Source: Spirochaetaceae bacterium (GTDB taxonomy: Bacteria > Spirochaetota > Spirochaetia > DSM-2461). Taken from it: a DNA stretch of 64,000 bases. The position numbers and the translations under genes are program-made. The DNA is taken from contig OZ245056.1 of NCBI GenBank assembly GCA_965224705.1, positions 160,001-224,000 on the forward strand, given 5' to 3'. The notes beneath the pieces are model-generated. The model was not told where the DNA came from. It searched no databases and saw only the letters and a program-made list of their open reading frames with translations. Shown here in pieces: positions 1-64,000 of the stretch; the first letter of the stretch is position 1, and each line of letters starts with the position of its first letter.

Positions 1-766
1 AACCTTCTCCAATACGGGTGAGAAGCATCTTCATCTGCTCAATTGTGGTGTTCTGAGCTTCATCAAGAACAATAGTGCAGTTGTTGAAACTTCGTCCTCT
101 CATGTAGGCAAGAGGTGCAACTTCCAGTTGACCATTGGATTTCAACTGCTCGAAAAGCCTGGTGTCTATGAAAGCTTCCATGGCATCATAGAGCGGCCGG
201 AGGTAGGGAGCAAGTTTCTGAGTGAGATCACCTGGAAGAAAACCAAGGCTTTCACCTGTTTCAACGACGGGTCTGGTCAATATGATTTTTTGCTTCTTCC
301 TGGAGAGTAATTCAATCAGGGCATGAGCAATGGCAAGAAATGTTTTCCCTGTACCAGCCGGTCCCTCACTGAAGATAAGATCACGGGTCTTCATTTCTTG
401 AATGTAATCCGCCTGTGTTCGACTTTGCGGATGAACTCTATAGTTTCCAAAGGGCAGATGAAGAACATTGTTCCGAAAAGCATTACCATCCTTCTGGTTT
501 TCAGATCCCATGGAGTAGTATATGGATCTTATATGCTGCTCGTATATAACATCATTGCTCCCGGCTAATTCCAGCAGTCTGTCCAGTATGCTGCGGAATA
601 ATTGCCTTGATTTCTTATTCTGAGATTGTATTGTTATTTCATTACCCTGCGAGTATACAGGGCTGGAAAGCAGAGTACTTATTTCTCTCAAATTGCTGTC
701 ATCCGGCCCGCACAGGGTTCCCAGGAGATGGGGGTTGTCAATAACGACTGTTAGACTATTATTCAA
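1..766 (-). CDS. phoH: PhoH-family ATPase (3' end runs off the window)
   Basis: Manual minus-strand translation from TTG at 766 gives the GPAGTGKTF P-loop, TRPVVETGESLGFLPGD and LAYMRGRSFNNCTIVLDEAQNTT...LTRIGEG motifs. Not in the ORF track because it is truncated. Confidence 0.93.
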   Translation of the reverse strand, partial: MNNSLTVVIDNPHLLGTLCGPDDSNLREISTLLSSPVYSQGNEITIQSQNKKSRQLFRSILDRLLELAGSNDVIYEQHIRSIYYSMGSENQKDGNAFRNNVLHLPFGNYRVHPQSRTQADYIQEMKTRDLIFSEGPAGTGKTFLAIAHALIELLSRKKQKIILTRPVVETGESLGFLPGDLTQKLAPYLRPLYDAMEAFIDTRLFEQLKSNGQLEVAPLAYMRGRSFNNCTIVLDEAQNTTIEQMKMLLTRIGEG

Positions 767-807
767 TAAAGCTCTCTACCAACCTTGAAGCAATGTAGCT
801 TTATACA

Positions 808-3800
808 TCATTTTGAGTCAAGATTCTCTCCAAAGGATTCAACCGACCAGACTTCATCTTCATACTTTGTTTTCTGGTTAAACATCGGCAATGGATTCCA
901 TTTTATATAGATGCTGAACGTAGATTTCCAGTCATAAACCTTTGTTGCCGTATTAATAGATGGACTGCCGGAATACTCCAATGTAACATCCCAGTTCCTT
1001 AAATGGTGAACCATGGAAAACACAAGTTTCTCCATTTTAAACTGTGAATCAAGCCGATCCTGAGGATTGAAAATATTGAACGACTTCGCCAGATCTTCAA
1101 ATAGATTATACTCCTGAGTTATATTCAACTGATCCCGCCAATGAGGAAAATAAAGATACATACTGCTGTTAATTGCATGAAATGAAAGTTTTATATCTAA
1201 AAACTTGTGAATTCTGAATTCTTGAGTCCACACGAATTTAAAGACATTGTCCGTTGGTTTGGCGAGATTGATTTTCCATGAAGTATCCAATATGGTTTTC
1301 AGCTTGATTCTGTTTTTCCAGAAGGGCAAAGGATCAATTGTTCTTTTGTATGAGAATTCCAGCCTGGTGGCCTTGAATGCGTCCTGAGCTGTATCCCATT
1401 TTACTGTGTTCTTGTTCCAATTGTATGTTGCTGCATAAGAGGCAATTAAACGGGTCTGGAATCCCCAGAATTTGAAGTTAGACTCCGCCCTGGTAAACCT
1501 CTCATCCTTAAGATCATAGGAAGCCGTTTGAGAAATTGTAACTTCTTTGTTCCAAAAAGTCCATGACGCTGACATATTCAATGGATCATGACTCCACTTT
1601 TCGCTTTTGAAAGTATTCTTCTGACTGATACTGAGTTTCAATCCTTTATATTCCAACCCGGAACCAGCCTCTATGGAGTATTGCCTGCCCAAAGGCGGTA
1701 AATTTGTTGAGAGTGTCGAATTAATCGAAAATATACCGACTTTGTAAATGAGATTGGCCAGAGTCGTATGTTTCTTTACATCTTCAGCATTTTCAATCCA
1801 TTCAAGTCGATATTCAGGATTATCCACCGTTGCAGTGTCCTGGAACACATAACTCAAAATATTCGCATCAAACTCATATTTAATAAGGGAAGTACTCAAA
1901 CCCTGTACTCCCTGAAATAATTTCAAATCGACACTGGCACTGTTATCCCAGAGGAATTTGGAGTACTTAAAATCAGAAAGTTTCGTTTTATCTTCAACGG
2001 TTCCATCAGTGCCGTAAACCGGCCTATGAACCTGGTAATAGCCCGACAATCTTGTCGAACCTTTGGCATTCAGAAATCCTCCCCAGAGATTCATCCCATA
2101 TTGAATTTTTCCAGTATGAATTGTGTTTATTTTCGCGGGCTTAAACACTTTGAAACTTATATCTTCAGGTTGAGTCCAGGCCGTGTTCAACAGTTGATCG
2201 TCCATGTAAAACTGAGAATCCAGACCATAACTGAAAGACAGATCAAGTAGTTTTGAGTTGTAAACTGTATTGTAGGCACCGATGTAAACAGGAATGTCAA
2301 TGACATCGGACTCGCTGTCTGTATCCCCGGATTTCTGTTCATTTGATTCCATGTTTTCTTCTACTTCTTTCTTGATGCGGCTGAGAGTAAAGTTGGGCAA
2401 AGCTCCCTTGAAAGAAAATTTTATGTTGGGCAGCACAAGTTTATCCGGATAGAAAAACTTCCTTGCCGGATCGTATGATTTGTCTGGATTGGTTGAAGTG
2501 GTAATGCTTTTATTATCCTTGTTTTTCCAGGTCAAAGATGCCTTGATTTGAGGAAATGAAAGGCTGCTGATCCAGGGGCTGGCACCGGAGACATTGAATC
2601 TGTACGAACCAGACAATGTCCATGACATTGAATTGGCCGCTGTTTTTTTTTCCGTGCTGTCTTCTTCCCCCAGCAGCAGCTTCATCCAGTCAAAGTTCTC
2701 TTTGCGATCCCCGAAATTCTGCTCAAAAAACGGATCTGAGTGCCAGGATAAACCAAGACTCCAGGTTTTATACTTGAGTTCAATTGAAGAAGACCATCGG
2801 AATGGTACTGTTTCTGAACCAATGTAACTGTTGTTCCAATAGACTTTTGGAGTCGATCCATCACTGAAATATACAGAACCATTATCATCGACACTGCGGC
2901 TCACTCCTATGGATGCGTGAAAATTCAAGCTGCCATCCTTCCAGAGTTTTGGAAATTCTCCATAGAAACCTGTAGCAGCACCCAGACCTGTGTAGGCATC
3001 AAGAGTGTACTTAAGGGTACCAGTCTCCTTCTTCGTGTTTTCCTTTTCTTCCGTTTCCGGTTTTTTCTTCACCAGGTACAGGCCTTCACGAACCAATTCG
3101 TAATCGGTACCTGCACTATCGCCAAAGCCCAGCATGGAGAAATCATCATCTTCTTTTTTCTGACCCAGGAAATAGGTCGTAGTTTGAATGTAATAGCCGA
3201 CATTGCTGCGTTCGCCGATTACAGGATTGAATAAAAGATCCCGGCCGGATTTCCAGTAAAAAGGCAGGTAAAGAACTGGAATATGTCCAACATATATTGT
3301 CGCACTGAGAATACTCCACTCTCCAGGGCCGGTTATCCATATTTTTGCAGCCTTCAGCGCATAGTCAGGATTCTCAACATCATAGCTGGTGATTGAACCA
3401 TCGGTGAGTAACAGGATATCAGTACTTGCACGTTTTATAGACTCTCCCCTGAAAAAAAACGGAACGTCTTTCCCATCTATCTCTTCATGTCTTTTGGAAG
3501 TTCCATGAAAAATTATCCCTGTCCAATCGCTTACCTCGAATGTGAGGCTGTCTCCGGTAAATATTTCCTCCCGTCCTTCGTTATCCACTATGTATTCTAT
3601 GTTGCCAATCGCAGAAATCGTTTTGTTTTCCTCATTGAAGATAATAGTATCAGCCTGTACCCGGTGCTTTCGATTCTGCCTTGAGTCATTGACAACAAGT
3701 ACGACATCTCCACTCAATCTCACGATTGATTCGGTTTTATCATCTGATATTTTTACTTCAAAGTATTCGCTGCGTTTTGCTGATTCAATAATAACCTGAT

Positions 3801-4185
3801 CACCATTGCCTGCGGTGCTGTCACTGTCTATCTTCAGGCTTTCAATACTGTAGTGGGAGAGAAGTCGGCTTCTAAGCTGTTCAAGTCCTCCATCAAAAGG
3901 CAGGTTGAGAACTTTGCACCAGGCAACAAGTTCCTCCCTCCCTGAAGTTTTTATATCAACTTCAAGGCTTTTCTCAATCAATCCAGGTTCCATGCTCTCA
4001 TCATCACCGTCTGACTGGAGATCCGGATCTGGAGTATCTGTTATTTCCTCACTCTGATTTTGATCCGAAGGAACTGGCTCGGCAGTTTCCTGTCCGACAA
4101 GAGAATGCATTGAAAACAGTAAAAGACCCACGACTGTTCCATGGAATAATCCTGGTATCTGAATCCATCCTGATCGCGTATTCAC
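808..4185 (-). CDS. LptD-like outer-membrane beta-barrel / LPS-assembly family protein (spirochete BB0838-like)
   Basis: 1125 aa with signal peptide, an OstA-like N-terminal beta-jellyroll region (LSGDVVL...ADTIIFN...AIGNIEY; YALKAAKIWITGPGEW...IPVLYLP) and an aromatic-rich beta-strand C-terminus. Lies directly downstream of uvrA, as in Borrelia. Confidence 0.75.
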   Translation of the reverse strand: MNTRSGWIQIPGLFHGTVVGLLLFSMHSLVGQETAEPVPSDQNQSEEITDTPDPDLQSDGDDESMEPGLIEKSLEVDIKTSGREELVAWCKVLNLPFDGGLEQLRSRLLSHYSIESLKIDSDSTAGNGDQVIIESAKRSEYFEVKISDDKTESIVRLSGDVVLVVNDSRQNRKHRVQADTIIFNEENKTISAIGNIEYIVDNEGREEIFTGDSLTFEVSDWTGIIFHGTSKRHEEIDGKDVPFFFRGESIKRASTDILLLTDGSITSYDVENPDYALKAAKIWITGPGEWSILSATIYVGHIPVLYLPFYWKSGRDLLFNPVIGERSNVGYYIQTTTYFLGQKKEDDDFSMLGFGDSAGTDYELVREGLYLVKKKPETEEKENTKKETGTLKYTLDAYTGLGAATGFYGEFPKLWKDGSLNFHASIGVSRSVDDNGSVYFSDGSTPKVYWNNSYIGSETVPFRWSSSIELKYKTWSLGLSWHSDPFFEQNFGDRKENFDWMKLLLGEEDSTEKKTAANSMSWTLSGSYRFNVSGASPWISSLSFPQIKASLTWKNKDNKSITTSTNPDKSYDPARKFFYPDKLVLPNIKFSFKGALPNFTLSRIKKEVEENMESNEQKSGDTDSESDVIDIPVYIGAYNTVYNSKLLDLSFSYGLDSQFYMDDQLLNTAWTQPEDISFKVFKPAKINTIHTGKIQYGMNLWGGFLNAKGSTRLSGYYQVHRPVYGTDGTVEDKTKLSDFKYSKFLWDNSASVDLKLFQGVQGLSTSLIKYEFDANILSYVFQDTATVDNPEYRLEWIENAEDVKKHTTLANLIYKVGIFSINSTLSTNLPPLGRQYSIEAGSGLEYKGLKLSISQKNTFKSEKWSHDPLNMSASWTFWNKEVTISQTASYDLKDERFTRAESNFKFWGFQTRLIASYAATYNWNKNTVKWDTAQDAFKATRLEFSYKRTIDPLPFWKNRIKLKTILDTSWKINLAKPTDNVFKFVWTQEFRIHKFLDIKLSFHAINSSMYLYFPHWRDQLNITQEYNLFEDLAKSFNIFNPQDRLDSQFKMEKLVFSMVHHLRNWDVTLEYSGSPSINTATKVYDWKSTFSIYIKWNPLPMFNQKTKYEDEVWSVESFGENLDSK

Positions 4186-7007
4186 TGATCGGCCAGTATC
4201 TCCCTGAGATAATATCCGGTATGAGAAGTTCTGGAACGGGCAACTTCTTCAGGTGTCCCCTGTACAACAATTCTCCCTCCGGCATCACCACCTTCAGGAC
4301 CAAGATCAATTATGTGATCAGCCTGTTTAATCACATCGAGATTGTGCTCTATCATACAAATTGTATTTCCATAATCCACAAGAGTCTGGAGGACTTCCAA
4401 CAGCTGCTTCACGTCAGAAAAATGGAGTCCTGTTGTTGGTTCATCAATTATGTAAAATGTATTACCTGTGTTCTGTTTTGAAAGCTCAAGAGCCAGTTTT
4501 ATCCGCTGTGCTTCCCCACCCGAGAGTGTTATGGCCGATTGCCCAAGCTTTATATAACTCATACCGACAGAAATCAAAGTTTCGAGTTTACGAAGAACAG
4601 AAGGAACATGGGAGAAGAAATCAGCCGCTTCATCAATGGTCATGTCCAGAACATCATGAATGTTCTTTCCCTTGAACCTGATTTCAAGAGTTTCCCGATT
4701 GAATCGGCGTCCTTTACAAATATCGCAGGTAACATAGACATCGGCAAGAAAATGCATCTCTATTCTTCTGGTACCAGCTCCTTCACATGCCTCACATCGA
4801 CCGCCCCTGACGTTGAAACTGAAACGGCCAGGTTTGAATCCCCGTGCCTTTGATTCCGGCAGATTGGCAAACAATTCACGGATTGGAGTAAACAGTCCCA
4901 CATAAGTTGCAGGATTGGATCTGGGTGTTCGGCCAATTGGACTCTGGTTGATACTGATCACCTTGTCAATGTACTCGGCTCCAGAAATAGAATCGCAGTT
5001 TCCTGCAGGATGATGGGTTCTGCCCAGTGTGTTGGAAAGCTCAGGATACAGGATGTCGGAGAGCAGTGTTGATTTCCCTGAACCTGAAACTCCCGTAATC
5101 AACACAAATTTCCCCAGGGGAATCTCTACATCAATGTTCTTGAGATTGTGTTCTCTTGCTCCCCTGACAGAAATGCTTTTACCATTCCCCTTTCTCCGCT
5201 CCTCTGGAACATGAATGAACTCGATCCCGCTCAGGAACCGGCCTGTCGGACTGTCAGGATTGGTCAGTATGGCATCCAGGGGCCCCTGAGCCACAACACA
5301 ACCGCCATGAACTCCAGCCTGGGGGCCCATATCAACGATATGATCCGCTGTTCGGATGGTTTGCTCATCATGTTCAACGACAATCAGAGTATTGCCAAGA
5401 TTTCTCAGGTGAATCAGTGTATCAATGAGTTTTCCATTGTCCCGCTGATGCAGGCCGATGGTTGGTTCATCCAGGATGTATAAGACTCCCATGAGGGAGG
5501 ATCCAATTTGAGTGGCCAGACGAATTCGCTGTGCCTCCCCGCCACTCAGGCTGGCCGATTGCCTGTCCAGGGTCAGGTATCCTAATCCCACGCTTTCAAG
5601 AAAACCCAGCCTGTCTCGTATCTCTTTCAATATCTGTTCTGCAATATGACTGTCTGTTTCATCCAGAACCAGATCATTGAAGAATTTCCCCGCTTCATGC
5701 ACAGGAAAAACTGTAACATCATGGATGTTTTTTCCACTGACAAAAACACTCAGGGCCTCCAGGTTCAATCGCTTCCCATCACAAATCCGGCATGGCCGCC
5801 GTGTCATGAAACCTTCCAGCCAATCCCGTACACCTGATGATGTGGATTCCTTGTAACGGCGGTTCAAATCTGCGATTATTCCCTTGAACTGGGAGGAATA
5901 CTCATATTTTCCCGTTCCCTTTTTGTTAACATAGGTAATGTCAATGCTCTCATCGCTTCCATAAAAGATGGAATCCAGCACATCGGATGGCAGATTGCCC
6001 AGCGGTTCATCCAGACTGAAACTGAAAGTTCTGGCCAATCCATCAAACCAGCTTCGATACCATGCTGCTTCGGGATTGTAGGGAAGAAGTCCACGTTCGT
6101 TGAAGGACAGTGAGGGGTCGGGCATGATGAGTTCCTGGTCGAATTCCTGGGTCATTCCTAAACCATCGCATGAGGAACAGGCACCATAGGGACTGTTGAA
6201 GCTAAACAGTCTGGGCTGAAGTTCGGGAAGGCTGAAACCGCATACCGGACATGAACTCCGCTCGGAAAAGAATAATTCCTCATCACCTTCATTTTTGAGA
6301 ATGCGTATTCTTACTTTTCCCTCTGTGATTTCCAATGCAGTTTCAATGGAATCCGCCAGGCGCTTCCGGCTTGAATCATCGATTTTAACCCTGTCCACCA
6401 CGATGGCAATGTCATGCTTCTTATTCTTACTCAGAGAGATTTTCTCATCCAGGGAAAGAATTTCTCCATCAACCTGTACTCTGATAAATCCGGATTGTCT
6501 GGCATCTTCAAAGATTTTCCTATGTGTTCCCTTCTTGCCTCGAACTATGGGGGCTAAAACTATCAAACGGCTTCCAGATGGAAGGGAAAGTACCGTATCC
6601 AGTATCTGATCAACAGACTGTTCCCTGATGGGAGTTCCATCCTTTGGACAGACTGGTCTTCCAATGCGGGCATAAAGCAGCCTGAGATAATCGTATATTT
6701 CCGTTATGGTTCCGACAGTTGAACGGGGATTCTTACTTGTTGTTCTCTGCTCAATTGAAATCGCAGGAGAAAGACCTTCCAGATAGTCAACATCGGGTTT
6801 ATCCATCCGTCCAAGAAACTGTCTTGCATACGCTGACAGTGATTCGACATAGCGTCTCTGTCCTTCAGCAAAGATTGTATCAAATGCCAGAGAAGACTTA
6901 CCTGAACCTGATAATCCTGATATAACAATGAGTTTATCCCGCGGCAGTTCAAGATTGATATTGCGGAGATTATGTTCCCGCGCCCCTCGTATGACAATAT
7001 CCTTCAT
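4182..7007 (-). CDS. uvrA: Excinuclease ABC subunit A
   Basis: Two ABC cassettes ([24 protein letters not shown] twice), CxxC zinc fingers, canonical N-terminus GAREHNL. Confidence 0.99.
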
Positions 7008-7972
7008 TAAGGACTCAATGTACCGGTTGTAATGAAGGGTTCTTCCAGTTGACGCCTGGCAAGAAGTCCCCAGCGGCCGGACACAGACCGTGAGATTTCA
7101 TTCTCTGCCAGAAACCGCCATAGGCTTTCCGCTCGCTCTACATACCCCTCAGCATATAATGAAACTGATAGAAGATAGAATTGAGGCCAGAAGCCGGAAT
7201 CACCAAGCCACTGCAGCAGCAGGGGATAGTGATCTCTTACAAGTTCCAATAATTCAGCCGCTCCATCCAGATCTCCTGGATATCGAACATCCCGGTCAGG
7301 ATACCTTGCGTCCTCTTCCAGATTTATATCAAAGCGCCATTCTGGCCGGTATTCTCGATATTGACCTGAAACCGTTGAGAGCAGGGAAAGAATGGTTCGA
7401 AGTGAATGCAGTAGAGACGAACGATAACGCCCGTCTTCCCACGCAATCTCACCCAGCATGCGGCGGGCCTTTAATGATTGCCGCAATTCACTGCGATAGA
7501 GGTACAATAACTCATCCAGCCCCCTGGTAACAAAGTATTCAATGTAGCGATGCTCAAGCTCAACTTCAGAACTGGAAGAAGCTCCTTCCGAGTCTGCAAT
7601 TTCCATGAGAATCAGCTCCGACTCCGAGCGGCGGCTGCCGCCGGTTTTCAGTAAAAGTTCTGCCAGAGAGTATAAGATCTGGAACCTGTCGTCAGGTACT
7701 CGCAAGTATATTGCCAGATTCAGTGCTCTTCGGTACTGCTCTTCTGCCATAACAGCCTGCCCCTGAGCGGCATAAACACGGCCAAGCCAGTATTCTGCCT
7801 CAGGATACTCATCCATAGTCTCAACAGCTTCAAGTATATACTCCATGGCGGTGGTAATGTCCCTTGATTCAAATGCCGCCTTCCCCCGTTCCAGAAGCAC
7901 CCAGGGAATCTCCTGGGCACCACAACAGACACTGAAGACAATGAGTAAAAAGAATCGCAAAGCCCAGGTCAA
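7007..7972 (-). CDS. Tetratricopeptide-repeat exported protein
   Basis: Signal-like N-terminus, TPR-like helices ([12 protein letters not shown]...AEEQYRRAL). Confidence 0.7.
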
Positions 7973-8091
7973 TACGTTACTCTCCTGTAAAAAACATATA
8001 GGAAACCAGAGTTTAATTCATTTTGGTCAATGAAGATCCGGTCAAGTACAGCCGATATTGAACGCTTTCCCAAAGTACCCTTATGCGCGGT

Positions 8092-8517
8092 TCAGCCGAC
8101 AACTCCTCTGAGAAATACCATGGCAAACAGGGCCACTGTTTCAATTAAGCCAATGACCATCACATAGTTTCCAAAACCTTTTCCTGTTTCGGCCAGTGCA
8201 TCTGAAGCGGCGGCGGCGGCAGCCCCCTGCATATATCCTGAAGCACCAATGGCAATTCCACCGAACAAGCCCACCTCCAGCAAAACCAGCGGCGGCAATG
8301 CTGAGGTATTGATGGCAATTAACAGAATCAATCCATAAAAAGTCTGGGTGAGCGGCATACCAACGAAGGCAACCAGCATAAAGGGTGCAGATTTGTTATT
8401 CGCATAGCATTTCTTCCATGCCCCTATAGCTGCCTGACCAGCCTTACCCATACCAAATGCTGAACCAACAGCCGATAAACCCAACGCGGCACCATAACCA
8501 AGTGACTCGATTTCCAT
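8092..8517 (-). CDS. ntpK: V-type ATP synthase subunit K (proteolipid)
   Basis: 141 aa with four hydrophobic helices, motifs PLTQTFYG and GLIETVALF; last gene of the V-ATPase operon. Confidence 0.95.
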   Translation of the reverse strand: MEIESLGYGAALGLSAVGSAFGMGKAGQAAIGAWKKCYANNKSAPFMLVAFVGMPLTQTFYGLILLIAINTSALPPLVLLEVGLFGGIAIGASGYMQGAAAAAASDALAETGKGFGNYVMVIGLIETVALFAMVFLRGVVG

Positions 8518-8519
8518 AT

Positions 8520-10415
8520 TTACTCCTTATTTGCTTCCGATATTTCAACTTCCGGAACATGCAGGCTGAATGGCTTGAAGCCGATTCCAGCCCATTCCAT
8601 ATCCAGGTGACCGGAGAACTCAAGTACATTGAGCCGCACACCGTGAACCAACACCGATAATGCACTCAAAACCAAATTTAACGCGTGACCAATGCCAAGT
8701 ATCAACACAGCGGCTGCGATGGCGACTCCATCACCGCGAGGTGCCATTGCATTAAAACTCTGGGAAAGAGCCACTCCAACCAGACCGACAGCAAAAAGCC
8801 TGATAAAGGATATTATATCACCAAAGGCCCCAATAGAATTGAGCAGAGTTGGAAGCAGGTTCTTCAATCCCCTCAGTACCCCGCTCATGAAGGACGTTCC
8901 CCTCTTCTGCTCCCCAAAAATCAGGACGACAAGGAGTCCTCCAAGTATAACCGGGAGCGCCAACTCCATAATGATGGGCAGTGGAGAAAGCTGCAGGACA
9001 ATACTCATGATGAGCCAGTACATGGTAATCACGATGGACAACCATCCTAACTGTGCTATAGCTGACAGAGAAGGGCATCTGCGAACAAAGTTCTGTATTC
9101 GTGCGATTAGAATCATCACAATACCCAGCAGAAGACTGATCCACATTGTAAATGTGGTAACATTCATCGAATCATCAGGAAAAATCTTCATCCTGACCAC
9201 ATAACCTGGGAAAAGCTCATCCTGGTAGGTCGCAATTGCCGGTATAACAAAATTCTTCAGCACGGTATCCCGTACCAGTGAGAGAGATGAAAACCAGGTT
9301 CCCGTCACTGTTCCCCAAATCAAAGTTGTAACACCAAATATAAAAATGAGACGGAGTGTATCTGTCATCTTTCGGATTTTTAAGAGAACAGCCAGTGCCA
9401 GTATTAGAATAACGGTTCCATACCCGGCATCCCCGAGTATCATGGCTGTAAATATACTGAGAAAGGAAAGAAACCAGAAACTGATATCCGGTTCATGATA
9501 TCCTGGAAAAATTCCCATCAACTTGAAAACAGGCTGTATAACTCTGATTGCGGGAGAATTCTTTACCAGAGTAGGAACCACTTCATCCTCGTGCGGATCC
9601 CTCATCACCAGTCCCCATGATTTTTCTGCGGCCAGCGATTTGAGATTATCCGCTTCGTGTACGGGTATAAAACCCGTAAACCCTGTCAATCCTTCATCAA
9701 CCGGCAGTGAACTCCTTATCTCTTCAAATTCAACATCCTGCCGTACAGCAATAACAGCCTGTTCCATCATTGTGTAGAATGCTCCCAGTTCCCCCAATTC
9801 CTGCCTTACCCTGGCCAGATCCTCTTTTGCTGTCGAGATCAAAGTTTCCAGTTCCGATAAACCATACTCTGGTAAATCAATACCCCTCTCTCCACCATTC
9901 TCCGGGGTTTGTCTGTATATTAACACACCAGAAACAATGCTCTTCTTCTTTCGCATTGGAATAAATACAGCTTTCGTATCCATTCGTAAACGTTCTCTGG
10001 TTTCAGCGTCAGAATCAATCAAACGAATATCGATTCCTTTCGCGGCCAGCATCCTTATGTCGATAGGACTGAAGTTTTCCCATGGTTTCAGCAGTTCAAA
10101 ATCTTTGTTCAGTTGAGAAAGACATTTAAGAAGCTCATCTTCCCTGTTTTTTTTTCTCAGGATCTCATCAGCTTTTTCATTTGCTTCTTTCCTGTTCAGC
10201 CTGGCATGGTGCTGATTCTTCCTGCCTTTAAACTGGGCAATACATCCCTGAGCTTTGTTGAGTTTGTTCAACTCATTCAGCAAGTTTTCAGGCACTGCCA
10301 TGGCATCCGGTTCCTGCTGAATATGCATAACACCAGCCCGCCGCAGCGTCTTCAAGGCCGACTGTCGGTGCTTATCCTGGAGAGCTACACTGACTTTCTT
10401 CATTTTGACAATCAT
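8520..10415 (-). CDS. ntpI: V-type ATP synthase subunit I
   Basis: MIVKMKKV start, PGYHEPD, GDAGYG, DIISFIRLFAVG and HGVRLNVLEF motifs. Confidence 0.96.
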   Translation of the reverse strand: MIVKMKKVSVALQDKHRQSALKTLRRAGVMHIQQEPDAMAVPENLLNELNKLNKAQGCIAQFKGRKNQHHARLNRKEANEKADEILRKKNREDELLKCLSQLNKDFELLKPWENFSPIDIRMLAAKGIDIRLIDSDAETRERLRMDTKAVFIPMRKKKSIVSGVLIYRQTPENGGERGIDLPEYGLSELETLISTAKEDLARVRQELGELGAFYTMMEQAVIAVRQDVEFEEIRSSLPVDEGLTGFTGFIPVHEADNLKSLAAEKSWGLVMRDPHEDEVVPTLVKNSPAIRVIQPVFKLMGIFPGYHEPDISFWFLSFLSIFTAMILGDAGYGTVILILALAVLLKIRKMTDTLRLIFIFGVTTLIWGTVTGTWFSSLSLVRDTVLKNFVIPAIATYQDELFPGYVVRMKIFPDDSMNVTTFTMWISLLLGIVMILIARIQNFVRRCPSLSAIAQLGWLSIVITMYWLIMSIVLQLSPLPIIMELALPVILGGLLVVLIFGEQKRGTSFMSGVLRGLKNLLPTLLNSIGAFGDIISFIRLFAVGLVGVALSQSFNAMAPRGDGVAIAAAVLILGIGHALNLVLSALSVLVHGVRLNVLEFSGHLDMEWAGIGFKPFSLHVPEVEISEANKE

Positions 10416-11017
10416 GAGGCAGCCCTTTCCAATCCCCTTTTGGAGATTTTGCCCCGTACAACTGCGGCTGTTTGCTGATCGCCAAGATAAATTCCGATTT
10501 TCTTTATATGGGACTGGGTCTCCGGGATTTTGATTTTTTCAAACAGGTTCACTCTCTGTGAAGTAGTACGCAATTCCCTGGCCAGTCTTTTTCGCTGTTC
10601 ATTGAGGATGCCCAATTGCAGATCGAGCAGAATAACTTTCTGCAATTCTTTTACAGCCCGGTCAATCCAGAGCGGCATGAGCCAGAGATCATAGGTAGTG
10701 GGGGCAAAGACTGCCCCCTCGAAGAGGGGAATACTGACTCCAGCGATGTTTCCTTCGCTGGTTTTCACCTCTTCGAGAACCGGAAAGGTTTCATCCAATC
10801 CCACCTCTTCACCAAAAACAGCAACCCATTTTTTTATATTATTTTCCAACTTTTCTTTTTTATCCTGTACTTCCGCAATCCGTTCTTCAACTTTCTGAAT
10901 TTCTACCTGAAGCTGCTGTTTCTTCAGGATAAGGGTCGGCAGATACCGTCGATACATTTTAAGAGAATCTTTTTGTTTCTTGAGCTCATTCTTAGTAAGT
11001 CTAACCTTAGCCATCAA
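10412..11017 (-). CDS. ntpD: V-type ATP synthase subunit D
   Basis: LTKNELK...YLPTL, TTSQRVNLFEKIKIP motifs. Confidence 0.96.
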   Translation of the reverse strand: MMAKVRLTKNELKKQKDSLKMYRRYLPTLILKKQQLQVEIQKVEERIAEVQDKKEKLENNIKKWVAVFGEEVGLDETFPVLEEVKTSEGNIAGVSIPLFEGAVFAPTTYDLWLMPLWIDRAVKELQKVILLDLQLGILNEQRKRLARELRTTSQRVNLFEKIKIPETQSHIKKIGIYLGDQQTAAVVRGKISKRGLERAAS

Positions 11018-11029
11018 TCCTTCTCTTGT

Positions 11030-12322
11030 TTACTCCGGCCAAAACTTCTCTATCAAATTTGAACGCAGACCTGTTTCCTCTTTATCAAAACACTCTGCAA
11101 GAATTTGCCAGCCATTATCCAGAGCCTGTTCAATTGGGATATTGACAGAGAGACTCATCATCTCCTTCTCAAACAAATCGCCGTATTTCAACAATTTTTC
11201 ATCCCAATTTGTCATTAGAAAACCCATTGACTGCTTTTCCAGGGAGTCTTTGTATGTGGCATACAGCTTTATCATACCATTCATCAATGCACGATGATCA
11301 TCCCGAGTTTTATCATTGACCTGTTGTTTGAGGCGGCTGAGAGAACCGAAGGGCTCTATCCGTCCATTCCTCAGGTAGAATTGACCCTCAGTGATGTAAC
11401 CTGTGTTATCCGGGACGGGATGAGTAACATCATCTCCCGGCATCGTGGTGACAGCCAGAATAGTTATGGATCCTGCTCCCTCAATATCCACCGCTTTTTC
11501 ATATCGGCTGGCCAACTGGGAATACAGATCTCCAGGATAACCTCGATTGGACGGAACCTGTTCCTGGGTGATGGCAATTTCCTTCATGGCATCAGCAAAG
11601 TTGGTCATATCTGTCAGTAAAACCAGCACTTTTTCGCCTTTCAGTGCAAACTTCTCGGCCACGGCAAGGGAAATATCCGGCACCATGAGGCCCTCAACCA
11701 CAGGATCGGCAGCTGTATGAATGAAGAGAATTGAACGACTTATCGCCCCACCCTCCTCCAGAGTGTCCCGGAAGTAAAGGTAATCATCGTGTTTAAGCCC
11801 TATCCCCCCCAGTATGATAAGATCAACTTCAGCCTGAAGGGCTATCCTGGCCAATAACTCATTGTATGGCTCTCCAGAAATTGAGAAGATGGGTAATTTC
11901 TGACTCTCTACCAGTGTATTAAAAAGATCGATCATCGGGATACCGGTTCGGACCATGTTTCCTGGAATGATTCGCCGGGTTGGATTAAAGGATGGGCCCC
12001 CTATGGGGATCATGTTTTCTTTCAGCGCAGGGCCCTTATCCCGCGGCTCACCCGAACCATCAAACACTCTTCCCCGTAAATTATCACTGAATGAAACCTG
12101 CATGGGCTTTCCAAGAAAACGCAATTCATCCCCGGTGGATATTCCGCGGGTACCAACGAAGACCTGCAGCGATACCAGGTCTTTATCCATTTTTATGACT
12201 TCCGCAAGAGATGTCCCAAATGATGTGTTGATAACTGCTAAATCCCCGTACCGAATACCGTCGGCTTTTACGGTGATGACATTGCCTGCAATGGATTCAA
12301 TCCGACTGTACACCTTATTCAC
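11030..12322 (-). CDS. ntpB: V-type ATP synthase subunit B
   Basis: [26 protein letters not shown] and [14 protein letters not shown] motifs. Likely start is GTG at 12322 (the ORF track extends to 12361). Confidence 0.97.
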
Positions 12323-14087
12323 TTGCCAGTTCCTCCAGAATTGTGTGGGCATTCGGATCACTACCCATTGATTTTGATTTTAACATGAACCTGATTTCTT
12401 CTTCTATGGATTTGAAATCATCACTTTGCATTTCAGCACCATTATAGTCCAGGAATTTCTGTCGCAGGTGGTAGAACCATTTCCGGGCATCTTCCTTGTC
12501 TTCACAGCTCAATTCGGCTGCCAGAATTTCAATCATCAATGAAAACACCTTGATCTGCCTTTCGGGTGTTACCGCTGCATCGACAGCATCAAATGAATTC
12601 TGCTGAAAATAGACAGAATCGAGGAACTCACCCTTATGAAAAACGATGTAATCTTCCAGACTGGTTCCTTCTTCACCGACAACTTTCATCATCGATTCAA
12701 TTTCTTCGGAACGGGCAAGGATATTATGGGCATATTTTACATGGTGCCCTGGCATGATTCCCCTGTACTTGCTCCAGGATTCGGTTGGATGTATTGCGGG
12801 ATACTTTCTGGCATCTGACCGCTCACGGGATAATCCATGGAAGGCACCGACAACTTTCAAAGTGGCCTGAGTTACCGGTTCTTCAAAGTTTCCGCCAGCC
12901 GGGCTCACAGTACCGCCAATGGTAACCGATCCCGTACACCCGTCTTTCAAACGTACGATTCCTGCCCTCTCATAAAAAGCCGCGATGCTCGATTCCAGGT
13001 AGGCAGGGAAGGCTTCCTCTCCGGGGATTTCTTCCAGCCGACCGGACATTTCCCTCATGGCCTGGGCCCATCGGCTGGTTGAATCGGCCAGCAGAAGAAC
13101 ATCCAATCCCATCTGACGGTAATACTCACCAAGGGTTACAGCTGTGTAAACTGAAGCCTCACGGGAAGCCACCGGCATGGATGATGTATTGCATATTATG
13201 ATCGTTCTCTCCATCAGCGATCGGCCCGTCTTCGGATCAAGCAGTTCCGGGAATTCCCTGAGAGTTTCAACAACCTCCCCTGCCCGCTCACCACAGGCAG
13301 CTATGATAACAATATCCACCTCCGCATGACGGCTGGTAATCTGCTGTAATACTGTTTTCCCTGCTCCAAAAGGGCCGGGTATGCAGTATGTCCCACCCTT
13401 GGCCACAGGGAAGAACGTGTCCATCAGCCGAATTTTTGAGACCATGGGTTCAACCGGCTTCAAGCGCTCTTCAAATAGTTTAACCGGCCTTTTTACCGGC
13501 CATTCAAAGGACATGGTGAACTTCAACTGGTTCCCATGGGAATCAGCAGCCTCAGCAATTTCTTCCTGAACAGTGTATTCTCCTGCCGGTTCAATGCGGG
13601 TTATGGTATACTCGTCCATTTTGCCGAAAGGAACCATAATCCTGTGCTTGAATGATTCTTCAAGCACTATACCCAGGCAGTCCCCGGCTCCGACAACATC
13701 GCCAACCTGAACCTGAGGATCAAAGCTCCATTTCCTGTTCCTATCCAGAGCATCAAGGTAGACACCTCTTTCCAGAAAGAAACCTGCTTTCTCAGCTAAT
13801 TGCGGCAGTGGATTTTGCAAGCCATCGTAAACCTGTCCAAGAAGTCCAGGACCCAGTTCAACAGCCAGCATCTCACCGGAGAACTCCACCCTGTCTCCAA
13901 TGCCGATACCTTTGGTAATTTCAAAGACCTGCACCTGGACGACATCGCCCCGGATCCTGATTACCTCGGATTTAAGATGTTTATCGCCTGCTATAATGTA
14001 CCCCACTTCATTCATGATAACATTGCCATCTGAACGGACGGACACCATGTTCCCATTGATACCGATTACTGTACCTGTTGTATTCAT
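12315..14087 (-). CDS. ntpA: V-type ATP synthase subunit A
   Basis: GPFGAGKT P-loop, [20 protein letters not shown] and DSTSRWAQA motifs. Confidence 0.98.
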
Positions 14088-14632
14088 TCTTGACTCCCCT
14101 CTGAAGCCCTCAGCACACGTTCCTGTATACTGTGGAAATTTTCTGAACCTCGCTCCATATCGAACATTTCCCGCCTTTCCAGTAGAAGCAGTTTCAATCT
14201 ATATCCACGGAGAAATTCCATATCAAAACTATGTCCGCAAACCAGTTCGTCAATTTTCAACCACCGTTGATTATTGAGATAAGTTTCAGCTTCCAGCGGA
14301 TTGGATTTTGACATGGCTTCACCGGCGATCCTGCGAGTATCAGATTCTGCGCTGGCTTCCCGCAGATAGGAGCTGATATCCGTTTCAGATTCTACCCCTC
14401 GAAGTATGGCCAATTCATTCCTCAAACTTCTATCCCACATACGGAACCTCCGGGAAAGTCCCCTGGAAGCAGTTCCCTCAGGGTTGAGGTTTCCGCAAAG
14501 CAACTCTTCATAATCAACGGGTTTCAGCATACGTTCACACAGTTCCAGCAGATCTGAACTTTTTAAAGGTGGAGGTTGATCAGAACTGGCAAGAAATGGA
14601 AGAGAAGCAGCTATGTAGTAGAATACTGACAA
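14084..14632 (-). CDS. DUF2764-family protein (putative V-ATPase subunit C equivalent)
   Basis: YYIAASLP N-terminus, DRSLRNELA and HSFD...YRLKLLLLER motifs; lies between subunits E and A. Confidence 0.8.
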   Translation of the reverse strand: MSVFYYIAASLPFLASSDQPPPLKSSDLLELCERMLKPVDYEELLCGNLNPEGTASRGLSRRFRMWDRSLRNELAILRGVESETDISSYLREASAESDTRRIAGEAMSKSNPLEAETYLNNQRWLKIDELVCGHSFDMEFLRGYRLKLLLLERREMFDMERGSENFHSIQERVLRASEGSQE

Positions 14633-14635
14633 GTC

Positions 14636-15241
14636 CTACTCCTGGTCGGAAATGATTTTTACAAGCTGCGGGTTTAGAAAACGAGACAGCATTTCCACAA
14701 TCTCCTGATCTGAAAAATCATAGAACATCGACCCATTTTTTATCGACACCCGAAATCCTGCATCCAATCCTTTGACAGGTGCAATTTTCATGCCTTTTTT
14801 GAATTCATCAACCATTGCACCACGTAATCCAGGTTCAATTAAGGCAAATTGATTTTCAGGAATCTGCACTTCTACACCGCTTAGACTCTCAATTGCCAGA
14901 CTTCGTATTGTCTCCATGACAGCCTGGGATAGAAGCTCCGGATTCAGGGAATCGGTAACGGAAGATTTAACTATCCTGTTGAACATGTCTTCAATACTGG
15001 AACGTACTGTCAGCAGCAGATCCCTGCCGGCATGCCTCAGAGCTTCTGTGCCGCTCCGTTCGGTTTTTTCAGCTTCTACCCCTGCCACTTTTTGAATTCG
15101 GCGGGCTTCTATCTCTGCCTTGCTGACAATGTCTGCGGCCTGTTTCTGTGCATCGACAATGATACGGGATGCTTCATCCTCAGCACTTCTAATACCATCA
15201 TTTTTAATTTTTTCGATCAATTCATTTAATTGAACATCCAT
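14636..15241 (-). CDS. ntpE: V-type ATP synthase subunit E
   Basis: LNELIEKIKNDGI...A-rich coiled coil, GFRV...YDFSD C-terminus; first gene of the operon. Confidence 0.92.
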   Translation of the reverse strand: MDVQLNELIEKIKNDGIRSAEDEASRIIVDAQKQAADIVSKAEIEARRIQKVAGVEAEKTERSGTEALRHAGRDLLLTVRSSIEDMFNRIVKSSVTDSLNPELLSQAVMETIRSLAIESLSGVEVQIPENQFALIEPGLRGAMVDEFKKGMKIAPVKGLDAGFRVSIKNGSMFYDFSDQEIVEMLSRFLNPQLVKIISDQE

Positions 15242-15256
15242 GTTTTCTTCCTTTAC

Positions 15257-15670
15257 TTACTCAATACTTGCCGAACCTATGCGGAAATCACCTGTAATCT
15301 TCAACAGATGTCTGTCCCGTTCCAGTTTCAATGCCCTGTCGGGAAAGAATTCCGATAGTTTTAACCGTACCAGTTCTTCCGTATCTTTCTCAATATCATT
15401 CTTCACCGTTTCCGGGATGTGATCCAGCGTGGACATGCGAATTCTGACAATGTAGCCGCGTCCAAGTTCACTTCCATAACCTGCCGAGAAATCAGCTCCT
15501 ACATTAAACAGTCCATCCATCTCCTTGTTAGCTGTAATCCCGCGTCTGGATCTATTGGGATGAAGATTGAACAAGCCTCCATACTTGTTTTCCAGCCAGT
15601 CATCGACATCATCGAACATCTTCTTGATTTGATGTTCCCACTCCAAAATCCCTGGATGCCTCATTCTCAA
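15257..15670 (-). CDS. Hypothetical protein
   Basis: 137 aa ORF tightly packed in the minus-strand gene run upstream of the V-ATPase. Confidence 0.7.
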   Translation of the reverse strand: MRMRHPGILEWEHQIKKMFDDVDDWLENKYGGLFNLHPNRSRRGITANKEMDGLFNVGADFSAGYGSELGRGYIVRIRMSTLDHIPETVKNDIEKDTEELVRLKLSEFFPDRALKLERDRHLLKITGDFRIGSASIE

Positions 15671-16333
15671 TTACCATGCTATCTGCCATGAATTCAATTC
15701 ATCAGAAAAAACAAGATCTGTTAATGACTGAATGAATACACCGGTAGTCCCCTGAATATCCCCCCCGACAATCTTCACCGGTTTGCCCGGTGGTTTGATT
15801 CTCAGCACAAAGTTGGATTCGCCGATAAGATCAACCAGAATCTTTCGGGTTTCTTCATTCAATCCCCTGGAATAATCCGGGAGAACAATCTCAAGAGATC
15901 CTGAATCTGTATTTCCCTCGATTTTTACATCCCAGTCAAGGAAGCTCATCAGACTCTCAACAGATACAGCATGCAGTTTAACGGTGATTCTGTCTCTTCC
16001 ATCCGATATTCGACGAAAACGGTAGCGGACCAGTTTGACTCCTTCATTGCGAATTGTTTGAAGCATAAAGTCTTTTTCAGTAAGGAGCAAGGGCCAGGGA
16101 TCGTCAGCACCGAATCCACGGCCAAATTCTGCGATATCTGAATCCAGGAAATACTTGAGAATCACATCGACCTCACCACTTTTTCGCATATTCATCTCAG
16201 TTTCCATGTCCAGACAGGATACAAAAGTTGTCATTCCAACAATACAGAACACTGCATACAGGGAATGCAGCTTAAATCGAGGATTCAAATTCATCGAATC
16301 ATAATAACTGTATATATTGATGCGGGTAAACAC
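15671..16333 (-). CDS. Hypothetical lipoprotein (LppM-like)
   Basis: Hydrophobic stretch ending in FVSC (lipobox-like). True start may lie downstream of 16333. Confidence 0.6.
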   Translation of the reverse strand: MFTRINIYSYYDSMNLNPRFKLHSLYAVFCIVGMTTFVSCLDMETEMNMRKSGEVDVILKYFLDSDIAEFGRGFGADDPWPLLLTEKDFMLQTIRNEGVKLVRYRFRRISDGRDRITVKLHAVSVESLMSFLDWDVKIEGNTDSGSLEIVLPDYSRGLNEETRKILVDLIGESNFVLRIKPPGKPVKIVGGDIQGTTGVFIQSLTDLVFSDELNSWQIAW

Positions 16334-16339
16334 ACAGAA

Positions 16340-17254
16340 TCATTGACCTTCGAGATTTTTCCTCAGCTCACGGTGGATTTTGATGTAATTATCATACCGA
16401 TCCGGATGGATCAGTCCCTGTTCTACTCCAGCAATGACAGCGCAGTCTGGTTCATGCTGATGCATACAGGGCTGGAAACGACATCCCGGGTCAAGTCTGG
16501 CTATTTCCGGGAACCTGTATGCAAAATCAGTCGGTGAAATCCCATGAATGGCCAGGTCACGCACTCCAGGACTGTCAATGAGTCTTCCTCCCCAGGGAGT
16601 ATCAATGAGTTGAGCAAAGTTAGTCATATGTCTGCCTCGATTGTACTTTCTGGAAATCTCCCGGGTTGGCAGATCAAGTCCGGGAAGGAGGCGGTTGATT
16701 GTTGACGATTTACCCGTCCCTGAAGGACCAAAGAAAACGACGGTTCTGGTAGAAAGACTCCTCTTTAAATCATCAATACCCTCGCCTGTTCTGGCCGAGC
16801 AGCGGAACACCTCTATACCAATACCTGTCCATGCAGCTATCCTTTCCTCAATCCAGGGCTGAATTCCAAGATCAGTTTTGCTGATCAGGATCGCAACAGG
16901 AACATTCCAATCATAAGTCGAAATGAGAACACGGTCGATGAAACGCGGGTTGAAAGATGGTGATTCAACAGAGCTCAAAACAAGAATCAGATCGGGATTA
17001 GCCGCAATGGTCTGCCAGACTTCCCTCTTCCTGTTCCAGCGGGAAAACTGACTATGTCTGTCAAGTCGTTGAGAAACCAGTCCCCTGCCTGGATCGGTCA
17101 ATGAAAACTCTACGCGGTCTCCAGGGGCCAGGGGATTATAGACTTCCTCTTCGTCTGGGAGAATTTTTCCTTTGATTCGACATTCAGAGTAGTTGCCGTC
17201 CGAATCTTTCACCCGGTAAATATTATTAATTCCCCAGTAGACAGTTCCCGTCAT
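16340..17254 (-). CDS. rsgA: Ribosome small subunit-dependent GTPase A
   Basis: OB-fold N-terminus, circularly permuted GTPase motifs (SKTD, GPSGTGKSS, GRHMT, DSPG), zinc finger CRFQPCMHQHEPDC. Confidence 0.97.
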   Translation of the reverse strand: MTGTVYWGINNIYRVKDSDGNYSECRIKGKILPDEEEVYNPLAPGDRVEFSLTDPGRGLVSQRLDRHSQFSRWNRKREVWQTIAANPDLILVLSSVESPSFNPRFIDRVLISTYDWNVPVAILISKTDLGIQPWIEERIAAWTGIGIEVFRCSARTGEGIDDLKRSLSTRTVVFFGPSGTGKSSTINRLLPGLDLPTREISRKYNRGRHMTNFAQLIDTPWGGRLIDSPGVRDLAIHGISPTDFAYRFPEIARLDPGCRFQPCMHQHEPDCAVIAGVEQGLIHPDRYDNYIKIHRELRKNLEGQ

Positions 17255-18039
17255 TCAAGAACTCCTGCCCACTCCAGTCCGGCACGATGGGCGAAACGCT
17301 GATAACGATTATCCCTGCGTCCGCCCCTTGTAATATGAAACACTCCTCCATCAGGATGTATGGAACTGGTATCGATCAGGGAAAGAACTCTCCGGCCCAC
17401 ACCATCCATGGAATCAATCACTCTGATCGGGTTCATCTGCTCTTCAATGATCTGCAGGACATGGAGAAAATGTGTGCAGCCGATAACAAGTGATTCAATA
17501 CCGGCCTCTTTTAAAATAGTCAACCCTCTCTGCATCACCTGCCGGGCACCCTGGCTCCCATCATCAAGCCAGTTCTCTTCAACATACCGGACAATATCTC
17601 CGGCTGCTACTTTTACAATCTTTCTGTTGGCCGCGAATGACTCCACCAGCCTGTCCACGTAGGTGGAATTGATTGTTCCCTGAGTTGCCAGTAACCCAAT
17701 CGGCCGTGAACTGCAGCTTTCAGCCGCAGTTTTTAAAGCCGGAACAGTGCCAACAACCGGACAGGGGGCAATTTTCCGGATATCGTCCAGTGCAATGACA
17801 GATGCAGTATTGCATACAATGACCAGAATTTCCGGAGAAAGCCTTGAGAAAACAAGCTTTGCCGCAGAAAGTACGGCCTGCCTCACCTGATTTTCCTCTA
17901 ACTCTCCATAGGGGAAATTACCTGTGTCGGCCAGATATGATACTGACAGTTCCGGGTTTCTCTCCTTCACCCATACAAGGTAGGGCAGGCCTCCTATACC
18001 AGAATCAAGGAAGACAATGGAAGTTTTAATCATCACCAA
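17251..18039 (-). CDS. murI: Glutamate racemase
   Basis: DSGIGG, FPYG, VCNTAS and GCTHF motifs. Confidence 0.97.
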   Translation of the reverse strand: MVMIKTSIVFLDSGIGGLPYLVWVKERNPELSVSYLADTGNFPYGELEENQVRQAVLSAAKLVFSRLSPEILVIVCNTASVIALDDIRKIAPCPVVGTVPALKTAAESCSSRPIGLLATQGTINSTYVDRLVESFAANRKIVKVAAGDIVRYVEENWLDDGSQGARQVMQRGLTILKEAGIESLVIGCTHFLHVLQIIEEQMNPIRVIDSMDGVGRRVLSLIDTSSIHPDGGVFHITRGGRRDNRYQRFAHRAGLEWAGVLE

Positions 18040-18310
18040 AAAGGGAGGAAAACGCCTGTCTGGCTGCGGTATCCCTGCTGTCGGTTTGAACAGATTTCAC
18101 TTCTGCTGCCGGTGTAAACCAGTCGCAGAAATTGCTTCTGTCTTTTTCAGTGACAGGTTCACTCACAGGTTCACGGCAGTCATTGGCCATTCCCGGTGCA
18201 AAATGCTCGCAGTTTCGACAGGTTTTCAGTTCTTTTCCACAGCTGGAGCAGACAGTATTTTTGTAAATGGGGGCGGCATAGACCTGATGACAATGATTGC
18301 AGGCTGGCAT
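18026..18310 (-). CDS. Small cysteine-rich (zinc-binding) hypothetical protein
   Basis: CxxC x3 plus NFCDWF motif and C-terminal FSSLF; overlaps the murI start. Confidence 0.8.
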   Translation of the reverse strand: MPACNHCHQVYAAPIYKNTVCSSCGKELKTCRNCEHFAPGMANDCREPVSEPVTEKDRSNFCDWFTPAAEVKSVQTDSRDTAARQAFSSLFGDD

Positions 18311-18493
18311 GGCATTATTCTAGCGCATGGTTTATTTCATATCAATGATCGGATGCAGAAATCAGGGAGAAGAGCTTTAATTCCGGGCTGGTTTCTTCCC
18401 TGGCGAACTCCATGCAGACGGTTTCCAGTCCGTCAGATAACGGATGGCCTCGGGATGTTTTTTTAATGAGTTTTTCTGCGAAGATCAAACCTT

Positions 18494-18605
18494 TTCGGAG
18501 TGTCAGCAAGCTTGTTGAATTCTCACTTTTTTAGGTTCTAAGTTATCAAAACAGTCGCATTAAAGGAATATCTTTCTAATTTAACAAGCTTGCTGACACT
18601 CTGAA
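18494..18605. repeat. 112-bp element bounded by 28-bp imperfect inverted repeats (MITE-like)
   Basis: TTCGGAGTGTCAGCAAGCTTGTTGAATT (18494-18521) versus AATTTAACAAGCTTGCTGACACTCTGAA (18578-18605): 26/28 complementary, AT-rich spacer. Confidence 0.8.
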
Positions 18606-18707
18606 ATCCTTTACACTGTTCATCTTTTCTGAGGTAGTCACTATAATACCGTCCAGGGTTCACCGCCCGGATGTATAAAGGCATAAACAAATGATGGAGG
18701 TGCTGGA

Positions 18708-20891
18708 TTGGCCTATGATATGAGTTTTGCGGTTGACGGGATGACCTGTGCATCCTGTGTCCGTGTGGTTGAAAAGGAAATAAACAAAGTCCCCGGAGTA
18801 GAATATGTTTCAGTCAGTCTTACCGATGGCAAGACCTACGTTGTGACTGAAGCAGAACCTGACTGGGCCAGTTTTGCTGCTGCCGTTGAAAAAGCAGGTT
18901 ACATTCCTCTGGAGGTTGTACCATCCGAGGACGAAAGCGAGGCGATGTTCAAGAAAGCAAGGCGCCGTGTCCTCATTGCATGGACTGTGGCCCTGCCGGC
19001 CGTTTTCTTGATGATACTCCACATGAGTGGTATTGAACTGACATGGCTGCCCCTCGCAGAAGTTCTGGCAGGCGTTCTCGTCCTGTTTGGACCGGGACGG
19101 GGCATCCTGAAAGGAGCATGGACTGCTATTACTCACCGCCATGCCAACATGGATGTTCTGGTGAGTGTGGGAACTACGGCGGCATGGAGTACCGCTGTTA
19201 TGGCCCTGGCGGATTTCCCAATCTGGTCGTTCGGTGCCATGGCTCCATTGCTGCCGGCCTTCCATCTGACCGGTCGGCTGGTTGAGGAGCGTCTTCGCAG
19301 AAAGGCAGGAGCCAGTTTAAGGGAACTTACCTCCTCTGATGTCGCCAGAGTAACGGTAATCGGCCAGGGCAAAATCAATGAACTGCCAGTTGAGGCTGTC
19401 AAGGTTGGCATGACTATTCGGATTCGAACCGGCGAAAGAATTCCCCTGGATGGCAGAATAACTTCCGGCAGCGGATCTGTTGTCGAGTCCATGATTACAG
19501 GCGAACCTCTTCCGGCAGCCAGAGCAGTCGGGGATGAAGTTGTGGGGGGAACTGTTCTGGAAAATGGTTATCTGGAAGTTAAGGTGACCAGAACCGGAAA
19601 AGACTCATTTCTAGCCCGTATGCTTACCCTGGTAGAGCAGGCCCAGGGGGGGCAATTCCCGCTTCAAGCCCTGGCTGATCACATTTCAGGAGTATTCGTA
19701 CCTGTCGTATTGAGTCTGACAGTTCCAACCTTTGCCGCCTGGGTGTTTTTCTATGAGAATCTCAATCCGCTGCTGCACAGATTTTCTGAAGTTCTTCCCT
19801 GGCTTCCAGTGGATGCCGGTCCCTGGACAACGGCCGTGTTTGCTTCGATTTCCATGCTGGTCGTGGCATGCCCCTGTGCCCTGGGGCTTGCCACCCCGAT
19901 GGCGGTCAGTGTTGGAAGTGGATTGGCTGCACGGCGCGGGCTCCTTTTGAAGGGAGGTGAGGCCCTTCAAACCTCCGGAAAACTGGACATTCTGGTTTTC
20001 GATAAAACAGGGACTCTGACGGAGGGTAAACCCACTGTCATTTCATCAACTCTCAATGATGAAGACAGGCAGGCCGCGGCACTGCTGGAAACCCACTCCG
20101 TCCATCCCCTGGCTCATGCTATTGTGAACTGGGCAAACTCAGGGGATGTCAATCCTTCATCCACTGTGGAGGAAGTAAAAGAAATCGCTGGCGAGGGTAT
20201 ATCTGGCTTGATTGGGGGAATTCATTATTCAATTGGTCGCCCCGGGAATCAAAATTCTGTCTCTGGTAAAACAGGAACGGCGGTTGAAGTTCTTAGAGAA
20301 GGAAAAACTGTCGGCCACATAGTTCTGAATGATGAAATCAAAGCTGAAGCAGCGGATTCCATAAAGATGCTCACCAAACGAGGAGTACAGCCTGTCATGG
20401 CTACGGGTGATGGTCTTGAAATTGCACTGGAAGTCGCTCGAAAAACAGGCATTCCACGTGAGAATACCCATGCTTCTTTAAAACCTGAAGACAAATTGCG
20501 CATTGTTCAATCCTTTCAGAAACAGGGACTGCGAGTCGGCATGGTTGGTGATGGAATCAATGATGCGGCAGGATTAAAGGCCGCAGATGTAGGATTTGCC
20601 CTTGCCCAGGGCACGGATCTTTCCATGGAAGCCGGGGATATCATAATCACTCGGGGAGGTTTGGAGCGAATTACAGAAGCTCTGGATCTCTCGAGTTTAC
20701 TCGTGAAAAAGATTAAGGGTAATTTATTTTGGGCATTTGCATACAACCTAATCGCCATACCAGCGGCAGCCTTTTCATTCATTCATCCCCTGGTAGCAGA
20801 AACAGCAATGAGTTTAAGCTCCATCGGAGTTATTCTCAATTCTCTGGGAATACGGTATCATTATGAGAAGATAAGGAGATTGAACAGATGA
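18708..20891 (+). CDS. copA: Cu(I)-translocating P1B-type ATPase
   Basis: GMTCASC metal-binding domain, TGEP, CPC, DKTGT, HP, GDGIND, AYN and MSLSS motifs; GGAGG RBS before the TTG start. Confidence 0.93.
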
Positions 20892-21091
20892 AGAGTTATG
20901 AATTCGAAGTAAGTGGAATGAACTGTGGTCATTGTCAGACCAGAGTGGAAACAGCTTTAAAACCTTTAGCCCGGTCGGTCCGTGTCAATCTGGATACCGG
21001 TATAGCGGTTGTTGAGAGTGACAAACCTCATGGAGAACTTTTATCAGCATTGGAAAAAGCCGGATATCCGGGCAGACTTCATCGAAACTGA
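20888..21091 (+). CDS. copZ: Heavy-metal-associated (CopZ-like) chaperone
   Basis: 67 aa, GMNCGHC motif, C-terminal AGY; ATGA overlap with copA. Confidence 0.88.
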
Positions 21092-21095
21092 TATT

Positions 21096-21848
21096 GTGTT
21101 TAAATTCAGATTCCTGAGCCTTCTCATTATTTTCCTTAGTTTCTCCGGCCTTCCTCTGTCAGCAGATACTGTCGATAACGAAGAGAGACATGCTTATGAC
21201 ACCGGTCTCCTCCTTTTTGACCGAGCTCGCATCCGATACTGGTCGGCCGAGGGAACCCACATAGGCAGCCTTGGATTATTGAAAAGGGCAATTCAATCAC
21301 TTGAGTATATTGCAGATCCGGTTGTTCGATACTCCTTGTTGGCCGATATCGAATTATACAGGGGTAGAATGATGCTGGAGATTGAGAGCAGGTCAAAAGC
21401 CAGACCATATTTTCTGGAGGCAATAAAACTGGCCAATATGTCTTCCAGGCATCAGGAAACAGCAGAGGCCAATCGTGTTCGAGCGGAGGCCGGGTATGCC
21501 TGGCTGTATTCCAGAAGAATATGGCGGCGATCCTCTATTTCAAAAGCAATCAGTCGATGGAGCAGCCAGGCCCTCCATCTGGAGCCAGAAAACCCGACGG
21601 CTCAAATCATCCAGATAAAGGTAGAACTCCGCAAGACCAGAAAGGGAAGTGCCGCACTCAACGATTTTCGCCAGCGCCTTGAGGCATTGGAATCCAGTGA
21701 AGAACTCGATGCGATTCTGCTTTTCCGCACACGTCTCCTACTTTCGGAAGTTTACCGGAAACTACGTGATAAAGATAACTCAAGGAAATGGTGTACTCAG
21801 GCTGCACTGATATTTCCAAAGAACCCTGCTGTGAAAAAATGCAATTGA
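21096..21848 (+). CDS. Exported TPR-like helical protein
   Basis: Signal peptide follows in-frame GTG at 21096 (the ORF track starts at 21009, inside copZ); TPR-like motifs ALHLEPENP and ALIFPKNP. Confidence 0.65.
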   Translation: MFKFRFLSLLIIFLSFSGLPLSADTVDNEERHAYDTGLLLFDRARIRYWSAEGTHIGSLGLLKRAIQSLEYIADPVVRYSLLADIELYRGRMMLEIESRSKARPYFLEAIKLANMSSRHQETAEANRVRAEAGYAWLYSRRIWRRSSISKAISRWSSQALHLEPENPTAQIIQIKVELRKTRKGSAALNDFRQRLEALESSEELDAILLFRTRLLLSEVYRKLRDKDNSRKWCTQAALIFPKNPAVKKCN

Positions 21849-21853
21849 TGCGA

Positions 21854-22933
21854 CTAAAACCGATACCCGAAACCCAGGTTGAAAACGATGTCCGGTCCCT
21901 CCCAGGTTATGGGATCCTCCTCGACATAGAATTGCCACTCGAATCGACCATGCCGTCCCTTAATCCCAACTTTGAGATCGGTCTGGATCAGGGAGAATTG
22001 ATGGACGACACCATAAGGTTCATGTAGATATTTGTCTGGACTGTATATAGCCGATGTCTGTAAATTCATCTGGAGAACCAGAGATATTCCACGGCTGACA
22101 CGAAACTCAATTGCCGGTATGAACTGAACCATAACTTTAGCCATACCATCAAAGGGGAAAATTACACCGGCGTTCCCATAAAAAGCCCATCGCTTCCATG
22201 GTCTCCAGTCGGCAAGAATTTCAAATGCAATATCGGGATTATTCGACCCAAAACCTTTGCTTCTCAAGCCTGTAGGGATTTTAAAGGCTGCCCCCAGGGC
22301 CAGAGCAAAGTTCTGCCGCTGTATCAGCGTCCACACCGATCTAAGATCTGTATCTCCAGATGCGACTGCTGCACCGCTTCCTGCATAATTAAAACCCGCA
22401 ACACTTTCAATATTCCACTGTACCCGGTTCACATCAAAGTATTGCCTTCCAGCATTGGCAACACCCAGAAAAGAATGAAAACCCTCAATAATTGAATCCA
22501 GGAATCCTCCATGGAGGAAATGGAGCCGCCAATCAAGGCTCATCCGGAACCCTGGATCGAATTGCCAGTCCATGCCAATCTCCAGAACAAAACTCTCATA
22601 ATCCAGGGCAGTGAATTCATTCTGCTGCTCAGTTGTAAGCTTATTGCTGCCAAGTTCTTCTAACTTGTCATTATCCAGTGACGAAGTAGCAAAATCATTG
22701 ACGTAGTAAAATGCCGTCCGTATTACTCTGGTTTGATGCGGCAGAGAAGCAGCTCTATCGGCAGGGAAACTGAACCATGGAAGATGCAGCAGGTAAATAT
22801 TGCGGCCTCCCAGGGGGCCAAGAGCTGGCTCATTCCCCGGGGGAACAGCATATGCTCTCAATAGAGTTCCTGAGAGAAGAAGCAGGGAAACTGTGAATAC
22901 TCTGCATATGAATTTATACAAGTGCGGTTCCAT
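21854..22933 (-). CDS. DUF3187-like outer-membrane protein
   Basis: Signal peptide, GGFLDSIIEGFHSFLG motif, K(I)PTG, C-terminal aromatic beta signal GFGYRF. Confidence 0.75.
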   Translation of the reverse strand: MEPHLYKFICRVFTVSLLLLSGTLLRAYAVPPGNEPALGPLGGRNIYLLHLPWFSFPADRAASLPHQTRVIRTAFYYVNDFATSSLDNDKLEELGSNKLTTEQQNEFTALDYESFVLEIGMDWQFDPGFRMSLDWRLHFLHGGFLDSIIEGFHSFLGVANAGRQYFDVNRVQWNIESVAGFNYAGSGAAVASGDTDLRSVWTLIQRQNFALALGAAFKIPTGLRSKGFGSNNPDIAFEILADWRPWKRWAFYGNAGVIFPFDGMAKVMVQFIPAIEFRVSRGISLVLQMNLQTSAIYSPDKYLHEPYGVVHQFSLIQTDLKVGIKGRHGRFEWQFYVEEDPITWEGPDIVFNLGFGYRF

Positions 22934-22956
22934 TACTCATAGCAAGGCAGCATCCA

Positions 22957-24105
22957 TTAACCAGGCACTTTCGCCATTTTAAGACCGATACGGATCATCC
23001 GTGATGCTCGTTCAGCAGCATCCACCAGGCATTCCTGAGAGCGGGAAATTGCATCTTCAAGCAGCATCGGCCTGTCCAATGTACACATGATTGAATCAAT
23101 ACCATAGGAATAAACAGTTGAAGCTCCCTTCGCAATACCACCAACAATGGCAAGAACCGGCAAACCAATTCGTTGAGTTCGTGCAGCAATTCCAACAGGG
23201 ACCTTCCCTCGAATAGATTGACCATCAATTCTGCCCTCACCTGTAATCACAAGACTGGCATCGCTGATCAGCGAATCAAAATCGACAAGATCCAATACGG
23301 TATCAATACCACTCTTGAGTTCAGCGTCACAAAACGCCATCAGTCCAAATCCCAGACCTCCTGCAGCTCCCGCACCATGAAGATTTCTCATGTTCCTGCC
23401 CTTCCACTTCTCGGTCACATCAGCCAATACTGTCAGTGAGGCATCAAGTTCGTTCATCATCCAGGGACTGGCACCTTTCTGGGGGCCGTAAACTCTTGAT
23501 GCACCCTGCTCCCCCAGAAGCGGATTATCCACATCGCAGGCGACATGGAAGGCCGCTGTTTTCAATAGAGGATGCACCCGGGCATCATCAATTCTCTTGA
23601 GTTTTAAAAGAGCCCCTCCCCCTCGCTGCAGTTCATTTTCATCCGCATCAAGAAAACGATAACCCATAGCCTGGGCCATTCCAACGCCCCCATCATTGGT
23701 TGCACTGCCTCCTATTCCAATTGTGATGTCAGAATAACCGGCCTCAAGTGCGGCAACGATCAATTGACCCGTTCCATAACTGCTGGTTAGCATTGGATTC
23801 TTTTTGTTCTCTGCAAGTAAAGGCAGTCCACTGGCTGCTGCCATCTCCAGAATGGCTTTGGATCCAACAACACCGTAAGAAGCCTGAATGGATGCTCCAA
23901 CAGGATCATCCACAGAAACATTGCGCAATTCACCATCAAGACCTTCAATAAGGGCATCAACAGTTCCCTCCCCCCCATCGGCGACAGGTATTTTCAGGAA
24001 CCGGGCATCGGGAAATACCCTGGACATACCCTGCTCAATCAGGGATGCCACCTGCATACTTGTATTGCTCCCCTTGTATGAATCTGATGCAATGACGATT
24101 TTCAT
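22957..24105 (-). CDS. Glycerate kinase (GlxK family)
   Basis: MKIVIASDSYKGS, PVADGGEGT, GGSATNDGG, GAAGGLG and TGEGRIDGQS motifs. Confidence 0.96.
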   Translation of the reverse strand: MKIVIASDSYKGSNTSMQVASLIEQGMSRVFPDARFLKIPVADGGEGTVDALIEGLDGELRNVSVDDPVGASIQASYGVVGSKAILEMAAASGLPLLAENKKNPMLTSSYGTGQLIVAALEAGYSDITIGIGGSATNDGGVGMAQAMGYRFLDADENELQRGGGALLKLKRIDDARVHPLLKTAAFHVACDVDNPLLGEQGASRVYGPQKGASPWMMNELDASLTVLADVTEKWKGRNMRNLHGAGAAGGLGFGLMAFCDAELKSGIDTVLDLVDFDSLISDASLVITGEGRIDGQSIRGKVPVGIAARTQRIGLPVLAIVGGIAKGASTVYSYGIDSIMCTLDRPMLLEDAISRSQECLVDAAERASRMIRIGLKMAKVPG

Positions 24106-24196
24106 TATCAGTTAACCTCGGATGAATTTGATCCTGATATTCTATATTCAACAGTCCTGTCTGGCAATGGAGCCGGGGCAGTACGAAGTATCCGTC

Positions 24197-25135
24197 TCAT
24201 ATGGACCAGTCCCCTCCTCCATCACCATATCGATTCTTGACACGATAATCCGAAGTCTTATTGTAGATTACTGAATATGGGGGAACCGATTCTGTAATCC
24301 ACACATTCCCCCCGATAACAGATCCCCTGCCAATGATGGTGCGGCCTCCCAGAATGGTGGCACCGGCATATATGGTTACCTCATCTTCAATCGTGGGATG
24401 CCGTTTTTTGTCCGCATGTTCTTTGGCAACACTCAATGCCCCAATGGTAACTCCCTGGTACAGTTTGACATTTTGGCCAATAATCGATGTTTCACCAATA
24501 ACAACGCCGGTAGCATGGTCAATAAAAAACCGATCTCCAATAACTGCTCCAGGGTGTATATCAATGCCTGTTTTACCATGGATGTATTCACTCATCATCC
24601 GGGGAATGAGGGGAATTTTTCTGAGGTACAGTTCATGGGCTATACGATGACTGGCAACAGCTTCCAATCCAGGATAGGAAAGAATGATTTCATCCCGGCT
24701 CCATGCGGCCGGGTCTCCCTTGTAAGCAGCTTCAACATCTTCCATGGCACGCTCCCGGAGATTTGGAATCAGGCACAGCAAATCCAGAGCAATGGTTTCA
24801 GACCTTGAAATACAGTCACCGCTTCCTGTTTCCTCTCCCTTGATTCGGGCTGAATATTCCAGACTTCGTGAGATTTCAAGAGTAAGAGCCCGGGCCAACT
24901 GCTGAGTTCTTGCTCCAATTGTATAAACTATGAGATTGTCCTCAAGCTGCTCTTCTACCTGAAAGCCCGGGAATATAAGGGATTCAAAGGTCTCAAGAAT
25001 AGCAATAACTCCCCGCCGTGAAGGAAGATTCTCTCCTCCCATGTGATTAATGCCACCAATATCATCGTAGGATTTGATTATAGTTCTATTTATCTCGGCA
25101 ATGCGTGATTCTCGGCTCATCTTCATAGCGATCAA
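24197..25135 (-). CDS. cysE: Serine O-acetyltransferase (EpsC-type)
   Basis: GDPAA, TGIDIHPGAVIG, DHATGVVIGET and KRHPTIED hexapeptide motifs. Confidence 0.95.
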   Translation of the reverse strand: MIAMKMSRESRIAEINRTIIKSYDDIGGINHMGGENLPSRRGVIAILETFESLIFPGFQVEEQLEDNLIVYTIGARTQQLARALTLEISRSLEYSARIKGEETGSGDCISRSETIALDLLCLIPNLRERAMEDVEAAYKGDPAAWSRDEIILSYPGLEAVASHRIAHELYLRKIPLIPRMMSEYIHGKTGIDIHPGAVIGDRFFIDHATGVVIGETSIIGQNVKLYQGVTIGALSVAKEHADKKRHPTIEDEVTIYAGATILGGRTIIGRGSVIGGNVWITESVPPYSVIYNKTSDYRVKNRYGDGGGDWSI

Positions 25136-25182
25136 CTTACTCAGGCATTCCCCTTCGAGTCAATCCCGTATATCCTGACAGC

Positions 25183-25749
25183 ATGAACGATTCCAGACTG
25201 GCATGGAAATGCCTCAAACGGGAACTCATCCATGATCTCCGCATTTTCAAATTGAACAGGGCTCATTGTCTGTCGCCATCCGGGGATACTGTTCCCTTTA
25301 TTCAGATTGATGCTTCTGACTGGGTCACCATAATACCGGAATTACCGGTAGAAGATGATACTCAGGAATTTCTGGTTGTACGACAGTACCGCCATGGCAA
25401 TGAACGGACATGTATGGAGTTTCCAGCAGGAACACTGGATCCCGGGGAAAAACCCCTGGAAGCTGCGGCCAGAGAACTGCTGGAAGAAACAGGTTACAAA
25501 GCATCAGAGCTTGTGAAGATTGGTGCCGTCAGCCCAAATCCGGCTTTCATGAGCAATAAAACGCATACCTTCCTTGCCCGTAAACTGGAGAAGATTCTTG
25601 ATCAGAATTTAGACCCTCATGAATACCTGGATGTTCACAAAGCGACATTTTCTCAGATTCAGAAATCCATGGGAAATAATGAGTACAACAGTGCAATAAC
25701 TGTCCAGGCGTGGTATATGTATCTGAAACATACAGGGAGATTGCAATGA
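25183..25749 (+). CDS. NUDIX hydrolase (ADP-ribose pyrophosphatase-like)
   Basis: RQYR, EFPAG and Nudix box GEKPLEAAARELLEETG. Confidence 0.93.
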   Translation: MNDSRLAWKCLKRELIHDLRIFKLNRAHCLSPSGDTVPFIQIDASDWVTIIPELPVEDDTQEFLVVRQYRHGNERTCMEFPAGTLDPGEKPLEAAARELLEETGYKASELVKIGAVSPNPAFMSNKTHTFLARKLEKILDQNLDPHEYLDVHKATFSQIQKSMGNNEYNSAITVQAWYMYLKHTGRLQ

Positions 25750-26717
25750 AAGCTGTTGTTGTAGAAAAATACGGCGGACCGGAAGTCCTGACGGTCAGGG
25801 AAGTGAATAAGCCAAAACCCAAAACTGGTCAGGTTCTAATCAAATTCCATGCCGCTGGAATTAATCCTGTGGATACATACCTCCGATCTGGAACCCAGGG
25901 GTATTCTCCAAAACTGCCATGGACTCCTGGACTCGATGGTGCCGGTATCATAGAAGCCGTTGGAGACGGAGTAAAGGGCATGGAAGCAGGCACTCCTGTG
26001 TATACGGCCGGATCATTGACGGGAACCTATGCTGAATATGGCCTGTGTTCTCCAGGACAGGTCTTTCTTTTGCCGGGTAATCTGAACTGGCAGGAAGGAG
26101 CTTCCCTGGGTGTTCCATACTTCACGGCAGCAAGAGCCCTCTTCACCAGGGGAAATATCGCTCATGGGAAGTCAGTTCTGGTGCATGGAGCATCGGGTGG
26201 AGTGGGATCGGCGGCATTACAATTAGCCGCTGAATATAACCTGACGTTGATGGGAACTGCCGGTTCTGAAACTGGCCGCCAGCTGGTTGAATCTCTGGGA
26301 GCAGCATGTTTTGATCATCGGGATAAGGATTACATTGCCAGTATCAGAAAACACTGTGGCGGGGGAGTCGATCTTATTATTGAGATGCTTGCTGACAAAA
26401 ATCTCGATAATGACCTTGATTTGCTTGCCGCTGATGGGCTGGTGATTGTAGTAGGAAGTCGTGGCCGTATCGAAATTGCTCCCCGCAAGTTAATGAATGC
26501 TGAATCATCAATTACAGCCATGACGGTGCGCAATTCCACCCCTGAAGAGAGATTGTATTATTCAAGTTTTATTTCCAGGGGTGCTGAGACAGGCAGGATA
26601 AAGCCGCCCATCAACAAAGTTTTTTCACTGGAAACAGCAGCAGAGGCCCACATTCAGATTATGAAAGGCCCTCATGCTGGAAACCTTGTTATCGATCTCA
26701 TGAATTCGAATACATGA
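25746..26717 (+). CDS. NADPH:quinone reductase (zeta-crystallin/MDR family)
   Basis: GGPEVL, GINPVD, PGLDGAG and HGASGGVG motifs; start ATG at 25746 overlaps the NUDIX stop. Confidence 0.93.
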   Translation: MKAVVVEKYGGPEVLTVREVNKPKPKTGQVLIKFHAAGINPVDTYLRSGTQGYSPKLPWTPGLDGAGIIEAVGDGVKGMEAGTPVYTAGSLTGTYAEYGLCSPGQVFLLPGNLNWQEGASLGVPYFTAARALFTRGNIAHGKSVLVHGASGGVGSAALQLAAEYNLTLMGTAGSETGRQLVESLGAACFDHRDKDYIASIRKHCGGGVDLIIEMLADKNLDNDLDLLAADGLVIVVGSRGRIEIAPRKLMNAESSITAMTVRNSTPEERLYYSSFISRGAETGRIKPPINKVFSLETAAEAHIQIMKGPHAGNLVIDLMNSNT

Positions 26718-26794
26718 CAGAGCGATTCTTCATCAATACAGGGCGGCCTGTCTGCGGGAGCATTTTGACAACACCGTAACAGCAGGAAATCCAG

Positions 26795-27253
26795 TCAGGA
26801 GCCAGGTGTTTTGTTCTCAGCAAGAAGACGGCTCAGTGCCTGTGAAAACCGCCGGACATCCTTATTGCTGTAAGCAGACTTCTGTTCTGAAACCATACCG
26901 CCCTCTTTCATGGCACGCATGATAATGGCGTCTTCTATTCGTTTTGCCAGCGTCTCTTCATTCCATACCCTGCCCCTGTCATTCATAACTCGGACACCTC
27001 TGACTGTTAACTGTTTTGCCAGAATCAGATCCCGGGTAAGAACCAGATCCTGCGGCTGGCTGTTGTTCTCTATGAAGGTATCCGTTCTACCTGAACCGTG
27101 ATCAACAATCGTAAAATGGAACCAATCTCCTGTCAGTCCGCGAAGATAACGGTCTGCAACGATCTCCACTGAAATCCCCGCCTGTCCGGCTGATTTCAAA
27201 GCAGCCGTTAATGCCCGTGAAGAAATGTTGTCGCCATCGATCCAGATCTTCAT
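26795..27253 (-). CDS. YaiI/YqxD (DUF188) PIN-like protein
   Basis: MKIWIDGD start, DLVLTRDLILA motif. Confidence 0.85.
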   Translation of the reverse strand: MKIWIDGDNISSRALTAALKSAGQAGISVEIVADRYLRGLTGDWFHFTIVDHGSGRTDTFIENNSQPQDLVLTRDLILAKQLTVRGVRVMNDRGRVWNEETLAKRIEDAIIMRAMKEGGMVSEQKSAYSNKDVRRFSQALSRLLAENKTPGS

Positions 27254-27256
27254 GTT

Positions 27257-28462
27257 TCACCGGCCAGATTTCGCCAGCACCACTTCTCCCGGTCCGGATA
27301 TCCTTATATCTGAGGCACTGAATGGAACAAAGGCACTTTTCCCGGCAGATAAACTCAGGGTATCTTTTTCATCTTTCAGAGAGACATTGCCCCTGAGGCA
27401 GAGAACGATCAGCGGCCCTTCACCTCCAGGTATTCTCAGCTCAGAGTCATTTCCCCCTCCCGGGCGGCCAATGCCAAGAGAGAATTCCTTTGCTTCCGTT
27501 GGGAAGAACTCAACTGAGTTCTCAGTTTTATCAGCAGGAATTTCCAGAATGGCCGGTTCTATTGGTTGGAAGTCCAATACCTGTAAAAGCTCATTGACAT
27601 CGATATTTTTCGGAGTCAGTCCCCCCCGAAGGACATTGTCTGAGCTGGCCATCAGTTCGACACCAAAACCATTGAGATAGGCATGGAGTACTCTGGCAGG
27701 CTGATACAGTGCCTGCCCTGGTTCAATCTGTACAGTATTGAGGAAGAGTGGTGCCAGAATTCCTGCATCCATGGGAAATTGCCGGGAAAGCTGAAGCAGC
27801 CATTTGCACTGGATCTCATCCCATCCGGAGGAATGGGAATTCCGAGCAGATTCAAGCGCCTTTTCAAGCAGGGACCCTCGCTGTATTTCGGACAGAGTCA
27901 ATAATTCGTATGTGAAATCCTTCAATCCCTTTTCACCGTGTTTCTTCAAGCAGTCAAGATTCTCAAGCTCTCCCAATGAGTGAAAGTTTTCAAATATTTC
28001 ATTTGGTGAACGGAAGCCTATCATAGCTGTAAAAGGTGTGAGGGCCATAATGATTTCGGGTTTATGGTTCTTATCTTTGTATTGTCGGAGAGGAGAATCC
28101 AGTGGTATACCAAGATCATTTTCCCTGGCAAACCCTTCCTCAGCTTTTTTCCTGTCAGGATGAGCTTGAATTGAGAGAGATTTTCCTGCTGCCAGCAGCT
28201 TCAGCAGGTATGGGAGTTTTCCATACATCTGTGAGGTTTCATGACCAAGCACGGAAATTGGATTATTATTGAGCCATTCGTCCAAACCTATCCATTGCCC
28301 ATCAATGTCAATCAGCGAAGGTGCTGATGGATGGGCTCCCATCCATACTTCAGCCGCAGGCTTGCCTTCAGGCCATGTGATACCGAGCATTTCAGGGATA
28401 TGACGGTGATGTCCCCAGGCATAATCCCGGATCTGGTTTTTCATTGAATAAAATGATTTCAT
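27257..28462 (-). CDS. manA: Mannose-6-phosphate isomerase, class I
   Basis: YAWG, AEVWMGAHP, LSIQAHP, NHKPE, LHAYL and SDNVLRGGLTPK motifs. Confidence 0.96.
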   Translation of the reverse strand: MKSFYSMKNQIRDYAWGHHRHIPEMLGITWPEGKPAAEVWMGAHPSAPSLIDIDGQWIGLDEWLNNNPISVLGHETSQMYGKLPYLLKLLAAGKSLSIQAHPDRKKAEEGFARENDLGIPLDSPLRQYKDKNHKPEIIMALTPFTAMIGFRSPNEIFENFHSLGELENLDCLKKHGEKGLKDFTYELLTLSEIQRGSLLEKALESARNSHSSGWDEIQCKWLLQLSRQFPMDAGILAPLFLNTVQIEPGQALYQPARVLHAYLNGFGVELMASSDNVLRGGLTPKNIDVNELLQVLDFQPIEPAILEIPADKTENSVEFFPTEAKEFSLGIGRPGGGNDSELRIPGGEGPLIVLCLRGNVSLKDEKDTLSLSAGKSAFVPFSASDIRISGPGEVVLAKSGR

Positions 28463-28652
28463 GAAATCTGTATTCCATTTTCTATAAAGATTGGAATGAG
28501 TTTAGCACTCGTCCAGTATTCAGCAAAGAGCTGGAATCTTCAGTTGCAGTCCATTTCACTATGTTTTTCACGTAATCTGTACTTAAGACTCCATAAAATC
28601 CGGGATACTCCGTCACATTGCTCTGAATCTGTTGAGGAAGGACAAGTGACCA

Positions 28653-28940
28653 GGAGTCTGTCGGACTTTAAGGCTTCGAGGCTATTTTTGATGATTTTTT
28701 CCTGATGCAAGGCGACAAAAACGGAGCATAGCTGGGCTACGTGAGTATTTTGGCAACGCAGCAGCAGGGGATGCGAGTCTATGGACTCGCATCCTGAGAG
28801 AGTGCCGAGTGATAGCGAGGAAAAGCCGCCACGGATGGCGGCGAAAACGAACGAAGGCGGCTCTCCAGAAGCAAGCAGGAGGCTTGCTTCTGGAGAGAAG
28901 GGCAAAAATCGAGCCGTGAGGCGTAAGTCCGACAGACTCC
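28653..28940. mobile_element. Non-autonomous inverted-repeat element (MITE/ERIC-like), copy 1 with extra hairpin insert
   Basis: Perfect 16-bp terminal IR GGAGTCTGTCGGACTT / AAGTCCGACAGACTCC. Near-identical to 55314-55476 except for a ~125-bp insert at about 28769-28897. Confidence 0.85.
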
Positions 28941-29164
28941 AAGGACCGGCATCGCCGACAGGCGTAAAAAAGCTGGATGATTGTGACAACTTACTTGACA
29001 CTAAGCGAGATGCGCTGCCCATACGCCCGTATGACTGGACTGCCCAACACATAATCAGTATCCTATGTTTCAGATTTGATATCGATATGGTTGCTCTGTG
29101 ATTATGGTTGCTTTGTTTTTAAACTGTAGCCTGTCATTGCGAATTCTATTTCCACAACTGGAGT

Positions 29165-30397
29165 ATGGAAAGATTGGTTAGAATTGGAAATATGAATGAA
29201 GAAATTCGCAAAGCATGTAATTTGCTGTCCCGGGAGTACAATCTATCAAAATTGGGAAAAGCATTCGAATCGATTGGCAGTATTCTGGAAGAAAAACCAG
29301 ATTATAAAGTATTTCACAAATTCATACGAAGAATAAACATATCGAACAGGGATCTTCAACAGTTTTCAGCATCAAGTGTTGAGGCTGTCAGACGTGTTGC
29401 ACGAATACTTCTCTTTTTCAATTCACAGGGACAGGATTCGATTCTGCAGCATGGCTTGCGTGATCCAGCAGCTGTTATCCGCTCTGATTTCATTCGCCTG
29501 AGTGAAGAAGGAACTGACCGATCCAGATTATACAACCAGCTTGTCAAGCTGATCCGGGAAGATCCGGATGCAAGAGTGAGAAAGGCCGCCGGAGAAAGAT
29601 TATCGACAACCTTTGCCGATCTGTATTCTGTAGACTACCAGGGTTTACCAGAATTATCCCGAATGCTCATGCTGGATGCCCTTGATGGGATATCCAGAAG
29701 TGATGAAGAACTGGCCATTAAACTTCTGTTTTCAAATGATCGTGAATCATCCTTCCGTGCGGCCCGCTGTCTATGTAAATGGAATTCACTTGAGCGTCTT
29801 TTCGATGACGGCAATCAGGAAGCAATCAGGATATTGGAATTCTGTGCGGAATCAGGTGTTGTTGAATATCTTGAGACAATGCCTGTCAAACCCGCAAGGA
29901 AAAACCTTGCACTACATCTTGCCCGAAAGGCCAACCGGGAAGATATCATAAGGCGTATAACCGGAAACGATGCTTCCAGGCATGCAGTTGAGAACTCTCA
30001 AGTGATTGATATCCCCGGAACTGAAAAGCTCTTCTGGAAAATATACAATCAATCCTCGGAAGAAAAGGCTGTGTCAATAAAAAAACTGCATTTCAACAGC
30101 AAACTCTTCCAGACATCAATTGAAGCGGCATTCCCTCCACCAGACTATGATATCAGTTCCACTTTACTTTTTGAACTTGCAAAACATGGGAAGTGGATAA
30201 ACTGGACATCACGCTGTGCAGACGCACTGCTGTCTCTGGATCCGGACATCCGCATGTCAGCGGCATCCGCTCTGGCTGTGATAAATCCTGAAAATGCATC
30301 ATTATCCCTTCCGCCACTCCTCCATGACCCGGTTGGCCGAGTCAGAGAAACGGCACGAAAACTCCTGTCTGATCCAACTCTCTCGGACAGGCATTGA
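29165..30397 (+). CDS. HEAT-repeat protein
   Basis: DPDARVRKAAG, DPDIRMSAASAL and DPVGRVRETA HEAT-like repeats. Confidence 0.7.
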   Translation: MERLVRIGNMNEEIRKACNLLSREYNLSKLGKAFESIGSILEEKPDYKVFHKFIRRINISNRDLQQFSASSVEAVRRVARILLFFNSQGQDSILQHGLRDPAAVIRSDFIRLSEEGTDRSRLYNQLVKLIREDPDARVRKAAGERLSTTFADLYSVDYQGLPELSRMLMLDALDGISRSDEELAIKLLFSNDRESSFRAARCLCKWNSLERLFDDGNQEAIRILEFCAESGVVEYLETMPVKPARKNLALHLARKANREDIIRRITGNDASRHAVENSQVIDIPGTEKLFWKIYNQSSEEKAVSIKKLHFNSKLFQTSIEAAFPPPDYDISSTLLFELAKHGKWINWTSRCADALLSLDPDIRMSAASALAVINPENASLSLPPLLHDPVGRVRETARKLLSDPTLSDRH

Positions 30398-30438
30398 CCG
30401 CTGTCGGTGCAGGTCGGATTCTTTTCCTGCCGCTCCCC

Positions 30439-30466
30439 TTGACAAATGAGTACGATGAGTTAAATT
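30439..30466 (+). promoter_or_regulatory. Putative sigma70 promoter (TTGACA-N16-TAAATT)
   Basis: Perfect -35 at 30439-30444, -10-like TAAATT at 30461-30466, intergenic. Confidence 0.45.
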
Positions 30467-30636
30467 GAAACCCTGTAGACAGGAGATTGACCGTATTGTG
30501 GACAGCATCAGGGCAGGATGGGCAACTCCGTTAATGAAGCCGAAACCCTGCAATGACCGCCTCTGGATACAGCATTCATTCAGGACGGCCCATGCTGCCC
30601 CTGTATCCCGATCTGTCATGCCAATGGAGGAATGCC

Positions 30637-30960
30637 ATGAAAGTCATTATTGACCTGTGTCTCGTACCAATCGGTGCAGGTGTTTCAGTATCACGGTACA
30701 TTGCCGCCTGCCACCGCGTTTTCGATGAAGCTGGTTTGGAAACCCGCCTGCATGCCTATGGAACCAACATTGAGGGTGAATGGGATGATGTGTTCGCAGC
30801 GGTCAAACGCTGCCATGAGATTGTCCACGGGATGGGGGCACCTCGTATTACCGCCACCATCAAGCTGGGTACCCGAACAGACCGGGAACAGTCCATGGAC
30901 GACAAGGTGATCAGTGTCGAATCCAAAATCAGCCAGGAAGATGGAACTGGTCATTCCTGA
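30637..30960 (+). CDS. MTH1187/YkoF-like thiamine-binding family protein
   Basis: ATG at 30637 with GGAGG RBS; VPIG, SVSRYIA, HAYGTNIEGEWD and GTRTDR motifs. Confidence 0.9.
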   Translation: MKVIIDLCLVPIGAGVSVSRYIAACHRVFDEAGLETRLHAYGTNIEGEWDDVFAAVKRCHEIVHGMGAPRITATIKLGTRTDREQSMDDKVISVESKISQEDGTGHS

Positions 30961-31038
30961 ACCACTGCAATACCCGGTACGATTCTACACCAGGACTGTT
31001 ATGCAATCTCTTCTTTGAGAATTGATTCTGATCCCGTA

Positions 31039-34008
31039 TTATGGTTTATCTGCTTCTTTTTTTTCCACCCAGACACGGCCATTTGTACCATCCATCACAA
31101 TGCTTACAGGCTCTTCCAATACACTGCGGACGACTGTTCCCGAGTTAATTCTGGTTTTTTCAAGAACATCCCAATCAATGAAATCACTATCTTTTTCTGT
31201 GGCAATGTGGGCATACCCGACACCCAATGCCACCAGATTGTGAAAAAAATGAGAGCCCTGGGAAGGTTCAGGATCAGAATGACCCCGGATTACTTCCACA
31301 ATGAGTTTTGCCTGACAGACCTGGGCCCAGGAAACCGGAATTCCTAAAAATCTATCCCGACTTCCCCAACGGCCCGGACCGATAAGAATTGCATGCCGTG
31401 ATTCTTCGGCCAATTTTTCCATTATCTCACTTATCTGATCTCTGAGTAATTCGGTTCCCGATGGGTCGTATAATTCAGGGTTAACCCAGATAATGTCTGA
31501 TATGCCCTTTATGATCCCATGTCCAAGAGCCTTTTCTGACCGCAAAATCAGCTGTGAATCTTCAGGAAGATCCGGCATGAGTGCTATTGAACCAACCTGA
31601 GAGACAAGGGGACGCACCTGGAGCAGTGAAAAGACAGCATTTTCCGATGAATCTCCCTTCCAGTCCAGCGCAAATTCCAATTCCACTGGAATTCCCATTG
31701 CTTTACGGGAAATCTGCAGCAGATAATCCAGCAATGGAGCAAGGGGAAGCCAGTCATAAGACAAAATATCTTTATAATCCACTACCCGTGGTCCATGGAA
31801 TTCGGTTCCATCCACAAGGCGATGGCCAATAGAATCCCATGTGGAAACAATGTGCTTGAGTACCCGCAGTTTTTCGCCATCCCTGATACTTAAACGCTGC
31901 AGGGTACTCCCTTCCCCTTTTGACATATCAATATGATCCAACTCTGGCAGGCATTTCAACGCCCAGAAATATGCCTGCCCCTCTCTCCAGCGATCTTCTT
32001 CTGTACCCCAGGGGACGGTGGGATACCTTGGACAAAACAGGTACCCCCGATCTCCCTCAACAACTGATCGGCCAAGTCCTACAGCAATTCTGGAGGCACC
32101 ATCTTCCCTGTCCATGGGACCAATTGGATAGTAATTAAGGGACTGGGCTGTCCCTGAGAGGCGGGGGAACCAGAAGTCGCCATTTTTACTTCCAGCCAGC
32201 CTCTGTATTACAACGGCCATTTTTTCTTCATCCCTCCCGACACCCAGAGCCTCCCGATATCTTGCGGCTTCGATTGAAAAAGTACTGGCCCACACAAGCT
32301 TCACCGCATCGCAGAGAAGTTTTACTCGATCATTGGAATCGGCTTCACCGGGGATCATGTAGGTATCGTAAACACCGGCAAAAGGTATGGATTGAGAATC
32401 CTCCAGAAGAGTGGAAGATCGAACGGCCAGAGGACCTGTTTCCCTCCTTGAAAAGATGCTGAGAACTTGAATGAGTTCTTCTGCAATCGGGGCTGCAAGG
32501 AATGCCCTGTGAAGCTTACTGTTTTCCAGATCAGACTCAACAGGCAGATCACTTCCATCCAAAAACCTGTCAAACTCCCCTGTCGCAATGATGAGTGTTC
32601 TGGGGATTTCAACGGTAAGAGGATAAAACTTCTCCCCTGGAAGTATGGCATGAAGGAGGGAATTAAAAAAAGCCAGACCCCTGCCTTTACCTCCAAGGGA
32701 ACCACTCCCATACCTCACAACCGCTCCCGAAGCACCAGGATCTTCAAAGCTAAAGTCTATTACCCGGCCGCGATGGCGGGCTACTCTCACCTCTCTGAGA
32801 ATCTTTGAGAAAAAAGCTCTTCGTTCTTCCGCATCAGAAAAATCTTCCATACGCACAGGTTTTATTTGCCGAACCACACTGAATTCACCACGGGCAGCCA
32901 TCCAGCGGGAGAAATCATTCTGATCGGCATGGTGGAGGAATGATTCTGATGGCAGGGAATTGATCGCTATTTCAAATTCTCTGAGAGTTCGTACCCGCCG
33001 GAGAGGTTCACCTCTGGGATTTCGAAATATGAAGTCTCCAAATCCCAGTTCTTTCAGTATGAACTTTCGTATACCTCGATGAAGATCACCCGCCAGTTTC
33101 CCCTGAAAACGGGCACCATATGCTTCAGCTTTCACAGCCAGACTGTCATCTGATGATTGAAAAAGAACCGGTACACTGATACCCATCTCCCGAAAACGTT
33201 CTATCAGTGAAAAACCCGCACTGGAATCGATCTTCCCATTCCGGGTAAAGGAAATATCGGACACGATTCCAATGAGTGCATCCCTGTAGGTTTTCCCAAT
33301 TGTAAGTGCTTCAATCCAATCCCTGGCTAAAAGGACTTTGGGTCGGGTTCTCATACGCCAGTACTTATCCGTATCGTTCATTTCTTCCGCTATAAGTCGT
33401 TGGGTATGAGTCATTATCTGAGCATACAGCAGGGGCAGGTAGGCTGAATAAAATGGGACGGAATCTTCCACAACAAGCAGAACGCCTACTTTTCCATCAC
33501 TGGTGTCATTGGGTGAATTACGCTTATCTTCAACGAATTTAATCATGGCAAGGAACAACCGCGAATCACCGGTCCATACAAAATGGGCATCGATCAGTTT
33601 TCTGTTATCGTAGTTATCAGTATTGGTTGTGAACTCACTTCTTGAGGAATACAGCATTAAAACAGTCAGCTCAGGATGGAGGTTTTTTGCCATTTCAGTC
33701 AGCTCAACAGGCGATAGATTCCCGGTTCGCGTACCGATGATCATTAAATCAAATTCCCTGTTCTTCAAGTTCTCCAGAGCTTCATCTCCATCAGCCACAG
33801 TAATAAGCCGCGGTACGGTTGTGAGGTTGAGCTGATGGTACTCTCCAACTATTTGATCTGAGAGCTTGGCATCGTGTTCCAGAATCCATGCATCATAATG
33901 GGGGAGGACCAGAAGGACATGCCGAATGCGCCATTGCATGAGTTCATGAAATGTATCATCGCCGAATTTTAATTTATCGAATGCGGTATTGAGATCAATA
34001 TTGTCCAT
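31039..34008 (-). CDS. Receiver-domain / PEP-pyruvate-binding (PPDK_N) fusion protein
   Basis: N-terminal receiver-like domains, GSLGGKGRGLAF, AVRSSTLLED, FAGVYDT, GLGRSVVEG, GPGRWGS and SQGSHFFHNL motifs. Confidence 0.88.
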   Translation of the reverse strand: MDNIDLNTAFDKLKFGDDTFHELMQWRIRHVLLVLPHYDAWILEHDAKLSDQIVGEYHQLNLTTVPRLITVADGDEALENLKNREFDLMIIGTRTGNLSPVELTEMAKNLHPELTVLMLYSSRSEFTTNTDNYDNRKLIDAHFVWTGDSRLFLAMIKFVEDKRNSPNDTSDGKVGVLLVVEDSVPFYSAYLPLLYAQIMTHTQRLIAEEMNDTDKYWRMRTRPKVLLARDWIEALTIGKTYRDALIGIVSDISFTRNGKIDSSAGFSLIERFREMGISVPVLFQSSDDSLAVKAEAYGARFQGKLAGDLHRGIRKFILKELGFGDFIFRNPRGEPLRRVRTLREFEIAINSLPSESFLHHADQNDFSRWMAARGEFSVVRQIKPVRMEDFSDAEERRAFFSKILREVRVARHRGRVIDFSFEDPGASGAVVRYGSGSLGGKGRGLAFFNSLLHAILPGEKFYPLTVEIPRTLIIATGEFDRFLDGSDLPVESDLENSKLHRAFLAAPIAEELIQVLSIFSRRETGPLAVRSSTLLEDSQSIPFAGVYDTYMIPGEADSNDRVKLLCDAVKLVWASTFSIEAARYREALGVGRDEEKMAVVIQRLAGSKNGDFWFPRLSGTAQSLNYYPIGPMDREDGASRIAVGLGRSVVEGDRGYLFCPRYPTVPWGTEEDRWREGQAYFWALKCLPELDHIDMSKGEGSTLQRLSIRDGEKLRVLKHIVSTWDSIGHRLVDGTEFHGPRVVDYKDILSYDWLPLAPLLDYLLQISRKAMGIPVELEFALDWKGDSSENAVFSLLQVRPLVSQVGSIALMPDLPEDSQLILRSEKALGHGIIKGISDIIWVNPELYDPSGTELLRDQISEIMEKLAEESRHAILIGPGRWGSRDRFLGIPVSWAQVCQAKLIVEVIRGHSDPEPSQGSHFFHNLVALGVGYAHIATEKDSDFIDWDVLEKTRINSGTVVRSVLEEPVSIVMDGTNGRVWVEKKEADKP

Positions 34009-34042
34009 TCCACATCATAGCATGAAAAGGACTGATTGGAAC

Positions 34043-35158
34043 CTATAAGTCCTGCAGTAGTATTGGCGAAGGTTCTTCGCTTACACCATGTCTTTCAGCA
34101 AATTGCCTTAGAAGATCTTTTTCCCGGCCGTTGAGGCGCTGAGGAATATTGACTTTGAGCTTGACGATGAGGTCGCCGCGGCGGTTTTTATCGCCATGAA
34201 TCGGGACTCCTTCCCCACGAATACGCAGCATTTTCCCATCCTGAGTTCCACCGGGGATCTTGAGCCGTATGCGCTTGTTATCCAGGCTGCGAACCCAGAT
34301 TTCGGCTCCAAGAGCTGCCTGAGTCATGGCAAGGGGGATGACACAGTACAGGTCATACTCATGCCGTTCAAAGTACTTATGATCCCGTACATGAATGTAG
34401 ACATAGAGATCGCCGGGAGGAGATCCTTTGGGGCCATGGTTGCCCTGCCTTTCAAGACGCAAACGCCTTCCCGGGTCCATCCCCGGCGGAATGGTAACTT
34501 TGATTTTCTGGTGAACCTGACTGGTACCGCTTCCCTTACAGTTCCTGCAGGGATCGTTTATAACCGTGCCTTCCCCTGAGCAGGAGGGACAGCTGGTGGC
34601 AATTGAGAAGAATCCGGAATTCCGTCTAACCTGCCCCGATCCTCCGCAATGGGAACAGGTTCTCACTCCTTTCCCGCCAATACCATTACAGGAATCGCAG
34701 GCTTTGAGTTTATTGTACTCAAGTTCGACTTCCACACCGAAAACTGCCTGATGAAAGTCTACACGAATGTCCTGCCGTAAATCGCTGCCGCGGGAGCGGC
34801 TGCCCGATGTGCGGCGACTGCTGCCCCCGCCAAAAATGGACTCAAAAATACCGCCAAAACCCCCAAAATTATCCCCAAAGATATCTTCAAAACCACTGAA
34901 GGCCGATGCGTTAAACGATGGTCCATCCATTCTATCCACGCCTTCAAAACCATACTGATTGTAGGCCTGGCGTTTTTTATCATCAGAAAGAACTTCATAG
35001 GCTTCCGTTGCTTCTTTGAATCTCACTTCAGCCTCAGGATTATTCTGATTGCGATCTGGATGATACTTTATCGCGAGTTTACGATAGGCTTTTTTTATTT
35101 CTTCGGTTCCGGCATTTTGAGGAACTTCAAGAACCTCATAATAATCTCTTCTTGCCAC
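34043..35158 (-). CDS. dnaJ: Chaperone DnaJ
   Basis: J domain with HPD, G/F-rich region, four CxxCxGxG repeats. Confidence 0.98.
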
Positions 35159-35164
35159 ACAATC

Positions 35165-37072
35165 CTACTTATCTTCATCGACAACTTCATAATCCGCATC
35201 TTCTACATCTTTGTCAGTACCCGCATCGCCCGCTTCGGGGGTGGCTTCATTTTCAGAACCATGATCAGCAGGCGGGGTTTTATACATCTCTTCGGCCAAT
35301 TTCTGAGATGCCGCCGCAAGAACCTGGGTCTTTTCCTTTATGGATTCAGTATCCCCTGTTTGCACAGCATTTTTCAGATCGTTAATCGCAGCTTCTATGG
35401 AAGCCTTATCGTCACTGCTCACCTTATCCCCAAAGTCACTCAGAGCTTTTTCTGACTGATATATCAATGAATCGGCGTTGTTGCGTACTTCAGCCGCCTC
35501 CCTTGCAGACTTATCCGCATCAGCATTTGCCTCAGCTTCCTTCACCATCCTGTCAATTTCCTCCTCGGATAGGCCGCTGGAGGATTCAATTCTGATTTTC
35601 TGTTCCTTTCCGGTTCCCATATCCTTGGCAGAAACATGAACAATACCATTGGCATCAATGTCAAATGCCACCTCTATCTGAGGAACACCGCGAGGTGCGG
35701 GAGGTATTCCCGTCAACTCAAACCGGCCTAAAGTCCTGTTATGGGCGGCCATATCTCTCTCACCTTGAAGGACATGAATCGATACCGCCGGCTGATTATC
35801 AGCGGCTGTGGAGAAAACTTGACTCTTTTTTGTTGGTATCGTTGTATTCTTTTCAATAAGCTTGGTAAACACGGCACCCAGAGTTTCAATACCAAGGGAC
35901 AGAGGCGTAACATCCAGCAAAAGGACATCATTGACATCGCCCCCAAGTACCCCCCCCTGGATGGCAGCCCCCATGGCCACAACCTCATCGGGATTCACAC
36001 CACGATGAGCTTCTTTTCCAAAGATTTTTTTCACGGCTTCCTGCACAGCAGGTATACGTGTAGAACCGCCTACAAGAATGATTTCATCTATATCCGAGGC
36101 CTTATAACCAGCATCTTCAAGGGCCTGGATACAGGGGCCTTTGGTCCTCTCCACCAATTCAACCGTCATTTGATCAAACCTGGCCCTGGTCAAATTATAC
36201 TGTAGATGCTTCGGTCCAGAGGAATCTGCTGTTATAAAAGGAAGATTGACATCCGAACTCTGAGTTCCTGAAAGCTCTTTCTTGGCTTTTTCCGCGGCTT
36301 CTCTCAGACGCTGGAGTGCCATTTTATCCTGGGAGAGATCAATCCCCTGATCCTTTTTGAATTCACTTACAAGCCAGTCAATGATTTTTTGATCAAAATC
36401 GTCGCCGCCCAGATGTGTATCCCCATTGGTTGACCGCACTTCAAACACACCGTCCCCAAGATCCAGTATGGATATATCAAAGGTACCGCCACCAAGATCG
36501 TACACCGCAATTTTTTCTTCCTTCTCATGCTTGCCAATACCATAAGCCAGGGCAGCGGCTGTCGGTTCATTGATGATGCGTTTCACTTCAAGACCGGCAA
36601 TTTTGCCGGCATCCTTGGTAGCCTGGCGCTGAGCATCATTGAAATAGGCCGGTACCGTAATAATAGCCTCTGTCACTTCCTCGCCAAGATAACTCTCAGC
36701 GGTCTTCTTCATTTTCTGTAGAATCAGTGCGGATATTTCCGGCGGTGAATAATCCTTGTTCTTGATGCTTATCTGCACAACATCATTGGCACCTTTTCCA
36801 ACAGCATAGGGTACCATGCTCAATTCTGAGCCAACCTCACCGAATCGCCTACCCATAAATCTCTTTATCGAATAGATTGTATTAACTGGATTGGTAACCA
36901 TCTGGTTTTTGGCCGCCTGTCCCACAAGACGATCATCTTTATCAGTAAAGGCCACCATGGAAGGAGTCGTTCTGGCTCCTTCATCATTCTGTATGACAAT
37001 GGATTCGCTCCCTTCCATGACTGCGACACATGAGTTAGTTGTTCCGAGATCAATTCCAATAATCTTGCCCAT
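35165..37072 (-). CDS. dnaK: Chaperone DnaK
   Basis: [17 protein letters not shown] and DLGGGTFD motifs. Confidence 0.99.
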
Positions 37073-37689
37073 TATTCAACTCCTTCTTCGATTATTTCTT
37101 CTGGTACTACTCTGGTTTCATTGCTGCTTTGAATTGGTTTGACAACTATAACTTTCGCTGGTCGAAGAACTCTGTCATACAGTCGATATCCAGCCTGCAG
37201 CACCTGTTTAACCATGGCATTATCCACCTCTTCTGATTCTTCCATCATCATAGCCTCATGAGCCAGAGGATCAAAGCCTCCGCCAGGTTCAGCGATGCGC
37301 TGTAAATGGTACTTATCTGTCAGCATTCCAATGAACTGCTTCCCTATCATTTCAATACCTGCATGAAAAGTATCAAATTCCCGTGATTTAACGGATGATT
37401 CAATGGCTCGTTCAAAATTATCAATCACCTCTGCAAGATCCTTCAATATATCCTGGTGACGATATTTATGATCTTCCTGTTGTTGTTTCACCAGCCGCTT
37501 CCTGGTATTCTGCATTTCCGCAACCATCCGCAATTTTGAATCCTCAAGTTCAGCTATTTTCTCTTTCAAAACCTGTGACTCTTCAAGATCTGCGGACTTC
37601 CTGATATCTGTAGATTCATCACAAACAGCCTGTTCCTGATCACTGTTTTCTACTGCTTTCTCGTCCAGGCCCTTTTCTCCATCATTCAT
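37072..37689 (-). CDS. grpE: Nucleotide exchange factor GrpE
   Basis: [17 protein letters not shown] and [14 protein letters not shown] motifs; upstream of dnaK. Confidence 0.97.
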
Positions 37690-37873
37690 TAACTATGACT
37701 ACCTCTTATAAATCTAATTTCCTGCATTTTTCTGTGGCTTAAAATACTCAAAAGCAAGAATTACGGTCAAGTAAAACAGATATTAAATTAATGATACGAA
37801 AATATCAAAGAAAAAATGCTTTCCACACAAAAAAACATTGTCGCTCTCACACCTTTGTACTACAATGTAGTTA

Positions 37874-38179
37874 ATGGTACGCAAAGTTTTCTTGAATGGA
37901 CAGGTAAGAACACTTCTGGTTCTTGAGGATCAGCAGGATGAGCCGGTTTTCAACCCGATTCTTGAAACTCTCAGCGAACAGGCAGAGCGTATAGCAAGTC
38001 TGGAAGCCCAGAATAGAGAGTTGATCAGACAGGAAGAAATTCTCATCCAGCTGGTGGAAATAACGACTCAAACAGGAGAACTCATGTCCCGCAGCCTGCG
38101 GGCCTTAAAGAAATTGGAAGAAAGCCTGCAAAGTGAAGAACTCCTGGCCATGAGTCTTAAGGATCATGATTCCGAATGA
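37874..38179 (+). CDS. Hypothetical coiled-coil protein
   Basis: 101 aa L/E-rich ORF filling the gap, divergent from grpE. Confidence 0.6.
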   Translation: MVRKVFLNGQVRTLLVLEDQQDEPVFNPILETLSEQAERIASLEAQNRELIRQEEILIQLVEITTQTGELMSRSLRALKKLEESLQSEELLAMSLKDHDSE

Positions 38180-38190
38180 TCGCAGATTTC

Positions 38191-41100
38191 TCACTTCTTA
38201 TTCCCTGGCATTAGATTCAATATCAGTTCAACTTCGCTGCGACTGATTTTTGTATAGTTGGCAATTGTTAGCGGATCCCAATTCTGTTTAGCCAGTCTCT
38301 CTATCATTTCCCGAGTGCTCATATCCGGCAAACCCGGATCTTTCCTGTTATCCTGTCGGGATAGAGAACCAAGCAGCCGAATGTGCTGCTGCGTTTCTGT
38401 ATTAATCTCCCCCAATCGGGTTTCTGCCCTGGCCAACCATTCCCTTACCTTTCCAAGTTCTTCCAGACGGGAATCCAGTTCCAGAATGGTGGAGTCCAGT
38501 GTTGCAACTTTATCAACAGCCGTATCTATTCTTTTCTTATTATCCGTTATAATAGCCTGACGTTTCGCTACTTCCTTCATGTGCTCCTTCATGGAAACGA
38601 GGGAATCACCAATCTTCCTGATTGAATCTTCCAGTTCAACCATCTGTTGAAAATTACTGTCGACTCCCTCAGTCGTTTTATCAAGAACCCTGGTCGTTGC
38701 CGATAGTCGGTCATACTGCTGAGTCAGATCCTTCTGTAGATCTTCCAGTTGTTTCAACCGAACCTGGAGATCCAGCAATGTGTCATGTGTGTCATTAACT
38801 CTGTCCAGCTTATGCTCTATCGATTCAGACAAACCACTGATTCGGGCTATCTTCCCTTCAAGGTTATCAACTTTTTGCTGCTCAGTTAAAAACCGGCTCA
38901 TTTTTATATTGACATCAGAATAAAGACTCATTACATGTTCATATTGCTGGCTGATTTCCTGGATCTCCACACGGCTTGATCCGACAACTTCGATTTGGCG
39001 TTTGAGTTCCGCAAGATCTTTTTTCAGATGTCCCTTTAACTCATCAGCACGTTTAAATATTCCAGTTTCAGCAATGAAGTCTTTCTGCCTCCTGTCGATT
39101 TCGTTAAGATTCTCAGACAGCCGCATGCTGTCTTCATCTATACGGCTGATCATTTCATTTCGAGAGCTGTCGATACGACTTCGAGAATCCTGAACCAATT
39201 GCTTTAGATCTCTAATCTTGCGCTCTAAATCACTTTTTGTTTCCTGGGAATTTCTTCGGAACTCAAGGAGAAAACTGTCTTTTTGCTTCTTGAGATCATC
39301 CATGGTTTCCTGACGTTTTTCGATAAGTTCGTCTGACAGAGAGTCAACCCTTTCCCTCATATCAGATAACTCCTGGACAATAACAGTTCGTTCCCCATCA
39401 GATTCCAGAATTAACTGCTCCGTACGGCCTTTGAACTCATCCTGGATATCGGTAATCCTGGTAGTGAAATCCACCTGCAGCGTATCAACACTTTCCATCA
39501 CATTCCGTTCTGATTCTGACATCTGCTTATTGACACGAATCTTCCAGTCATCATTGTTATTCTGGATTTGCTGCATTTTATTGGCCAGATCTTCCTTCCA
39601 TTCTTCCATTTCCCGGGAAAAGTCCGTTATTTCCTGCTTGATCATTGCAGCAGATTTGGACAGCATTTCATCAATTTCGCCTTCCATTGAACCAAATGCC
39701 TCATGGAATTCAACAAGGGCAGATTTCTTTTCTGCGGCGAGTTTTTCCGACAGTGATTCTCTGAATTGAATTATTTCTTTCTCGGAAATCTCAATTCGTC
39801 CCGTCAGGGAAGCCTGTAATGTATCAACCTGAACCTGAAAGGCATCGATCTGATTGAAGACATGGGACTGTAGATCCGCAAGCTTCTGTTTCAATTCGGC
39901 AGAATGCTGCTGTTCGGTTATATCTCTTTGCCTCACAGCCTTTAAACTCAGCTCTTCTATTTCCAAATCCGCATTTCTCTGCCATTCATCAAGGGATTCC
40001 TTCAACTCACTGCTTCTATTTTTAATGTCTGCAAAGAAGCTGTCCTCGAAGTCCTGCAGCTTCTCCGAAACATTGTCATAAGCACGTTCCTTCAGGCTGT
40101 CCAATCCTTTTTCAAGATCTGTCATTATTCGGCGAATTCGTATGGACTCTTTTTCAAGATCTTTATTCTCATTCTCCCTTTTCACTCTCAATCCGTCATC
40201 AAATTCCTTATATACAGCCTTGAAATCTTCCACTGTCTTCTGTTGAGATGCCTTCAGACTTTCCGCAAGAACATCCATGTCATGGATGAAACCTTCAATG
40301 TGCTTGAAGCGGTTTTCAATTTCTTTTTTATAATCAAACTGGTGATTTTCAATGGATTCCAGCATTTTGCTTTCTTTCTTGTGGAAAGAATCGACAAATT
40401 GAACTTCCAGTTCATCCAGTTTTTTATCAAGTTCAGTCACATTTGACTGGATGTGTTTCTCTGTTTCTCTCAAGATTTCATCAAAACCGTCAGAAGTAAC
40501 TTGAATACGTTCCTCAATGTATTTATCCGTGTTTGAGACTTCAGTATCAACAAGTTCCACAAGTCTGCTCACATCCGAATCAATTTTTGAAGAAATAGAA
40601 CTCACTTCATCTTCCATGTATTTGTTGAGACGGCTCAATTCCAGGCGGAGATTTTCTTCGGTTTCCCTGTTCAGTCTGTCAATACTGGATTCCATATGTT
40701 TTTCAAGATTGGCCATGCTTTCATCAGAAGAAACCGCTGTCGACTGAACACGTTTTTCCAATTCCTGCAACTCATTGAACCGATTATCCAGTGTGATGGA
40801 GACCATCTGCAATTTCCTTTCTAAACGACTTTCAATGCTACTGGATTCTGCTTGAAACCGTTCCTCCAGTTCAGCCAGATTTATATTGAAACCCTCTTCA
40901 GCCGATTGAACCTGTGCGTCCAACTGTTTTTCAAGGTCACTGGCATCTGAACTCATTCGCTGTTCCAGTTCCTGCAATTCCTTGAAGCTATTACCAAAGT
41001 CGTTGGAGACTGTCTTCAATCGGTCATTAATGTGCGATTCCAGTTTCCCTGTGTTGTTCTGTACTCGTTCCTTTACTTCTTCAAGACCTGCATTGAATCG

Positions 41101-42738
41101 GTTCTCCGCAGACTCAACATGTTCATCAATCTGCTTATCAAGTTTATCAATACGGGATTTCATGTGTTCTTCCAGTCGACTGTCAAACTTTTTAATGCTG
41201 GATTGTACCTTATCCTGTAATTCCATAAGACTGGATTCAGTGCTATCCGAAGCGGACTGCACCTGCTCTTCCAACACCTTCAACTCATCCAGATCGGTAT
41301 TGAAATTATCCGATGCGGACTGAAGCCGTCCTTTGAGCTGGCTTTCAAGATTGTCCGTTTCCGTTTGCAGCTGCTCCTGGATTTTTACAAGTTTTATCTC
41401 ATGTTCACTGGACATCGCTTCAACCTGATTTCCCAGACGATCCTCTAATTCAGTGACATCTGATTGTATCTGTTTTTCCAATTCTGTCAGGTTAGAATCT
41501 GAATCCAGGGAGATTGTCTGAATGCGCCCTTCCAGCTCACAAATCTGACTGTAGCTGGTTTCAATACTCTTTTCAGAGGATTGGATGCGGACTTTGAGGC
41601 GATTTTCAAGTTCGTCTACACTGGTTTGCATACTGTCTTCCAGATCTACAAAACCAGTATCAAAATGACCTGCGGCATGCCGTATTCGTTTTTCCATTTC
41701 TTCCAATCTGTCGTCACAATCAGCTGAAACTGCCTGCAGATGCTCATCCATTTCCTTCAGTTTTAAACGAGAATCATCAGATGCAGCAGAGAAAATCTTT
41801 TCCAGTCTCTCATCAAAAGTACTGGTTCTGGATTGAATGCTCTCTTCCAATTCTTGAAACTGATTTTTTACGGTATCCATATCATTGCGTGTTTCCTTCA
41901 GCTCATCCTGAATACTTGCTGCAGTGGACGATATCCTGTTTCTGAGCTCATTGATTCCTCCAAGCCATTTTGCTTCCAGGCGCGATGCATCGGAATCTAT
42001 CTTTTCCTTGAGAGCAGAGAAAACATCATCCTCCAGTTGTAATCCCTCCTCAGCGGTTTTCTCCCGCCGTTTATTGAAAACAGTCTCTACCTGAGTCAAA
42101 CTGTCCTGATATGCTGCAATTCCAGCCTGCATTTCTCCATCTCGCTGCGTATTGAGATTGTCCAGTTTTTCCTTATATTGAACTAATTGACGGTCAGTAT
42201 CGCTGAGATCGTCACGAAGGTTGAGGATTTCACTATTGAGATCGGCCAGAACTTCGCTGCGGAACGCTGCAAAGCGTGCTTTATCTTTTTCTTCAAGTGA
42301 AGAGAATTTCTCCCGGATATCATTCAATCGCCCACCGACTTCATCCACATATATCGATTCATCTTTCAATCGAGACAGATTTTCATCAACTCTGAGAGCT
42401 AAATCATTTAATTCATCAAGCGCACGCTCATGAACTTCTATTTGCTTCACTCTATCTTCAAGTTCATCGGTACGCATGATGATTTCATTCCGTGCATCTT
42501 CAATATGTGAATAAATTGTTTTGTTTGTTTCTTCCTGCACTTCAAGATCGAGGAATGAGTTGCTTATTCCATCAGTTTTCTGCTTGATCCATTTATCAAG
42601 TTCACTTTTGGTTTTCTCAGCATAACTTCTGACTTTCTTAAGAGATCTCCCTGTTTTGTCAAAGCGCTTGGACAGGTAAAAAGCAATGCCTACACAAATA
42701 ATAATGAGGATATCTCCGCCATCAAAAAAGAAAGTCAT
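38191..42738 (-). CDS. Large spirochete coiled-coil protein (SpiroCoCo-like)
   Basis: N-terminal TM followed by DKTGRSLKKVRSY, about 1400 aa of acidic coiled coil, C-terminal HTH-like end (IANYTKISRSEVELIL). Confidence 0.85.
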   Translation of the reverse strand: MTFFFDGGDILIIICVGIAFYLSKRFDKTGRSLKKVRSYAEKTKSELDKWIKQKTDGISNSFLDLEVQEETNKTIYSHIEDARNEIIMRTDELEDRVKQIEVHERALDELNDLALRVDENLSRLKDESIYVDEVGGRLNDIREKFSSLEEKDKARFAAFRSEVLADLNSEILNLRDDLSDTDRQLVQYKEKLDNLNTQRDGEMQAGIAAYQDSLTQVETVFNKRREKTAEEGLQLEDDVFSALKEKIDSDASRLEAKWLGGINELRNRISSTAASIQDELKETRNDMDTVKNQFQELEESIQSRTSTFDERLEKIFSAASDDSRLKLKEMDEHLQAVSADCDDRLEEMEKRIRHAAGHFDTGFVDLEDSMQTSVDELENRLKVRIQSSEKSIETSYSQICELEGRIQTISLDSDSNLTELEKQIQSDVTELEDRLGNQVEAMSSEHEIKLVKIQEQLQTETDNLESQLKGRLQSASDNFNTDLDELKVLEEQVQSASDSTESSLMELQDKVQSSIKKFDSRLEEHMKSRIDKLDKQIDEHVESAENRFNAGLEEVKERVQNNTGKLESHINDRLKTVSNDFGNSFKELQELEQRMSSDASDLEKQLDAQVQSAEEGFNINLAELEERFQAESSSIESRLERKLQMVSITLDNRFNELQELEKRVQSTAVSSDESMANLEKHMESSIDRLNRETEENLRLELSRLNKYMEDEVSSISSKIDSDVSRLVELVDTEVSNTDKYIEERIQVTSDGFDEILRETEKHIQSNVTELDKKLDELEVQFVDSFHKKESKMLESIENHQFDYKKEIENRFKHIEGFIHDMDVLAESLKASQQKTVEDFKAVYKEFDDGLRVKRENENKDLEKESIRIRRIMTDLEKGLDSLKERAYDNVSEKLQDFEDSFFADIKNRSSELKESLDEWQRNADLEIEELSLKAVRQRDITEQQHSAELKQKLADLQSHVFNQIDAFQVQVDTLQASLTGRIEISEKEIIQFRESLSEKLAAEKKSALVEFHEAFGSMEGEIDEMLSKSAAMIKQEITDFSREMEEWKEDLANKMQQIQNNNDDWKIRVNKQMSESERNVMESVDTLQVDFTTRITDIQDEFKGRTEQLILESDGERTVIVQELSDMRERVDSLSDELIEKRQETMDDLKKQKDSFLLEFRRNSQETKSDLERKIRDLKQLVQDSRSRIDSSRNEMISRIDEDSMRLSENLNEIDRRQKDFIAETGIFKRADELKGHLKKDLAELKRQIEVVGSSRVEIQEISQQYEHVMSLYSDVNIKMSRFLTEQQKVDNLEGKIARISGLSESIEHKLDRVNDTHDTLLDLQVRLKQLEDLQKDLTQQYDRLSATTRVLDKTTEGVDSNFQQMVELEDSIRKIGDSLVSMKEHMKEVAKRQAIITDNKKRIDTAVDKVATLDSTILELDSRLEELGKVREWLARAETRLGEINTETQQHIRLLGSLSRQDNRKDPGLPDMSTREMIERLAKQNWDPLTIANYTKISRSEVELILNLMPGNKK

Positions 42739-43391
42739 CTTGTCACCTCGCTAAGAATACTGTCAGCTAAATGCTTAAAATTGGAATAAACAATGACATC
42801 AGACGGGACATGGCGTTTATTGATACCCACAAGGGCACCGCGCATGCCCGAGTTTTCAGCTCCCCGAACATCATACTCAAGTCTATTCCCAACATAGAGA
42901 ATATCTTCAGCATCAACACAAAGCTTTTCAGCCATTATACTGAATGGCTGAGAATCAGGTTTAAGCCGTTTTGACTCCGGGAAACCCAGAGTGACATCAA
43001 AGACACCATCTAATCCAAAGTATTTGAGTTTGTTTCCAACAGGAAAATCCGACAATACGGCCAATTTCAATCCAGCATCTTTGAGACGCAGTAATGCATC
43101 AAGAACTCCCGGATATACTGGAACATTCCGAAAGCATTTCTCCCATTTCCTATAGATTATACTATCACGGATGAATTTAGATGACTCTACATCACAATGA
43201 AGTTTTTGAGCAAATATCTCCACTTCATCCGAGTCTGTGTCTCTATTGGTTTCCCTCATAATACGCCGCGTTTTGACAAATGCACGAACAACTTTCAGGT
43301 TTGAAATCAAAAAGAAAACTGAACGTTCCTTCGCTCGACGTTCCCTGTAAAGAGTTCCATCAATGTCAAAACCAATAGCTTTCAGTGCCAT
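42735..43391 (-). CDS. HAD-family hydrolase
   Basis: FDIDGTLY, VLSD, LKP and YVGNRLEYD motifs. Confidence 0.92.
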   Translation of the reverse strand: MALKAIGFDIDGTLYRERRAKERSVFFLISNLKVVRAFVKTRRIMRETNRDTDSDEVEIFAQKLHCDVESSKFIRDSIIYRKWEKCFRNVPVYPGVLDALLRLKDAGLKLAVLSDFPVGNKLKYFGLDGVFDVTLGFPESKRLKPDSQPFSIMAEKLCVDAEDILYVGNRLEYDVRGAENSGMRGALVGINKRHVPSDVIVYSNFKHLADSILSEVTR

Positions 43392-43846
43392 TTATAACCT
43401 TTATCATCTGAAACCACCCCTTCCAACTTCATCAGGAATCGCAATGATAATCTCACAGGGGATTTGAACCGCCTTCTACAGGGAGCATGGTCATTTCGTG
43501 GCTGCCGATACCGCAGCAATTAACTCCGCTGCTGCTGTAATTGAGAAGTAAATTAATCATCCCCCCTCCCATTAAACAATATTTTAAACCATTTAGATGA
43601 CTGATTCCAGAAGAAATTCTTGAATTGTATATGAAATCTACAGCAATTTGACATGACCGGCCTGATTACTCCGTTCAATATGCGGAAGACTGAGACAATC
43701 ACCCTGTATTGAAAAAGTAACAGATGAAGATGTGTCCCTGCCTGCCAGGGAATCATTGATGGTTCGAGTCACTCTGGAAGACAGGCTCACAGGATTCAGG
43801 GAGGAAATCGGTGACGGGACCACTCAGGGAATTCGATGGAAAAAGT

Positions 43847-45370
43847 TTAGTATGCTTCGGGAAGTGGCAGAGGTTGGAAATCTGGAGGAATTTCTGCTCG
43901 AACCAGGTGGACCATCACTTCAGGAACAACGACATTTCCAGAATCATCCCTGCCCATTTTCCCATGTTGAGCCGCTTTGTCCAGAATAAATTCAAGAAAT
44001 CGGGGCTGAAAATCTGTTCCCGGCTCTCTAATCAAGGTTTCAGCGATATCTCCCGTATCGAGAACGGCAACATGGAAACTTCCTGCCTCCCCTCCCCCAC
44101 GGCCGTCATCAAACCATGGAGCCAACATCATAACATGCCAATACTGATGCAGGGCTATTGGGTCGCCCTCACCGACATCAGGAACAAAACGGGAATTAAT
44201 CGCAGCCAGATAAATAGAACCCGGATGAATGGATGCCAGTTGATACAGAGCCGGTACCAGGTTTCCAAGTTCATAGCCGATGTCCTTCTTATGAGGAATC
44301 CCAAAGAGATTTCCTGTGTTCAGCACATCTTTTTCATCTGAATCAAGATCCCGTCGAATACGTGCGGACTCTATTCGCTGGGCAAGATTTCTATTCCAGT
44401 CCAATCCAAACAGCGGATCTCGAATGAAACTGTTATTCTCTCGAATTTCCTGACCGGCAGCTGACCGGGATTCACTCCAGGAATTCCAATTCCCCGACTG
44501 AGCCGATTTCCGCAGGGGATCGATATCCAGGTATTCCTGACCAGGTTTACCGGCCCAGGCTGAATACATGCCATCAGCAACCCATTTCACAAATCCTGCA
44601 CAATTTAAACCAGTCCTGCCTGATGGAACAGCGTTGACAGGCAGTGCTTCTCCTGTTTCAATCAATACATTTCGTCCGCCTCCATCAATGGCGGCATCAT
44701 CAAATTCAACTATTCTATCAGTGTAAGGCTGTATCTTTTTTACCAGAGTTTCAACTCGACGATAACCATGCCGCCGGGGATCGGGGAAGATTAGATTCCA
44801 ATCGATTAACCGATCAGTACTGGAGATTATCTCAGCAAAGGATGACAGTACCAACTCGTTAAATGAGGAAGGTATGATGACATCATCCCCCAGCTGCTGA
44901 CCGTAAAGATGGACATCAAGACGACTCCGGTTCTCGTCTTTTGGAAATATACGGACGAAGCTTTCCTCATCATCCTGCAGGAATACTTTGGCCTGTATGA
45001 ATTCACCGGTCAGCATACTCTTCTTTATAATCCATGTTCCCCTGCCCCAGAGTGGATATTCTCCATCCATGTCATTTCCCCGCTGATTGCGGAATATGAG
45101 ATACCACTCAAGAATCATCTCCCTCAATTCAAACTGAACTATCCGCCCATCTGAACGCTGCCTGAGGACGCGAAATGAGGTTTCATCTGATGGATAGGAA
45201 GGAGACATGACAAGGTGCTGCAAAAAACGCCGACTCTCCCCGTTTTCTGGAAAATTTGACCGGGCAAGCATCTGGCGAAACAGTGCCAGATTGGTTTCAT
45301 CAGCTCGAATTCCAATTATTGCCACTGCGGCTGTCAAAGAAATAAAGAGAAATACTCGTTTTTTGTTCAT
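43847..45370 (-). CDS. Hypothetical exported protein
   Basis: 507 aa, signal peptide, GLNCAGFVKWVADG (possible Cys-protease-like motif) and QYWHV; overlaps the der stop. Confidence 0.75.
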   Translation of the reverse strand: MNKKRVFLFISLTAAVAIIGIRADETNLALFRQMLARSNFPENGESRRFLQHLVMSPSYPSDETSFRVLRQRSDGRIVQFELREMILEWYLIFRNQRGNDMDGEYPLWGRGTWIIKKSMLTGEFIQAKVFLQDDEESFVRIFPKDENRSRLDVHLYGQQLGDDVIIPSSFNELVLSSFAEIISSTDRLIDWNLIFPDPRRHGYRRVETLVKKIQPYTDRIVEFDDAAIDGGGRNVLIETGEALPVNAVPSGRTGLNCAGFVKWVADGMYSAWAGKPGQEYLDIDPLRKSAQSGNWNSWSESRSAAGQEIRENNSFIRDPLFGLDWNRNLAQRIESARIRRDLDSDEKDVLNTGNLFGIPHKKDIGYELGNLVPALYQLASIHPGSIYLAAINSRFVPDVGEGDPIALHQYWHVMMLAPWFDDGRGGGEAGSFHVAVLDTGDIAETLIREPGTDFQPRFLEFILDKAAQHGKMGRDDSGNVVVPEVMVHLVRAEIPPDFQPLPLPEAY

Positions 45371-46707
45371 TTTTTTCCCTCCCTGAGTTCCAGTATGACC
45401 GGAACCAGATTGAAACTGAAATCACGGCGGATCTGATTGACAAGGAAGCGGCGGTAGGAATCAGGGAAACCAGTTTTTCTGTTGACAAATGCTACAAATC
45501 GTATTGGTCTGGTAGAAACCTGGGTAATATACTTAATTCTGAACGATCGTCCATTCCGTGATGGCGGTGGAGTCAAATCGACCCACTCAGCCTTGGCCCG
45601 ATTTAATTCTGCCGTATCCACTCGCCTGCTCTGCTGCTGATCAGCTTCGATAACAAGATCCAGCAATTTTGATATATTGTATCCGTAGATGGCTGAAACA
45701 GGCATGATGGGAGCCCACTCCAGAACAGGAAACTGAAAATGAATTCGATCAACCATCGTCTCCAGTCTTTTGGGATCAGGGTTTTCTTCATCCCATTTGT
45801 TGATAACGATAACTATGGATTTACCCTTTTTGAGGGCCAGAGCGGCGATTTTCTTATCCTGATCAGTAAGCCCCGCATCAACATCAATCAGGAGGATGGT
45901 AACGTCAGCCTCGGACATGGACCTTACAGCCCGGTTAACCGAGTAATATTCAACATTCCCGGCCACTTTTGTTCGACGGCGCATACCGGCTGTATCGATG
46001 ATCCTTACTGACCGATCCCTGTATTGAGTCTCTCCAATTACAACATCCCGTGTTGTACCGGCAATTTCCGACACCAGAGAACTATCTTTGCCGATCATCT
46101 GATTGAGAAGTGTCGACTTGCCGGCATTGGGCCTGCCGACAATGGTAAGCACCAGCGATCCATCATCTCCTGTTTCACTGCTGTTTCCTGCATCGTTTCC
46201 CCATACCTTCTTCAGCTGTTTTCTCATGGCTTCCTTGAGTAAGTCCATGTTTCTCCCATGAACAGCCGAAATGGAGATGGGGTTTCCCATACCAAGTGCT
46301 TCAAACTCCCATGCCATGCAGTCTTTCTCAATGCTGTCAGCTTTGTTGACAGCCAGTATAACTTTGCTTGAGAATACACGAAGTTCATCGGTGATAAACT
46401 GATCCTCTGCTGTTTTTATTCCCAGTTCCAGTACAAAGAGAATAACATCTGCATTCTTCATCTCCAGACGTGCCCGGTCTGCAACCAGACTGTCAAAGTC
46501 ACCATCAGGATCGGCTTTAATTCCCCCTGTATCAATAAGAGATATCAGGATTCCCCCTAAAGAACAGTCTTCCTCAATAACATCACGGGTAACACCGGGT
46601 AGAGGAGCGGTAATGGCACGGTGTCGACCCAGAAGTCGATTGAACAGTGTCGATTTACCAACATTGGGACGTCCCACAATGACTACTCTTGGTTTTCTAT
46701 CAGTCAA
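45367..46707 (-). CDS. der: Ribosome biogenesis GTPase Der (EngA)
   Basis: Tandem GTPase domains GRPNVGKS / GRPNAGKS, DTGG / DTAG, NKAD / NKWD, KH-like C-terminus. Confidence 0.98.
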   Translation of the reverse strand: MTDRKPRVVIVGRPNVGKSTLFNRLLGRHRAITAPLPGVTRDVIEEDCSLGGILISLIDTGGIKADPDGDFDSLVADRARLEMKNADVILFVLELGIKTAEDQFITDELRVFSSKVILAVNKADSIEKDCMAWEFEALGMGNPISISAVHGRNMDLLKEAMRKQLKKVWGNDAGNSSETGDDGSLVLTIVGRPNAGKSTLLNQMIGKDSSLVSEIAGTTRDVVIGETQYRDRSVRIIDTAGMRRRTKVAGNVEYYSVNRAVRSMSEADVTILLIDVDAGLTDQDKKIAALALKKGKSIVIVINKWDEENPDPKRLETMVDRIHFQFPVLEWAPIMPVSAIYGYNISKLLDLVIEADQQQSRRVDTAELNRAKAEWVDLTPPPSRNGRSFRIKYITQVSTRPIRFVAFVNRKTGFPDSYRRFLVNQIRRDFSFNLVPVILELREGKK

Positions 46708-46916
46708 ATAGATATCCTGTATCTTTCATAAGTAAGGCAGTATCCACCGCATAAGCCAGTACACTGCTTTCTGAAACATATATCGACCAGATGACGTGTT
46801 TTTCTTCGGGAATACGTGAAGAACCGGCAGAGATTTATCTCCCCTGAGGATGAAATCTGCTGTAATATCTCATTCATCTCCAGAAAAACATGGAACTTGA
46901 GCTGCATGGAACACAT
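46704..46916 (-). CDS. Small hypothetical protein
   Basis: 70 aa ORF whose stop overlaps the der start; no recognisable motif. Confidence 0.35.
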   Translation of the reverse strand: MCSMQLKFHVFLEMNEILQQISSSGEINLCRFFTYSRRKTRHLVDICFRKQCTGLCGGYCLTYERYRISI

Positions 46917-46956
46917 ACAGGTCTTCTAATTCCATGAAATGCTTCTATAATATAGT

Positions 46957-47712
46957 ATGAAATCTTCAAGAACGAAAAACTACCATTCTGTTTCTCCAGG
47001 GACGACCCAGAAACAGACAAATCAAACCCACCGCATTGATTTCGTTACAATAATCCTTGTTTCAATCACTATAATACTTCTTATCCTTGTATTGATTTTC
47101 CTGATAATCAGTCAGATTTCAAGAAAAAACGGAGTCGAATACAGCCAGAATCCCGTTATTGAACGTGTCAAAGATCCTGTCATACAGGCCGATCCTGTCG
47201 AACCCATTCTGGAACTTGGAACACCAGAACTCAAGGCGGAAAACATGCCCGATGTAAAGGCTCCATCAGTCGATACAGAAATAACAGGACAGGATAAAGC
47301 CCGTCTGTTTTTTATCAAGTTCATTGATGAACAGAAGATTGTTACAAAAAGTGTATTGCGGGATGTCTCTTCCTCCAAAACCCCGTTAACCATGGCCATC
47401 CAATCCCTCCTGGATGGTCCCCGGGCTGGTGAATTGAGTAATGACATGTTTACTCTGATACCCAAGGATTCCAGGCTTCTTGGAGCTCGTGTCGATAATT
47501 CTGTGGCTTATCTTGATTTTAACGAGGACTTTCGTTTCAACACACTGGGAATTGATGGCTACAGGGCCCAGGTTGAGCAAATTGTTTACACGGCGACTGA
47601 ATTACCCACTGTTGACAAGGTTCAAATCCTGATAGACGGTCAGAGGGTGGATTATCTTGGCGGGGAAGGATTCTGGGTTGGGAGTCCATTGGGACGGGAA
47701 GATTTTAAGTAA
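46957..47712 (+). CDS. GerMN-domain membrane protein
   Basis: Single TM, LLDGP, LIPKDSRLL, AYLDFNEDF and QIVYTATELPTVDKVQILIDG motifs. Confidence 0.92.
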   Translation: MKSSRTKNYHSVSPGTTQKQTNQTHRIDFVTIILVSITIILLILVLIFLIISQISRKNGVEYSQNPVIERVKDPVIQADPVEPILELGTPELKAENMPDVKAPSVDTEITGQDKARLFFIKFIDEQKIVTKSVLRDVSSSKTPLTMAIQSLLDGPRAGELSNDMFTLIPKDSRLLGARVDNSVAYLDFNEDFRFNTLGIDGYRAQVEQIVYTATELPTVDKVQILIDGQRVDYLGGEGFWVGSPLGREDFK

Positions 47713-47721
47713 GGACATTTC

Positions 47722-48528
47722 TCAAGGGTTTTTCGCCATCCCTGTTTCAAGTGCCCTGTCTATCTTTTGATTGATATCAACTTCATCCGAACATCGAACA
47801 GCAGAGAGAAGGAAGAAGACTTCTACATTGCCGCGGCGGCCGGTTAAGGGTGAAACAACCGCGTCGTGGATAAACACCTGATCCCTCTCTAAATCCTCTT
47901 TGAGCCTGAAAAGAACCTCCCGGCGAGCTTCCATGGTTTTCACCACACCATTGAAATTCCTCTCCCGGGGATTTTCAAACTGCGGCTTTATCAGGGCCAG
48001 CAGATATCCCCCTCTGATAAGCTTAAGGATATGGGCGGCTGCTCCCCGAATTGAACGGAAGGCAAGATCGGCCACGGCAAGCTGTGCCGGCGGTTTCAGA
48101 TGACCGGGATTCAAACTCATGATATTGGTTCTCTCATAGATTGTGACTTCAGGATGAGTTCTCAGCTTCCACGCAAGCTGATTATATCCCACATCTATGG
48201 CATGGATGTGTCTGGCTCCCCGCTGCAGCAGACAATCTGTAAAACCGCCTGTCGATGCCCCCGCATCTATACAAACCCTACCCTCCGGATGGAAGTCCAG
48301 GCTATCCAGCACGCAATCGAGTTTTACCCCTCCCCGGCTGACAAATTGTTTTGTCTCATGGAAGAAATCAGAGTCAGGGGATACCAATGCTCCGGGATCT
48401 CTCACGAGTTCACCATCAACATATATCTCACCACACAAAATGGCGGCGTATATATCCTGCCTGGACATATCAGACCAGATCGCATCAAGTTGAAGCAGCA
48501 GGGGCTTTCGAGTTGGCTTCGGAGGCAT
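47722..48528 (-). CDS. tlyA: TlyA family rRNA methyltransferase/hemolysin
   Basis: S4-like N-terminus, FVSRGGVKL, DAGASTGGFTDCLLQRGA, LIKPQFE and GNVE motifs. Confidence 0.96.
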   Translation of the reverse strand: MPPKPTRKPLLLQLDAIWSDMSRQDIYAAILCGEIYVDGELVRDPGALVSPDSDFFHETKQFVSRGGVKLDCVLDSLDFHPEGRVCIDAGASTGGFTDCLLQRGARHIHAIDVGYNQLAWKLRTHPEVTIYERTNIMSLNPGHLKPPAQLAVADLAFRSIRGAAAHILKLIRGGYLLALIKPQFENPRERNFNGVVKTMEARREVLFRLKEDLERDQVFIHDAVVSPLTGRRGNVEVFFLLSAVRCSDEVDINQKIDRALETGMAKNP

Positions 48529-48593
48529 TCAACTTCCTTTGAGCGGAGATAGAATCCCTGCGGTTTGAGCACTTCTTCTCCCGGCAGGCAGGA

Positions 48594-50123
48594 TTATCGG
48601 GCGTATTCGACAACCCGGGTTTCACGGATAATGGTTACCCGTATACGGCCGGGATACTTGAGTCGGCTTTCAACTTCCCTGGCAATGTCTTTTGCCAGTG
48701 TCCGGGCCCGCTGGTCATTCACCTGGGCATGGTTGACCATGATTCTCAGTTCACGGCCAGCCTGAATCGCAAAGACTTTCTCAACTCCATCAAATGACAG
48801 TGCAATCTTCTCCAGATTCTCCAGGCGCTTGATGTAGTGATCCAGAGATTCTCGTCTCGCACCAGGCCGGGCAGCCGAAATGGCATCAGCCAGTTGAACG
48901 ATGACACCTTCCAGTGAAGAAATCTCTTCATCGTTGTGATGGGCTGCTATGGCATTAATCACCCTGGGATCTTCACCCAGATGCCGGGCTAATTCTCCAC
49001 CAATCTCCGCATGTCCGCCTTCACGGTCAGTTTCCTGACCTTTTCCAATATCATGGAGTAAGGCACCACGTTTTGCAATCATAACATCGGCACCCACTTC
49101 ACTGGCAATCATTCCGGCAATAATGGCCACTTCCTTTGAGTGAGAGAGAACATTCTGACCGCTGCTTGTTCGAAAATGAAGTCGCCCCAGGGCCTTGATG
49201 CCCTCAGGCCGCATACCATGGATGCCAAGTTCGAATAAAACCCGTTCTCCCTCCTCGAAGATAACCTGCTCAATTTCCTTTGCCACCTTGTGCACTATTT
49301 CTTCTATCCTGGCAGGATGAATACGGCCATCTTCAATAAGCCGTTCAAGAGCGGTTTTCGCAATACTCTTGCGAATCGGATCAAAACAGGATATGACGAC
49401 AGCTTCAGGGGTATCATCAATTATAATATCCACACCGGTAAGAGTTTCCAATGTCCGAATATTGCGCCCCTCCCGGCCGATTATCTTCCCTTTCATATCA
49501 TCATTAGGCAGGGTAACCGAAGTGACTGATACTTCTGTTGTAACCTCAGTAGCAAGCCGTTGAATAGTTGAAACAAGAATACTCCGTGACTTCCTCTCCG
49601 CTATGTTTTGAGTTTCCTGTTCAATTTTATTGAGAATAACCTGGGCATCGTGCCTGGCCTCATTCTCAATCGTCTGCATTATTATTTTCTTAGCTTCCTC
49701 GGCTGATAGACTGGCAATCCTCTCTAATTCGGTCAGCCAGCGTTTCTCCTCTTCGGCCAGTCTGTTTTCCCTGGAACTGCAATTCTTCTCTCTCTTACTG
49801 AACAATGATTGACGTTTTTCGAAATCAGCAATTTTTCTCTCAAGGTTATCTTCTTTCTGCTGAATACGCATCTCATATTGCTGGATCTGGGAACGCTGTT
49901 CTCTACCTTCCTTTTCAAGGAGTCTTCTTTCTTCCAATATTTCATCCTGAGCTTCCAGAAGCATTTTTTTCTTTGCGTTCTCAATATCATGAAGCCAGTC
50001 TTTTTCTTTTCTGCGGGCTTCATTTTCTGATGAAGAGTGTCTTATCTTTGTGTAAATCCATCGAACAGACCATCCAATGACTAAACTACCGAGGGCAATT
50101 ATTATCAACTGTACGATGTTCAC
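48594..50123 (-). CDS. rny: Ribonuclease Y
   Basis: N-terminal TM, coiled coil, KH (GKIIGREGRNIR), HD (LLHDIGK), AIQAGRE. Likely GTG start at 50123 after the AGGGAG RBS. Confidence 0.97.
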   Translation of the reverse strand: MNIVQLIIIALGSLVIGWSVRWIYTKIRHSSSENEARRKEKDWLHDIENAKKKMLLEAQDEILEERRLLEKEGREQRSQIQQYEMRIQQKEDNLERKIADFEKRQSLFSKREKNCSSRENRLAEEEKRWLTELERIASLSAEEAKKIIMQTIENEARHDAQVILNKIEQETQNIAERKSRSILVSTIQRLATEVTTEVSVTSVTLPNDDMKGKIIGREGRNIRTLETLTGVDIIIDDTPEAVVISCFDPIRKSIAKTALERLIEDGRIHPARIEEIVHKVAKEIEQVIFEEGERVLFELGIHGMRPEGIKALGRLHFRTSSGQNVLSHSKEVAIIAGMIASEVGADVMIAKRGALLHDIGKGQETDREGGHAEIGGELARHLGEDPRVINAIAAHHNDEEISSLEGVIVQLADAISAARPGARRESLDHYIKRLENLEKIALSFDGVEKVFAIQAGRELRIMVNHAQVNDQRARTLAKDIAREVESRLKYPGRIRVTIIRETRVVEYAR

Positions 50124-50170
50124 ATAATTCTCCCTTAGTAAGTATTCCCTTAATAAATATATAATTAACA

Positions 50171-50198
50171 ATTATACATTCAGAGAGACTAAGGTCAA
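50171..50198 (-). promoter_or_regulatory. Putative sigma70 promoter of rny (TTGACC-N16-TATAAT)
   Basis: Minus strand reads TTGACCttagtctctctgaatgTATAAT, about 50 nt upstream of the rny start. Confidence 0.6.
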
Positions 50199-50271
50199 GC
50201 AAAATTTCCAAAGACAATCGACTTTGAATAAACCAGTTGGAAAAGAGTGGTACTGAAACCTGGAAAAGTTC

Positions 50272-50298
50272 CTCCGGACCGATTCAAACAGTCCGGAG
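50272..50298 (-). terminator. Possible intrinsic terminator after the Gld-like operon
   Basis: CTCCGGAC / GTCCGGAG stem just past the DUF4340 stop, with a weak U-tract on the minus strand. Confidence 0.35.
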
Positions 50299-50305
50299 AA
50301 GACCT

Positions 50306-51220
50306 TTACTCTTCGGAACTCTCCGATGAGAATCCTTCCAGAATACTGTCGCCAACATAGGAAGAGATTATCACGGGGAATGGATAACTCGATGCAATAA
50401 CCGGATACCCTCTGTCATCCTGGTTGAAAAACCTGATTGTAACGGCTGTTTCTCCAGTCAGAGTCAGAACAGCGGCGGCATTTTTCTCATCGGGAGGATT
50501 CTCAGGAAAATCCGTTGCTCTCAAAGAAGTAAATCTTCCGAGTATTTCATTCACCTTTTCGGTAGCCCAGACAACTTCATTCGAATCAGTCCAGGTTTCT
50601 TCTTCATTTTTTGTGAGCACAATGTCAGCCTGGTCATCGGCGGTGTATTTTATAGAAGTGACGGTACTGCGGTTTAACTCAAGAACCAGCTTGTCACGGA
50701 ATGATTCAGGATCCCTTGAAAGAGTTTCAACCATTGTTCCCCGAACTGTATAAACACTCCTGTACCCTGGAAAAAGAACATAATTGTATTTGTTGGATGA
50801 TGAAGTTTTCCCAAAAAATACTTCCCTCAGCAAGTCTTCCTTACTGTATCCTCTCAGGGTATAGCGGCCCTCCTCATCCAACTCATATCGTCCATATTTC
50901 CCCGATTCGGAGACCAGATCGATGGGAGTGGGTTTTTCAAGGAAATCCAGCATGCGATTGACCACAGTTGGGTCTGCAGGATAGTTGTCTGAAATAGTCC
51001 ACTGCCCTCCATTTTTTTCCATACTCAACGGATTTCCATCGGGTGGAAGGATCTCCAGTCTTGAAAACTCATCTGTACTGAGTTCCGGAAATGATGGAAG
51101 GGTGTAATTTATGTCGTTCCTTTCCCTGAAGCTGATGTAGATTATGCATATCAGAGCAATAACCCCAAGTATTACAAAACTTCTGACATCTTTCTCTGTC
51201 AGATTAAGTTTCATCTTCAT
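50306..51220 (-). CDS. DUF4340 domain protein
   Basis: N-terminal TM, W...YPADPTVVNRML, FRDK...SIK repeat pattern; typical fourth gene of GldAFG-like operons. Confidence 0.85.
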   Translation of the reverse strand: MKMKLNLTEKDVRSFVILGVIALICIIYISFRERNDINYTLPSFPELSTDEFSRLEILPPDGNPLSMEKNGGQWTISDNYPADPTVVNRMLDFLEKPTPIDLVSESGKYGRYELDEEGRYTLRGYSKEDLLREVFFGKTSSSNKYNYVLFPGYRSVYTVRGTMVETLSRDPESFRDKLVLELNRSTVTSIKYTADDQADIVLTKNEEETWTDSNEVVWATEKVNEILGRFTSLRATDFPENPPDEKNAAAVLTLTGETAVTIRFFNQDDRGYPVIASSYPFPVIISSYVGDSILEGFSSESSEE

Positions 51221-53361
51221 TACTCAACCTCCCTGCTGAAGAGAAGTTCTATCCGTTTCTTTCTTGATATACTCCGCAGCAGCACGACTATCCCGACAAA
51301 GATCACAATGACTGGCAATCCCACAATGTTGAATCCCTTAACCAGACGCCTGAATGCTACAGAGGTTTCACTCAGGGGACTGTAGGTTTGCCCCTTACTC
51401 CGCATCCTTGCATAATCTTCCCTGTTACTCAGGGTATCGACAAGGTTAAGAAGAAATGCGGCATTGGCACTCCTGCCCTCTGCATCCAGAATATTGTCCA
51501 TGAGCAATGTGCTGCTCCCAATAACAAAAATCTTTCCATCACCGGAATCTATCTGTACCATATCGGCAGCAGCTTGATCAGACGAAAAAACGGCCAGTGC
51601 ATCATCATTGTCCGCATCGTCTGTATCTTCCTCCTCAACAGGAGGGTCCGGGATGGACTTTCCTTTGAAGTAACTTGACTTTGTGCCATCGATAAAAACA
51701 GCCGCATTCATTGTAAGCCGCTGATCATCCGAGGGAGGATAGATGGTGGTGGGATTGTAGAGATTGATCTGCTCCCGCATCTCCCAGGATTTTGCCGAAG
51801 ATCGAAACAGTACCCGGGGTTCTACCCCCGAAGCAGCATCAGTACTCACTGTCAGCGGTGAATTGCTCAGAAGCAGGATTCGTTTTATGCTGCCCATCAC
51901 AACGGATTCGGATTCGATAGTCTCCCTTTCAATGTATGGAGCGAAGTAGTACTTGATTTCCCGTAAACCACCTGTCTGATCCCGTTGAGTTTGAACGTAG
52001 CTGTTTTCATCCAGAATGTAACTGTTCTCAACCGTTATGCCATAATGGGCTAACAGAGGTTCCAAACCTGTGTTTCGAGGCAGGTATGCCGGAGGCTGTG
52101 CATTGTAGGGATTTCCTCCAGAAGTATCAATTGCTGTCATGGAGTCAATGAAAAACCCTATGGAATTGCCCTTCATAATATACTGATCCAGTTGAAAGAG
52201 TTCCCACTCAGAAAAACCTTCTCGGGGACTGACGATGAGGAGCGTACTCACATCGGAAGGGATTCCATCAGCCAGAGAAACATCGACCAGATCATAGTTT
52301 TTCCCCAACAGATTCTGGAGATTATTCATCCCGGGTTCATTCTGCCCCTGTGGAGCACCGTATATACTCCGGGAATTATGATCGGAAAGAAATCCTACTC
52401 TGGGATCAATTCCAACGAAAGTATCCACGATACCAGGAAGAACACCAATCAGTGCCGCTGTATCTTCAATACTGTAGTTGCCAAATATACTCCGCTTAAA
52501 GAGATTGACTGCCCGTGCTGTAACACCGTTGTCTATTACCAGACTGGCATAAACCGTCTTATTAACAGGATTATTCGGCGGACCAAGCGGAATGGTAAGG
52601 GACGAAAGATTGTACTCCTGTGGAGACTTCTCACCGGCTGCAAGATTCTCAGGATCAATTCGTTTGAAATCCAGCCGTCCATAATACTGCCGGTTCAATT
52701 CTTCCACTTTGTCGGCAAAATCACCCGGGTATGCCGCCAGGGATGCAACGTTCTTCTCCAGGGAAGATGACAGGTAGAGCTTCAGTTGAATATTCTTATC
52801 CAGCGCCAGCAGTGTTCCTGTTTTATCACTCATTTTCTTCATTGTAGAAGTAATCATGAGCTCCCTGTTTTCTCCCACATCCAGAACGGGAATGGTCTCA
52901 ATAAGATCCCCCTGAATGAATACAATCCCCATGAAGGCACTCACCAGAGTGACCTCATCAGCTTCAACCTTTTGAATCTGTATTGGATTGATGCCATAGC
53001 TCCGTGCATCGGCACGGTTGGCCAGGGAGTCTTCACTTTCACCTGTGCTTTCAGAACCAATTGAATGGATTGAGTAATTGAAAAACTTATTGCCCCTGAG
53101 ACTGTATGCTTCCATGAGATCAGAGATCTCCTGCTCCAGATTATTATACGGCGGGGGAAGATTTTCTGAAAAATAGGCCTTGACAGTAAGGGGTTCCTCA
53201 AAGTTGGCCACCACATCTTTACTCGCCTGAGACAGGGAGTGAATTCTGTTTCTTGTTAGATCAATTCGAAAAAACAGTGTGCTGGCCGCACTGTTGATCA
53301 AAAGAATGACTACGACAAATGCTGTCCATTTTATCCATTGCCAGTTAAATTTCATCATCAA
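51220..53361 (-). CDS. GldG-like ABC transporter auxiliary component
   Basis: RIDLTRNRIHSLS, LDQYIMKG, N...FLLNLVD and C-terminal TM motifs. Confidence 0.9.
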   Translation of the reverse strand: MMMKFNWQWIKWTAFVVVILLINSAASTLFFRIDLTRNRIHSLSQASKDVVANFEEPLTVKAYFSENLPPPYNNLEQEISDLMEAYSLRGNKFFNYSIHSIGSESTGESEDSLANRADARSYGINPIQIQKVEADEVTLVSAFMGIVFIQGDLIETIPVLDVGENRELMITSTMKKMSDKTGTLLALDKNIQLKLYLSSSLEKNVASLAAYPGDFADKVEELNRQYYGRLDFKRIDPENLAAGEKSPQEYNLSSLTIPLGPPNNPVNKTVYASLVIDNGVTARAVNLFKRSIFGNYSIEDTAALIGVLPGIVDTFVGIDPRVGFLSDHNSRSIYGAPQGQNEPGMNNLQNLLGKNYDLVDVSLADGIPSDVSTLLIVSPREGFSEWELFQLDQYIMKGNSIGFFIDSMTAIDTSGGNPYNAQPPAYLPRNTGLEPLLAHYGITVENSYILDENSYVQTQRDQTGGLREIKYYFAPYIERETIESESVVMGSIKRILLLSNSPLTVSTDAASGVEPRVLFRSSAKSWEMREQINLYNPTTIYPPSDDQRLTMNAAVFIDGTKSSYFKGKSIPDPPVEEEDTDDADNDDALAVFSSDQAAADMVQIDSGDGKIFVIGSSTLLMDNILDAEGRSANAAFLLNLVDTLSNREDYARMRSKGQTYSPLSETSVAFRRLVKGFNIVGLPVIVIFVGIVVLLRSISRKKRIELLFSREVE

Positions 53362-53367
53362 TCCTCC

Positions 53368-54078
53368 TCAGCGGTATTCCCGATTTATAATCCAGGCCGC
53401 ATAATGAGCCAGGAAAATGAGACTGACAAAGTAGAGAATATCTCGTGAGTCAATAATCCCCCGGCTGATGTTGGCAAAGTGATAACCTGTTCCCAGATTC
53501 TGTAAAACATTCCCCAGACCGGAAGGAATAAGGACAAGCATTTTATTCACAATGGATAAAAACAGACAGGTAACAGCCCCAATAATAAAAGCGACAATCT
53601 GATTTCGAGTGGCTGAAGAAGCCAGTATGCCTATGCCCACATAGGCCGCCGATAGAAGCAATCCTCCAAGATAGCCGCCGATTACCGGTCCCCAATCCAA
53701 CTCTCCCATAAAGGAGATGAAGATTGGATATGAAAAGGTGGATAACAGCATACATATAACGAATGCCAGCGAAGACAGACTTTTGCCAATCACAATATCC
53801 CCGGTAGTAACGGGCAGCGTTCCCAGAATTTCCATGGATCCGCTTCGGTACTCCTCAGAGAACAACCTCATGGTGATGGCCGGAATAGTGAAGCTCAGGA
53901 TGATCGGCAGCAGGTTGAAGAAGTCTCGTAAATCGGCCCGGGCAGAAAGAAAGAATGTCGAGAAAAAGAACCAGCCAGTGACGAGAAGATAAAGCGTGAG
54001 CAGGATGTAAGCACCGGGAGAGTAAAAAAAAGAAACAAATTCACGCAAAAAGATTGTCCGGGTTTGTTTTAAATTCAT
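53368..54078 (-). CDS. GldF-like ABC permease
   Basis: PAITMRLFSEEYRSGSMEIL, ASSATRNQIVAF and RGIIDSRDILYF motifs. Confidence 0.92.
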   Translation of the reverse strand: MNLKQTRTIFLREFVSFFYSPGAYILLTLYLLVTGWFFFSTFFLSARADLRDFFNLLPIILSFTIPAITMRLFSEEYRSGSMEILGTLPVTTGDIVIGKSLSSLAFVICMLLSTFSYPIFISFMGELDWGPVIGGYLGGLLLSAAYVGIGILASSATRNQIVAFIIGAVTCLFLSIVNKMLVLIPSGLGNVLQNLGTGYHFANISRGIIDSRDILYFVSLIFLAHYAAWIINREYR

Positions 54079-55007
54079 TGGGATACCTCCGTTGTCAACT
54101 CTCTGAAGATGTTTTCAAGTGACTGCTTCTCCTGAACCATTTCCAGCAGCGACCAATCGCTGTTCTTTACCGTACTGTAAATCATTTCCCGCATATCTTC
54201 CGAGCCTTTTACTTCTACAGCGAGTTCACCCGCATCGTCATTTATAGAATGAGATACAATGCCATCCAGGGAATCAAAAGTTGTTTTCACCTCTTTCGGA
54301 TCTGCATTTTTGAGTCGAAGATGCAAAATACGTTCCTCCACCAGAGAAGCCTTTAAACTGTCGGCAGAACCATCAGCGACAACCTTTCCCTTATTGATAA
54401 TCACCACCCGGTCACAGGTTGCCTCAGCTTCACTGAGGATATGAGTCGAAAAAATGATAGTCTTTTCCCTGCCGATTTCTCTTATTATATTCCGAATCTC
54501 GGCAATCTGGTTGGGATCCAGACCTGATGTCGGTTCATCCAGAACCAGTATTGGGGGATCATCCATCAATGCAAGGGCAAGACCGACACGTTGACGGTAG
54601 CCCTTGGACAGACTTGATATTGATTTATGCATGACTTCACGAATACTGCATAGATTCGACAGCTTCCTTAAACGAGGCATCTTTCCGGCAGGGTCAATGC
54701 CTCGAATATCGGCAATGAAACTGAGATAGTCATAAACGATCATATCAGAATAAAGAGGTGCCGATTCGGGTAAATAACCCATCTGCGCTTTTACTTTTTG
54801 CGGTTCCTGTGTTACATCGCAATCATCAATCCGTATGCTCCCCTTATTGGACAGTAGATATCCAGTCATGATTCTCAAGGTTGTTGATTTGCCAGCACCA
54901 TTTGGTCCAAGAAGCCCGAGTATTTCTCCATGAGGGATATCAAAGCTCAGATCGTCCACAGCCAATGTGTTTCCATACCATTTGGTGAGGTTTTGGATAC
55001 TTATCAT
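54075..55007 (-). CDS. GldA-like ABC ATP-binding protein
   Basis: GPNGAGKST, LSKGYRQR and LDEPTSGLDP motifs. Confidence 0.95.
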   Translation of the reverse strand: MISIQNLTKWYGNTLAVDDLSFDIPHGEILGLLGPNGAGKSTTLRIMTGYLLSNKGSIRIDDCDVTQEPQKVKAQMGYLPESAPLYSDMIVYDYLSFIADIRGIDPAGKMPRLRKLSNLCSIREVMHKSISSLSKGYRQRVGLALALMDDPPILVLDEPTSGLDPNQIAEIRNIIREIGREKTIIFSTHILSEAEATCDRVVIINKGKVVADGSADSLKASLVEERILHLRLKNADPKEVKTTFDSLDGIVSHSINDDAGELAVEVKGSEDMREMIYSTVKNSDWSLLEMVQEKQSLENIFRELTTEVSQ

Positions 55008-55255
55008 TCTTCCTCCAAGTATTCCCTGCTATCTGCATCAATGTGGTTCCTTCACCATGTATCCAGGAACGATTCAGCAGAATAATGAGTTTTTGATATT
55101 CTTAAAATATTGGCAGTATTCTGACAAGTAGGTTTGTACCAGTCTTACAAGATAGTAATACGGGTTTGTGCAGTAGCAATTTTTGATCCGCTGTATGGCC
55201 GAGCGGAATAGAAGTGTTTGTCCGAAACCCGGCAGCCGAAATTCAGATTACTGTA

Positions 55256-55583
55256 AGGCGCCTCTAAAAAACCCGCTTTCGGAATCTGGCGCAGAGATTT
55301 TTCACTGATACAAGGAGTCTGTCGGACTTTAAGACTTCGAGGCGATTTTTGATGATTTTTTCCTGATGCAAGGCGACAAAAACGGAGCGTAGCTGGGCTA
55401 CGTGAGTATTTTGGCAACACAGCAGCAGGTAAAAAGGGCAAAAATCGAGCCGTGAGGCGTAAGTCCGACAGACTCCAAGGCAACAGAAGCGGAGCGCAGC
55501 CGGGCTGCGTGAGCATTTTGGCAGCGCAGCAGCAGTGGTAAAGATCAAGCCAGAAACGGAATGGATGTTTTTTGAGATGCCCT
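55256..55583. mobile_element. Outer MITE-like element hosting a nested element
   Basis: Imperfect terminal IR AGGCGCCTCTAAAAAAC ... GTTTTTTGAGATGCCCT, flanked on both sides by GTA; internal TCTGGC / GCCAGA pairing. Confidence 0.6.
55314..55476. mobile_element. Non-autonomous inverted-repeat element, copy 2 (163 bp)
   Basis: Same 16-bp terminal IR and body as 28653-28940; flanked by AA on both sides. Confidence 0.85.
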
Positions 55584-55713
55584 GTAAAAACTCTGGAGAA
55601 TTCTTCTTGACTTCCATACTTCCCTCTCATTATACTCTATCCGGGTGAGGGCTGAAGCCGTACTCTACTGCTTCACCGTCGCTACTATTTATATATTTTC
55701 GTGAGGATCCCAG

Positions 55714-55983
55714 ATGACTGTCAAACCTCTGCAGGACCGTGTCCTGATTAAGGTTGAAGAGGCCGAAACCGTAACAGCCTCCGGCCTTTACATTCCCGAC
55801 ACAGCCCAGGAAAAAACCCAGACCGGTACCGTTGTTGCCATTGGAGACAACAAAGAAAAGATTACCGTAAAGGTTGGGGACAAAGTAATGTATGACAAGT
55901 ACGCAGGTACCAATGTCAGCATTGATGATGTCGACCACCTAATTGTCAAGGGCACCGATATTCTGGCTGTTGTCAGCAATTAG
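55714..55983 (+). CDS. groES: Co-chaperonin GroES
   Basis: [29 protein letters not shown] and DILAV motifs. Confidence 0.98.
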
Positions 55984-56223
55984 CTGCAATGAGGGGTCAC
56001 TTTAAAGGCTGCCTTCAAAAACTTATTTCTGGTATCTGAAGCAGAGGTTTTCACAGATGCAGGGTGATGAAACAAAGCACGGTACGAATGTGCGGCCATT
56101 TTGCCAACACTGCAGCAGTGAAAAGTTCAACCTGGAACCGGAATGGAAGTTTTCAGGCAGGAACCTGAATGAGTGCCCCTCATTTTACGCTTCCCTCCAG
56201 AACTGTTTCTGTCCCCACGGCAT

Positions 56224-57198
56224 TCACACGGTATTCTTGAGAGCTTTTACATACTGAAGACGATGGTAGTAATCCTCCATTTCATCACCTTTGAAGCTCA
56301 ATCGGCCTCGAAAATCATCAAGACTATTGAAGTTATGAGATTCCATCCAACCCATCAAGCCATTGAGTATCTTTCTCAAAACACCTGACTTGTGACGGTA
56401 GATGGCACTGCAGATCTGAATTGTCTGCCCTCCTGCCAGCAGCACTTTGACAGCTCCTTCTTCATCATAGATCCCGGTAGAAGCAGACAGTTCTATTCCA
56501 GACGTATCGGACAGGATACCAATCCAGCGAAGTACAGTTCCGAATTCCTCCGCCGACGAAAGCGAATTACCAGACTTAAACTCCAGTTTCTCAATATCGA
56601 TATCCATTCTATAAAATCGGTTAAACAGAGTAAGGGCATTGGCTCCTGCCTCCTTCAAGGCATTGGCCAGATGGGGTAGAGCTGTAAATCCTGGTCCGAT
56701 TTTCACTGCCAGAGGAATACTCACTGTTTCCCTCGCAAGCGAAACCATATTGATTAGCCTGTCTTCTATTGACTTTGCATCCGTTCCAGAATCCAGGGCA
56801 ATTGGTGAAAGATTCAGTTCAATGCCGTCAGCTCCCACACCGGCAATCCGTTCAGTATAATCCACCCACCAGCGGGGGCTGTAGCAGTTAAGGCTGGCAA
56901 TAACAGGAATATCCACCGAATTAACACTTTCTTCAACAAATTCAAGATAACGGTCGGGTTCAAGCAGCATATTCATTCTCTCAACATAATCCAGGGCTTC
57001 GGGGTGTATATTATAGTCAATCTCAACACTGGAATTGGCTCCTGCAATATCCTCTTCAAACAATGAAGTAAGAACAACCGCACCGGCCCCTGCCTTGAAT
57101 GCCTTCTTAACTCCTTTGATATTGGCCGTGAGAGGAGATGCAGAAACGATGAGAGGATTGGGAAGAGATAGACCCATGTATGTTGTCCTGATATCCAT
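56224..57198 (-). CDS. Dihydroorotate dehydrogenase-like flavoprotein
   Basis: YMGLSLPNPLIVSASP, SLFEE, PLAVKIGP, LFNRFY and ASTGI motifs. Confidence 0.85.
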   Translation of the reverse strand: MDIRTTYMGLSLPNPLIVSASPLTANIKGVKKAFKAGAGAVVLTSLFEEDIAGANSSVEIDYNIHPEALDYVERMNMLLEPDRYLEFVEESVNSVDIPVIASLNCYSPRWWVDYTERIAGVGADGIELNLSPIALDSGTDAKSIEDRLINMVSLARETVSIPLAVKIGPGFTALPHLANALKEAGANALTLFNRFYRMDIDIEKLEFKSGNSLSSAEEFGTVLRWIGILSDTSGIELSASTGIYDEEGAVKVLLAGGQTIQICSAIYRHKSGVLRKILNGLMGWMESHNFNSLDDFRGRLSFKGDEMEDYYHRLQYVKALKNTV

Positions 57199-57438
57199 AA
57201 GGCACTTTAACGAGATATCAGACAGTATGTCTATTACCAGTTTAGAATGATGTAGAAGTATTGAGCTGTTATATCAGGTATAAATCTTCACCTAACCGAT
57301 TTTAGATGAAACCACTTTCGTTCATGGCTGTTTGATTTTTCATTGGCATTTTAGCTGCAGCATTCCAAAAAATCTCCTTCCCATCTCAAGAAAAATCAGC
57401 TATGGTTTAGCATAGAATATCAACCCTGGAGATTGAAT

Positions 57439-60426
57439 ATGCGTTTCGGAAAATGGATGGATCTGGTTTCGGGAGTTTTGACAAAGGGCCTGCTTCTTAT
57501 GATCGGCGGGCTATTTTTCTCAGGGGCGGCTTTGTTTGCCCAGAACAGGCGGGTGGCCCTGGTTATCGGTAACAGCGCCTATGAGCATGTGACGCCGCTG
57601 AATAATCCCATCAACGATGCCCAGGACATTGGGGTAACTCTGGAGAATCTGGGATTCACGGTGAGCCGGGTGCTGGATGCCAGCAAGGGCGATATTCAGC
57701 GAGCGGTGGACGAGTTCAAGGATCAGGCTTCCCAGAGAGGAACAGAGATGGCTCTGTTCTACTACTCCGGGCATGGGGTGGAATACGAGGGGATTAACTA
57801 CATTGTGCCGGTGTCGGCGGATATCAGCGACAGCTACGCCCTGATTGACCAGGCTGTTAGTCTGGAGAGGGTGGTGAACGCCATGGAACAGGGGCGTTCC
57901 GAGTTCAACATGGTGGTGCTGGATGCCTGCCGGGACAATCCCTTCTTTAAGAGCCGCGGCGGGGGCCGGGGGCTGGCGGCGATGAGCGGCGGAAGCAAGG
58001 GGAGCATGATTGTGTTCGCCACCAGTCCCGGGGATGTGGCCGCCGATGGGGTGGGGCGCAACAGTCCCTTCACCAGGGCCTTCATTGAGCACGCCGCCAC
58101 GCCGGGACTGGAGTTGAGCACGCTGATGCGGAAGGTGACCGGCACGGTGAAGGACGCAACGGGAGGGCGGCAGACCCCGTGGTTCAACGCCTCCTACAGC
58201 GGGGATATGTATCTGGGGGCGGTGGAAGAACTGACCAATGCCGCGGCCCGGGCCGGAACGGTTAACCTGGAAATAGCGGCCCTTGAGGCCGAAATCGCCC
58301 AGCGGGAAGAGGCCATCGCCGCTGCCCGCGACCGGACCGAGAGGATACGCCTGGAGGCTGAGCAGCAGCGGGCCCGTGCCGAAGAGGCGGCCCGGCGGAT
58401 GCAGGCCGAACAGCTCACCGAAATCGCCCTGAGGGCCAGGGAGGCCATTGATCAGAAAGAGGCTGACGCGGCCCTGCGCCGTCAGATGGAAGAACAGCTT
58501 GCCACCGAGAGGGTCCGCTTATCCGAGCAGGCCCAGGAGAGACGGGCCCGCCTTGAGGATCTTAAAAAAACCGGCGGCGGGGGACTTGGGGCGTGGGAGC
58601 AGCTCAAAACCATCGCCAGCCTGGTTCAGGCCGTCGCGGACATTGAGGAGCGCTTTGATGCCGCCATGGCGGCCATGGAAAAGGAGGTGGATGCCCTCTA
58701 CGACCAGCAGGCCGCGGCGGTGCGGGAGAACAACCCTAAGGAACCCTTTGAAACCCAGGAGGAATACGAGGCCCACATTGACGAACTGACTGCCGAAATA
58801 CGGGTTCGGCAAGAGGCGGAGATAGCAAAGCGGCGCGATGATCTTGGGGGCAGCCGTGAAACGGAATTAAGCGGCCTTAAGGAGCAGATGGCCCTGGCCC
58901 GGGCGGAACTGGGGCAGAGCCGCTTTGTTCTGGGGGCCGGTACCACCACGGTGACGGTGGCCCCCTTCAGTGCGGAAGACAAGAGCTTTCCCATGGAGGT
59001 GGAGGCCAGGCATGAGGAGCTGGCCTTCAGTATCCCGGTGTCCTACACGCTCAGTGGAACAAGCCGGGACGCGTTGAGAGACGAGTACTACCGGATCTAC
59101 CGTGCCGACCGTTCCGGCGGGCTGGCGGGGGAGCTTTCCTACAGGGCCTTTGAGCTGTCCCCCAACATCTGGGTTCTTCAGCCGACGGAAACCCGGGTGG
59201 TGAACCTTCTGGAAAACGACGCGGTGCTGACCGGTTCCCGCCAGTCAGGAGGGGCCATGGTGCTGAGCACGGAAAGGAAGCTGGAGAAGCTGGCGGCGGT
59301 GCTGCGTCTGGAATCGGGGGTGGCCGGGGAGGAGGCCGTGTTGAAGCTGGATGGAAAGGCCGTGGGGAAAACACCCTACACTCTGGGCGTCGATGAAACC
59401 CGGCTGGGTACGACCCGGGCAGAATTTGAGTGGCCCGATGGCCGCCGTCTGGCCTACAGCATACCCATCAACCGGGGGGTGAACGCGGCGGCAGTGGCCC
59501 TGCCGGAGAGACTGGAACGGCGGGGAATGGCGCTGTTCAGCGGCCTGCCGGTAGACACCGAGGTAGAACTGGCCGGAACCACGAAGCAGGCGGACGAAGG
59601 GCTGGCGATATTCACCCTGCCCGAAGGCCGCCACAGCTACAGCCTGTCGGGCTACTGGCTGATGAAACCGGGCAGCGGGGAGCTGGAGATTTCCAGCATG
59701 GATTCCCCGCTGGTGAACGTGGGCCTGGCGGAGGCTCAAACCTCGGTGGCCGGAGAAATCGCCCTGCCGCTGGGCGAAGATCTGCCCAAAAAGGTGGAGA
59801 TGGATGTCCGTTTTTACAGTCTGGACGGCAGGGAGGCGGCGGCGCAAGCCGAGTACAGAGACGGAGTTCTGGTGGCCCGTTTAGAGGAGGGCGAATACCA
59901 GATGGCCCTCAGCCGAAGCGACGACCCCTACCTTGCCGTGGTTAAACCGACTCAGGTTAGGGGTCAACAAAAAATCGAGGAAGGACTCACTGAATTGCCG
60001 CTTTCGGCCCGCTATAGGCTGGAGACGGCCCGGGCCAATCTAGAGCGGACGGAGAAGAAGATGGCCCGGCGCAAACCGCGCAATACTCTTGGAGGTGTGC
60101 TTCTGGGAACAGGCGTTCTGGGCTTGGGTGCGGTGGTTCTCAGTGCCCTTATGGGCGAAGAAGCCAGGGCGGCCTATGAGGGGGCATCTTCCACGGCGGG
60201 TTTAACCGCTGCACGGGGGGAATTGGAAATCTGGAACGGGGTGTTTATTGCCGGGGCCATCGCGGGGGGTGTTGGAACGGCCCTGGGCACGGGGCTTCTG
60301 GTTTTTGGTCCCAGTAAGAATGAACTCAGGGTTCAGCGCGATGAGTTCAGGGATAAGATAATTCTCTACGAGGATGAGTACCGGGGTCTTCTGTCCCAAC
60401 AGCCGCTTTACGGGAGAACGAAATGA
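57439..60426 (+). CDS. Exported caspase-domain (peptidase C14) protein with coiled coil, PEGA-like beta domains and C-terminal hydrophobic segments
   Basis: Signal peptide, RVALVIGNSAY, LNNPINDA, catalytic YYSGHG and LDACRDNP, ATSPGDVAADG...NSPFT, QTPW. The GGAG RBS fits ATG 57439 (the ORF track uses TTG 57433). Confidence 0.9.
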   Translation: MRFGKWMDLVSGVLTKGLLLMIGGLFFSGAALFAQNRRVALVIGNSAYEHVTPLNNPINDAQDIGVTLENLGFTVSRVLDASKGDIQRAVDEFKDQASQRGTEMALFYYSGHGVEYEGINYIVPVSADISDSYALIDQAVSLERVVNAMEQGRSEFNMVVLDACRDNPFFKSRGGGRGLAAMSGGSKGSMIVFATSPGDVAADGVGRNSPFTRAFIEHAATPGLELSTLMRKVTGTVKDATGGRQTPWFNASYSGDMYLGAVEELTNAAARAGTVNLEIAALEAEIAQREEAIAAARDRTERIRLEAEQQRARAEEAARRMQAEQLTEIALRAREAIDQKEADAALRRQMEEQLATERVRLSEQAQERRARLEDLKKTGGGGLGAWEQLKTIASLVQAVADIEERFDAAMAAMEKEVDALYDQQAAAVRENNPKEPFETQEEYEAHIDELTAEIRVRQEAEIAKRRDDLGGSRETELSGLKEQMALARAELGQSRFVLGAGTTTVTVAPFSAEDKSFPMEVEARHEELAFSIPVSYTLSGTSRDALRDEYYRIYRADRSGGLAGELSYRAFELSPNIWVLQPTETRVVNLLENDAVLTGSRQSGGAMVLSTERKLEKLAAVLRLESGVAGEEAVLKLDGKAVGKTPYTLGVDETRLGTTRAEFEWPDGRRLAYSIPINRGVNAAAVALPERLERRGMALFSGLPVDTEVELAGTTKQADEGLAIFTLPEGRHSYSLSGYWLMKPGSGELEISSMDSPLVNVGLAEAQTSVAGEIALPLGEDLPKKVEMDVRFYSLDGREAAAQAEYRDGVLVARLEEGEYQMALSRSDDPYLAVVKPTQVRGQQKIEEGLTELPLSARYRLETARANLERTEKKMARRKPRNTLGGVLLGTGVLGLGAVVLSALMGEEARAAYEGASSTAGLTAARGELEIWNGVFIAGAIAGGVGTALGTGLLVFGPSKNELRVQRDEFRDKIILYEDEYRGLLSQQPLYGRTK

Positions 60427-61862
60427 GTGTGAGGAAATGGGTGATTCCGGTGCTGATGGCCGCGGCGGGTTTGCTGGTCTCCTGTCCCGGGGATATTTTG
60501 AAGAATCTGGATAATCCCATGGATCCGAAGGCTTCCTCCTATCAGGGTTATCATACGGTGGAGGGTGCGGATGAGGTGGAGGCGCATACGCCGACCTATG
60601 GCGGAAGTCTTGTGTTACAGCGTTTCATTATCAGCGAGGCATTAGAGGCGGAAGCCTACCACCTGCAGATAGCCTCTTCTGCGGATTTTGGGAATGCGCT
60701 TTATGATGGGGACAGCCATACCGCCAACATCATGCTGGCCGATGCGCCGCTTTCTTTGAACACCGATTACTACTGGCGGGGCCGGGCAAAGCAAGGCGGC
60801 CAGTGGGGAAAGTGGACCGATGGGTGGAAATTCACCATGACCACCATTGGCGGCCTAAGCCCCGCCGATGGGAGTTTCACCACGGACACCACGCCGACGC
60901 TGAGTTGGGATGCGGTACCGGGTGCGGCAAGTTACGAGTTACGTATAGCCGACAGCGAGTCCGGTTTAACCAGTGCATCATCGGACATTGTAACAGGCAC
61001 CACCCACACGCCGGCATCGGCCTTGACGGACGGGCAGACCTATTACTGGCAGGTGAGGGCAAAGGATGGGGCTGGACAGTTTGGGGCCTGGAGTGCGGTT
61101 CAAAGTCTGAATGTGGCGGCAGTTCCCCAGGGCTTTGTCTACGTAGTAGGCGGAACCTTCCAGATGGGCAGCACCAACAGCGATGCTGAATCGAATGAAA
61201 GCCCGGTGCACAGCGTAACGGTGAATTCGTTTTACATGGCCGAAACGGAGGTGACCTTTGATCAATACGATGCGTACTGTGCTGCTACTGGTGCTAATCA
61301 GCCTGACGATGGGGGCTTTGGTCGGGGGAACCGTCCGGTGATGAATGTGACTTGGTATGACGCAGTGAATTACTGTAATTGGCTGAGCGGGCAAGAGGGC
61401 TTAACCCCTGCCTATGAGGTAAACGGAACAGCCGTGAGCTGGAACCAGAGTGCCAATGGCTATCGATTGCCAACGGAGGCCGAGTGGGAATATGCGGCGC
61501 GGGGAGGGAGCCAGTCACAGGGATATAAGTATGCTGGGAGTAACGATGTGGATGAAGTGGGCTGGTATAAGGATAATTCCGGGAGTAAGCCCCAACCGGT
61601 GAAGGGCAAGAAGGCCAATGAACTGGGACTGTATGATATGAGCGGGAATGTATATGAGTGGTGCTGGGACTGGTATGATAATTATAGTTCTGGTTCTCAG
61701 ACCAATCCCACAGGGCCATCCAGCGGGTCGAAGAGGGTGTCGCGCGGCGGGAGCTGGGGTAGCCACGGTGTCCGTCCCCCGCAGTCGGTGTATCGTGGCC
61801 GCCTTTCGCCCGGCGATAGCCGCGACAGCCTCGGCTTCCGCCCCGTTCGGAGGACCAATTAG
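60423..61862 (+). CDS. Lipoprotein with Fn3-like domains and C-terminal FGE-sulfatase (SUMF1/CLec-fold) domain; probable DGR target
   Basis: Lipobox LLVSC, two YYW(R/Q)xRA Fn3-like repeats, GGTFQMG, EVTFDQY, YRLPTEAEWEYAARGG, NELGLYDMSGNVYEWC and RGGSW...GFR motifs. Confidence 0.92.
   Translation: MSVRKWVIPVLMAAAGLLVSCPGDILKNLDNPMDPKASSYQGYHTVEGADEVEAHTPTYGGSLVLQRFIISEALEAEAYHLQIASSADFGNALYDGDSHTANIMLADAPLSLNTDYYWRGRAKQGGQWGKWTDGWKFTMTTIGGLSPADGSFTTDTTPTLSWDAVPGAASYELRIADSESGLTSASSDIVTGTTHTPASALTDGQTYYWQVRAKDGAGQFGAWSAVQSLNVAAVPQGFVYVVGGTFQMGSTNSDAESNESPVHSVTVNSFYMAETEVTFDQYDAYCAATGANQPDDGGFGRGNRPVMNVTWYDAVNYCNWLSGQEGLTPAYEVNGTAVSWNQSANGYRLPTEAEWEYAARGGSQSQGYKYAGSNDVDEVGWYKDNSGSKPQPVKGKKANELGLYDMSGNVYEWCWDWYDNYSSGSQTNPTGPSSGSKRVSRGGSWGSHGVRPPQSVYRGRLSPGDSRDSLGFRPVRRTN
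61725..61862 (+). repeat. Putative DGR variable repeat (VR)
   Basis: RV.RGGSW...R......LGFR segment in which the non-conserved codons nearly all end in C/T, as expected from AAY template codons. No cognate TR seen in the window. Confidence 0.6.
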
Positions 61863-61868
61863 CTTTTG

Positions 61869-62098
61869 GTTTTTTACCTTTCGCAGAAAAGTACCCGGTA
61901 GCATGAAGTTCGGAAAAAGCCCCGCAGGGGCAAAAAAGCGCCAACGGCGCAAAGGATGTCCCCATGCCGCAGGCAAATGCGGGACATTGCGGGCCGAGGG
62001 CCCGCTGATTTTAGGGCAGGAAGGGTAAAAAGAATGGTCAGTGCCTGATGGCATGAAGGAGGTCGGCAGGCATAAGCAGGCCCGCCGCCGAGAGGCGG
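61869..62098 (+). other. Cluster of GC-rich short-loop hairpins downstream of the VR
   Basis: GCCCC-GCA-GGGGC (61919), GCGCC-AAC-GGCGC (61938), TGCC-GCA-GGCA (61965), GCGGGCC-GAG-GGCCCGC (61989), CCGCC-GAGA-GGCGG (62085). Confidence 0.75.
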
Positions 62099-62165
62099 AA
62101 AAAATTTTTTTGGATATTCGGGATAATGCTTACAGGATTAGCTCCTTTTAAGAAGAGGCGGAGAA

Positions 62166-62625
62166 ATGCTGAATTACAGACTGTTCAGTGTGCCGGTTAA
62201 CGCGCCCCAGGACGAAATGCGGGAGTTGAACAAATTTCTAAAGCGGCCACCGCATCATGCAGGTGGATAAAACTCTGGCAACAGATGGCGGATCCAGCTT
62301 CTATGTGTTCTGCATCGCTTACGATGAAAAAAATCCCCAGCATAGCGCGAACAGCAGGAATGCTGTGGATTATAAGGAAGTTTTGAACGATGAAGATTTT
62401 GCTGTGTTCAGTAAGCTGCGGGAGCTGCGGAAGGAATGCGCCGAGCAATTCGGCAGGCCCGTGTATGCTGTGTTTACCAATGAACAGTTGGCTAAAATGG
62501 TCACTGGAAAGGTCTATAAGCCTGAGGAAATGCGGAAAATCGACGGCATAGGAGAGTCCAAGATGGCTGATTATTCAAAGCGGTTCCTGGATTTTCTCCA
62601 GTCCGTATACAGCCTGGAACCATGA
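62166..62625 (+). pseudogene. HRDC-domain DGR accessory gene, frameshifted
   Basis: ATG 62166 gives MLNYRLFSVPVNAPQDEMRELNKFL; after one extra A near 62240-62242 the +1 frame continues SGHRIMQVDK...VDYKEVL...FSKLRELRK...PVYAVFTNEQL...IDGIGESK (HRDC motif). Confidence 0.8.
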
Positions 62626-62690
62626 AGCGGGCGGGAAATCTCTATTTTTTAACCGCAGAGGACGCAGAAAGCGCAGAGTGTTCAAGGTAA
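62622..62690 (+). pseudogene. N-terminal stub of DGR-type reverse transcriptase (MKRAGNLY), truncated
   Basis: ATG overlaps the HRDC stop (ATGA). MKRAGNLY resembles the MKRxGNLY/F N-terminus of DGR RTs. The sequence switches to a REP-like repeat at about 62646-62651 and stops at 62690. Confidence 0.55.
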
Positions 62691-62747
62691 ATATTGACCA
62701 ATTTTTTATGCTATATTTCTCTGCGCAGCTCCGCGTCCTCTGCGGTT
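62651..62747. repeat. REP-like inverted repeat pair
   Basis: AACCGCAGAGGACGCAGAAAGCGCAGAG (62651-62678) versus CTCTGCGCAGCTCCGCGTCCTCTGCGGTT (62719-62747). Confidence 0.8.
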
Positions 62748-62868
62748 TATCCCCAGAAAGAATTATATCAAAGAGGACTGGATTTTTTTGTACTATGGAT
62801 AGGTACTATGGACTTCTCACGGAGGCACGGAGGTGGGGAACTCGGAATGCAGGGGAGGCTTGTTTCTG

Positions 62869-63735
62869 TTAGAGCTTTTTGAGCTCTTCTTCGCTTAGGC
62901 CGGTGGCCTTGATGATGATGTCAAGGGAGACTCCGGCGGCTTTGAAGTCTTTGACTGTTTGGGTTATGCCTTTCTCTATGCCTTTTTCCATGCCGTCGTT
63001 CCAGGATTCATCCAGACCGCTTAGATAATCCCTTCTCCATTTCTCTTTGGCTTCCAGCCTGTCAAGCATGGCTTGATCGGCGGTGAATGTGGTGTAGAGT
63101 TTATGGGCCTCCTGAATATACGGGTTGTCTCCCAATAGCACTCGCATCTCGTCCTCCTTTAAGTAACCTTCGTACTTGAAAAAATAGCACCATCGCTCAA
63201 AGTCGCTCCTAAAAGTCAAGTTGTCTTTGTTGGGAAAGGTCATCTTCGACAGCTCCATAAACATGATGCACAGATGATCCGTCAACACCAGCTCTGGATT
63301 ATCCTTTTCCGTAATATGAAAGCAGGTGTAATACTCCTCCAACTGCGGAAAAATGGGTGTGCCAACCAGATTGATGCAAATAACCGGATTGAGCATGGTG
63401 TACACATCGGATTTCTTCAATTGGCTCTGGTAGTTCTTTGCCCAGTAGAGCAGACTGCGATTGGCAAAATACTCGCCGGTGGAAATTTGTATTTCTATGT
63501 CGATAATGCGTTTGTGACTGTCTCTTGCCTTGACATCCAGTATGGTTTCCTTGTCGTTGAAGTACTCTTTCAGGTTGTAGGGGTTAAGTATCTCGACGCT
63601 GATAACCGGACTTAATCCCTTTGGGGTTAAAAACGCATTGATGAAATTCGCCAGCAGGCTGGTGTTTTTCTCATCGCCCAGAAGGGCACGGGCAAACAAG
63701 TCAGACAGCGGATCGAACGGTCTGGTTGATTCCAT
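62869..63735 (-). CDS. Rpn family recombination-promoting nuclease / PD-(D/E)XK putative transposase
   Basis: SDLFARALLG, LLANFINAFL, ILDVKARD...IDIEIQ, RSLLYWAK, ELSK and GMEKGIEKG...IIKATGLS motifs. Confidence 0.93.
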   Translation of the reverse strand: MESTRPFDPLSDLFARALLGDEKNTSLLANFINAFLTPKGLSPVISVEILNPYNLKEYFNDKETILDVKARDSHKRIIDIEIQISTGEYFANRSLLYWAKNYQSQLKKSDVYTMLNPVICINLVGTPIFPQLEEYYTCFHITEKDNPELVLTDHLCIMFMELSKMTFPNKDNLTFRSDFERWCYFFKYEGYLKEDEMRVLLGDNPYIQEAHKLYTTFTADQAMLDRLEAKEKWRRDYLSGLDESWNDGMEKGIEKGITQTVKDFKAAGVSLDIIIKATGLSEEELKKL

Positions 63736-63848
63736 GGATTTACATTACGGGAGTTTTGGTGTTTATGCAAGGGATATTTCTCACGGAGGACACGGGGGCA
63801 CGGAGGTGGGGCTGTCAAATGCCGGGGAGGCTGCGGGGGGATTTTCCT

Positions 63849-64000
63849 GTTAGCGCTTTTGGATCTCCTCTTTGCTCAGGCCGGTGGCCTTGATGATGTC
63901 AAGGAAAACTCCGGCGGCCTTGAAGTCTTTGACTGTTTGCATTATGCCTTCAAATGCTGAAATAGGATCACTGTAGAAGGAATAATTGATGAAATTCTTT
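63849..64000 (-). pseudogene. Internally deleted Rpn paralog or stand-alone Rpn C-terminal module (5' part outside window)
   Basis: Open frame KNFINYSFYSDPISAFEGIMQTVKDFKAAGVFLDIIKATGLSKEEIQKR*. The last ~33 codons are a close nucleotide copy of the 3' end of the 62869-63735 gene. Confidence 0.7.

Follow-up and report, generated by a model that had tools for sequence, protein, structure and literature searches.

A probable remnant of an HRDC-class diversity-generating retroelement, without reverse transcriptase or template, in a Spirochaetaceae genome

A 64,000-nucleotide stretch of a Spirochaetaceae genome (the window, G000:C1:160001-224000) contains what is very probably a dead diversity-generating retroelement (DGR) of the target-HRDC-RT-TR subtype, whose reverse transcriptase (RT) and template (TR) are gone. 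In a DGR, the RT miscopies the adenines of the TR and the resulting cDNA replaces the variable 3′ end of a target gene. The source genome, G000, is a single contig of 3.0 Mb with an estimated completeness of 95.2%. The original prediction for this locus listed a CLec lipoprotein, hairpins, a frameshifted HRDC gene and an RT stub, and all of these are present where it placed them. Its reading of them as an HRDC-class DGR that has lost RT and TR is supported; the two outcomes fixed in advance as counting against that reading, HRDC homologs unlinked to RTs and relatives without an RT starting MKRAGNL or an adenine-mismatched TR, did not occur. The locus descends from an HRDC-class DGR yet lacks what a working element needs. 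An intact DGR RT is found neither in cis, where an 8-codon stub remains, nor in trans, where the other DGR RTs of G000 are interrupted or truncated, and the TR that agrees best with the variable region (VR) at non-adenine positions has 16/88 mismatches and a 3-nt indel. What survives is a CLec-fold target with a C-terminal VR whose divergence from a non-cognate TR is adenine-biased, an IMH-like 3′ end with GC-rich inverted repeats after the VR, and a stand-alone HRDC gene that overlaps the RT start as in Architecture C DGRs, though it is frameshifted.

The target (60423..61862, + strand) is an intact open reading frame for a predicted lipoprotein of 479 residues with two Ig/FN3-like repeats. 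Residues 237-476 match Pfam FGE-sulfatase (E 1.9e-55), residues 154-231 an Ig/FN3-like domain, and the best PDB match is TvpA of Treponema denticola (2y3c, E 1.4e-36). The predicted lipoprotein status is consistent with a lipobox-like LLVS-C21, noted by eye, that closes a hydrophobic stretch. The start of the target gene overlaps by 4 nt with an upstream gene on the same strand (57433..60426) that encodes a 997-residue coiled-coil protein with a caspase domain (Peptidase_C14, PF00656, E 4e-38). Full-length homologs of this caspase-domain protein lie upstream of FN3-lipoprotein targets at two loci in the congener G012 and at one in G009, and the tips of these pairs are of either the FGE-CLec or the Lcl type. 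Within G000, part of the N-terminal half of the window target is 85% identical at the DNA level to an Lcl target. FGE matches number 18 in G001, 16 in G009, and 25 in G012. By analogy with Dore et al. (PMC10907252), the target may be a sensor of the cell envelope that is variable and linked in function to a protease. An AlphaFold model built from a 5-sequence alignment was discarded owing to its low confidence (mean pLDDT 51.5, with values below 50 in the VR).

The putative VR occupies 61722..61845 (+). Its differences from related TRs are biased toward adenines, it is longer by one codon, and it has three unusual scaffold residues (P-Q-S-V). Compared with TR_D (G000:1539360), the nearest TR in the genome, 22/33 adenines differ versus 16/88 other bases (Fisher p 1e-6), a bias that scaffold conservation alone could produce in part. 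Because a cognate TR was found nowhere, we infer the VR, and with it adenine-only mutagenesis, from sequence comparison and not from a TR-VR pair. The original prediction advised searching for a copy differing from the VR almost only at adenines; G000 yielded none, TR_D being the best match, and a DNA search across 14 genomes of the genus returned no TR matching the window VR among the loci inspected. A degenerate pattern derived from the VR gave 0 matches in metagenome contigs, a weak negative because it allowed no mismatch and required the extra codon. Among the 54 TRs and 88 VRs collected, all of the TRs and 85 of the VRs are one codon shorter than the window VR. It also departs from the family at three scaffold positions, carrying P, Q, and V where C/L/V/A (81/85 VRs), R (81/85), and A (80/85) are otherwise found. 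Indels of 3 nt beside AAC runs are a described by-product of DGR activity (PMC5758913), and another VR-TR pair in G000 also displays a 3-nt indel. The odd scaffold residues are easier to reconcile with a relic that is drifting, or with an imprecise final homing event, than with a refined variant that became frozen.

Downstream of the VR, an IMH-like 3′ end common to other targets leads into an array of GC hairpins (61846..62165, +). Folding of 61840-62170 gives a z of -2.4, with 1/100 shuffles scoring as well, and GC stems with 3-nt loops occur at 61919-61931, 61938-61950, and 61989-62005. This hairpin spacer of ~300 nt is 77% alike to the spacer that follows the VR of a CLec gene in G001. The T. 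denticola layout, in which the TR separates target and HRDC, was considered and rejected: no TR is present at this position, and the subtype carries its TR after the RT. A promoter scan of the locus produced matches at chance level only, and RNA runs contain only 8-14% of the sequence words.

The DGR-type HRDC accessory gene (62166..62625, +) begins at ATG 62166 and was identified by an HRDC profile match. A single extra base in CTAAAG (62238-62243) shifts its frame by +1. The distal open reading frame (62257-62625, 122 residues) still matches HRDC at E 1.2e-14, and the window HRDC is 64% identical to the intact 150-residue HRDC of G012. A second copy of positions 62095-62646, 95% identical, lies at G000:526113-526665 (cassette B), with the HRDC paralog at G000:526185. 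The two HRDC genes differ at 25/480 bases, affecting 17 codons synonymously and 7 non-synonymously; upstream of the frameshift the corresponding counts are 5 and 1. This synonymous excess indicates that both copies were under selection after they separated. Both nevertheless carry the same frameshift, which lies within 114 nt that do not differ between the copies (p about 0.02). The simplest reading of these sequence comparisons is that the copies diverged under selection and that gene conversion later spread the frameshift from one to the other. It is very unlikely that HRDC is still made, either by programmed frameshifting or from an internal methionine, and works without RT. Such expression would account for the shared extra base and for the retention of the whole HRDC domain in the distal frame, but a +1 slip at TTT-C meets an immediate TAA and, by eye, no other slippery site precedes the in-frame stop. 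A programmed frameshift was rejected on these grounds. The HRDC of G012 and the homologs in alignment A1 moreover have a continuous N-terminus, and no RT is left for such a protein to assist.

The RT is reduced to its first eight codons, MKRAGNLY (62622..62645, +), whose ATG at 62622 overlaps the HRDC stop (ATGA, 62622-62625). Its first 25 nt recur without a difference at G000:526641, the RT start of cassette B, where the copy runs on from MKRAGNLY into recognizable RT sequence. Since a longer RT relic opens with the same letters, the stub is not a chance motif. In the window, the coding sequence breaks at a palindromic MITE/REP-like repeat (62645..62752, no strand assigned), which we take as the deletion junction. 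The 108-nt palindrome has a folding z of -7.3, with 0/200 shuffles as good, and gives 132 BLAST matches in G000 that merge into 130 places. It resembles a MITE in having many dispersed copies and 18-nt terminal inverted arms that are 94% complementary. The flanks of 27 near-full copies, often in tandem arrays, display no evident target-site duplication and no linked transposase, and a comparison with Rfam found no family near the gathering score. Copies are enriched near PD-(D/E)XK/Rpn genes, with 55/132 lying within 1.5 kb of one versus 7.7% of random positions. One such gene, for an Rpn-family PD-(D/E)XK nuclease (62869..63735, - strand; TIGR01784, 147.8 bits versus a cut-off of 52.1), follows the junction and heads a tandem array of related genes that reaches ~10 kb past the window end. 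Plain insertion of the palindrome into the RT gene was ruled out, as the distal part of the RT is absent beyond it; the loss therefore reflects a deletion or rearrangement, which the palindrome or the neighboring nucleases may have caused.

Near-identical sequence occurs in 12 public runs from 3 studies, several of them labeled mollusc metagenome. We compared alleles in contigs from 4 of the 12 runs, bearing in mind that contigs drop rare variants. A short-read contig from run X1 (record 8), which may be the source sample of the assembly, crosses the HRDC frameshift without a gap and ends 29 nt past the RT junction, slightly short of the 31 letters required for bridging; P0026, from another assembly, encodes the same RT-repeat junction peptide. 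This gap-free contig and the recurrence of the junction peptide make it extremely unlikely that the locus is an assembly artefact combining an indel error with a misjoin, even though the break sits at a multi-copy repeat, the extra base falls in a short A run, and apparent indel errors occur in the loci of relatives.

The same runs bear on how uniform the decay is. X1 carries the window VR allele unchanged, and X3, which belongs to a second study, carries it with one base different; a VR allele 3 nt shorter, with 13-17 differences, appears in X1, X3, and X5 (three of the four runs compared). A contig from X5 (record 31), aligned to 62154-62310, is shorter by one base in the region of the HRDC frameshift and is substituted at 62240 and 62241; its HRDC frame is probably open, given the inferred position of the gap. 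Together, the shorter VR allele and the shorter HRDC contig show that the population is not uniformly frozen. The original prediction of one frozen target variant is thus correct in that the target is intact and RT and TR are lost, but the scaffold changes and the second allele do not fit a single frozen state. It is possible, if doubtful, that the assembly captured one degraded haplotype and that other strains living alongside retain an intact cassette at this locus, with diversification of the target continuing in them, which would be compatible with a dead DGR in G000. The X5 contig, if its frame is indeed open, and the second VR allele would both be expected under these circumstances, and intact and broken DGR variants do coexist in one population of Thiohalocapsa PB-PSB1 (PMC10907252). 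Set against this, the HRDC cluster of 10 members (two from G000) includes 9 that start at the post-frameshift methionine, one that is shorter, and none of full length. Among the loose ends listed, none continues into RT at 62645, and the second VR allele may be a strain-specific paralog.

The organization of intact relatives can explain why both RT and TR are missing. An HRDC-alignment scan of metagenomes gave at least 602 pattern matches, of which at least 333 were confirmed as relatives, and the best 80 of these were analyzed. In that set, the RT lies directly downstream of HRDC in 74/80 loci and in 73/76 with at least 300 nt of room, bearing out the expectation that the closest HRDC homologs would be RT-linked. 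RTs starting with MRRAGNLY or MKRAGNLY occur among relatives, again as anticipated. Still within the best 80 of at least 333 relatives, a TR follows the RT in 41/47 loci with room and precedes it in 0 (600 nt of upstream sequence is present in only 35), and no Avd match was found near any of the 80. With the TR placed after the RT, a single deletion starting at codon 9 would take out the two together, which would account for the missing TR. The intact HRDC-RT pair that the original prediction advised looking for is found in the congener G012 as a complete HRDC-RT-TR cassette, consisting of a 150-residue HRDC that overlaps a 336-residue RT (starting MRRAGNLY) with a TR immediately after. Targets of G012, both neighboring and remote, match its TR at all but 1-6 of 127 non-adenine sites, the remote one differing at 1/127.

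Two of the closest described systems are DGRs with an HRDC gene. The HRDC DGRs surveyed by Wu et al. in 2018 make up Architecture C, with 14 cases in 11 arrangements (PMC5758913). As described there, the window locus shares with them an HRDC gene beside the RT, a CLec target with a C-terminal VR, GC inverted repeats, several chromosomal targets, and 3-nt VR indels beside AAC runs; it differs in being non-functional and in its target-HRDC-RT-TR order, an order that may already be among the 11 arrangements (PMC5758913). T. denticola, proposed at the outset as the model, holds for the HRDC class and the CLec lipoprotein and fails for gene order, which there is TR-HRDC-RT with the TR between target and HRDC (PMC4891356). 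The likeness extends to a spirochaete host, FGE-type CLec lipoprotein targets, an HRDC gene overlapping the RT start, and scattered targets; the FN3-like repeats of the window target, its caspase-gene partner, and the reduction of the machinery to stubs set the two apart, as far as the T. denticola account goes (PMC4891356). According to Nimkulrat et al., 8/17 T. denticola strains have targets but neither RT nor TR, and remaining targets that match a TR since lost have been described in that species (PMC4891356).

The original prediction had also allowed for a remote target served in trans, which the G000 genome does not support: neither a matching TR nor an intact DGR RT was found in it. Two CLec-type TRs do exist, TR_C (2210369) and TR_D (1539360), to one or other of which three other G000 targets match with 4, 5, and 8 non-adenine differences, and remote targets occur both in G012 and in print (PMC10907252). 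Service of the window target by RT and TR elsewhere in G000 is nonetheless most improbable. Its VR differs from TR_C at 20 and from TR_D at 16 non-adenine sites, with a 3-nt indel in addition, and an adenine-aware scan of both strands of G000 detected nothing better than these TRs for the whole VR or for parts of it. RT-B, RT-C, and the Lcl-type RT are all broken, and three further G000 targets likewise have no matching TR (19-26 differences).

An RT profile search of G000 (PF00078), suggested at the outset as a check, returned five RT matches, only two of which are DGR RTs, both broken; the other three are 426-residue frames that are only ~25% alike to DGR RT and presumably of the group II intron type. 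RT-B, in cassette B, is interrupted by an inserted repeat near codon 34 and stops directly behind YMDD; it is 46% identical to the RT of locus L173, whose VR is the C-terminus of TvpA. RT-C belongs to a TR-HRDC-Avd-RT cassette and contains a 165-nt insertion after codon 104, while TR_D has no RT behind it. In a fifth DGR, of the Lcl type (~1,005,500-1,009,450), Avd is split by a transposase-like insertion and the RT is a stub; its VR-TR pair has 25 adenine mismatches, 2 others, and one 3-nt gap. Each of the four RT relics in G000 ends at or contains small repeats. At least eight CLec genes thus persist in a genome where all detected DGR machinery is broken.

The relation of the window VR to these other cassettes raises the question of which module once served it. 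Identity with cassette B begins abruptly at 62095, inside the hairpin spacer, and the 3′ end of the VR resembles TR_D and the targets of cassettes C and D. At never-adenine sites, the window VR has 15/84 differences from TR_D and 32/84 from the cassette-B target. Being far from the latter and nearer TR_D, it may never have been served by the adjacent HRDC-RT module. One tentative and rather doubtful account, still compatible with a relic, is that the target owed its diversity to the TR-HRDC-Avd-RT family of cassettes C and D and that a cassette-B HRDC-RT copy, perhaps already broken, later recombined behind it; this would explain the frameshift shared within the 114-nt identical run. The 17 synonymous versus 7 non-synonymous codon changes instead favor later gene conversion, and the homologous caspase-lipoprotein locus in G012 also has an HRDC-type RT relic downstream.

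We therefore return to the reading of a dead target-HRDC-RT-TR element. In its intact state, HRDC, RT, and template RNA would have been carried on one transcript; the RT would have miscopied TR adenines, and the cDNA would have taken the place of the lectin gene's 3′ end through the IMH and hairpins. The likely outcome was a varied binding tip on a lipoprotein whose partner is a caspase-like protease. RT and TR would have been lost together in one deletion that ended at the palindromic repeat, and HRDC would have decayed. The target frame appears to have persisted without diversification as its scaffold positions drifted.

Decay of this sort is already in print, and the locus adds little to the mechanism. 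In Thiohalocapsa PB-PSB1, Dore et al. (2024) describe MITE-like arrays that replace RT or TR and VRs without a matching TR (PMC10907252). That genome also resembles G000 in its several DGR loci, duplication, domain shuffling, MITE-like repeats, and caspase-like neighbors; it differs, in the loci described, in keeping one complete locus per DGR class, whereas no intact DGR RT was found in G000, and the window host is a spirochaete whose accessory gene is HRDC (PMC10907252). We found no description of DGRs in the present lineage in the mainly open-access literature covered. The Avd-free HRDC-RT-TR order is common in metagenomes (41/47 scorable loci among the best 80 of at least 333 relatives), compared with 14 HRDC DGRs in the 2018 reference set (PMC5758913). 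The intact cassette of G012 offers a way to study the role of HRDC where Avd is lacking, and G000 a natural case of the fate of a target after diversification stops; surveys anchored on RTs will undercount lineages like that of G000.

A bolder reading, which we regard as unlikely, is that such loci in this spirochaete genus diversify and then lock: DGR machinery would briefly visit caspase-lipoprotein modules with interchangeable tips and be destroyed, time and again, at palindromes beside PD-(D/E)XK arrays, and finished alleles would persist and move between species. If this were true and rare intact strains resupplied variants, losing the DGR would amount to a strategy of the population and go beyond simple decay. 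A G009 VR for which neither a matching TR nor a matching RT was found in that genome agrees with the G012 TR at every non-adenine site.

A caspase-lipoprotein locus homologous to that at the decayed cassette lies in G012, the congener with an intact HRDC-RT-TR cassette (L167, contig C2, 979000-984100, minus strand). This locus is followed by RT fragments interrupted by repeats and a 123-codon piece of an HRDC-type RT, with no HRDC, and its VR still fits the intact TR of G012. The VR of the caspase-lipoprotein module in another genome, G009 (L166, contig C1, about 163170-163300, minus strand), shows no non-adenine mismatches to the same TR over 127 nt. Neither a TR of the G012 kind nor an HRDC-type RT was found in G009, and either recent interspecies transfer or a binning effect could account for this match. 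HRDC is also broken, by a stop or a frameshift, in three unrelated HRDC-RT loci (L062, L063, and L064), where the RT looks intact up to the contig limit. These breaks may represent sequencing errors or a dispensable HRDC.

The source genome (single contig, C1) holds a cassette at 2208000-2212800 and 2216200-2216450 with the order target-TR-HRDC-Avd-RT, which differs from that of the decayed cassette. Small repeat insertions split both HRDC and RT, and a tandem 7-mer array lies upstream of the TR; a partial duplicate is found close to the cassette. A separate template on the minus strand (TR_D, within 1539200-1539900) adjoins a target yet does not match its VR, with 19 non-adenine differences, but does match targets far away in the genome. 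No RT follows it. A nearby minus-strand ORF (about 1537950-1536630) is sterol reductase-like, unusual in a spirochaete, a likeness that we presume from its C-terminal motif.

A further DGR relic (1005500-1009450, minus strand), which we take to be Lcl/DUF1566-type from its YWSS motif, comprises a lipoprotein target, an Avd interrupted by a transposase-like gene, a TR-VR pair, and an RT stub. Its VR matches its own TR, with 25 adenine mismatches, two others, and a 3-nt gap. The RT stub stops near a palindrome of the family found at the deletion junction of the decayed HRDC-class cassette. A second Lcl-type RT stub (229507-229715) lies 7 kb downstream of that cassette, and it and the relic at 1,005,500 have a truncation junction in common. 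This stub sits among PD-(D/E)XK/Rpn-like genes that are arrayed in tandem on the minus strand, with palindromes in between (window 62869-64000 and positions 1-11300 of L012, the locus containing the stub). Multi-copy short inverted-repeat elements in this genome fall into at least four families.
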